From positions 1 through 32,641 of the IMG/VR virus record IMGVR_UViG_3300044657_000862: a stretch of DNA of 32,641 bases. One strand, 5' to 3'. This stretch comes from a virus (taxonomy: Duplodnaviria; Caudoviricetes). Positions 1 through 32,641 of this stretch are shown here, piece after piece; position 1 is the stretch's first letter, and each line of letters begins with the position of its first letter. The notes beneath the pieces were generated by a model. That model saw only the letters and a list, made by a program, of their open reading frames with translations, did not search any database and was not told the DNA's origin. The position numbers and the translations under genes are program-made.

Positions 1-2
1 CT

Positions 3-920
3 GCTAAGTCTTTAGAGTTATTGCGCCCGACGATCCGCGCTCCCGGTTCGCAGATATGGTTCTCCTGGAATCCTCGCAATCGTATGGATGCGGTTGACAA
101 GTTCCTGCGCGGCGATGATGTGCCGGAGGGCGCGGCGGTGGTGCAAGTCAACTACGACAGCAACCCGTGGTTCCCGAAAGAGCTTGAAGCCGAGCGTTTG
201 CTTGATCACCGTATGCGGCCCGACCGATACAGCCACATCTGGCAAGGCGACTATGAGCCCCAGGCGGTCGGCGCGATCTGGACCATGCGCGACATCAACG
301 AAGGGCGGCAAACCGAAATGCCGGATGATCTATCGCGCATCCTGATAGCCGTTGATCCGGCTGTATCAAGCCACGAGCATTCCGACAGCCACGGCGTCCT
401 GGCGGTGGCGTCCAGCCAGTCCGGGCACGGCTACGTTTTGGAAGACGGATCGACGCGGGGCGCACCGGAGCAATGGGCAAGGCGTGCCATCGCCATGTAT
501 GACCGCTACGATGCCGACGGGATCGTGATCGAAAAGAACCAGGGCGGCGATATGTGCCGCCACGTCCTGAACAGCGTCCGCCCTGGTATCAATATCATCG
601 AGGTACACGCGACGCGTGGCAAGCACGTACGTGCTGAACCTATATCGGCGTTGTACGCGTTGGGTCGCATCCACCACATCGGCACATTCCCGCAATTGGA
701 ATCCGAGATGTGTCAGATGACAGCCGCTGGCTACGAAGGCGATGGATCGCCCGACCGGGTTGATGCTATGGTCTGGGGATTTACCGAGCTATTCCCGAAG
801 CTGGTGAATAAAACTGGCGAGGTATACCGCCAGCAAGCGGTGGCTGATATGGATTACAACGTCATGAGCTACGAGACCAGCGACTACCGGGGCCGTCAAG
901 CCGTGGCGATTGGAGATTGA
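3..920 (+). CDS. terL: Terminase large subunit, 5'-truncated by the window edge
   Basis: The frame is open from nt 3 (AKSLELLRPTIRAPGSQIWFSWNP, the end of a terminase ATPase domain). RNase H-like nuclease motifs follow: IAVDPA, IVIEKNQGG, KHVRAEP, SPDRVDA. It lies upstream of the portal. Confidence 0.92.
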   Translation, partial: AKSLELLRPTIRAPGSQIWFSWNPRNRMDAVDKFLRGDDVPEGAAVVQVNYDSNPWFPKELEAERLLDHRMRPDRYSHIWQGDYEPQAVGAIWTMRDINEGRQTEMPDDLSRILIAVDPAVSSHEHSDSHGVLAVASSQSGHGYVLEDGSTRGAPEQWARRAIAMYDRYDADGIVIEKNQGGDMCRHVLNSVRPGINIIEVHATRGKHVRAEPISALYALGRIHHIGTFPQLESEMCQMTAAGYEGDGSPDRVDAMVWGFTELFPKLVNKTGEVYRQQAVADMDYNVMSYETSDYRGRQAVAIGD

Positions 921-921
921 T

Positions 922-1008
922 ATGAGCGACAACATCAAAACGCTACTGACCGAAGAATACCGCAAGATGGGCAAGGCCAAGCCTAAGAAGAAGTCCAAAG
1001 CTAAATGA
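922..1008 (+). CDS. Small basic peptide, 28 aa (MSDNIKTLLTEEYRKMGKAKPKKKSKAK), not in the ORF track
   Basis: GGAGA SD at 912-916, ATG at 922, and the stop overlaps the GNAT start (ATGA at 1005-1008). It fills the gap exactly. Confidence 0.6.
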   Translation: MSDNIKTLLTEEYRKMGKAKPKKKSKAK

Positions 1009-1463
1009 TCCGACCCATGACCGCGCAGGACATCCCCGTCCTAATCGTATTAGGCGCGGAGATGCACAAGGAAAGCAGATATGCAAACTTGGACTTTGAT
1101 CCTCAGAAGCTGTGGCAGCTTGGCGAGACGATGCTGGGCAACCCTGATTCGTGGCTTGCGCTGGTCGTTGAACGCGATGGCGACACCATTGGATTTTGCT
1201 GCGGCTACGTTGCGCCGCATTTCTTCGGCAACGACCTGACCAGCGGCGACCTTGCGATTTATGTAATGCCAGAGCACCGGGGCGGCACGATAGGTGCGCG
1301 CCTGGTCAAGCTGTACACCAGTTGGTGTGAAGCGCAGGGCGTTCGAGGGCCGCTGCTAGGTGTGTCGGCTGGCATCACGCCAGACAGGACTGGGCGGCTA
1401 TACGAGCGGCTTGGATACACTGAGAAGTACATCATTTACAAAAAGCCGATTCCGGTGATATAA
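1005..1463 (+). CDS. GNAT-family N-acetyltransferase
   Basis: MIRPMTAQDIP start and the acetyl-CoA-binding motif A IYVMPEHRGGTIGARLV. The C-terminus has LYERLGY. Confidence 0.85.
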   Translation: MIRPMTAQDIPVLIVLGAEMHKESRYANLDFDPQKLWQLGETMLGNPDSWLALVVERDGDTIGFCCGYVAPHFFGNDLTSGDLAIYVMPEHRGGTIGARLVKLYTSWCEAQGVRGPLLGVSAGITPDRTGRLYERLGYTEKYIIYKKPIPVI

Positions 1464-1501
1464 CTCACCGAAGCGGCAGAACTTTTTAAAGGATTTCACA
1501 C

Positions 1502-1714
1502 ATGGGCGGCATGTTTTCAGCTCCATCAGCCCCAGCACCCCCTCCGCCACCGCCACCGCCACCTGAAAAATCGGCGGAAGAAGTGCGCGCCGCTGAGCAG
1601 GACGCTCGTCGTCGCGCTGCTGGTGCAAAGGGCCGCGCATCAACGATATTGACCGGGCCCACTGGCGCCGGTGACGCAGAGACAGGCGGCAAGAAAATGC
1701 TGCTTGGTGAATAA
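1502..1714 (+). CDS. Small Pro-rich virion-associated protein preceding the portal
   Basis: MGG start, poly-Pro tract, GRASTILTG and a KKMLLG end. This pattern is typical of small genes just upstream of podovirus portals. TAATG overlap with the next gene. Confidence 0.7.
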   Translation: MGGMFSAPSAPAPPPPPPPPPEKSAEEVRAAEQDARRRAAGAKGRASTILTGPTGAGDAETGGKKMLLGE

Positions 1715-2289
1715 TGGTTGATACAGTCCGCACCACAGCCGCCCTGTTGTCTGGCGTATTTCAGGACGGGCAAGCGGCTAACGAAATTACCGCAAACGAT
1801 ATGCGGGATTTGATTGTTTCGTTGCGTCCCAGCTTTGGCGAATGCTCGATGCAAGGCAACGCAACGGCCACAACCATTGCTGTTGCCGGCACTTACTACA
1901 AGGTTTCTGGAACTACGGCGCTTTCGGGCAACGAGTTGCTGTTCGACAACGACGCCACGAATACCGGGCGGCTGCGCTATACCGGCGCGCCAAATAGGAT
2001 TGTGTTGTTTAGCGCGTCCTGCTCGCTTTCGGCGGCGTCTAATAACCAAGTCTTGTCTCTAAAAGGTTGGCATTACGACGACAGCGCAACGTCCGGCTCG
2101 TTGGTGACCACCAGCCTTGTAAGTCGCAAAGTCACTGCATCTGGCGAGCTGGGCGCGGTCGTGGTGCAGGGTAGCGCATTGATGAGCGTGAACGATTATC
2201 TGGAGATTCACGTTACGAACGAAACAAGCACAGCCGCTGTGACTGTAGCGGATTTCAATTTTCAAGCCTTCGCATTCCCAACCGTCTAA
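1714..2289 (+). CDS. Putative structural fibre or decoration protein with a beta-rich C1q/TNF-like C-terminal domain
   Basis: Ser/Thr/Ala/Val-rich with alternating beta patterns (TGRLRYTG, MSVNDYLEIHVTN) and an N-terminal helical segment EITANDMRDLIVS. It lies in the head operon. Confidence 0.55.
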   Translation: MVDTVRTTAALLSGVFQDGQAANEITANDMRDLIVSLRPSFGECSMQGNATATTIAVAGTYYKVSGTTALSGNELLFDNDATNTGRLRYTGAPNRIVLFSASCSLSAASNNQVLSLKGWHYDDSATSGSLVTTSLVSRKVTASGELGAVVVQGSALMSVNDYLEIHVTNETSTAAVTVADFNFQAFAFPTV

Positions 2290-2298
2290 GGCACCCGC

Positions 2299-3942
2299 AT
2301 GATTAGTCATGAACAGGTAATCCACCTTGTTAAACGTAAGGGCAAACTAAAGGCCCAGCGCGGCTCGTGGGAAACGCATTGGCAAGACCTGTCCAATTTT
2401 GTTCTGCCGAACGAAGCCGATTTCAACCTGAAGCGGTCCAAGGGTGACAAGCGCACAACGCTGGTCTACGACAGCACGGGGATTCATGCCAATGAAATGC
2501 TGGCCGCTGGCCTGCACGGAATGCTCACGAACCCAGCGTCTAACTGGTTCAGCTTGCGGGTTAAGGACGACAGCCAAGGCACTGGAAGCGGCTCCGAGGC
2601 AAAGCAGTGGCTTGAGGACACGACAAACGCTGTGATGGCTGAGCTATCGGCACCATCGGTGGCGTTTCCGTCGCACATCCACGAATACTATCTGTCGCTC
2701 TGCTCTATCGGCACTGCGTGCATGTTTGTTGGCGAGCCATCAACCCGCGAGGGCATCAGCTTTCGCGCCATCCACATTGATGAAATCTTCATTGCTGAGA
2801 ACGCTGACGGCATCATTGATACGGTTTTTCGCAGTTTCAAGATGACCGTCCGCCAGATCGTGCAGAAGTGGGGCGAAGAGTCTCTGTCTCCGCGCATCAA
2901 GCGAATGTACGAGAAGCAGGAGTTCGACAAGGAAATCGAACTTTTGCATTGTGTGTACCCGCGTGACGATGTGGACAAGGGCAAGCGGGCGGCAACCATG
3001 TTGCCCGTGGCGTCGATATATATTGACGAAAAAGAGCATCACGTCTTGGCAGAAGGCGGATTCGACGAGACGCCATACATGGTAAGTCGCTGGTCCAAGG
3101 CGGTCGGTGAGGTATTTGGTCGGTCGCCAGCCATGACGGCGTTGCCTGATATCAAGATGCTCCAGGAAATAATGAAGACCACTATTAAAGCGGCGCAGAA
3201 AGTTGTTGATCCGCCGCTTCTGGTTCCTGATGACGGCGTGCTTGGTCCAGTTCGCACCATCCCGGGCGGGTTGAATTATTACCGTGCGTCGTCTGGAGCG
3301 CGCATTGAGCCGCTGCTTACCGGTGGCAATATCGGCCTCAGTTACGAAATGATGAATGATCTGCGTGATCGCATCCGAACCACGTTCTTCCTCGACCAAT
3401 TGCAGTTCCAAGGCGCACCGCGCATGACAGCGACGGAAGTTGTTGAGCGCACGGAGCGCACGCTACGCCTGCTGGGGCCGACGCTAGGGCGTCTTCAGTC
3501 TGAGTTCCTTGGGCCTATGATTGAGCGCATTTACGGCGTTCTGTTGCGCGCTGGTCGCCTTCCAGAGCCGCCTGAATCTATCTCTGAACAAGAGTTGAAA
3601 ATTGAATATGTATCTCCGCTTGCGCGCGCGCAACGACAGACTGAGACACAGGGTATTATGCGAACCCTTGAGTTCGTTGGCCCGATTGCTGGCATGGACC
3701 CGCAGGCTGCTCAGGTGATCAAGGGCGCTGATACCGTCCGGCACATTGCGGGACTCAATGGTGTGCCGCCGATGCTTCTGAAATCAAACGAGGAGTTGAT
3801 GGAAGAGGCCAAGGCGCAGCAGGAGGCCCAAGCAGCGCAGCAGCAGATGATGCAGGGCGCTGCAGTCATGGACATGATGCAGAAGGGCGCGAACGTAGCC
3901 AAAACAGCAGGAGAGGCTGGGTTGAATCTTGTCCAAGGTTAG
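2299..3942 (+). CDS. Portal / head-tail connector (T7 gp8 / BPP-1-like)
   Basis: 547 aa with motifs YDSTG, LAAGLHGMLTNP..WF, FGRSPAM.ALPDIK.L, MTATEV.ER..E..RLLGP..GRLQSEFL.P.IER, IEYVSPLA.AQ, and a Gln-rich C-terminus. Confidence 0.95.
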   Translation: MISHEQVIHLVKRKGKLKAQRGSWETHWQDLSNFVLPNEADFNLKRSKGDKRTTLVYDSTGIHANEMLAAGLHGMLTNPASNWFSLRVKDDSQGTGSGSEAKQWLEDTTNAVMAELSAPSVAFPSHIHEYYLSLCSIGTACMFVGEPSTREGISFRAIHIDEIFIAENADGIIDTVFRSFKMTVRQIVQKWGEESLSPRIKRMYEKQEFDKEIELLHCVYPRDDVDKGKRAATMLPVASIYIDEKEHHVLAEGGFDETPYMVSRWSKAVGEVFGRSPAMTALPDIKMLQEIMKTTIKAAQKVVDPPLLVPDDGVLGPVRTIPGGLNYYRASSGARIEPLLTGGNIGLSYEMMNDLRDRIRTTFFLDQLQFQGAPRMTATEVVERTERTLRLLGPTLGRLQSEFLGPMIERIYGVLLRAGRLPEPPESISEQELKIEYVSPLARAQRQTETQGIMRTLEFVGPIAGMDPQAAQVIKGADTVRHIAGLNGVPPMLLKSNEELMEEAKAQQEAQAAQQQMMQGAAVMDMMQKGANVAKTAGEAGLNLVQG

Positions 3943-4171
3943 CAAAGACGACTTTCGATTTGTCTTCGGATCAGAAGAAGGCAAGCGAGTTCTTTCCCAC
4001 ATTTGTCGTGAGTGCGGTGTTTTGCGGCCTTCGTTTGTTCCAGGCGAAGCGCTGGAAAATGCTGCCTTTAACGAGGGCATGAGGAATGTCGCGTTGATGG
4101 TTCTCACGATGCTAGACGAAACACCGGAACGATTTTTAGAACTTTCACAGGAGATTGAAGCCAATGCCTAA
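3929..4171 (+). CDS. Bbp19-like small protein between portal and scaffold
   Basis: Motifs FGSEEGKRVL and AFNEGMRNVAL, typical synteny, and a TTG start with GGAGAGG upstream. Confidence 0.75.
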   Translation: MSKVSKDDFRFVFGSEEGKRVLSHICRECGVLRPSFVPGEALENAAFNEGMRNVALMVLTMLDETPERFLELSQEIEANA

Positions 4172-5006
4172 CGACACCGCACCCGCCGAAATGGTGGATA
4201 ATGCAGAAGCAGTTAGCGAAACGGCCCCTCAGACAGAAACAAGCAGCGACGATAATTGGCGTTCGTCGTTGTCAGAAGACCTTCGGGACAATCCAAGTTT
4301 CTCGAAATTCAAGGACGTAGACAGCCTCGCGGCGTCTTACGTCAATCTGCAATCGCACCTTGGGCGAGATAAGATTGCAAAACCAGTTACGGATAGCGAT
4401 TGGGATGACGTTTACGAGTTCCTTGGTCGCCCTGAAAGCCCTGAAAAATACGAAATTGAACTGCCGGAAAACTTGCCAGAAGAAATCGCTGGTCAGTTTA
4501 ACGATGAAACGCTTTCGTCGTTTAAGCAGGAAGCGCACAAGCTGGGCCTTAATGCGGAGCAAGTCAAAAGCCTTGTAGCATGGCAAGCTGGCAACATGAG
4601 TAATCAACATGAAGCCTATAAAGGGATCATTGATCAATCTATGGAACAGGGCGAAATCGCGCTGAAAGCAGAATGGGGTCGTGCTTACGATCAAAACTTA
4701 GGGTTTGCCCACAAAGCATTTGCTCAATACGGCGGCGAACAGTTGGCAGCCAAGATGGAAGCCAGCGGACTAGGGAATGACCCAGATGTTCTGAAGGCGT
4801 TTGCCAACATTGCCAAGACAACAATGGCTGACAAGGATTTGGCTGGACCGTCCAGCGGAACGCAGATGGCGTTGACGCCAGAGGAAGCTAGGGCTGAAGC
4901 ATCGGCAATTATGGGTCACGCGGCTTATACAGATAGGCGGCACCCAGAACACAATGCTATGGTCAAGAAGGTTCAGGCATTGTTTAATCAAGCCCATCCT
5001 GAATAA
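4164..5006 (+). CDS. Capsid assembly scaffolding protein
   Basis: Acidic helical protein with WRSSL.EDLR, LGRPESPEKY, AHKLGLN.EQ, LKAEWG..YD, GLGNDP and a C-terminal HPEH..V..V..L. AGGAG SD precedes the ATG at 4164. It lies upstream of the major capsid gene. Confidence 0.85.
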   Translation: MPNDTAPAEMVDNAEAVSETAPQTETSSDDNWRSSLSEDLRDNPSFSKFKDVDSLAASYVNLQSHLGRDKIAKPVTDSDWDDVYEFLGRPESPEKYEIELPENLPEEIAGQFNDETLSSFKQEAHKLGLNAEQVKSLVAWQAGNMSNQHEAYKGIIDQSMEQGEIALKAEWGRAYDQNLGFAHKAFAQYGGEQLAAKMEASGLGNDPDVLKAFANIAKTTMADKDLAGPSSGTQMALTPEEARAEASAIMGHAAYTDRRHPEHNAMVKKVQALFNQAHPE

Positions 5007-5008
5007 TT

Positions 5009-5155
5009 ATGGAAGAATATGCTGTAAAACTGCAATGTCTGCGACTTGCCCAGACAGGAAGCCCCGAGGTAACGGTGAAAGCTGCTCAGATATATTATGA
5101 TTGGGTAATTAAATCCGACAAGCCAAAGCGAGGGCGTCCGCCTAAGACAAACTGA
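5009..5155 (+). CDS. Small 48-aa protein ending in an AT-hook-like KPKRGRPPK, not in the ORF track
   Basis: ATG 2 nt after the scaffold stop. Translation: MEEYAVKLQCLRLAQTGSPEVTVKAAQIYYDWVIKSDKPKRGRPPKTN. It ends just before a terminator. Confidence 0.65.
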   Translation: MEEYAVKLQCLRLAQTGSPEVTVKAAQIYYDWVIKSDKPKRGRPPKTN

Positions 5156-5157
5156 AG

Positions 5158-5185
5158 AAAGCCCCGTGTAAAGCGGGGTTTTTTT
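5158..5185 (+). terminator. Rho-independent terminator
   Basis: AAAGCCCCG-TGTAAAG-CGGGGTTTTTTT hairpin with a U tract. Confidence 0.85.
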
Positions 5186-5189
5186 GTGT

Positions 5190-5218
5190 TTGCGCGCATC
5201 AAAGAAGCAATATACTAT
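5190..5218 (+). promoter_or_regulatory. Putative sigma70 promoter for the major capsid gene
   Basis: TTGCGC (5190-5195), 17 nt, TACTAT (5213-5218), immediately after the terminator. Confidence 0.55.
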
Positions 5219-5222
5219 TGAC

Positions 5223-5305
5223 TTGCCTTTTAACAGGTGGACAATTCCGCGTGGAACCCGCACAAGCACAAAGGCAGCTTGGGCCGTCGTAGGCGATAAC
5301 CCTAA
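5223..5305 (+). promoter_or_regulatory. Structured 5' leader of the major capsid mRNA
   Basis: TTGCCTTT (5223-5230) can pair with AAAGGCAG (5270-5277). Two hairpins (5237-5261 and 5281-5302) each carry an A(C/U)AA versus C internal loop. Confidence 0.5.
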
Positions 5306-5338
5306 ATTTACTGTTTCAACTTTTATTGGAGAACCCGT

Positions 5339-6214
5339 ATGTCTATCCAAGTGACAACGGCCTTCGTCGAACAGTACAGCGCCAACGTCCAGCACCTTGT
5401 CCAGCAGGACGGGTCTAAGTTGCGCGGTTCAGTTCGCGAAGAAGCCGTTACCGGCAAAAATGCCTTTTTCGAGCAGATTGGTGCCACGTCCGCACAGCGT
5501 CGGACGAGCCGCCACAGTGACACCCCCAGGGTTGACACCCCTCACGCACGTCGTCGCGTTAGCCTTGAAGATTTTGATTGGGCTGACCTCATTGACAATG
5601 AGGACAAGGTGAGGATGCTGATCGATCCGACTTCTGATTATGCCCGCGCAGCGGCCATGAGCATGGGTCGTGCGATGGACGAAGTTCTGATTGATGCGGC
5701 CCTTGGAAATGCCTACACCGGCGTTTCTGGCGGAACTGCCGTTGCAGGTCAGACGGCTATTGCTGCTGGTGCTACCGGACTTACGCTTGCCAAGCTGCTG
5801 TCGGCAAAAGAAACAATGGACGGTGACGATGTTCCTGAAAATGGTCGCGCCGTTGTTTGTACGTCTGAGCAGATCAGCGATCTCTTGAACACGACTGAAA
5901 TCAAAAGTTCAGATTTCAACACTGTCAAGGCACTTGCTCGCGGTGAGATCGATTCGTTTCTCGGATTTAAATTTATATCCGTGAACGGCAAGCGTATTGA
6001 CGGCACCAAGCTGGTTCCTGTTGATGGTTCTAGTGATCGCCGCTGTTTTGCATTCCAGAATGAAGGTTTGCTTCTTGGCGTCGGAGCTGACATGACAACG
6101 AAGATTTCAGAGCGTGCCGACAAAAACTATGCGACTCAAGTGTTTTGCTCGATGACTATCGGCGGCACTCGCATGGAAGAAGCCCGTGTTCTTGAAATCC
6201 TTTGCGCCGAATAA
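5339..6214 (+). CDS. Major capsid protein
   Basis: 291 aa with MSIQVTTAFVEQYSANV..L.QQ.GSKLR, DTPH.RR.V, D.EDK.RMLIDPTS.Y, SSDFNTVKAL..GEI..FLGF.F and G.TRMEE. GGAGA SD, position after the scaffold, and a dedicated promoter. Confidence 0.93.
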   Translation: MSIQVTTAFVEQYSANVQHLVQQDGSKLRGSVREEAVTGKNAFFEQIGATSAQRRTSRHSDTPRVDTPHARRRVSLEDFDWADLIDNEDKVRMLIDPTSDYARAAAMSMGRAMDEVLIDAALGNAYTGVSGGTAVAGQTAIAAGATGLTLAKLLSAKETMDGDDVPENGRAVVCTSEQISDLLNTTEIKSSDFNTVKALARGEIDSFLGFKFISVNGKRIDGTKLVPVDGSSDRRCFAFQNEGLLLGVGADMTTKISERADKNYATQVFCSMTIGGTRMEEARVLEILCAE

Positions 6215-6228
6215 GGAGGGCATAGAAA

Positions 6229-6648
6229 ATGACTGTACTTTATAGCGCAGAAATGGCCGGACTCGCCGCAGTTCCGGTTAGCCTCCCGTCTGGTGGCATT
6301 GTCGATGGTAACGTCCGCGTAAAACGGGCCACTATCACGCTTGCCACTCAGACGACTTCGGACACCATCGTTATTGCGAAAGCAACCGAAGGTGAGTCGT
6401 TCCTGTACGGCGTCGTTAATACCGACACGTCGCTGGGTTCAGCGCAGATTGCCATTGGCGTATCTGGCGCAGTTGCTAAATACAAAGCAGCCGCCGTTCA
6501 GACCGCTACCAATGCCCCGGCAATCTTCGGTGTAAACGCTGCAACTGCTACGGCGACTGCAAACGAAGAAATCTTTATCACGATTTCGGCTGCAAATTTG
6601 CCAGCTTCGGGCAATCTCGTTGTGGATATGTATTTCTCGGCAACGTAA
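6229..6648 (+). CDS. Capsid decoration/cement protein (putative)
   Basis: 139-aa Ala/Thr/Val-rich beta protein directly after the capsid gene, with a strong AAGGAGG SD. It is followed by a terminator, so it is co-expressed with the capsid. Confidence 0.7.
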   Translation: MTVLYSAEMAGLAAVPVSLPSGGIVDGNVRVKRATITLATQTTSDTIVIAKATEGESFLYGVVNTDTSLGSAQIAIGVSGAVAKYKAAAVQTATNAPAIFGVNAATATATANEEIFITISAANLPASGNLVVDMYFSAT

Positions 6649-6654
6649 TAAGGT

Positions 6655-6683
6655 TGGGGGGGCTTCGGCCTCCCCACATTTTA
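6655..6683 (+). terminator. Terminator hairpin with a cUUCGg tetraloop after the capsid genes
   Basis: TGGGGGGGC-TTCG-GCCTCCCCA followed by CATTTT. The position is analogous to T7 T-phi. Confidence 0.8.
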
Positions 6684-6696
6684 CTCAGAGGTATGC

Positions 6697-7299
6697 ATGG
6701 CGACTTCAGTTGTTCAGATTGTAAACAATGCTTTGGTCAAGATTGGTGCAAGTGCCATTTTGACACTGACTGAAGACAGTGAAGCGGCTCGTGCCGCTAA
6801 TCTTATTTATGAGCAGGTCCGCGACGCTTGCATCCGCGACCATGTTTGGAACTTTGCTGTCAACCGAGTGGAGTTGGCGCAGAACTCCGTCGCCCCCGCC
6901 TTCGGGTTTGCTTACCAATACAATCTTCCGTCTGACTGCCTTCGGGTGTTGCAGATGGAAAATATGAATATGTTTTACCAGATCGAAGGCGGCAAATTGC
7001 TGACCGACGAAGGCACTGCCAAAATTTTATACTTGGCCCGCGTTGAAGATGTAAACCTTTTTGATTCTATGTTTGTTGAAGCTCTGTCTGCCCGAATTGC
7101 TGCTGAGTTGGCTGTTACGTTGGCAGAAAGCAATACGCTTTATTCAAACATGATGGAGATGTACCAGCGAAAACTCGCTGATGCTCGGTCGATGGACGCA
7201 CAAGAAAGCGGGTACAGAGAAATTATTGCCGACACTTGGTTAGACAGTCGTCTTAATTACGCTGGCGGGCAAACCGTGAGCGTAAACGGCACATATTAA
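6697..7299 (+). CDS. Tail tubular protein A / adaptor (T7 gp11-like)
   Basis: Motifs V.I.N.AL.KIG, H.WNFA..R..L, F.Y.Y.LP.DCLRV and F..ALSARIAAELA, plus synteny. Confidence 0.88.
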   Translation: MATSVVQIVNNALVKIGASAILTLTEDSEAARAANLIYEQVRDACIRDHVWNFAVNRVELAQNSVAPAFGFAYQYNLPSDCLRVLQMENMNMFYQIEGGKLLTDEGTAKILYLARVEDVNLFDSMFVEALSARIAAELAVTLAESNTLYSNMMEMYQRKLADARSMDAQESGYREIIADTWLDSRLNYAGGQTVSVNGTY

Positions 7300-9375
7300 A
7301 TGCCGCGTTCAGCGCCAATATTGACTAATTTTACGGCGGGCGAACTTTCGCCGCGCCTTGAGGGCCGCGTTGACCTTCAGAAATATCCCAACGGCTGTCA
7401 AACGCTTGAGAATATGATTGTGCAAAAGCACGGTCCAGCATCTCGCCGGGGCGGTTTTTATTTTTCTGCCGAAGTGAAAGATAGCAGCAAAAAGACTCGC
7501 ATTCTTCCGTTCGAGTTTAGCGCCACTCAGGCTTACGTTATTGAATTTGGCGATCAGTACGTTCGGTTCTACAAAAACTATGGTCAGATTCAGTCTGGGC
7601 CGTTTGATGAGGTGTTTGCGGCAGAATTTAATGTTGGCGCAGCATACGAAATAGCAACGCCCTACCTTGAGGCAGAGCTGTTTGAGTTGGTAATCACGCA
7701 GTCTGCTGATGTCCTGTACATCGCTCACAAGAACCACGAACCGCGAACATTGTCCCGGTTGGGTGACACAAACTGGGCGCTAGACATCATTCAGTTTCTG
7801 GACGGCCCATATGACGCCGTAAACGCCACAGAGACGACGTTTGGCCTTTCTGCCACGTCTGGCACCGGGATCACGATAACGGCCTCTGCGGTCACTGGAA
7901 TCAACGATGGGTCTGGCTTCCTCTCGACAGACGTAGGCCGCCTGGTCCGGTTTGAGGACGCGGCAAACGACTGGACGTATTTTGAGATCACGGCGGTAAC
8001 GGATACGACGCACGTGGTCGCCGATTTTATCGGACCAAATGCTTCTGCCACAACGGCACAGACGGGCTGGCGGTTAGGCGCGTTTTCTGAAACGACAGGC
8101 TATCCGTCAGTTGTGACGTTTTTCGAGCAGCGGCTGGTCTGGGCAGCCACGACAAGCCGTCCGCAGTCGATGTTCTTCTCTGTTTCTGCTGATTATTACA
8201 ACCACGCCCCGACCGATAATGACGGGCTTGTCCTGGACGATAGCGGGTTTGTTTACACGATTGCGACCGATCAGGTAAACACGATCCGATGGATGCGGGC
8301 CGGTAAGGTTTTGTCCGTTGGGACGGCTGGCGGTGAATTTATTGTATCGCAAGGTGATCAGAACAGCCCGCTATCGCCCACGAATACCCGTGTCGTGCGT
8401 CAGACTACGTTTGGCAGCGCCGCAGTGACGCCACCGCAGGTCGGCAACTCCGTGCTGTTTTTGCAACGTGCCAACCGCAAGGTCCGGGAATACGTTTACC
8501 AGTTTGAAAGCGACGCCTATACCGCGCCCGACCTCGCTATCCTTTCGGAGCACATTACGGAAGGCGGCATTGTTGATATGGCGTATCAGCAAGAACCAGA
8601 CAGCATTGTCTGGCTGGTTCGGACAGACGGCGTTCTTGTCGGCATGACATATGAGCGGGCACAGGACGTCGTGGGTTGGCATCGTCACATTATAGGTGGG
8701 GCAGACGCTAAAGTTGAAAGCGTTGCGGTCATCCCAAACACGACCGGAAGCCGAGATGATTTGTGGGCGGTGATCCAACGCACAATCAACGGCCAATCAG
8801 TTCGGTACATTGAATTTCTAACACCGGGTATGCCTGAAGTTACAGTGAACACGACAGACGCCACATATCTCGACTCCATGCTTACTTATACCGGCGGCGC
8901 GGTTTCGGCGGTGTTTGGTTTGAGTCATCTTGAAGGTCAAACTGTTTCGGTGTTAGCAAATGGTGCAGCCCACCCAGACCGCACAGTGTCCAGCGGGTCG
9001 ATAACGCTGAACGGCTCTTATGAAGTTGTCCATGTTGGATTGCCATATACATCAACTCTGCAAACTATGCGCATTGAAGCTGGCGCAAGGGACGGCACGG
9101 CGCAGGGTAAGAAGAAGCGCATTGCCCGGGTTACATACCGGCTTTTTGATACGCTTGGATTAAAGCACGGCCCAAGCGCAGATCGTTTGGATATTATCCC
9201 TTTCCGGTCCAGCGCAGACGACATGGATGAAGCACCGGCATTGTTTACGGGCGACAAAGAGGTGGAGTTTCCGCGCAACTGGGACAAGGACGGGTATATT
9301 TTCTTGGTGCAGGACCAGCCGCTGCCGTTTACCATTCTGGCGATTATGCCAGAACTTAACACGACAAAGGTTTGA
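7300..9375 (+). CDS. Tail tubular protein B / nozzle (T7 gp12-like beta-propeller)
   Basis: Motifs NFTAGELSP.L.GR.D, G...RR.G, TQSADVLYI.H, GYPS.V.FFEQRL, W.VR.DG.L, WHRH and GLSHLEGQTV...A.G, plus synteny. Confidence 0.9.
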   Translation: MPRSAPILTNFTAGELSPRLEGRVDLQKYPNGCQTLENMIVQKHGPASRRGGFYFSAEVKDSSKKTRILPFEFSATQAYVIEFGDQYVRFYKNYGQIQSGPFDEVFAAEFNVGAAYEIATPYLEAELFELVITQSADVLYIAHKNHEPRTLSRLGDTNWALDIIQFLDGPYDAVNATETTFGLSATSGTGITITASAVTGINDGSGFLSTDVGRLVRFEDAANDWTYFEITAVTDTTHVVADFIGPNASATTAQTGWRLGAFSETTGYPSVVTFFEQRLVWAATTSRPQSMFFSVSADYYNHAPTDNDGLVLDDSGFVYTIATDQVNTIRWMRAGKVLSVGTAGGEFIVSQGDQNSPLSPTNTRVVRQTTFGSAAVTPPQVGNSVLFLQRANRKVREYVYQFESDAYTAPDLAILSEHITEGGIVDMAYQQEPDSIVWLVRTDGVLVGMTYERAQDVVGWHRHIIGGADAKVESVAVIPNTTGSRDDLWAVIQRTINGQSVRYIEFLTPGMPEVTVNTTDATYLDSMLTYTGGAVSAVFGLSHLEGQTVSVLANGAAHPDRTVSSGSITLNGSYEVVHVGLPYTSTLQTMRIEAGARDGTAQGKKKRIARVTYRLFDTLGLKHGPSADRLDIIPFRSSADDMDEAPALFTGDKEVEFPRNWDKDGYIFLVQDQPLPFTILAIMPELNTTKV

Positions 9376-9376
9376 T

Positions 9377-9913
9377 ATGTGTGAACCAGTAACGACGGCC
9401 ATGATGGCCAAGGCCGCACTGGCCACCGCAGCCGCAGGCACGGTTGTCAGCACTGTAGGCGCAATTCAGCAGGGCAAGTCGGCGCAGAACCTTGCTAATT
9501 ACAACGCGCAGCTCGCGCAGAACGATGCCATCGCGGCGCGTCAGAAGGCCGCTTTCGACGCTGCGGCGCAGGATCGTCAGGCAAGGTTGTTTGCTGGCAC
9601 CCAGCGGGCTTCTATGGCCGCTACAGGCGGCGAATTGCTTGATATGCAAGATGTCGTTGATATGAACGCAGAGGAAATAAAACTTGAGAACCTCGCGATC
9701 AAATACGGCGGCGAAATGGGTTACAGGGCAGGGCAGCAGGGCGCGGATTTGGCTAGATTCCAAGGAAAAGTGGCAAAGCAAACGGCGCAAGGCCAAGCCG
9801 CAAGTTCGCTTCTGACAGGCGCGTCTTCGGTTGCTGGTATGGGCGCAAAGTATTCTCGTCTGACCGCTAAACCCACAACCAATAACTATTTTGGCGTTGA
9901 CCCTTATTTATAA
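9377..9913 (+). CDS. Internal virion / ejection protein (T7 gp14-like)
   Basis: The true start is probably the ATG at 9377 (MCEPVT..., a typical N-terminus). Ala/Gln/Gly-rich helical protein following the nozzle gene. Confidence 0.8.
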   Translation: MCEPVTTAMMAKAALATAAAGTVVSTVGAIQQGKSAQNLANYNAQLAQNDAIAARQKAAFDAAAQDRQARLFAGTQRASMAATGGELLDMQDVVDMNAEEIKLENLAIKYGGEMGYRAGQQGADLARFQGKVAKQTAQGQAASSLLTGASSVAGMGAKYSRLTAKPTTNNYFGVDPYL

Positions 9914-9981
9914 TTTCATTGAGATGGGTCTTTGACAAATTAGCTGAGCGCGAAGTATCTACAGAACGAGGTTCTTGAGAA

Positions 9982-12042
9982 ATGGCAATGGTTCCGAAAT
10001 ACACAAGCAGGGCATCTGTTCCCGGCAGAACCGGAATGCAGACTATCCCATTGTCTCTAGCGACCAGCCCGCTTATTGGGGTCGGTAAGGGGCTTATGCA
10101 AACTGCCAAAGCAAGTGAAAATTATGCAGACATTAAGAAAAAACGAGAAGAAGACGCTGAACTGCTTGAAGTTAAAAAAGCCTTAGCCACAGGCAGAGAA
10201 CAGAACACATTATATATGCTCGAAACACCAATGCAATCAGGCGGTGAAGGATTTTCTGATGGTGTCAGAGCACAAATTGATACTTGGGGCGCAAACACCG
10301 CTTCAAATTTTGAGACTGAAATTGCTCAAAATGCGTTTAATCTTGGGTGGAATGGTTTGCGTAGTGATTTGTTAATTCGTGCTTCTGTTATGCAAACAAA
10401 AGCCTATGATAAATATCGAACACAAAGCATCGAAGAAACCATAGCCGCAGAATCTTCTACTGTAAGGATTGACCCAACGCAGCTTGATCCAGTTCTTGAA
10501 GAAAGAATTAAACAAATTGAAGGAATGACTTTAGATCAAGACTCAAAAGACAAAATGATTTTTTATGCCAAAAACAGATTGGGGCTGTCGGCAATACAAG
10601 GAACTATTTCGTCCAATCCAGCAGAGGGCAAAAAACAATTAGAGGCTGGGGAATGGAATAATTTTGTTACTGGTAAACAGATGGATGCTCTTTTAAAATC
10701 TGCTGATACTGGCATAAACAAAGAAAAGGCTGAAGCGACTGTTGTTCAGTCTATGGCTTATTCTGACCTTGTTATTAAATTGTTGAATGGCGAGGGAACC
10801 AGAGAAGACCTTGATCGGTTCAGACAAAATGCGCGGGCTGATGTTTCGGTTACTGGAAAACAACTTATTACTTTAGAGCGCTTGTTTTTGAAAGATCAGT
10901 CAGAATCTGAAAAACGGGCTGCACAAATGGAGTACGGTCAGCAGGCTTTTTTAGGAAATATATCACTAAACCCAGATGATAAAACAGCCAGAGACGCTGT
11001 TAACGCCCACTATTCCGCAGTTGTTAAAGCGATTCCTCCAGAAAAATTTGTTGATTTTTCGGTAAATTATGTAGAAAGAACAGGTGTTGTTCCAGCAACA
11101 TTAGAATCAAACATTGTAGCTGGGTTAAACTCTGTTGATCCTGCTAAAATTATCCCAGCAGCAATGGTGCTTGAAAAACTTTCAAGAGCAACTAACACTA
11201 AAGCACTTCAGCAATTTCCTAACAAAAGCATTTCGTATGCACAGCAAGTTTTAGATTACAACAGAAACGGCTTGTCTGCAGAAGAATCTGTTAAAAAAGC
11301 AAACGATATGCGAAATATTCTACCTGCGGAAAAAGATAATCGCACGCGGGCGTTTCGTGAAATTGAAAAAGAGACTCCATCAACAGATGTGATTCAAGGA
11401 CTTGTGGACAAAGGCTGGTTTGAAGCAAGCACATTTAGTACGCAATCCGATCCTGTAATTAATGAAGTTATGGCTGGAGAGTTTTCACGCTTGCGAGAAC
11501 GCGAATACGTTCTAAGCGGTGATGACGAAACCGCCCAAAAAGCTGCATTCACAATGATGAGGAAAAACTGGGGCGTTACAAATATAAACGGTGACAGAAG
11601 GTTTATGAAGTACGCCCCTGAATCAATATACGGTCAGCCTAATCTTTCAGAAGAAGAAAACACCGAATGGATTCGGAACCAGTTGTTTTCTGAAGTTACG
11701 AAGGACAGTATCTATACTGAAGATTTCACATCAAATTTAATCTTGGCAGTCAACCCAAGAGTGAAAACTAAGGATGGATTTCCTGTATATTCTGTTTTAC
11801 ACAGAGACCCTGCAACCGGAATAATTAGAAATTTAGAAAAATTTAATGCTTGGGTTCCTGTCTACAGCGTAACGCCTGAATTTAAAAAATTAAATGACGA
11901 AAACGCACAAAGAATAGATGATGCGATAGAAAATGCAAAAAAACTTCGTGAGCAGCAGCGTATTTCTCAGCAAATGAGGTCTGGCGAAATACCACAAAAA
12001 TATTATGGGCCAGAACCTATTCCGACTTTAGGTGGACGTTAA
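9982..12042 (+). CDS. Internal virion / ejection protein (gp15-like position)
   Basis: 686-aa helical protein and the second of three genes between nozzle and fibre. TAATG coupling to the next gene. No catalytic motif was recognised. Confidence 0.65.
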   Translation: MAMVPKYTSRASVPGRTGMQTIPLSLATSPLIGVGKGLMQTAKASENYADIKKKREEDAELLEVKKALATGREQNTLYMLETPMQSGGEGFSDGVRAQIDTWGANTASNFETEIAQNAFNLGWNGLRSDLLIRASVMQTKAYDKYRTQSIEETIAAESSTVRIDPTQLDPVLEERIKQIEGMTLDQDSKDKMIFYAKNRLGLSAIQGTISSNPAEGKKQLEAGEWNNFVTGKQMDALLKSADTGINKEKAEATVVQSMAYSDLVIKLLNGEGTREDLDRFRQNARADVSVTGKQLITLERLFLKDQSESEKRAAQMEYGQQAFLGNISLNPDDKTARDAVNAHYSAVVKAIPPEKFVDFSVNYVERTGVVPATLESNIVAGLNSVDPAKIIPAAMVLEKLSRATNTKALQQFPNKSISYAQQVLDYNRNGLSAEESVKKANDMRNILPAEKDNRTRAFREIEKETPSTDVIQGLVDKGWFEASTFSTQSDPVINEVMAGEFSRLREREYVLSGDDETAQKAAFTMMRKNWGVTNINGDRRFMKYAPESIYGQPNLSEEENTEWIRNQLFSEVTKDSIYTEDFTSNLILAVNPRVKTKDGFPVYSVLHRDPATGIIRNLEKFNAWVPVYSVTPEFKKLNDENAQRIDDAIENAKKLREQQRISQQMRSGEIPQKYYGPEPIPTLGGR

Positions 12043-15000
12043 TGCCAATCGTCCCAGAAGATAACCTTACTTATGTCGGGCTGCGTTCTGAAAGAACTAT
12101 TGTAGCGCCCCCCGGTGATTATGAATATAATTTCTTTGAAGAAGTCGTACCTGCTGCTTTTCGCCTGGAGAACACTATTGGGTCGTTTTTGTCAGACGAA
12201 ACTGTCGGGTTAGGCGGCGTCGAAAATCAGGACTTCGACCCATTTAGCCGCCTGCGTCCCGGTGACGAGCAATATTCTAATCGTTTTGCTTTTGCCGACA
12301 CACCAGAAGAAGTTTCCAAACTGCAAGCGCAAATAGATAGAGAAACACGCGACAAAGATATTTTGAGAAGTTCCGGTGGGGTTGGCACTGTCGCCGCGAT
12401 GGCCGCTGGCGTGTTAGACCCCATAAACTTTATTCCGGTCGGCGGCGCAGCATACAGAACATACCGAGCAGGCGGATCCATCCTGCGTAACGCGGGGACC
12501 ACTGCGAGAGCGGGTCTACTGTCTTCAACTGCATCAGAAGCCTTGCTCCAGAATAATCAAATGACAAGGACGTATGGCGAAAGTGCAGCAAACATTGCGG
12601 CATCGACTGTATTTTCAGGAATATTGGGTGGCGGTGTAGCTGCGGTTCGCCGCATGATAGATGGTTCTGAGCGTTCTGTAGACGATGTCGTTGCCCAGAT
12701 AGATAACGATCTGACAGTTGGCAATGGTTCTGTAGGCGCTGCACGGGTTAAAGATTTAGACTTTGAATCAATTAGCAAGATTGAAGCAGAAGTTCGCAAA
12801 ATGGTCAAGGATGGGAAAATAGACGACGCCGAAGAAGGTATTGAAGTCGCTAAACGAATTTCCAGCGAGCTTCTTGGACGAGAAGGTATGCAGAAAAACT
12901 GGGCTGTAAACGGCGCACTTAAACTTGTTGGAAACCAAGACCCTATCTTGCGTATATTGCAAAGCCCTAGCCAGGTATCGAGGGAATTGGGACAAGAGAT
13001 GTTTGAAACACCGCTTGTGCTGGGTAAAAATGAAGTAGGAGAGGCAACCCCCGTTTCTGTTCAAGCGTTAGTGCGCGGATACGACGCTGGTAAATATCGT
13101 GCTTTGTCTGGCATGGATAATGATTTTATTCAATATGTTAAGGGCCACAGCAAAAAGTTTGGAGATATAGTAAGGTATGAATCTGGCCGGTTGCTTCATA
13201 TCAATACAGGAAAAATGTCATATAGACAATTCCGTGAAGCGGTAGGCAAGGCAGCTCGGCGTGAAGACGATGCCTCGTCTTTAAGCGGCATACCAGAAGA
13301 CGCAGTTAAATACATTAACAGCGCCGCAAAACGATTCCGATCTGAGGTCTACGACCCGGCTACGCAGAAGGCAATTGATGTGGGGTTGCTTCCAGAAGGA
13401 GTTGATCCCAAAACAGCAGCGTCATATCTCAACCGTGTTTATGACCTTGATAAATTGGCTCAACCTGAAGTTCGCGCAAGATTTATAGATGTAACCTCTG
13501 AATGGTTGGCTCGTAAGGCGGAGGATGCGCGTCAGCGTGTTGATGTATACGATATCGAAGCTGGTAAATTAAAAGACGAACTTAAAAACGTCCGCCGTGA
13601 GATAAGAGCGGTAAGCGAAGGTGTCAAAAAAGGCACAACTACAGGTACAGTAAGAGAAACCTCAGAAGTTACAGACGCGGCATTTGAAGCATTGCAAGGT
13701 CGTCTTGAAATATCAATAGATGCTGCTGCTGCTAGGATGAAATTTACAGACAAAGCAAAAGCAGCGGCTGTATCAAAATTTTTCAAAACACTTAAAAAAG
13801 AAATTTCCGAATCAGTAGATGAAGCAACGGGCGCTGCTGTTGAGCGCGAAGCAACTGAAGCATTAGATGATCTATTTGCTAAAGCAGATGATTTAATGGA
13901 TGAAGAGTTGTTGGCAATAATTAGAGACGAATTAGCAGTGGTTGGTAGAGAAGTTGCCAGCGAAGCGGCTATTTCAGCTATACCAAAAGCATTAAGATTA
14001 GCCGTCAACGAAGCATCTTTGAAGTCTCAAAAAACTTTTGAAAAATCGTTGAAGGCGCAAGAAAAGCAACTTCAAAAACTATTAAACGACCCTGCGGCTG
14101 CAACGTCAAAAGCGTTAAGCGATATACGAAAAAACATAATTAAAACTGCAAGACAAGAATCTGATATAGCGGTGCGTTCGGCTACTAAAGAACTTCGTAA
14201 AAAACTTCAAGAACAAATAAAAATATTAACGCAGCGCAAAAAACTGCAACGGCGTGATTTAAAAGAAATTGAAATGCAGCCAGAGGAGTTTCGTTCTTTG
14301 GCCGCAGAAATTTTACAGCGCATCAAGGGAACACCGGCTGGTAGGCTCCCTTATGATGTTTCGATGGATCGCATTAGCAGTGGTGGAAGGGCTTCTAGCG
14401 CTAAAGCAGGTCCATTAAAGGCTCGTGTCTTTATGATCGAAGACGAGCTTATTGAAGAATTTCTAGTAAACGACATTGAACAAGTGGCAAAACGCTTTGT
14501 TCGCGCAATAGCGCCGGACATTGAGCTAACGAAAAAGTTCGGTGATATTGAGATGACTAGCAAAATTAAAGAAATTCAAGACGACTATATGCGATTGATG
14601 GAGCGGCCAGACGCTGATGTCATAAAACTTGAAAAGCGTATGAAAGCTGACATTAGGGATATTGTCGCATTGCGTGACACCTTGCGTAACGTATATGGAA
14701 TGCCAGAAAATCCAATGGATTGGAAGGTCAGGACAGGCCGCGCATTTAGGCAGTTAAATTATATTCGTCTGTTGGGCGGAATGACGGTTTCAGCAATACC
14801 TGATATTGCAAGACCCGTTATGGTTCATGGGTTTAGCAGGGTTTTGGGGGACGCAATCGTTCCGTTGGTTAAAAACTTTTCTGCAATGGGAAAATTGACA
14901 CAGCAAATGCGAGACATGGGTCTGGCGTCAGACATGACAATGAACAGTCGTATGCAGCAACTAGCTGACGTTACAGACGACTTTTCGCGCCATACAATAA

Positions 15001-15941
15001 TTGAGCGCGGCCTTGGCGCAGCAAGCGACACTATGGGCATGGTTTCGCTTATGGCCCCGTGGAATACGGCATTTAAACAAATAACCGCTGTTGTCTCCAT
15101 GAACCGCATGATCCGTGGCATTGATGCTGAAATTGCTGGAACCATCAGCCAGGGGGAACGCGCTTATCTTCGCCAGAATTATATTGGTAAGGAAGAGGGC
15201 GTCTCTATTCGTAAGATGTTGGATGAACACGGCGACGTTGAAGGCGGCGTTCAGATGCCAAATGCGTTAAAATGGACCGACCGTAACGCTTATGATGTTT
15301 TTCAGGCTGCTTTGAATAGAGATGTTGATCGTACCATTGTTACGCCCGGCCTAGATAAGCCGCTCATGGCAACAGGTTCTGAAGTTGGGCATCATGTATT
15401 CCAGTTCAAGTCTTTCGCTATAGCGGCAACGCAACGGATTATGCTGTCTGGCCTTCAGCAGAAAGATATGGCGATGTTGAATGGTACGCTATTTGCGGTG
15501 TTTTTAGGGATGGCGTCGGCTTCGTTCAAAATGTGGGACTCTGGTCGTGGTGAAGAGCTAAAAGATTGGACAACAGAAAAATGGATTGCCGAAGGGATTG
15601 ACCGGTCAGGCGTCACTGGCTGGTTGTTTGAAGCAAACAATATGATAGAAAAAGCAACCAGAGGTAATGTCGGAGTTTCGGCGCTTACTGGCGGCAAACA
15701 AATGAGTCGATATGCTTCTAGGAATTTATCTGGAGCCTTATTGGGGCCGACTGCCGGAACACTGGACTTAATGTCCTCTGCAACCGGAAGTTTATCATCA
15801 ACAATTATCGAAGACGATGATTGGAGGGCCTCAGATACGCACGCAATGCGTAAATTGCTTCCATACCAGAACCTTTTTTTGTTTCGACAACTTCTTGATA
15901 GCGCTGAAGAGGGCATCAACAGTTCTGTTGGAGCAAAGTAG
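12042..15941 (+). CDS. Large internal virion / ejection protein (gp16-like position)
   Basis: 1299 aa with GVLDP.NFIP.GG, a Gly/Ala-rich hydrophobic N-terminal stretch, FQFKSF, and a C-terminal R.LLPYQN.F. These features are typical of large podovirus ejection proteins. Confidence 0.75.
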   Translation: MPIVPEDNLTYVGLRSERTIVAPPGDYEYNFFEEVVPAAFRLENTIGSFLSDETVGLGGVENQDFDPFSRLRPGDEQYSNRFAFADTPEEVSKLQAQIDRETRDKDILRSSGGVGTVAAMAAGVLDPINFIPVGGAAYRTYRAGGSILRNAGTTARAGLLSSTASEALLQNNQMTRTYGESAANIAASTVFSGILGGGVAAVRRMIDGSERSVDDVVAQIDNDLTVGNGSVGAARVKDLDFESISKIEAEVRKMVKDGKIDDAEEGIEVAKRISSELLGREGMQKNWAVNGALKLVGNQDPILRILQSPSQVSRELGQEMFETPLVLGKNEVGEATPVSVQALVRGYDAGKYRALSGMDNDFIQYVKGHSKKFGDIVRYESGRLLHINTGKMSYRQFREAVGKAARREDDASSLSGIPEDAVKYINSAAKRFRSEVYDPATQKAIDVGLLPEGVDPKTAASYLNRVYDLDKLAQPEVRARFIDVTSEWLARKAEDARQRVDVYDIEAGKLKDELKNVRREIRAVSEGVKKGTTTGTVRETSEVTDAAFEALQGRLEISIDAAAARMKFTDKAKAAAVSKFFKTLKKEISESVDEATGAAVEREATEALDDLFAKADDLMDEELLAIIRDELAVVGREVASEAAISAIPKALRLAVNEASLKSQKTFEKSLKAQEKQLQKLLNDPAAATSKALSDIRKNIIKTARQESDIAVRSATKELRKKLQEQIKILTQRKKLQRRDLKEIEMQPEEFRSLAAEILQRIKGTPAGRLPYDVSMDRISSGGRASSAKAGPLKARVFMIEDELIEEFLVNDIEQVAKRFVRAIAPDIELTKKFGDIEMTSKIKEIQDDYMRLMERPDADVIKLEKRMKADIRDIVALRDTLRNVYGMPENPMDWKVRTGRAFRQLNYIRLLGGMTVSAIPDIARPVMVHGFSRVLGDAIVPLVKNFSAMGKLTQQMRDMGLASDMTMNSRMQQLADVTDDFSRHTIIERGLGAASDTMGMVSLMAPWNTAFKQITAVVSMNRMIRGIDAEIAGTISQGERAYLRQNYIGKEEGVSIRKMLDEHGDVEGGVQMPNALKWTDRNAYDVFQAALNRDVDRTIVTPGLDKPLMATGSEVGHHVFQFKSFAIAATQRIMLSGLQQKDMAMLNGTLFAVFLGMASASFKMWDSGRGEELKDWTTEKWIAEGIDRSGVTGWLFEANNMIEKATRGNVGVSALTGGKQMSRYASRNLSGALLGPTAGTLDLMSSATGSLSSTIIEDDDWRASDTHAMRKLLPYQNLFLFRQLLDSAEEGINSSVGAK

Positions 15942-15982
15942 TCAAATAGGATAAGATGTTATAGAACCAAAGGAACCGAACA

Positions 15983-18259
15983 ATGACGATTTCCAGCACC
16001 ACGAACACAGTTTCCTACACTGGGAACGGCAGCACGACGGCGTTCGCTGTACCCTACGTGTTCTTTGGCACCGGCACGACTTCTGAGGTCGAAGTTGTCG
16101 AGGTCGTTATCGCGACCGGTGTGGAAACCGTGAAATCAAACGGTTCTGACTTCACTGTTTCCGGCGGTTCCGGCACGACCGGGACGGTAACAGCGGCCAC
16201 GGCTCCAGCCAGCACGGTCAAATGGGTAATCAACCGGGCGACTACGCAGACGCAGGAAACCGATTATGTCGAGAACGACCCATTCCCGGCGGAGAGCCAC
16301 GAGGAAGCGCTTGATCGGCTGACGGCTATCGACCAGGAGCAGCAGCGCGCGCTGGATCGCACGGCGCAGCTCCCTGACGGCTACACCGGCAGCTTTGATC
16401 CGACGTTGCCGGTTGATATTACCGGCAGTACGGTTTTAGCGTTTAATGCGGGCGCGACTGCGTTTGAAATCGGGCCAACCACTGCCGAGATTAGCGCTGC
16501 GGCGGCAAACGCAGCAGCAGCAGCAGCGAGCGCGGCCGCAGCAGCGACTAGCTACGACAATTTCGATGACCGCTACCTTGGCCAGAAGGCCACCGATCCG
16601 ACACTGGACAACGACGGCGACGCACTGCTGACCGGCGCGCTGTATTTCAACACGTCGAATAACGTGATGATGGTCTACACCGGATCGGCGTGGGTGCGGA
16701 CAACGCCGACGAGCGGAGATCAGACGAACATCGACGCGGTTACCGCTAACGCCACTAACATCAACACGGTTGCTGGGATTGCAGCGGATGTGACAACCAC
16801 CGCCGGAATCAGCTCAGACGTCACAACCGTGGCTGCTGACGGAACCGACATCGGAACCGTAGCGGGTATCAGCGCGGACGTGACCACGGTGGCAGATATC
16901 TCCGCTGATGTTACTACCGTGGCCGGAATTTCTGGCGACGTGTCTGCGGTAGCGGCACAGGTAGTCGGTTATGACTTCAGCACGACGACCACAATGGCCG
17001 ATCCCGGTTCTGGGAACGTCCGATTCGACAACGCCACGCTCGCCAGCGTTAGCGCGATTGCCATCGACGACCTCGACAAGAACGGCGTGGACCAGTCGGC
17101 ATACATCGCGCTCTGGGACGACAGCACCAACACCGTCAAAGGAACGCTGGTTTTCCGCACAGTAGGCGGCGACGTTGCCACGTTTAATATCACCGGCCTG
17201 ACCGACAACACTGGCTGGTCGCAGGTTGCCGTTACGCATGTTTCGTCCAGCGGCACATTCGGTAACGGCGAGGACACGTTCATCGGGTTCACGCGTGCCG
17301 GGGACAAGGGTGCCGACGGCGCGGGGGCTGGCGATGTCAGCGGGCCTGCCTCTGCAATTGATAACACCATTGCGCGATACGACAACACCACCGGCAAACT
17401 GCTGCAAGGCTCTGGCGTCACAATCGACGACAGCAACAATGTGAGCGCCGCCTCTCTGACATTGACTACTGATCTGGCAATTGCACATGGCGGCACGGGT
17501 GCCTCGTCTGCTGGCGCGGCTCTTACCGCTCTTGGAGCGGCGGCGTCTGGCAGTAATAGCGATATCACCGCTCTTACGGGATTGACCACCTATTTGACTG
17601 TGGCCCAAGGCGGTACAGGGGCTTCGACTCATACCGCCAATTCTGTGCTCATCGGCAACGGCACATCAACGATTACCGGTGTTGCACCATCGACCAGCGG
17701 CAACATCCTGACATCTAACGGTTCAGCTTGGACAAGTGTAGCTCCTGCGGGTGGAGGTTGGGAGCTTGTATCTACTGCAACAGCAAGCACAAGTGCCTCG
17801 GTATCGTTCACAGGTTTTGTGGCTGGTTACGATTACAGGGTAACTGCTTCGAATATGCTACCATCTTCTGATGGTGTATTTGGAGAGTGTGAGTTTGGAA
17901 TAACAGGGCCTACATATCGAACAACTAATTACAAAGTGGCGAGAAAGTCATGGTCATCTACTGGTGCTTCCACGACTACTTGGATAACTACTTCCTTTGA
18001 TGTTGTCCCCATCCAACAAGGCTTTTCTGCTGGCGAACAGGCGGTGTTTGATCTTTTTATTCTAGACCCTACTGATGCAGCATCATACACGTTTGGCTTG
18101 TCTCACGCAGCATGGCACGGGTCAACAACCACTGATTACTCTGGCATGACGATTGGGCAATATGCAGTAAAAGAATCGATTACGGCAGTTAAGTTTGCAT
18201 ACTCTGCGGGCAACATATCTACAGGCGAGTTCAAACTATATCGGAGGCAAAACTCATGA
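15983..18259 (+). CDS. Tail fibre protein
   Basis: T7 gp17-like N-terminal anchor (YTGNGSTTAF...F, R.T...Q, HE.ALD.LT...Q), then FDDRYLG.K..DPT.DNDG.AL..GALYFN, 10-aa repeats, GGTGAS knots and a C-terminal beta domain. Confidence 0.9.
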   Translation: MTISSTTNTVSYTGNGSTTAFAVPYVFFGTGTTSEVEVVEVVIATGVETVKSNGSDFTVSGGSGTTGTVTAATAPASTVKWVINRATTQTQETDYVENDPFPAESHEEALDRLTAIDQEQQRALDRTAQLPDGYTGSFDPTLPVDITGSTVLAFNAGATAFEIGPTTAEISAAAANAAAAAASAAAAATSYDNFDDRYLGQKATDPTLDNDGDALLTGALYFNTSNNVMMVYTGSAWVRTTPTSGDQTNIDAVTANATNINTVAGIAADVTTTAGISSDVTTVAADGTDIGTVAGISADVTTVADISADVTTVAGISGDVSAVAAQVVGYDFSTTTTMADPGSGNVRFDNATLASVSAIAIDDLDKNGVDQSAYIALWDDSTNTVKGTLVFRTVGGDVATFNITGLTDNTGWSQVAVTHVSSSGTFGNGEDTFIGFTRAGDKGADGAGAGDVSGPASAIDNTIARYDNTTGKLLQGSGVTIDDSNNVSAASLTLTTDLAIAHGGTGASSAGAALTALGAAASGSNSDITALTGLTTYLTVAQGGTGASTHTANSVLIGNGTSTITGVAPSTSGNILTSNGSAWTSVAPAGGGWELVSTATASTSASVSFTGFVAGYDYRVTASNMLPSSDGVFGECEFGITGPTYRTTNYKVARKSWSSTGASTTTWITTSFDVVPIQQGFSAGEQAVFDLFILDPTDAASYTFGLSHAAWHGSTTTDYSGMTIGQYAVKESITAVKFAYSAGNISTGEFKLYRRQNS
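16757..16954 (+). repeat. Degenerate 30-nt / 10-aa tandem repeat in the tail fibre shaft
   Basis: About 6.5 units of (D/N)VTTVAGISA: NINTVAGIAA DVTTTAGISS DVTTVAADGT DIGTVAGISA DVTTVADISA DVTTVAGISG DVSAVA. Confidence 0.85.
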
Positions 18260-18534
18260 GACACGATATGATTGATGGGGAGGCTGTCACCTTCACCGAG
18301 GCAGAAGAAGCCGCTCAGGACGCGAGGGAAGCCGCATGGGCAGCGGGAGCAAACGACCGAGCTTGGGCCGAGCTTCGTTCCCGGCGAGACGAGTTATTGT
18401 CTGAAACTGACTGGCAAGCCAGCACTGATCTTACAATGACACCCGAGCAGTCAGCGTATCGCCAGCAGCTACGCGATCTACCGGAGAACACGCCCGACCC
18501 TGCTAATGTGACGTGGCCGACAAAGCCCTATTAA
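18256..18534 (+). CDS. Tail fibre assembly chaperone
   Basis: W..LR..RD.LL.ETDW, YRQ.LRDLP and WPTKP motifs. ATGA overlap with the fibre gene. Confidence 0.88.
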   Translation: MRHDMIDGEAVTFTEAEEAAQDAREAAWAAGANDRAWAELRSRRDELLSETDWQASTDLTMTPEQSAYRQQLRDLPENTPDPANVTWPTKPY

Positions 18535-18593
18535 TGCGTAACATCGACATCGCGGTCGGCTGGCCCCCAACGGTAGAAGAAGACTTTACATGA
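18534..18593 (+). pseudogene. Mini-ORF MRNIDIAVGWPPTVEEDFT, a possible relic of an earlier fibre chaperone C-terminus
   Basis: TAATG and ATGA overlaps on both sides. IDIAVGWP resembles the IDI..GWP ends of DUF4376-type tail-associated proteins (recalled, not searched). Confidence 0.35.
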
Positions 18594-18754
18594 CAGACGA
18601 AGTCAAAAGCGCGGTTGACGCTGCTGCCGTCTCCGCTGGGATAGGATCATGGCTCGCGATCCTGCCGGATATCGCTGCGCTGTTGTCGATCATCTGGCTG
18701 GCGTTGCGCATCTGGGAGACAAAGACTGTGCAGCGGCTACTGCGGCGCGAATAA
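18590..18754 (+). CDS. Small membrane protein, putative holin (54 aa), not in the ORF track
   Basis: MTDEVKSAVDAAAVSAGIGSWLAILPDIAALLSIIWLALRIWETKTVQRLLRRE has a hydrophobic helix and a basic tail. It is the first gene of the lysis region. Confidence 0.7.
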   Translation: MTDEVKSAVDAAAVSAGIGSWLAILPDIAALLSIIWLALRIWETKTVQRLLRRE

Positions 18755-18756
18755 CT

Positions 18757-19104
18757 GTGGAACTCTCGGCATCCACGATCCTCACCCTTGCCGGAATGGC
18801 GATCTCTGTGATCGCCGCCGCTGCCATAGCGAAGCAGCGGTTGGCGTCGGTAATCGAGCAGCTCGGCGATATTGAGACGCGGTTGAGAAAAATCGACCAG
18901 CGCGTAGATCGCCACGAAACGCAGGTCGAGATGCAGGCGCAGCGCACGTCTGTCCTTTCCGGCATGATGTCGCCGGACATTCAGGAGCGGCGTCACCGCG
19001 AGATAGCCACGCTGACCGCTGACGTTTCCGGCATCAGGACTCAGGTCGATAAGCTGCTTTCGATGCATAACGGAAAGCACCCATCAATCAGCGCGGGAAA
19101 GTAG
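18757..19104 (+). CDS. Membrane-anchored coiled-coil protein in the lysis region
   Basis: Likely GTG start 2 nt after the previous stop. N-terminal TM segment (ILTLAGMAISVIAAAAIA) followed by a heptad-like region. Confidence 0.6.
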   Translation: MELSASTILTLAGMAISVIAAAAIAKQRLASVIEQLGDIETRLRKIDQRVDRHETQVEMQAQRTSVLSGMMSPDIQERRHREIATLTADVSGIRTQVDKLLSMHNGKHPSISAGK

Positions 19105-19106
19105 AT

Positions 19107-19604
19107 ATGGACTGGAAATCAATTATCGGCACGGTCGCACCGCTTCTCGGCACCGCAATAGGCGGTCCGGTCGGCGGCATCGCTGTCAAGGCGATCACAT
19201 CTGCGCTGGGCTTAGACGACGGCGCGTCGAATAAAGAGATTGACGCGGCGTTGAAGAACGCCACGCCGGATCAGTTAGCGGCAATCAAAAAGGCAGAGGC
19301 TGACTTTAAGGTCCAGATGAAAAAGCTGGACATCGACCTGGAGGCGATACATCAGCAGGACCGGGATAGCGCGCGCAAACGCGAGATGGCGACCGGAGAC
19401 AAAATCCCGGCGGTGCTGGCCATCACGACTATGATCGCGTTCTTCGGCTACATAGGCGGCGTCACCTTTTTCCCACCTGCGATGATAGACATCGCATTCG
19501 TCAACATAGCTGTCGGATGGCTGGGCGGCACCGCATCGACTGTGGTCGCGTATTATTTCGGCTCCAGCAGCGGGCAGGACAAACAGATCGAGATGCAAAA
19601 ATGA
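19107..19604 (+). CDS. Putative holin (3TM / GTA-holin-like)
   Basis: VAP.LGTA.GGP.GG, DR.SARKRE, two C-terminal TM helices and YYFGSS. ATGA overlap with the endolysin. Confidence 0.75.
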   Translation: MDWKSIIGTVAPLLGTAIGGPVGGIAVKAITSALGLDDGASNKEIDAALKNATPDQLAAIKKAEADFKVQMKKLDIDLEAIHQQDRDSARKREMATGDKIPAVLAITTMIAFFGYIGGVTFFPPAMIDIAFVNIAVGWLGGTASTVVAYYFGSSSGQDKQIEMQK

Positions 19605-20032
19605 ACTACGACCGGCTGACCACATCGCTTCGCGAGCACGAGGGCTTCCGCGCCACGGCCTATACCTGCCCGGCGGGTAAACTCACAATAGGAATCGGGC
19701 GCTGCATCGACATCAGTGTGGCTGGGGCCGGCATCACGCAAGACGAAGCAGAATACCTGCTGCGTCAGGACATCAACCGCTTTACCGCCATGACGCGCGG
19801 GCTGATCGTGACGTTCGATTCCCTTGATGAGGTGCGGCAGGAAACGCTGGTTGAATTGTGCTTCAACATGGGACCGACAAATCTCGGAAAATTCACCAAG
19901 ATGCTCGCTGCAATCGACGTGAAGGACTGGGACACCGCAGCGGCTGAATTACTGGACAGCCGATACGCCGCGCAGGTCGGACAGCGCGCAATCACCCTGG
20001 CCGATCAGCTACGAATTGGGTCTTATGAATAA
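19601..20032 (+). CDS. Endolysin, GH24 / T4-lysozyme-like muramidase
   Basis: HEG.R...Y.C.AG..TIG.G catalytic region, L....FN.G...L..F.KML.A and A.E.LDS.YA.QVG.RA. The true start is the ATG at 19601. Confidence 0.9.
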   Translation: MNYDRLTTSLREHEGFRATAYTCPAGKLTIGIGRCIDISVAGAGITQDEAEYLLRQDINRFTAMTRGLIVTFDSLDEVRQETLVELCFNMGPTNLGKFTKMLAAIDVKDWDTAAAELLDSRYAAQVGQRAITLADQLRIGSYE

Positions 20033-20153
20033 GCATCTTGTCGGCTTTGTCTGCAAGGAAATTTACACTGAGCATTTCTTGCGGCTGCGGAACTGCGCGA
20101 TAGCAAGATTTATCGGCAGAATCCTCAGCGGACAGAGCGCCACGCACTGAGGC

Positions 20154-21383
20154 TTGAAAGCATTGCCAACACCCCGAATATCTAAAGAAGAAGCCGTAAA
20201 GCGCATCGAGCTAGTCGAAAAGAAACTTCGCCTCGGTCACGCGCCTCGCGGCGTTGTATCACCCGGCAACAGTTGTGGTGCTATCGCGGCCGCAGCAATG
20301 GAGTCTGGAAAAACACTTGGGGGGTCCGCCAGTTGGTATCGCGTAGCAACAGATATTTACCGAGAAGCTGACTGGTCTTTGTGGTCCGGGCCGGAGGGGC
20401 GCGCGGATTTTGAGGGAATGGCACCTGACGGCTACCGGGTTAAGGGTCGGTCCACCTACTACGCGGCAGACGGCAGCATAAAAGGCGAGTGGGTTAAGAC
20501 AACCATTGAGCAGGAGCGGCAAGATCAAATGCTGCGAGAAGCCGTGCAAGGTATGGTAGACGCCATACCCAAAGCAAAGGTGCTTGTCGGCCCGAAAGAC
20601 ACGGCCGAAAATTTGCTGGCATGTTACAACGTGTCTGACCACCACTTCGGTATGCTTTCGTGGCGTGAAGAAACTGGTGATGATTACGACCTAAACATAG
20701 CTGAGCGGTTGCTGGTCGGTGCGTTCGACCATTTGGTCAAGGCGGCACCGCCTTGCAAGCAAGCGCTTATCACACTGATGGGTGACCTGCTCCATTACGA
20801 CAGCTTCGTGCCGGAGACGCCAGCTAGTAGAAACACGCTCGATGCAGATGGGCGCTACCCCCAGATGGTTCGCGCGGCCGTCCGGTCTACGCGCTACATC
20901 ATTAAAGCTGCGCTGACGCGGCATGAGTCGGTGCATGTGATTGTTGAGCGCGGCAACCACGATCCATCATCCAGCATCTTTCTTATGGAAGCCCTATCGC
21001 ACGCCTATGAAAACGAGCCGCGCGTGACAATTGACACATCTCCTGCCAAGTTCCATTATTATCGCTTCGGAAATAACTTAATAGGCATTCACCACGGCGA
21101 CAGCGTAAAGATGAAAGATTTGCCTTTGCTCATGGCGCACGACCGGGCGCAGGATTGGGGCGAAACACAACATAGGTTCTGGTGGACTGGCCATGTCCAC
21201 CACGACGCCACGCACGAATATCCAGGCGTAAAGTGCGAAAGTTTTAGAGTGCTGGCTGCAAGGGATGCGTGGCACTCTGAAAAAGGGTACAGGTCTAGGC
21301 GCGACATGAAGGCAATTGTGCTGCATCGAGAGCGTGGTGAAGTTGTCCGGCACACGTTTAACCCGGACATGCTTATCGTGTAA
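20154..21383 (+). CDS. Calcineurin-like metallophosphoesterase with an N-terminal extension
   Basis: All five motifs in order: SDHHFG, MGDLLH, RGNHD, HHGD, GHVHH. The TTG start is uncertain. Confidence 0.8.
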   Translation: MKALPTPRISKEEAVKRIELVEKKLRLGHAPRGVVSPGNSCGAIAAAAMESGKTLGGSASWYRVATDIYREADWSLWSGPEGRADFEGMAPDGYRVKGRSTYYAADGSIKGEWVKTTIEQERQDQMLREAVQGMVDAIPKAKVLVGPKDTAENLLACYNVSDHHFGMLSWREETGDDYDLNIAERLLVGAFDHLVKAAPPCKQALITLMGDLLHYDSFVPETPASRNTLDADGRYPQMVRAAVRSTRYIIKAALTRHESVHVIVERGNHDPSSSIFLMEALSHAYENEPRVTIDTSPAKFHYYRFGNNLIGIHHGDSVKMKDLPLLMAHDRAQDWGETQHRFWWTGHVHHDATHEYPGVKCESFRVLAARDAWHSEKGYRSRRDMKAIVLHRERGEVVRHTFNPDMLIV

Positions 21384-21406
21384 AAAAACCCGCCAACGCG
21401 GCGGGT
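21381..21406 (-). terminator. Rho-independent terminator for the leftward early operon
   Basis: On the - strand, ACCCGCC-GCGTT-GGCGGGT followed by a U tract, located between convergent genes. Confidence 0.8.
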
Positions 21407-21423
21407 AAAAGTGAGGTGCAAAT

Positions 21424-21810
21424 CTACGAAAACAACCTGTGGAGCGAGTTTTTCACCGCATACACAAAGCCATCCTCGCGGCGCTGCCGGGGGCGGTAGC
21501 ACTTCGCATGATGCGCCTCGCAGTACGGACTGCTCACCTTCACAAGGTCGCCGCAGAACTTGAACTCCGGATCGCCGACAGCGCCAATCGGATATTGGCA
21601 ATGCCGAAAGTCCGGCGTCTCAATATCGCGGTACGGCGGGCGATAAACTTCAACAGGCGACGTGCTGTTAGGATGCTCAAGGCCGAGCCTGCCCGCCTTA
21701 CCAATAACCTGATTCTTCGTCATCCCAAGTTCAGCCGCGATGCGGCGCGTCGGCATTCCAAGCGCATACAATTCGCGCAGGACCGCGATATTCTTTTCAT
21801 TCCACGCCAT
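21424..21810 (-). CDS. gcrA: GcrA-like cell-cycle regulator / sigma70 cofactor
   Basis: N-terminal W....I..LRELY..G.....IAAELG.TKNQVIGKA.RLGL and C-terminal C.YPIG....PEF.FCG......SPYC..H...Y, both GcrA hallmarks. Start at ATG 21810. Confidence 0.88.
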   Translation of the reverse strand: MAWNEKNIAVLRELYALGMPTRRIAAELGMTKNQVIGKAGRLGLEHPNSTSPVEVYRPPYRDIETPDFRHCQYPIGAVGDPEFKFCGDLVKVSSPYCEAHHAKCYRPRQRREDGFVYAVKNSLHRLFS

Positions 21811-22081
21811 CGTCTTCACCCTTCGCACATTCAGAGCCGGTCGCTGCATACCCGGCAAGGTCCACCCAGCTATCCTGATGATCCGGCGTTGCGGCCAGCC
21901 GGGCCAGCTTTAACGCCGCCATCATCATTGCAACCTGCGGCGCGCTAATCGACACCCCGAGCAGTATTGTCCACATGGCAGCAATGCGCTCGTGATTATC
22001 ACGGACACTGCCATACACTGCTCCGCGATCTGTCATGACAGCACGCGCTGCGGTCAGCAATTCAAACCGATTCATCGTCAT
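21797..22081 (-). CDS. DUF6378-like phage protein
   Basis: DRG..YG....NH.RIA..W, V..MM..LK.AR and H.DSW.D.AGYAA. The start at 22081 overlaps the upstream stop. Confidence 0.8.
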   Translation of the reverse strand: MTMNRFELLTAARAVMTDRGAVYGSVRDNHERIAAMWTILLGVSISAPQVAMMMAALKLARLAATPDHQDSWVDLAGYAATGSECAKGEDDGVE

Positions 22082-22293
22082 CGCGTCGCCTCTATCCGCT
22101 TGCCTGTTGTGTCGTGCTTCATATCCCCCGCGCGTAGCCGCGTCAGGATGGCATTGCCTGTTATAACGTCGTACCAATCTGGATCGTGCAAGCTTGCAAA
22201 CGTGTGCCCCCATATGTGGCCGGAAACGGGCATACCGTTGCGGTGCACTGTTACCGGATCACCTAATGTAAAATTAGTTATGCTATTTTTCAT
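22078..22293 (-). CDS. Hypothetical protein (71 aa, SH3-like pattern)
   Basis: GGAGGGG SD and ATGA overlaps at both ends. F.LGDPV.V motif. Confidence 0.65.
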   Translation of the reverse strand: MKNSITNFTLGDPVTVHRNGMPVSGHIWGHTFASLHDPDWYDVITGNAILTRLRAGDMKHDTTGKRIEATR

Positions 22294-22559
22294 CGCGGCC
22301 CCCTCCACTCATTTTCATGCTGCCGGTCGGCAGCGACTTGCAGCGCACGCTCCTTCGCCTGAAGAAAGGCGTCGTGTTCGCGCATAAAACCGCGCTCGCA
22401 TATCTGTGTCGTGATGTGCATTCTTTTATTTTCCGCCAAGGCAATGGCGTCAAGAAACTCGTCCTCTTCGACGTCTAAATATTGAGACGTGTAATCGAGC
22501 GACAGCGCGTCGCCAAGAACGCGCCAGTATGTCACCTGGTAAAAAGTCTCGTATTCCAT
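22290..22559 (-). CDS. Hypothetical acidic protein (89 aa)
   Basis: GGAGG SD upstream of ATG 22559, coupled to the next gene. Confidence 0.7.
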   Translation of the reverse strand: MEYETFYQVTYWRVLGDALSLDYTSQYLDVEEDEFLDAIALAENKRMHITTQICERGFMREHDAFLQAKERALQVAADRQHENEWRGPR

Positions 22560-22578
22560 TTTTTCCTCCCTCAAGTTT

Positions 22579-22700
22579 CCCGGCCCGTGAAGCGTATGAA
22601 ACTGTCAAGCGGGCCGGGGTTGTATTCTTCAGTCGCCAGCAAGACAATCCTGCTAGCAACCCTTTGGCCCGGCAGTGACCGTCATAGTCACGTACCGGGC
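22579..22700 (-). ncRNA. Candidate structured RNA: three tandem hairpins
   Basis: Stems at 22667-22700, 22632-22660 (13 bp) and 22579-22618. Mismatches in the first two resolve as G-U pairs only on the - strand. Confidence 0.45.
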
Positions 22701-22722
22701 TGGATGGAAGGGGAGTGTGGTG

Positions 22723-22974
22723 TCATCCGTGGCCAAAGCCTCCCCCGTCACCGTAACCGTATCCGGAACCCTCGCCGGAACCGTCACCGTCACCGTCACC
22801 GTCACCGTCACCGTAACCGTCGCCTTCACCGTCGCCGTAGCCGGAGCCGGAGCCGTCACCGTCACCGTCACCATAGCCGGAGCCGTAACTGTAGCCGGAG
22901 CCGTAACTGTAGCCGGAGCCGTAACTGTAGCCGGAGCCGGAGCCAGAGCCAGAGCCGTCGCCGTCATGCTTCAT
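22723..22974 (-). CDS. Glycine-rich (Gly-X)n low-complexity protein (83 aa; X = D, S, Y, E)
   Basis: GGAGG SD 9 nt upstream of ATG 22974. Almost every second residue is Gly. It overlaps the end of the DUF6948-like gene. Confidence 0.65.
   Translation of the reverse strand: MKHDGDGSGSGSGSGYSYGSGYSYGSGYSYGSGYGDGDGDGSGSGYGDGEGDGYGDGDGDGDGDGSGEGSGYGYGDGGGFGHG
22744..22965. repeat. Hexamer-based tandem repeat with an exact 18-nt unit
   Basis: Runs of ACCGTC and GCCGGA. TAGCCGGAGCCGTAACTG occurs three times exactly (22874-22927), plus a partial copy. Confidence 0.9.
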
Positions 22975-23329
22975 GGCTTTTGGCCTCCATAATTGACTTC
23001 TGTGCGGCTGAGCTGCACATGATGATTTCGCAATTCTCGGTCAATTCGATTCCGACCGGGCACCCTACTTTGCTCTCAGAATGCAGACCCTCAGAAGCCA
23101 CGCCAGACAAAAACGCTGCACCGTTCGCAGGCTTCCAGTACCAAAGCCTCCTGGCGTCTTTAAGAACGCAATTCCGCCCTGATGCCGAAACAAGAACTCC
23201 TGCATGAACGCCCGCGTCTCTGCACCTGACAATCACGTATTTACCAATGAACGGGCTTTCTGTCTTTTCTTCACCGAGCGCTGCCGCAATTCGTTTGATG
23301 TCGCCTAGTGTCATCGAATCAAAATCCAT
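22964..23329 (-). CDS. DUF6948-like phage protein
   Basis: IGKYVIVR...AGVH.G.L, L..ARRLWYW and LS.VA..G match the family as recalled. GGAGA SD upstream. Confidence 0.75.
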   Translation of the reverse strand: MDFDSMTLGDIKRIAAALGEEKTESPFIGKYVIVRCRDAGVHAGVLVSASGRNCVLKDARRLWYWKPANGAAFLSGVASEGLHSESKVGCPVGIELTENCEIIMCSSAAQKSIMEAKSHEA

Positions 23330-23415
23330 CTCGTCATCTCCATCGCTGTATGTTGCACCCCAGAAGCCCGCAGGGCGTACCTAGCGGGCTTGGGGCGGGG
23401 TGTGGAGGTGGTTTG

Positions 23416-23583
23416 TTACCCGATGAATTCGCAGTCCACCAATCGGCACTGGACCTTGACGCCGTTTTTCTTATCGTGGCCGGTGACAACCGGGAGCGTG
23501 CCTTCAAGAAGGTTAGTTTCGTGCACAACAACCCAATCGTTGGTGCGACCGTTGAACTTGAACTTGCGACCGATGTTGCTCAT
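23416..23583 (-). CDS. Hypothetical protein (55 aa), first gene of the leftward early operon
   Basis: AGGGAG SD upstream of ATG 23583. Sequence MSNIGRKFKFNGRTNDWVVV... Confidence 0.65.
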   Translation of the reverse strand: MSNIGRKFKFNGRTNDWVVVHETNLLEGTLPVVTGHDKKNGVKVQCRLVDCEFIG

Positions 23584-23631
23584 TTTCTCTATCTCCCTAA
23601 AGGCGGGCTGCATTGCCCTGCTGATAAAATA

Positions 23632-23661
23632 GATATAAGCATAAGCCATACCGCATGCCAA
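23632..23661 (-). promoter_or_regulatory. Putative leftward promoter
   Basis: On the - strand, TTGGCA, 18 nt, TATATC, in the AT-rich divergent intergenic region. Confidence 0.45.
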
Positions 23662-23694
23662 GATAAAAATTCTTGTTTTATACGATTATTTATA

Positions 23695-23722
23695 TTGCCC
23701 CCATCAATCGCGTCTATATAAT
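23695..23722 (+). promoter_or_regulatory. Putative rightward sigma70 promoter giving a leaderless mRNA
   Basis: TTGCCC (23695-23700), 16 nt, TATAAT (23717-23722). The ATG at 23730 lies 7 nt downstream with no SD. Confidence 0.6.
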
Positions 23723-23729
23723 AGCACGC

Positions 23730-23909
23730 ATGACAGCATCAGAAATCATCACCCGCGCAGGCGGGATTAAAGCGGTAGCGTCCTTCACCGGACTTACCGA
23801 GGATCAAATACGCAAGTGGCGTCAGTGCGGGCATATCCCCGCGAAATGGCACAGCAAGCTGGCGGGAAAAACCCGCATTGCCCGCCGCGTGTTTGATGCA
23901 TTATTATAG
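23730..23909 (+). CDS. Cro/YdaS-like HTH regulator 1
   Basis: MTASEII..AGG..AVA...G.T...I.KW...G.IP..W. The true start is probably ATG 23730. Confidence 0.8.
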   Translation: MTASEIITRAGGIKAVASFTGLTEDQIRKWRQCGHIPAKWHSKLAGKTRIARRVFDALL

Positions 23910-23936
23910 TGTTCGGCGTCTCCCTGCGCCGCACTC

Positions 23937-23982
23937 GCCGGGCTGCTGGCTTGTCCCCCCTCGCCGCGCCCGGCACTTTTTT
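23937..23982 (+). terminator. Putative terminator after cro-like gene 1
   Basis: GCCGGGC...GCCCGGC stem with an irregular upper part, followed by ACTTTTTT. Confidence 0.5.
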
Positions 23983-23999
23983 GAAATTGTTCCTTGGCG

Positions 24000-24028
24000 T
24001 TGACGCTGCGTCACAGTAATAGTAAAAT
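24000..24028 (+). promoter_or_regulatory. Strong sigma70 promoter with a palindromic operator over the -35
   Basis: TTGACG, 17 nt, TAAAAT. Palindrome TGACGC-T-GCGTCA at 24001-24013. Confidence 0.75.
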
Positions 24029-24060
24029 AAGCTAGTCAAAAACCGCACCGGATCGGCACC

Positions 24061-24258
24061 ATGAATATAGACGACGTTGTAAACGCCTTCGGCGGCACGG
24101 CAGAAATGGCAAAGGTGTTTAAAGTTGTGCCGTCCTGCGTGTCGCACTGGCGCCGGCGCGGCATACCTCCTGCCAGGCACTACCAGTTGTACAAGATGAT
24201 GAGCGCACGCGGTGTCGAAATACCGGACACATTTTTTATGCAGCAGAGGGGGAAGTAA
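24061..24258 (+). CDS. Cro/YdaS-like HTH regulator 2
   Basis: DVVNAFGG...MA..F.V....VS.W.RRGIP..R pattern. Confidence 0.8.
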   Translation: MNIDDVVNAFGGTAEMAKVFKVVPSCVSHWRRRGIPPARHYQLYKMMSARGVEIPDTFFMQQRGK

Positions 24259-24581
24259 TGGCGCACCCATCTAAGTCGAAGGGCGACCGGATCGAGCGTC
24301 AGCTTGTCGCGGCGCATAACGACGCCGGGGTATATGCCGAGCGGGTTGACGCCAGAATCGGCCAGTTCTCCGCCAGCAAATCCCACGACATTGATATTTA
24401 CCCGCACGGCAAAGACCAGCCGCCGCTGTGTGGCGAGGTCAAGGCGCGCAAGGACGGGGCAGGGTTTGCCACGCTGGAGCGGTGGCTTGGCGACAATGAC
24501 TTCCTTGTCCTGCGCCGCGACCGCGCCGAGCCGATGGTGGTGGTGCCGTGGGCGGTGTGGATCGGGCTGGTGAAGCGGTGA
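24258..24581 (+). CDS. Holliday-junction-resolvase-like PD-(D/E)XK endonuclease
   Basis: SK.KG...ER, DI and EVKARK motifs of Hjc-type phage resolvases. Confidence 0.8.
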   Translation: MAHPSKSKGDRIERQLVAAHNDAGVYAERVDARIGQFSASKSHDIDIYPHGKDQPPLCGEVKARKDGAGFATLERWLGDNDFLVLRRDRAEPMVVVPWAVWIGLVKR

Positions 24582-24724
24582 AAAAAGACCAGTACGACGC
24601 CGGCAAACCCGCGCAAGATTCATATGATTTAGCAATTGCCACGCTGCGCCAGTTGAAGGCTGCGGCGGAGCGGGAGTTGCGCGAGGAAGCGGCAGAACGA
24701 GAAAAGCAAAGGGACACAGAATGA
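24578..24724 (+). CDS. Small charged helical protein (48 aa), not in the ORF track
   Basis: GTGA and ATGA overlaps with both neighbours. Sequence MKKDQYDAGKPAQDSYDLAIATLRQLKAAAERELREEAAEREKQRDTE. Confidence 0.6.
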   Translation: MKKDQYDAGKPAQDSYDLAIATLRQLKAAAERELREEAAEREKQRDTE

Positions 24725-25485
24725 ACGGCTTTGAAAAACACAGCATCAATCATTCGTCGGTATCCGCCATAAACGCCTGGGAAGAAACTCCAGACCAGTG
24801 GGTGGCGCGCTACGTCCTGAAGATGAAGACGGCGGGCAGTGCCGCGATGTGGCGCGGTATCTGCTCTGAGGATATCGTGGTCGATGTGCTGGCAAAGGAC
24901 ATCAAGTTCGACGTTGCGTTGGCGTCCGCGCTGGCGAAGTTTGACAAGATGAACGGCGGCATCGGGCTGGGCCTGGATGAAAAGATAACGAAAGAGCGGT
25001 CTATCATTGAGCCAATCGCCACGCTTGCAATTGAAGAATTGCAGCAGTACGGCAAGCCGGAATTTCCGGACGCCGGCGGGCAGCACAAGGTCAGTCTGAC
25101 AGCCAAGGGCGAAGGTTGGGAGATACCCGTCATTGGATTCCTGGACCTCGTATATCCGCAACATGGTCTTGTCGTAGACCTCAAGACGACTACCAAGATG
25201 CCGAGCAGCCTGTCCGCGTCGCATCGCCGCCAGCGGTGTTTTTACGAGCGGTGCTCCGGTAATTCAAAGGTGCAATTTTTGTACGTCACGCCGAAGAAGA
25301 TCGGCTGGCTTGATGACGGCGACGTCGATGCGGAGCTGGCGTCGATGAAGCAGCAGTTGGCACGGCAGGAAGCCTTTTTGTCCCTGGGCGACGCGGATAC
25401 GCTGCGGCGGGCGGTGCCGGTCAACCCCAATCATTATTTCTGGCGCGGGTCGGAAGGCGTATTGCAAAATGCATACGGGTTCTAA
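24721..25485 (+). CDS. PD-(D/E)XK (RecB/Cas4-like) exonuclease
   Basis: H.S.S.IN, A..RG, GFLDL, VVDLKTT and Q...Y motifs. It lies next to the putative SSB. Confidence 0.82.
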   Translation: MNGFEKHSINHSSVSAINAWEETPDQWVARYVLKMKTAGSAAMWRGICSEDIVVDVLAKDIKFDVALASALAKFDKMNGGIGLGLDEKITKERSIIEPIATLAIEELQQYGKPEFPDAGGQHKVSLTAKGEGWEIPVIGFLDLVYPQHGLVVDLKTTTKMPSSLSASHRRQRCFYERCSGNSKVQFLYVTPKKIGWLDDGDVDAELASMKQQLARQEAFLSLGDADTLRRAVPVNPNHYFWRGSEGVLQNAYGF

Positions 25486-25547
25486 TTGCGTAAAGTTCCA
25501 ACGCCGCACGGATTGCAGTCCGGTGGAGGTTTTCTTACGGTTTAATG

Positions 25548-25576
25548 TTGACAGCGTGTCAGCCATACCATACTAA
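25548..25576 (+). promoter_or_regulatory. Putative sigma70 promoter with a palindromic operator over the -35
   Basis: TTGACA, 17 nt, TACTAA. Palindrome TGACA-GCG-TGTCA at 25549-25561. Confidence 0.6.
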
Positions 25577-25630
25577 TCGACTGACCGGCGAACAGCGGCA
25601 CTGTTCGATGCAATAAAAGGGAATAGTAAA

Positions 25631-26239
25631 ATGGGATTAGGTTTACCATCAGGCGGCGGCGGTGATTTTATCACGTATCTCAAATTTAACGCCAAGGCCG
25701 GGCGTTGGTACACAAAGAATGACGACGGCGACGAATACGAAGTGAAGCCCGGTTTTTCTGCCATCTTCGACCTCGAAAATATTCGCACTGGCTATATGAA
25801 GTTTGCTGCCGGGATGGCACCGGATTTTGTTTACGACAGCACAGCCGGGGCGATGGACGCCGACCAGCCCGACGACGGGTACAAGCGCGGCTTTACCGTG
25901 CATGTGTTCAGCCCGAAAGCCCTTGGCGGCGTGCGGGAAATCAGCAGCACGGCAGGCGTATTCAACAACGCAATGAACGCGCTGTATTCCGAGTATGAAG
26001 CCGGTCTGGCTGACAACGCAGGCAACTTGCCGGTCGTCCAGGTGCAGGACGCGACAGCCGTTGAGTCGAAGCACGGCACCAACTACGCGCCGGTCCTCAA
26101 GTTGATCAAGTGGGCGGCGCGGCCCGACGATCTGCCGAATGATACGCCAAAACAGGCACCAAAGGCGGCACCGAAAGCCGCAGCGGCACCCGCAAAGGAA
26201 GCGGAACCCGAAATGGCCGACGAAGACGAGTTTTTCTAA
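25631..26239 (+). CDS. Putative single-stranded DNA-binding protein
   Basis: Aromatic-rich beta core, a Pro/Ala/Lys linker and an acidic tail ending DEDEFF. It lies between the exonuclease and the primase. Confidence 0.7.
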   Translation: MGLGLPSGGGGDFITYLKFNAKAGRWYTKNDDGDEYEVKPGFSAIFDLENIRTGYMKFAAGMAPDFVYDSTAGAMDADQPDDGYKRGFTVHVFSPKALGGVREISSTAGVFNNAMNALYSEYEAGLADNAGNLPVVQVQDATAVESKHGTNYAPVLKLIKWAARPDDLPNDTPKQAPKAAPKAAAAPAKEAEPEMADEDEFF

Positions 26240-26251
26240 ACGCCTTTACGC

Positions 26252-26284
26252 TGCCCCCGGTTAATAATAGCCGGGGGCATTTTA
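26252..26284 (+). terminator. Terminator-like hairpin after the SSB gene
   Basis: TGCCCCCGGTTA-ATAA-TAGCCGGGGGCA 12-bp stem followed by TTTT. Confidence 0.7.
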
Positions 26285-26312
26285 AAGTCGTTTAACGGAG
26301 ACGGGGGTAGGC

Positions 26313-28463
26313 ATGGCTGCCACATTGTATAAATCGTTCGGGCCGAAGCTGGTCGGTCAGGGCTACGATATAACCCCGGTCGTCGGTAAAAAGCCGATAC
26401 TGGAAGCGTGGACAACCAGACCAGGCGCGGCGCTCGATTACACTTTGCACAGCGACAAGAACATCGGCGTCCTGCTGGGCGGCAAGCATAATCTGATTGC
26501 GGTCGATGTCGATGTCCTGAACCCGTTCTGCTCCAACGACCTGGAAAAGCTGGTCGAGGAAGAACTGGGCAGCGCACCGAAGCGGATCGGCAAGGCACCG
26601 AAGTTCCTGATGCTGTTTCGCTGTACGGAACTCCAGAAGAAAATCAGAACCGGTGTTTATGAGATCGACGGCGTGGACGCCGGCGTGGAAGCACTCGGCG
26701 AGGGGCAGCAGTTTGTCGCCGCTGGCGTCCATCCGGATATTAACACTCGGTACGTCTGGCCAGGCGACAAGCTGATCGACATCGCGCCGGAAGAACTGAC
26801 CGAGGTCACGCCCGACGCCCTGCGCCGCTTCCTGGCGATGGCGTCCAGCGTCATGGCAACTTATGGCGAACTCAAGGGCCGCGTCAGCGACCGAGGGCTG
26901 ACGGCAGCGCCGCAATCGGGTTTGAATTTGAAGGAACTGCGCGGCAAGGCCGCTGAAGTCGAAGCCGCCGTGATGCACATACCAAACCACGACGAACACT
27001 ATGACGACTGGGTGCAGACGGCGCACGCCATAAAGGGTGCGATAGGTGACAGCGGGTTCGACCTGTTCTGCCGCTGGTCCGCCAGGTCGGCCAAGGATGA
27101 CCCGGCGCAGAATGAACGGCTATGGCAGTCGATAGGCGACGTAAAACACATCGGGGCAGGATCGCTGTATCACTGGGCGGGGCAGTATGGCTTTGATCTG
27201 GCGACGTATAGGGAACCGGAAACGCAGCCGGTGGCGGCACCGGCCAACGACGACATAGAAGAATGGGAATCAGTCGATGAGGACGGGGTTATAACAACAG
27301 TCAAATCCGACACCGTAAAGGCAACGCCACTCGGCATCGTTGACCCCAAAAAGATACCGCCGCGCCCCTGGCTGTTTGGCGACCAACTGCTGACCGGCTA
27401 CGTCACCGCGTTCGTTGCACCGCCAGGCGTCGGCAAGTCAACCCTGACCATCCAGATCGCCGCAGCAATTGCGACAGGAAAAAACTTCGCGGAGTTAAAG
27501 TGCCACCAGCAGGGCAACACCTGGATATACAATAACGAGGACGACCGGGACGAACTGCACCGCCGCGTGGCCGCAGCAACACGCCATATGGGGATCAAGC
27601 CGGACGACATCGCAGACAAAATGTTTATGGATACCGGCGACGAACGGTCATTGATGGTGGCGCGGCTGGTCCGCAATGATGCCGTCGTCCAGACGCCCGA
27701 CGTGGAAGCATGCATTGCCGAAATCAAGCGCAACGACATCAAGCTGTTTGTTGTTGATCCGTTCGCGGAAACGCACACCGTCAACGAAAACAGCAACGAC
27801 CACATAAAACAGGTTGCGGGCATGTTTCGATACATTGCCAAGCGGGCGGGCTGTGCGGTGCTGCTGGTGCATCACACCAGAAAGGGCAACGGTGACGGCG
27901 CAGCCGGTGACATGGACGCAGCACGCGGCGCAGGCGCGCTGTTGGGGGTCTGCCGGGTGGTCAGCACGATGTTCGCCATGAGCAAGGCCGACGCGGAGTC
28001 GCTGGGAGTACAGGAAGACACGCGGCACGTGTATGTCAGGTTTGACGGTGCAAAAGCCAACTTGTCACTCGTAACGAGCAAGGCGCGATGGTTCAAACGC
28101 GAATCCGTTGACCTCGCAAATTCCATGTTTGGCGAAGGCGATAAGGTAGGCGTCTTGACGCCGTGGTCGCCACCGGGGCCGCTCGACGGCGTGTCGCCGG
28201 CAGATATAAGGGCCATCCAGATTGCCGTTGCAAAGAGGGATTCCGATGGCGACCCATACCGCGAAAACGTCCGGTCAGGCGACGCATGGATCGGCGTGGC
28301 CATAGCCGAACAGTGCGGTCTGGACCCGACAGCAGACAGAAAACGGCTGACGACCATGTTCAAAATATGGGTCGATAGTGGATGCTTTGAGATATCTGAA
28401 GCCTTAGTGAATAGGAATAAACGCACATGCGTTTTCGTCAAGGACTGGGTGGAATTGGGATGA
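26313..28463 (+). CDS. Primase-polymerase / PriCT-2 / AAA_25 (RepA-like) helicase fusion
   Basis: N-terminal K.P, NIG..LG, AVDVD and QFVA.G.HP (Prim-Pol). YDDW.....AIK, F..WS..S.K and GSLYHWA (PriCT-2). Walker A APPGVGKS, NNED, Walker B LFVVDP, LVHHTRK and ARGA. Confidence 0.9.
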   Translation: MAATLYKSFGPKLVGQGYDITPVVGKKPILEAWTTRPGAALDYTLHSDKNIGVLLGGKHNLIAVDVDVLNPFCSNDLEKLVEEELGSAPKRIGKAPKFLMLFRCTELQKKIRTGVYEIDGVDAGVEALGEGQQFVAAGVHPDINTRYVWPGDKLIDIAPEELTEVTPDALRRFLAMASSVMATYGELKGRVSDRGLTAAPQSGLNLKELRGKAAEVEAAVMHIPNHDEHYDDWVQTAHAIKGAIGDSGFDLFCRWSARSAKDDPAQNERLWQSIGDVKHIGAGSLYHWAGQYGFDLATYREPETQPVAAPANDDIEEWESVDEDGVITTVKSDTVKATPLGIVDPKKIPPRPWLFGDQLLTGYVTAFVAPPGVGKSTLTIQIAAAIATGKNFAELKCHQQGNTWIYNNEDDRDELHRRVAAATRHMGIKPDDIADKMFMDTGDERSLMVARLVRNDAVVQTPDVEACIAEIKRNDIKLFVVDPFAETHTVNENSNDHIKQVAGMFRYIAKRAGCAVLLVHHTRKGNGDGAAGDMDAARGAGALLGVCRVVSTMFAMSKADAESLGVQEDTRHVYVRFDGAKANLSLVTSKARWFKRESVDLANSMFGEGDKVGVLTPWSPPGPLDGVSPADIRAIQIAVAKRDSDGDPYRENVRSGDAWIGVAIAEQCGLDPTADRKRLTTMFKIWVDSGCFEISEALVNRNKRTCVFVKDWVELG

Positions 28464-28480
28464 TGCCGTTGGAAATGAAA

Positions 28481-28672
28481 GTGCACGGTGGATTCTCTGA
28501 CCAACGATACGACCAACGACGACCAACGACAAAATGGGTGCACGGTGGTCAAATGGCCTATAGTACACTAACGACCGTGCACGCTAACGCTTTGCACGGT
28601 GCGCCCTCCCTGGAGGGTCGGTCACACTACGCCGTTAGTCGTACGCAGAATAGGCCATTACGGCGACCAACT
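28481..28672. repeat. Iteron-like direct and inverted repeats, putative replication origin
   Basis: TGCACGGT four times (28482, 28539, inverted at 28574-28581, 28593) and GACCAACGA three times (28499, 28511, 28521), right after the primase-helicase stop. Confidence 0.65.
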
Positions 28673-28692
28673 ATAAGGAGGGATAATTACCT

Positions 28693-29262
28693 ATGAATAA
28701 GCGTCGATATAAAACAGGGCGACCCGACCGAATCACACACCCGCAGAGCATCGGCAAGGCAACGGATGAAGCAGTCTATCATGCACTGCGTCCGCTCGAC
28801 GCCGTGGCGGTCGAGATGGAACGACGGTGGGGCGTTGATAGGTTGGTCGAACTGGTGGCACCCGAGACAGCGGCCAGGTTCGGCAAGGTCAAGGCAAAGC
28901 TCGACAGCGCCATCGATGAGAATGACCCGGAACAGGTCGCCAAGTGGGCGGCGACCATGATGCGCGGGTGGCAGGCACTCAGCGACGAGGCAGAGGCCGC
29001 CGGCGCGTCGGAGGTGGGCAAGGGGCTGCGGATCATCCGCCACGACGACGGTAGAGCTTTCGGCATCGCTGTGGATCAAGCGACCGCAACGGCTGCGGTC
29101 AGGTCAGGTGACTACCCAAACGTGTCGATCTGGTCACTGGACGAGGTTGTCCGGCTGCTCGCCAGTGAAGAAATGCGATTGGCCAATTCGGCCAAAGACA
29201 CGTTTCCCGGCGCAGTGGTCGCCAGGGTTGGCAAGGTGCCGAGCGATGATCTGCCGTTTTAA
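28693..29262 (+). CDS. Conserved hypothetical phage protein
   Basis: AAGGAGG SD, PLD..A..ME..WG.DRL..LV, and a C-terminal FPGA.V....DDLPF. Confidence 0.75.
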   Translation: MNKRRYKTGRPDRITHPQSIGKATDEAVYHALRPLDAVAVEMERRWGVDRLVELVAPETAARFGKVKAKLDSAIDENDPEQVAKWAATMMRGWQALSDEAEAAGASEVGKGLRIIRHDDGRAFGIAVDQATATAAVRSGDYPNVSIWSLDEVVRLLASEEMRLANSAKDTFPGAVVARVGKVPSDDLPF

Positions 29263-29277
29263 CTTAAGGGAGGAGGC

Positions 29278-29496
29278 ATGATGGACATGATCGAAAGGGT
29301 GGCGCGGGCGATTGCCGCGAATTTTGGCGTTGACCCTGATGTCCCGCATTTCACGCTTTCAGAATCTACGCTGCTCGCTTGGCAGCAATTTGAGGGCGCA
29401 GCAAAAGATGTTCTGGAGGCCATGCGTGATCCGAGTAAGGCGATGAAAGATGCCGGTGGGTCGATCATCGAAAAGGCGCTGGAGGACGGCAAATGA
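29278..29496 (+). CDS. Hypothetical protein (72 aa)
   Basis: GGAGGAGG SD and M.ERVARAI ... A...LEAMR.P...M..AG pattern. ATGA overlap with the next gene. Confidence 0.75.
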   Translation: MMDMIERVARAIAANFGVDPDVPHFTLSESTLLAWQQFEGAAKDVLEAMRDPSKAMKDAGGSIIEKALEDGK

Positions 29497-30248
29497 CCAT
29501 CACAGAGGCGAAGCGGGTGGTTTGTTGGTTTTCGGCGGGTGCTGCCAGCGCGGTTGCCACCAAGCTAACCTTGGCAAGCGGGCGAAACGAGGAAATTGTT
29601 GTCGCGCGATGTGCAACCGGGGCGGAACACGAAGACAACGACCGTTTCGAGAAAGATTGCGCAAAATGGTTTGGCGTTCCAGTCGTCACCATCAAATCGG
29701 ATAAATATGCCGATGTCTGGGACGTATGGGAAAAGCGCAAATACATTGCTGGAATAGCAGGCGCACCATGCACAATGGAAATGAAGGTAGGGCCAAGGCT
29801 GGATTTTCAGCGGGTCGATGATGTCCATGTTTTCGGGTACACAGCAGATGCAGAAGACGTGCGGCGTGCGGAACGGTTGCGGGAAACATTTTTCGAACTG
29901 ACCATAGAAACGCCGCTCATCGACCGAGGCATAACGAAGGCGGGTTGCCTTGATATGATCGGCAGGGCAGGAATAGCGCCCCCGCTGACCTACGCTCTGG
30001 GCTTCCCAAATGCAAACTGCATACCGTGCGGCAAGTCAACGTCGCCAAATTACCTTGCGCTGGTGAGGCTGCATTTTCCGGATAAATTCGAACGGTATGC
30101 TGCGCTATGCCGGGAACTGGGGACCCGGCCCATCAGGCTGAACGGTGTGCGGATATTTCCTGACGAAATACCGCATGACCAGCCCACGACCGAGGCCATA
30201 GTGCCGTCGTGCGATTTTTTGTGTGCCATTGCGGAGCAGGATCTATGA
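29493..30248 (+). CDS. PAPS-reductase-like PP-loop protein with Cys motifs
   Basis: WFSAGAASAVA (PP-loop-like), EHEDN.RF, GAPCT..MK, FGYT..E..RA, Y.LGF.NANCI.C.K and SCDFLC. Confidence 0.8.
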   Translation: MTITEAKRVVCWFSAGAASAVATKLTLASGRNEEIVVARCATGAEHEDNDRFEKDCAKWFGVPVVTIKSDKYADVWDVWEKRKYIAGIAGAPCTMEMKVGPRLDFQRVDDVHVFGYTADAEDVRRAERLRETFFELTIETPLIDRGITKAGCLDMIGRAGIAPPLTYALGFPNANCIPCGKSTSPNYLALVRLHFPDKFERYAALCRELGTRPIRLNGVRIFPDEIPHDQPTTEAIVPSCDFLCAIAEQDL

Positions 30249-30472
30249 CCATTACAGATGCGAAGCGAATCGTCGGCCAGATGTTCGTGTACATGACAAC
30301 CAAGTCAGACGGCGTGTCTAAATGGTATATGTACGGCAAGTTCAGCAGCAAAGAGGCGATCATCGCGGAGGCGGAGCGGTTGGTGGCGGAAAAAAGAAAA
30401 AAAGATGCATTAGGGGCTTGCGTGCGGTCAGATACCCGGCATGGCCGTGCTGGCGTTGCGGTGGATGGATAG
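30245..30472 (+). CDS. Hypothetical protein (75 aa)
   Basis: ATGA overlap with the previous stop and its own stop abuts the MTase ATG. It starts MTITDAKRIV. Confidence 0.6.
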   Translation: MTITDAKRIVGQMFVYMTTKSDGVSKWYMYGKFSSKEAIIAEAERLVAEKRKKDALGACVRSDTRHGRAGVAVDG

Positions 30473-31504
30473 ATGACAGCCTATTACAATGAAATTGACC
30501 CCTTCGCGGCGCAATGGCTGCGGGAACTGATCAAGGCGGGGCGTATCGCCCACGGTGACGTGGACGAAAGAAGCATAGAGGACGTGCAGGCCGATGACCT
30601 TAAAGAATACACCCAGTGCCATTTCTTCGCCGGAATCGGCGGATGGTCCCTCGCACTCAGGTTTGCCGGATGGCCAGACAATAGACCTGTTTGGACAGGA
30701 AGTTGTCCATGCCAGCCCTTTAGCAGCGCCGGAAAACAAGGCGGAAGCGATGACGAGCGGCATCTCTGGCCTGTCTGGTTTCGGCTCATCCGCGAGTGTG
30801 GTGTTAACACAGTCCTTGGCGAACAGGTTGAAGGTGCGGTTGGGTTCGGATGGCTCGACAGAGTATTCGCAGACCTGGAAGATGAAAATTACGCCTGCGG
30901 GGCGGCGGTACTGGGCGCACATAGCGTCGGCGCGCCGCACATCCGACAGCGACTATGGTGGGTGGCCGACTCCAGCGGCGAGCGACGAGCGGCATGGGGT
31001 GAAACAGAAAACAGCCGAGATGAAATTACAGACAGGCCGCAGAAAGTCGGGGGCGAAAATAGGCAGAAGTTTGGATGTCACGGCACTGATGGCAGGCTGG
31101 CCGACTTCAATGGCGGAATCCAAAGGGGAGAGAAACCGCATGACGGGGTATCTGGTAGGCAAGTCTGTCCCGCCGTCGGAAGTACACAAAACAGCGGGCT
31201 GGGCAACGCCAACAACTCGGGACTGGAAGGACACGGGGGACATGAGCGGCAGCATGACACGGAAGGACGGCAAGTTGCGGAACGACATCCTTGGGCGACA
31301 GGCGTGGCTATCGGGTGCGCAGACGGAAAGGCGAGGCTCATTGAACCCGGCATTGAGCCGCTGGCTCATGGGATACCCGCCAGAGTGGGACGATTGCGCG
31401 GTTATGGTAACGCCATCGTCCCGCAAGTAGCGGCGGCGTTCATAAACGCATACATGGACACGGCCCCAACAGATACCCCCAGCCCCTCAAGGTTTGCGCT
31501 TTGA
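30473..31504 (+). CDS. C5-cytosine DNA methyltransferase, alpha-chain-like
   Basis: Motif I HFFAGIGG, catalytic motif IV GSCPCQPFS, motif VI EQV, motif VIII HIRQRLW and motif X YGNAIVPQVA. No clear motif IX in this frame. Confidence 0.9.
   Translation: MTAYYNEIDPFAAQWLRELIKAGRIAHGDVDERSIEDVQADDLKEYTQCHFFAGIGGWSLALRFAGWPDNRPVWTGSCPCQPFSSAGKQGGSDDERHLWPVWFRLIRECGVNTVLGEQVEGAVGFGWLDRVFADLEDENYACGAAVLGAHSVGAPHIRQRLWWVADSSGERRAAWGETENSRDEITDRPQKVGGENRQKFGCHGTDGRLADFNGGIQRGEKPHDGVSGRQVCPAVGSTQNSGLGNANNSGLEGHGGHERQHDTEGRQVAERHPWATGVAIGCADGKARLIEPGIEPLAHGIPARVGRLRGYGNAIVPQVAAAFINAYMDTAPTDTPSPSRFAL
30594..31430 (+). CDS. Nested +1-frame ORF, methyltransferase beta-chain-like (TRD and motif IX)
   Basis: 278 open codons wholly inside the MTase gene, with WPTP-type repeats, TPTTRDWKD and a motif-IX-like GSLNPALSRWLMGYPPEW. 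The exact start is uncertain. Confidence 0.7.
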   Translation: MTLKNTPSAISSPESADGPSHSGLPDGQTIDLFGQEVVHASPLAAPENKAEAMTSGISGLSGFGSSASVVLTQSLANRLKVRLGSDGSTEYSQTWKMKITPAGRRYWAHIASARRTSDSDYGGWPTPAASDERHGVKQKTAEMKLQTGRRKSGAKIGRSLDVTALMAGWPTSMAESKGERNRMTGYLVGKSVPPSEVHKTAGWATPTTRDWKDTGDMSGSMTRKDGKLRNDILGRQAWLSGAQTERRGSLNPALSRWLMGYPPEWDDCAVMVTPSSRK

Positions 31505-31684
31505 TTTTTTCAATTGTTGAATTGCTAGCACGGCCATCCCTGGGATGGGCCATTCGCCTTTCTCCCAACGTCGAACTGTCCGTTCATTAGGGCCGGGATG
31601 ATTGCCAACCGAAAGCGCGTCGCATAGCGCGTTGACGCTCAGGCCCAGCGCGTGCCTATGGGCGCGGAATTCAAGGCCGGTCAT
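31487..31684 (-). CDS. XRE-family HTH protein (65 aa)
   Basis: MT..EFR..R..LGLS...L...L ... RTVRRWE.GE.PIP. The ATG at 31684 overlaps the upstream stop. Confidence 0.82.
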   Translation of the reverse strand: MTGLEFRAHRHALGLSVNALCDALSVGNHPGPNERTVRRWEKGEWPIPGMAVLAIQQLKKSKRKP

Positions 31685-31986
31685 GCTTCCACCTTTTTCA
31701 GGATGGCATTGATCCTGCGCGGATCGCCTGTGACACAAACCTGACGGCGCGGGTTGTCCCGGAAAAACTTGGCTGCGCGCTTTGCAGATGCCGCGCCACC
31801 GACATTGACGCCAAGCGTCTGGCCCCACTCACCGCGCGGCAGGATGTACCGCTTGAACCGGCGATAGCTGCCTTCCTCGAAGGCGTCGCTCGGAGCGACA
31901 AAACCGTTTTCCTTGATGATCTGCAAAGCGCGGATTTCAGATGCGCTGATATTGATGACCTTGCCGTTCAATGTGATCGTTTTCAT
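31681..31986 (-). CDS. Hypothetical basic protein (about 101 aa)
   Basis: AAGGA SD before ATG 31986, coupled to the HTH gene. Confidence 0.65.
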   Translation of the reverse strand: MKTITLNGKVINISASEIRALQIIKENGFVAPSDAFEEGSYRRFKRYILPRGEWGQTLGVNVGGAASAKRAAKFFRDNPRRQVCVTGDPRRINAILKKVEA

Positions 31987-32029
31987 GTCCATTTCCTTTG
32001 TTGGCGGGCAGAAGCCCCGGTTTATTAAT

Positions 32030-32125
32030 CTAGGCGTCGGCGTCGGCGAGCGTAGCGCGTTTCTTACTGATACCGTGCGCCGGGAATCCGTCAATGCGCT
32101 TGATTTTAAAATCTTCCGGCGTCAT
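32030..32125 (-). CDS. Small ORF, 31 aa (MTPEDFKIKRIDGFPAHGISKKRATLADADA)
   Basis: ATGA overlap with the upstream peptide gene. It could be a gene remnant. Confidence 0.4.
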   Translation of the reverse strand: MTPEDFKIKRIDGFPAHGISKKRATLADADA

Positions 32126-32208
32126 GTGATCACCCAGGCCATAAAGGCCACCCCGAATATCAAAAAATAGCAGGCTGTGATGGCGAGGTATTCAAGTGCG
32201 CGTTTCAT
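32122..32208 (-). CDS. Small single-TM peptide, 28 aa (MKRALEYLAITACYFLIFGVAFMAWVIT)
   Basis: ATGA overlaps at both ends, AGGGG SD, a basic N-terminus and a hydrophobic helix. Confidence 0.6.
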   Translation of the reverse strand: MKRALEYLAITACYFLIFGVAFMAWVIT

Positions 32209-32387
32209 TTCAAGTTTCCCCTGTTTAAGTTTGCCAGCCATTGCGCGGCGGTTTGCAATTCGTATTTCGCAAAGTTCAGGCGCTCGGCATTGCAGCGTTC
32301 AAAGATTTCGGCGACTGCTTGCCCGGTTGCGCGGTTGATGGCTATCCAGCTTCCGCAGTGGTGTTCGAGTTCTGGGATTGTGCGCAT
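32205..32387 (-). CDS. Hypothetical protein (60 aa)
   Basis: GGAGGGGAGG SD upstream. Part of a coupled chain of small genes. Confidence 0.7.
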   Translation of the reverse strand: MRTIPELEHHCGSWIAINRATGQAVAEIFERCNAERLNFAKYELQTAAQWLANLNRGNLK

Positions 32388-32428
32388 TATGCGTCCTCCC
32401 CTCCATTGTTGGCGGGCATGTTGCCCTG

Positions 32429-32635
32429 TTACGAAATTGCGTCCATGTCGTTGCCGACGACGCGGTTCCAGATTTTGTATTCCGCATCAGCAATTGCGTC
32501 GTCTTCCGAAAAACATGCAAACCAGAATTCGTAGCCATCAGCTTCGATGGTAAAGGCCCCGGTGTTCAGCTCGTTCACGAAAAACGGCTGATCCAGATAT
32601 TTGTGGGCGGTTGTTTTGGTGATGTAGGTCTGCAT
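32429..32635 (-). CDS. Hypothetical acidic protein (68 aa)
   Basis: ATG at 32635 near the window edge, same strand and spacing as the neighbouring small genes. Confidence 0.6.
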   Translation of the reverse strand: MQTYITKTTAHKYLDQPFFVNELNTGAFTIEADGYEFWFACFSEDDAIADAEYKIWNRVVGNDMDAIS

Positions 32636-32641
32636 TTTTTC

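What the first reader, a model, noticed from the sequence alone, without database searches (positions are those of the whole stretch)
30473..31504. Gene inside a gene: two-chain C5 methyltransferase with the missing motif IX encoded in a nested +1 frame
Seen: the 343-aa frame has motifs I, IV, VI, VIII and X, but its variable region looks unstructured and lacks motif IX. A 278-codon +1 frame (30594-31430) is open on the same strand and encodes WPTPAASD, WPTSMA and WATPTTRDWKD repeats plus GSLNPALSRWLMGYPPEW, which resembles motif IX. The DNA repeat TGGCCGACT (30963, 31098; variant at 31200) reads as ADS/ADF/GNA in one frame and WPT/WAT in the other. Known: M.EcoHK31I is a heterodimer whose beta chain carries motif IX and is encoded in an alternative frame within the alpha gene. 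Inference: this phage makes an orphan alpha/beta MTase, or frameshifts between the two frames, and the repeat units may be modular target-recognition elements under dual-coding constraint.
Basis: partly seen in the sequence, partly recalled or inferred. Interest (0 to 1): 0.78.

Follow-up and report, generated by a model that had tools for sequence, protein, structure and literature searches.

The report
Two-frame phage methylase with swappable modules
One phage gene is kept open in two overlapping reading frames that likely make the two chains of a single DNA cytosine methylase, and the hidden second chain is built from short, exchangeable modules that are predicted to set which DNA sequences get methylated.

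Summary
Observation confirmed. The 343-aa frame (alpha) is a C5-cytosine methyltransferase body without motif IX; the nested +1 frame (beta) is under selection. In 26 non-redundant relatives found with alpha alone, +1 stops over alpha codons 98-270 number 0 against 95 expected. Beta holds an N-terminal arm, three WxTP modules and a motif-IX-like segment. The two chains co-fold (0.91, best control 0.00), with beta's IX on alpha's X. The layout is that of M.EcoHK31I, is common in phages and is already annotated in GenBank for K1ind2 and Diva; this scan found it before on other DNA (16 notes; two more mention module shuffling). Additions here: the conserved part of beta starts near 30750; modules come from a recurring library (57 architectures in 67 loci) and evolve in the beta frame; a contig in a run holding this phage deletes module 1 in frame between the two TGGCCGACT repeats; alpha's motif order is predicted to be II-III-I-IV; relatives show split and fused arrangements. 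That modules are target-recognition domains giving several specificities is inferred, not shown. No expression or activity data. New variant of a known kind.

The parts
30473..31504 (+). alpha chain: catalytic body of a C5-cytosine DNA methyltransferase, 343 aa, with a disordered spacer where the recognition domain normally lies
   Evidence: PF00145 E 3e-15, phrog_363 E 6.5e-80, model aligns to M.HhaI Z 16.6, rmsd 2.8, 183 aligned
30594..31430 (+). beta ORF in the +1 frame, 278 codons from the first ATG; conserved part 30750-31430 (226 aa)
   Evidence: phrog_1008 E 9.9e-23; stop map and shuffles; 237 phage records and 3324 proteins match
30473..30607 (+). alpha N-terminal strand-helix-strand-helix, predicted to be motifs II-III placed before motif I
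   Evidence: model residue 1 aligns to HhaI residue 34, HaeIII 23; secondary structure; HhaI 33-73 has no room between alpha 66 and 73
30626..30643 (+). alpha motif I (FAGIGG)
   Evidence: sequence; F52, G54, G56 invariant; aligns to HhaI 16-32
30707..30715 (+). alpha motif IV, catalytic PCQ
   Evidence: invariant in 66 of 66
30821..30829 (+). alpha motif VI (EQV for ENV)
   Evidence: invariant; aligned to HhaI ENV
30938..30952 (+). alpha motif VIII (HIRQR)
   Evidence: R158, R160 invariant
31403..31423 (+). alpha motif X (YGNAIVP)
   Evidence: G312, N313 invariant
30737..30752 (+). candidate internal ribosome-binding site (AAGGCGG, 5 nt spacing) and ATG at 30750 for beta; inferred
   Evidence: sequence; 56 of 68 listed relatives have ATG/GTG/TTG at the equivalent of alpha codons 92-95, 12 do not (my count)
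30750..30962 (+). beta N-terminal arm (helix plus beta-hairpin) overlapping alpha motifs VI-VIII; predicted docking arm
   Evidence: 0 stops vs 55.8 expected; G35, W43 invariant in 130 rows; fold; contacts
30963..31097 (+). beta module 1 (45 codons), no close partner in my library; deleted in frame in a co-occurring variant
   Evidence: 51-nt contig joining 30962 to 31098
31098..31199 (+). beta module 2 (34 codons), no close partner in my library
31200..31340 (+). beta module 3, a recurring type also seen in L085, L047, L007 and, with a differently built alpha, L087/L088
31341..31388 (+). beta motif-IX-like segment (LNP....WLMGYPPEW)
   Evidence: 90% or more conserved; predicted to pack on alpha motif X; weak profile match to canonical QGFP.EW
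30963..30971 (+). 9-bp direct repeat TGGCCGACT, copy 1 (module head); copy 2 at 31098-31106, variant at 31200-31208
   Evidence: coincides with the deletion joint

Best explanation
This phage gene is open and under selection in two frames, and it likely makes a two-chain DNA cytosine-5 methyltransferase in which the nested +1 chain is predicted to supply motif IX and the DNA-recognition part. Alpha is translated from 30473 and provides the SAM pocket and catalytic cysteine; its middle is a disordered spacer that only has to stay free of stops so that motif X is reached. Beta would be made by internal initiation (30750, or 30594), clamp onto alpha with its helix-hairpin arm and its motif IX, and present one of its three WxTP modules to DNA at a time, as the tandem recognition domains of multispecific Bacillus phage methylases do. 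Modules would be gained, lost and swapped by recombination at the conserved DNA that encodes the module heads; lengths in whole codons keep both frames intact. The likely purpose is to methylate the phage's replicating DNA at several sites and so escape some host restriction enzymes. Shown: two open frames, selection on both, module diversity, one deletion contig. Predicted: complex, motif order. Inferred: translation start, recognition role, several specificities, anti-restriction purpose. Confidence is 0.85 for the two-chain enzyme and about 0.55 for the multispecific part; the figure given is for the two-chain enzyme with its recognition part in beta.
For: (1) Stop map in 70 non-redundant genes (79 of 90 loci had a complete alpha; mean identity 52%): +1 stops 165 over alpha 1-40, 31 over 41-97, 0 over 98-165, 1 over 166-270, 3 over 271-308, 83 beyond; the +2 frame has 155, 324 and 182 in the three middle regions. 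In the 26 found with alpha only: 0, 0, 3 observed vs 55.8, 39.4, 24.5 expected. (2) Identity at alpha four-fold sites is 0.31-0.37 outside the conserved overlap, 0.60 over motifs VI-VIII and 0.89 under motif IX. (3) In 243 pairs of same-type modules beta identity is 0.61, alpha 0.33, and mismatches peak at beta codon position 3 (0.325/0.266/0.558). (4) Alpha frame has 0 stops across the modules vs 363 expected in 66 loci. (5) Co-fold 0.91, best of 3 controls 0.00; mark reached by 116 of 157 solved and 2 of 215 mismatched pairs; runs agree in at least 81% of contacts, partner pLDDT at least 64; beta 203-209 (30750-based) touches alpha 308-318 and 154-156. (6) Relatives keep the same pieces in other layouts: GordDuk1 has alpha ending after motif VIII and a +1 frame with one module, IX and X; a Vibrio plasmid gene has I-VIII, X, then a IX-like tail in one chain. 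(7) 168 modules in 67 loci, 1 to 6 per gene, 57 architectures, the same type twice in 1 locus vs 6.3 expected (P 0.0045); 65 changes for 76 carriers on a quick tree of alpha 1-166. (8) A module-head matrix without W1 and P4 picks two sites in the variable region of an SPR-like methylase (top hit 0 of 300 shuffles). (9) Run X1: a 51-nt contig with no mismatch joins 30962 to 31098, depth 52.2, beside 126.7 for module 1 and 175.1 downstream. (10) Precedent: M.EcoHK31I (PMC2836561, PMC3404938, passages); tandem recognition domains (PMC8936443, passage).
Against: No peptide, RNA or methylation data exist here. The published account of M.EcoHK31I puts the predicted recognition domain in alpha, not beta (PMC2836561, PMC3404938). 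The module-head matrix did not find the recognition region of 2 of 2 NgoMIV-type methylases or of the fused Vibrio gene (P 0.48, 0.51, 0.17). The co-fold may pass by likeness to solved single-chain methylases, used my own alignments, and one contact patch (beta 55-57 with alpha 145-147) lies near the shared-DNA register; modules 1 and most of 2 are not placed. No start codon is universal (12 of 68 lack one at the 30750 position). L063 has a stop inside beta while alpha is intact; L004 and L019 end beta a few codons early. The deletion rests on one contig with 30 letters a side, one short of the tool's bridging rule, in a run that may be the window's source, and amplification artefacts are not excluded. 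Module clustering was done on beta, which favours beta identity, and its largest cluster chains several types. The window strongly avoids palindromic hexamers (245 seen, 522 expected), and Kagunaviruses, of which Bas72 and Bas76 carry this gene family, are reported highly sensitive to restriction systems (PMC11990801, passage): broad anti-restriction is not evident.
Confidence: 0.72

Rival explanations
1. Two-chain methylase as above, but with one relaxed specificity: the WxTP modules are tolerated repeats or DNA-backbone clamps, and only one (or none) sets the target.
For: Genes with a single module are common (14 of 67); the co-fold places only beta 132-159 of the module region; the module-1 deletion persists at about 29% of contig depth, so it is not lethal; no solved recognition domain matched.
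Against: Distinct types are conserved at the protein level across distant phages and are duplicated within a gene less often than chance, which fits selection for different functions.
Confidence: 0.15
2. One polypeptide made by two programmed frameshifts (+1 after motif VIII, back after motif IX) gives a canonical single-chain enzyme.
For: Net order VIII-modules-IX-X would be canonical; no universal beta start codon.
Against: Beta is constrained over alpha 98-165, upstream of any such shift; the alpha spacer is kept open (0 vs 363 stops), which a shifted product would not need; in L031 beta restarts after a stop that follows an inserted ORF; in some relatives beta runs on into downstream enzymes; EcoHK31I works from two separate genes (PMC2836561).
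Confidence: 0.05
3. Alpha is active alone or acts on another substrate, and beta is a regulator, inhibitor or adaptor (for instance to restrain a toxic non-specific methylase).
For: Beta has no Pfam family of its own; a binding partner would also co-fold; an earlier scan note reports nested betas where motif IX is already in the main frame (e1-7196062, not checked here).
Against: Alpha lacks motif IX and has no ordered recognition domain; beta's conserved segment is predicted to occupy the IX position; GordDuk1 and the Vibrio gene tie the same segment to motif X in one chain.
Confidence: 0.06
4. The +1 frame is a passive shadow of alpha's codons or an assembly artefact.
For: High G+C frames can stay open by chance; some beta residues are fixed by alpha (alpha W127 forces beta G35).
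Against: Shuffle tests, codon-position pattern, control methylases with many +1 stops (L091-L093), and run X1 contigs identical to 30942-31387.
Confidence: 0.02

Closest known systems
M.EcoHK31I (E. coli HK31, YGGCCR; Lee, Kam and Shaw 1995, seen only as described in PMC2836561 and PMC3404938)
   Same: Large chain with motifs I-VIII and X; small chain with motif IX encoded wholly inside it in another frame; small chain with a dispensable N-terminus and alternative starts.
   Different: Here phage-borne with no restriction partner found; beta carries 1-6 (up to about 12, P0123) exchangeable modules, whereas the recognition domain of EcoHK31I is described as predicted in alpha; alpha's motif order is predicted to be permuted. 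I could not fetch the EcoHK31I sequence, so homology of the beta chains is untested.
Multispecific Bacillus phage C5 methylases (SPR, phi3T, rho11, H2; PMC8936443 passage)
   Same: Several short modules in tandem between motifs VIII and IX; module heads resemble two sites in the variable region of an SPR-like gene (L102).
   Different: Those are single-frame, single-chain enzymes with tested specificities; here the modules sit in an overlapping frame on a second chain and specificity is untested.
M.AquI (two-chain; alpha I-VIII, beta distal variable region plus IX-X; PMC3404938 passage)
   Same: Natural split after motif VIII; the GordDuk1 relative has this division.
   Different: In the window motif X stays on alpha and the genes are nested, not consecutive.
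PHROG 363 (alpha) and PHROG 1008 (beta); GenBank nested CDS in phage K1ind2 (ORF29/ORF28) and Diva (gp49/gp50, 'g49 internal gene')
   Same: Same gene pair; both frames already annotated in these two records.
   Different: Annotation only; CarlMeissner, RcWhiteOak and Zerg list only the main frame although the +1 frame is open. No functional study turned up in my searches.

Membership tests
C5-cytosine DNA methyltransferase | Motifs I, IV (PC), VI, VIII, X and the HhaI-type large domain | tested here: met
C5-cytosine DNA methyltransferase | Motif IX | tested here: met
   absent from alpha; IX-like segment in beta conserved, weak profile match to QGFP.EW, predicted to pack on motif X; assignment is by position and model, not a strong sequence hit
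C5-cytosine DNA methyltransferase | Canonical order I-II-III-IV | tested here: not met
   model residue 1 aligns to HhaI 34 and motif I follows at 52: predicted order II-III-I-IV
C5-cytosine DNA methyltransferase | Forms m5C on DNA | not testable with these tools
   no assay
EcoHK31I-type alpha/beta enzyme | Small chain encoded entirely inside the large gene in another frame, kept by selection | tested here: met
EcoHK31I-type alpha/beta enzyme | The chains associate and both are needed for activity | tested here: inconclusive
   co-fold 0.91 vs control 0.00 supports association but does not show it; need for activity untestable
EcoHK31I-type alpha/beta enzyme | Recognition domain on the large chain (as published, predicted) | tested here: not met
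   alpha spacer disordered and not conserved as protein; same DNA conserved in the beta frame
EcoHK31I-type alpha/beta enzyme | Sequence homology to M.EcoHK31I beta | not tested
   sequence not retrieved; original paper not held
Multispecific phage methylases | Tandem, discrete modules between VIII and IX | tested here: met
   in the +1 frame
Multispecific phage methylases | Modules homologous to known recognition domains | tested here: inconclusive
   head motif matches an SPR-like variable region, misses NgoMIV-type
Multispecific phage methylases | Each module confers one target sequence | not testable with these tools
   no methylome data
Type II restriction-modification system | Cognate endonuclease gene nearby | tested here: inconclusive
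   no endonuclease family among the 44 window ORFs scanned with PHROGs or 10 with PADLOC; record is 94% complete and unassigned ORFs remain

The most novel reading that the evidence does not exclude
A large family of phage and plasmid cytosine methylases keeps its specificity on a hidden, out-of-frame chain that works as a plug-and-play cassette array: each WxTP module reads one target, modules are exchanged between unrelated phages at short conserved DNA heads, and a single phage population can switch a specificity off by in-frame excision of a module, as seen here for module 1, all while the same DNA encodes the spacer of the catalytic chain.
Probability: 0.45. Interest if true: 0.8.

Novelty: new variant of a known kind. 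Interest (0 to 1): 0.6.

Why it matters
If right, a layout treated as a one-enzyme curiosity is the normal build of a very common phage methylase family, and annotation misses the chain that sets specificity. It would explain why methylase genes alone predict restriction resistance poorly, give a natural library of small recognition modules that can be mapped to target sequences one by one, and offer a clean case of protein modules shuffling under a dual-coding constraint. The natural module-1 deletion gives a ready-made test pair.

Tried and rejected
Beta profile against solved sequences: no match at E up to 10; Pfam: none for the window's beta, no consistent family among 130 rows; NCBIfam and PADLOC: none. 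Beta model alone is poor (pTM 0.30) and its best fold match was Z 3.7: uninformative. A profile of alpha 1-46 put its best stretch on motif II in 4 of 6 canonical-order targets, but none was significant; the permutation rests on the model. Search among longer proteins for a single-chain canonical form: 17 hits of 250 candidates, none with PF00145; weak evidence. No RNA holder listed. Runs X2, X8, X11 hold only relatives' conserved patches. The repeat pattern is only mildly enriched window-wide (7 vs 2.67), so it matters by position. Plasmid hits L091-L093 were NgoMIV-type single-chain enzymes, used as controls. An attempt to reach EcoHK31I through plasmid searches did not name it. 'Mte8' and the Diva internal gene gave no relevant paper. 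The careful tree did not finish; the count of changes is from FastTree on 166 columns.

Full report
Observation. Both frames are as described. Alpha (30473-31504) matches PF00145, phrog_363 and, as a model, M.HhaI. The +1 frame (30594-31430) matches phrog_1008, itself labelled DNA methyltransferase. The repeats are at 30963, 31098 and 31200. The window is a 32.6-kb virus record, 94% complete, with podovirus-like structural genes, a primase-helicase and a PAPS-reductase-like gene upstream of the methylase. No endonuclease family was found among the ORFs scanned.

Selection on both frames. I fetched 32 viral loci with alpha and 57 with beta. With the window, 79 of 90 had a complete alpha; 70 remained below 90% identity. 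Of the 11 left out, I inspected 8 and 3: nine run off a contig end, L049 is complete with a variant motif X, and L031 carries an insertion; none was dropped for a stop in the alpha spacer. Stops in the +1 frame: 165 over alpha codons 1-40, 31 over 41-97, 0 over 98-165, 1 over 166-270, 3 over 271-308, 83 after; the +2 frame has stops throughout. Because beta-found loci are biased, I repeated this on the 26 found with alpha alone: 0, 0 and 3 against 55.8, 39.4 and 24.5 expected from synonymous shuffles, with codons 1-40 and the +2 frame near expectation. Synonymous identity doubles where the overlap begins and reaches 0.89 under motif IX. In the module region the DNA evolves as beta codons while alpha stays stop-free (0 vs 363). 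Exceptions: L063 has a stop inside beta; L004 and L019 end it slightly early.

Start of beta. Stops upstream of alpha codon 93 in several relatives put the required part of beta at 30750 or later. The window has ATG at 30750 with a Shine-Dalgarno-like hexamer; 56 of 68 listed relatives have a start codon there, but alpha's F-D-D codons produce these passively, and the region 41-91 is also depleted of stops (5 vs 19.9), so many genes may start further up, as at 30594. EcoHK31I beta likewise tolerates loss of its first 42 residues and uses internal methionines (PMC2836561, passages).

Complex. Alpha's model is confident for 1-170 and the C-terminal helices and disordered at 191-270. The co-fold scored 0.91 against 0.00 for the best of three controls; that mark was reached by 116 of 157 solved and 2 of 215 mismatched pairs, roughly applicable here since my own alignments were used; runs agree in at least 81% of contacts and partner pLDDT is at least 64. 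Beta's LMGY packs on alpha motif X and the motif-VIII loop, and its arm on the sheet edge and last helix. Halves of a split enzyme can pass by likeness to solved methylases, so this shows likeness, not binding.

Modules. Beta between arm and motif IX is a string of units opening with W-x-T-P and often ending L..AG. 168 units from 67 loci fall into recurring types found at different positions in different genes; 57 architectures; one locus repeats a type, against 6.3 expected. Twelve types with 76 carriers need 65 changes on a quick alpha tree (weak tree). The window's module 3 is a recurring type, also present beside a differently built alpha (L087, L088); modules 1 and 2 have no close partner. 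A head matrix lacking W1 and P4 picks two sites in the variable region of an SPR-like methylase but fails on two NgoMIV-type genes. Tandem recognition domains giving several targets are known for Bacillus phage enzymes (PMC8936443, passage). The recognition role is therefore inferred from position, diversity and this partial resemblance.

A natural deletion. In run X1, which may be the window's source, contigs identical to the window cover 30942-31127 (depth 126.7) and 31098-31387 (175.1), and a 51-nt contig (52.2) joins 30962 to 31098 with nine letters fitting both sides, the TGGCCGACT repeat. It removes 135 nt, exactly module 1, in frame for both chains. The breakpoints and the sum of depths fit an assembly bubble, about 29% lacking the module. 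It is one contig, one letter short of the tool's bridging rule, and an amplification artefact is possible.

Motif order. Only six residues separate the helix after motif I from the motif IV strand, and structural alignment starts model residue 1 at HhaI 34, HaeIII 23 and DNMT1 1162-1165, the strand after motif I in those enzymes. The predicted order is II-III-I-IV-VI-VIII-spacer-X. Diva, Zerg and other nested relatives keep the canonical order, so nesting and permutation are separate traits. The numbering of HhaI motifs II and III is recalled.

Range and other layouts. 237 phage records match beta and 426 alpha; 3324 proteins match beta; 31 plasmid records. Open +1 betas occur in CarlMeissner, RcWhiteOak, Zerg, Diva and Paenibacillus, Bacteroides, Sphingomonas and Acinetobacter plasmids. 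GordDuk1 splits after motif VIII with IX and X in the +1 frame (AquI-like); a Vibrio plasmid gene fuses a IX-like tail behind motif X in one chain (IX match weak, E 0.006 in a six-sequence search).

What is known. M.EcoHK31I and M.AquI are described in PMC2836561 and PMC3404938 (passages seen; the 1995 paper was not held). K1ind2 and Diva records annotate both frames. Passages of PMC3025963, PMC11990801, PMC8594841, PMC11954522 and PMC12707154 (12 of 21 places shown) did not mention the nested chain; no supplements were read. Nine searches of an open-access library found no paper on nested, modular beta chains in phages; subscription papers and REBASE were not searchable. Earlier notes of this scan report the same layout in 16 findings, one sequence look-alike and module shuffling in two; these are unchecked notes, not support.

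Against an anti-restriction purpose: the window avoids palindromic hexamers (245 vs 522), Kagunaviruses are reported restriction-sensitive (PMC11990801), and for another phage family no simple link between methylase genes and resistance was found (PMC8594841). Protection may be limited to a few cytosine-blocked sites.

Verdict. Real, strongly selected dual-coding gene; two-chain methylase very likely (0.85); modular multispecificity plausible (0.55) and directly testable. New variant of a known kind; interest 0.6.

Noticed in passing
L031:2160-3700; proteins P0124, P0137: An HNH-like endonuclease ORF sits in the +1 frame inside the beta arm (L031, P0124) or behind beta (P0137); in L031 alpha reads through the whole insertion without a stop and beta restarts after it.
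   Followed up: partly
P0130, P0133, P0135; L040, L045, L062: Beta runs on into downstream genes: an N4/N6 methylase (after a second beta-like unit), a Dam-type methylase and an SNF2 helicase; three loci have beta extended about 200 codons past alpha's motif X.
   Followed up: no
P0123, P0126: Beta chains with about 12 and 9 modules.
   Followed up: no
L101 (Gordonia phage GordDuk1) 1306-2179: Alpha stops after motif VIII; the overlapping +1 frame carries one module, motif IX and motif X: a possible intermediate layout.
   Followed up: partly
L103:1486-2730: Single-chain methylase with order I-VIII, X, then a beta-like tail ending in a IX-like segment.
   Followed up: partly
L096:950-2041 (Sphingomonas plasmid): Only beta is annotated (hypothetical protein); the catalytic alpha frame is unannotated.
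   Followed up: no
L094:1267-2757: Paenibacillus plasmid gene has a duplicated motif-IX segment in the +1 frame, the second copy behind stop codons.
   Followed up: no
window 1-32641: Strong avoidance of palindromic hexamers: 16 of 64 absent, 245 seen vs 522 expected; CCGG and GCGC are not avoided.
   Followed up: partly
window 29493-30248: PAPS-reductase-like gene (phrog_424; weak PADLOC SspD hit) just upstream of the methylase; may be a second DNA-modification or cofactor enzyme.
   Followed up: no
window 21797-22213 (-) and 22964-23329 (-): Minus-strand ORFs with PHROG hits (phrog_474, phrog_18306) lie opposite unassigned plus-strand ORFs in the 21-25 kb region.
   Followed up: no
window 31662-31685 and about 32126-32148: A contig of run X1 ends at 31685 and continues with letters found again near 32130, hinting at a second variant or repeat near the right end.
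   Followed up: no
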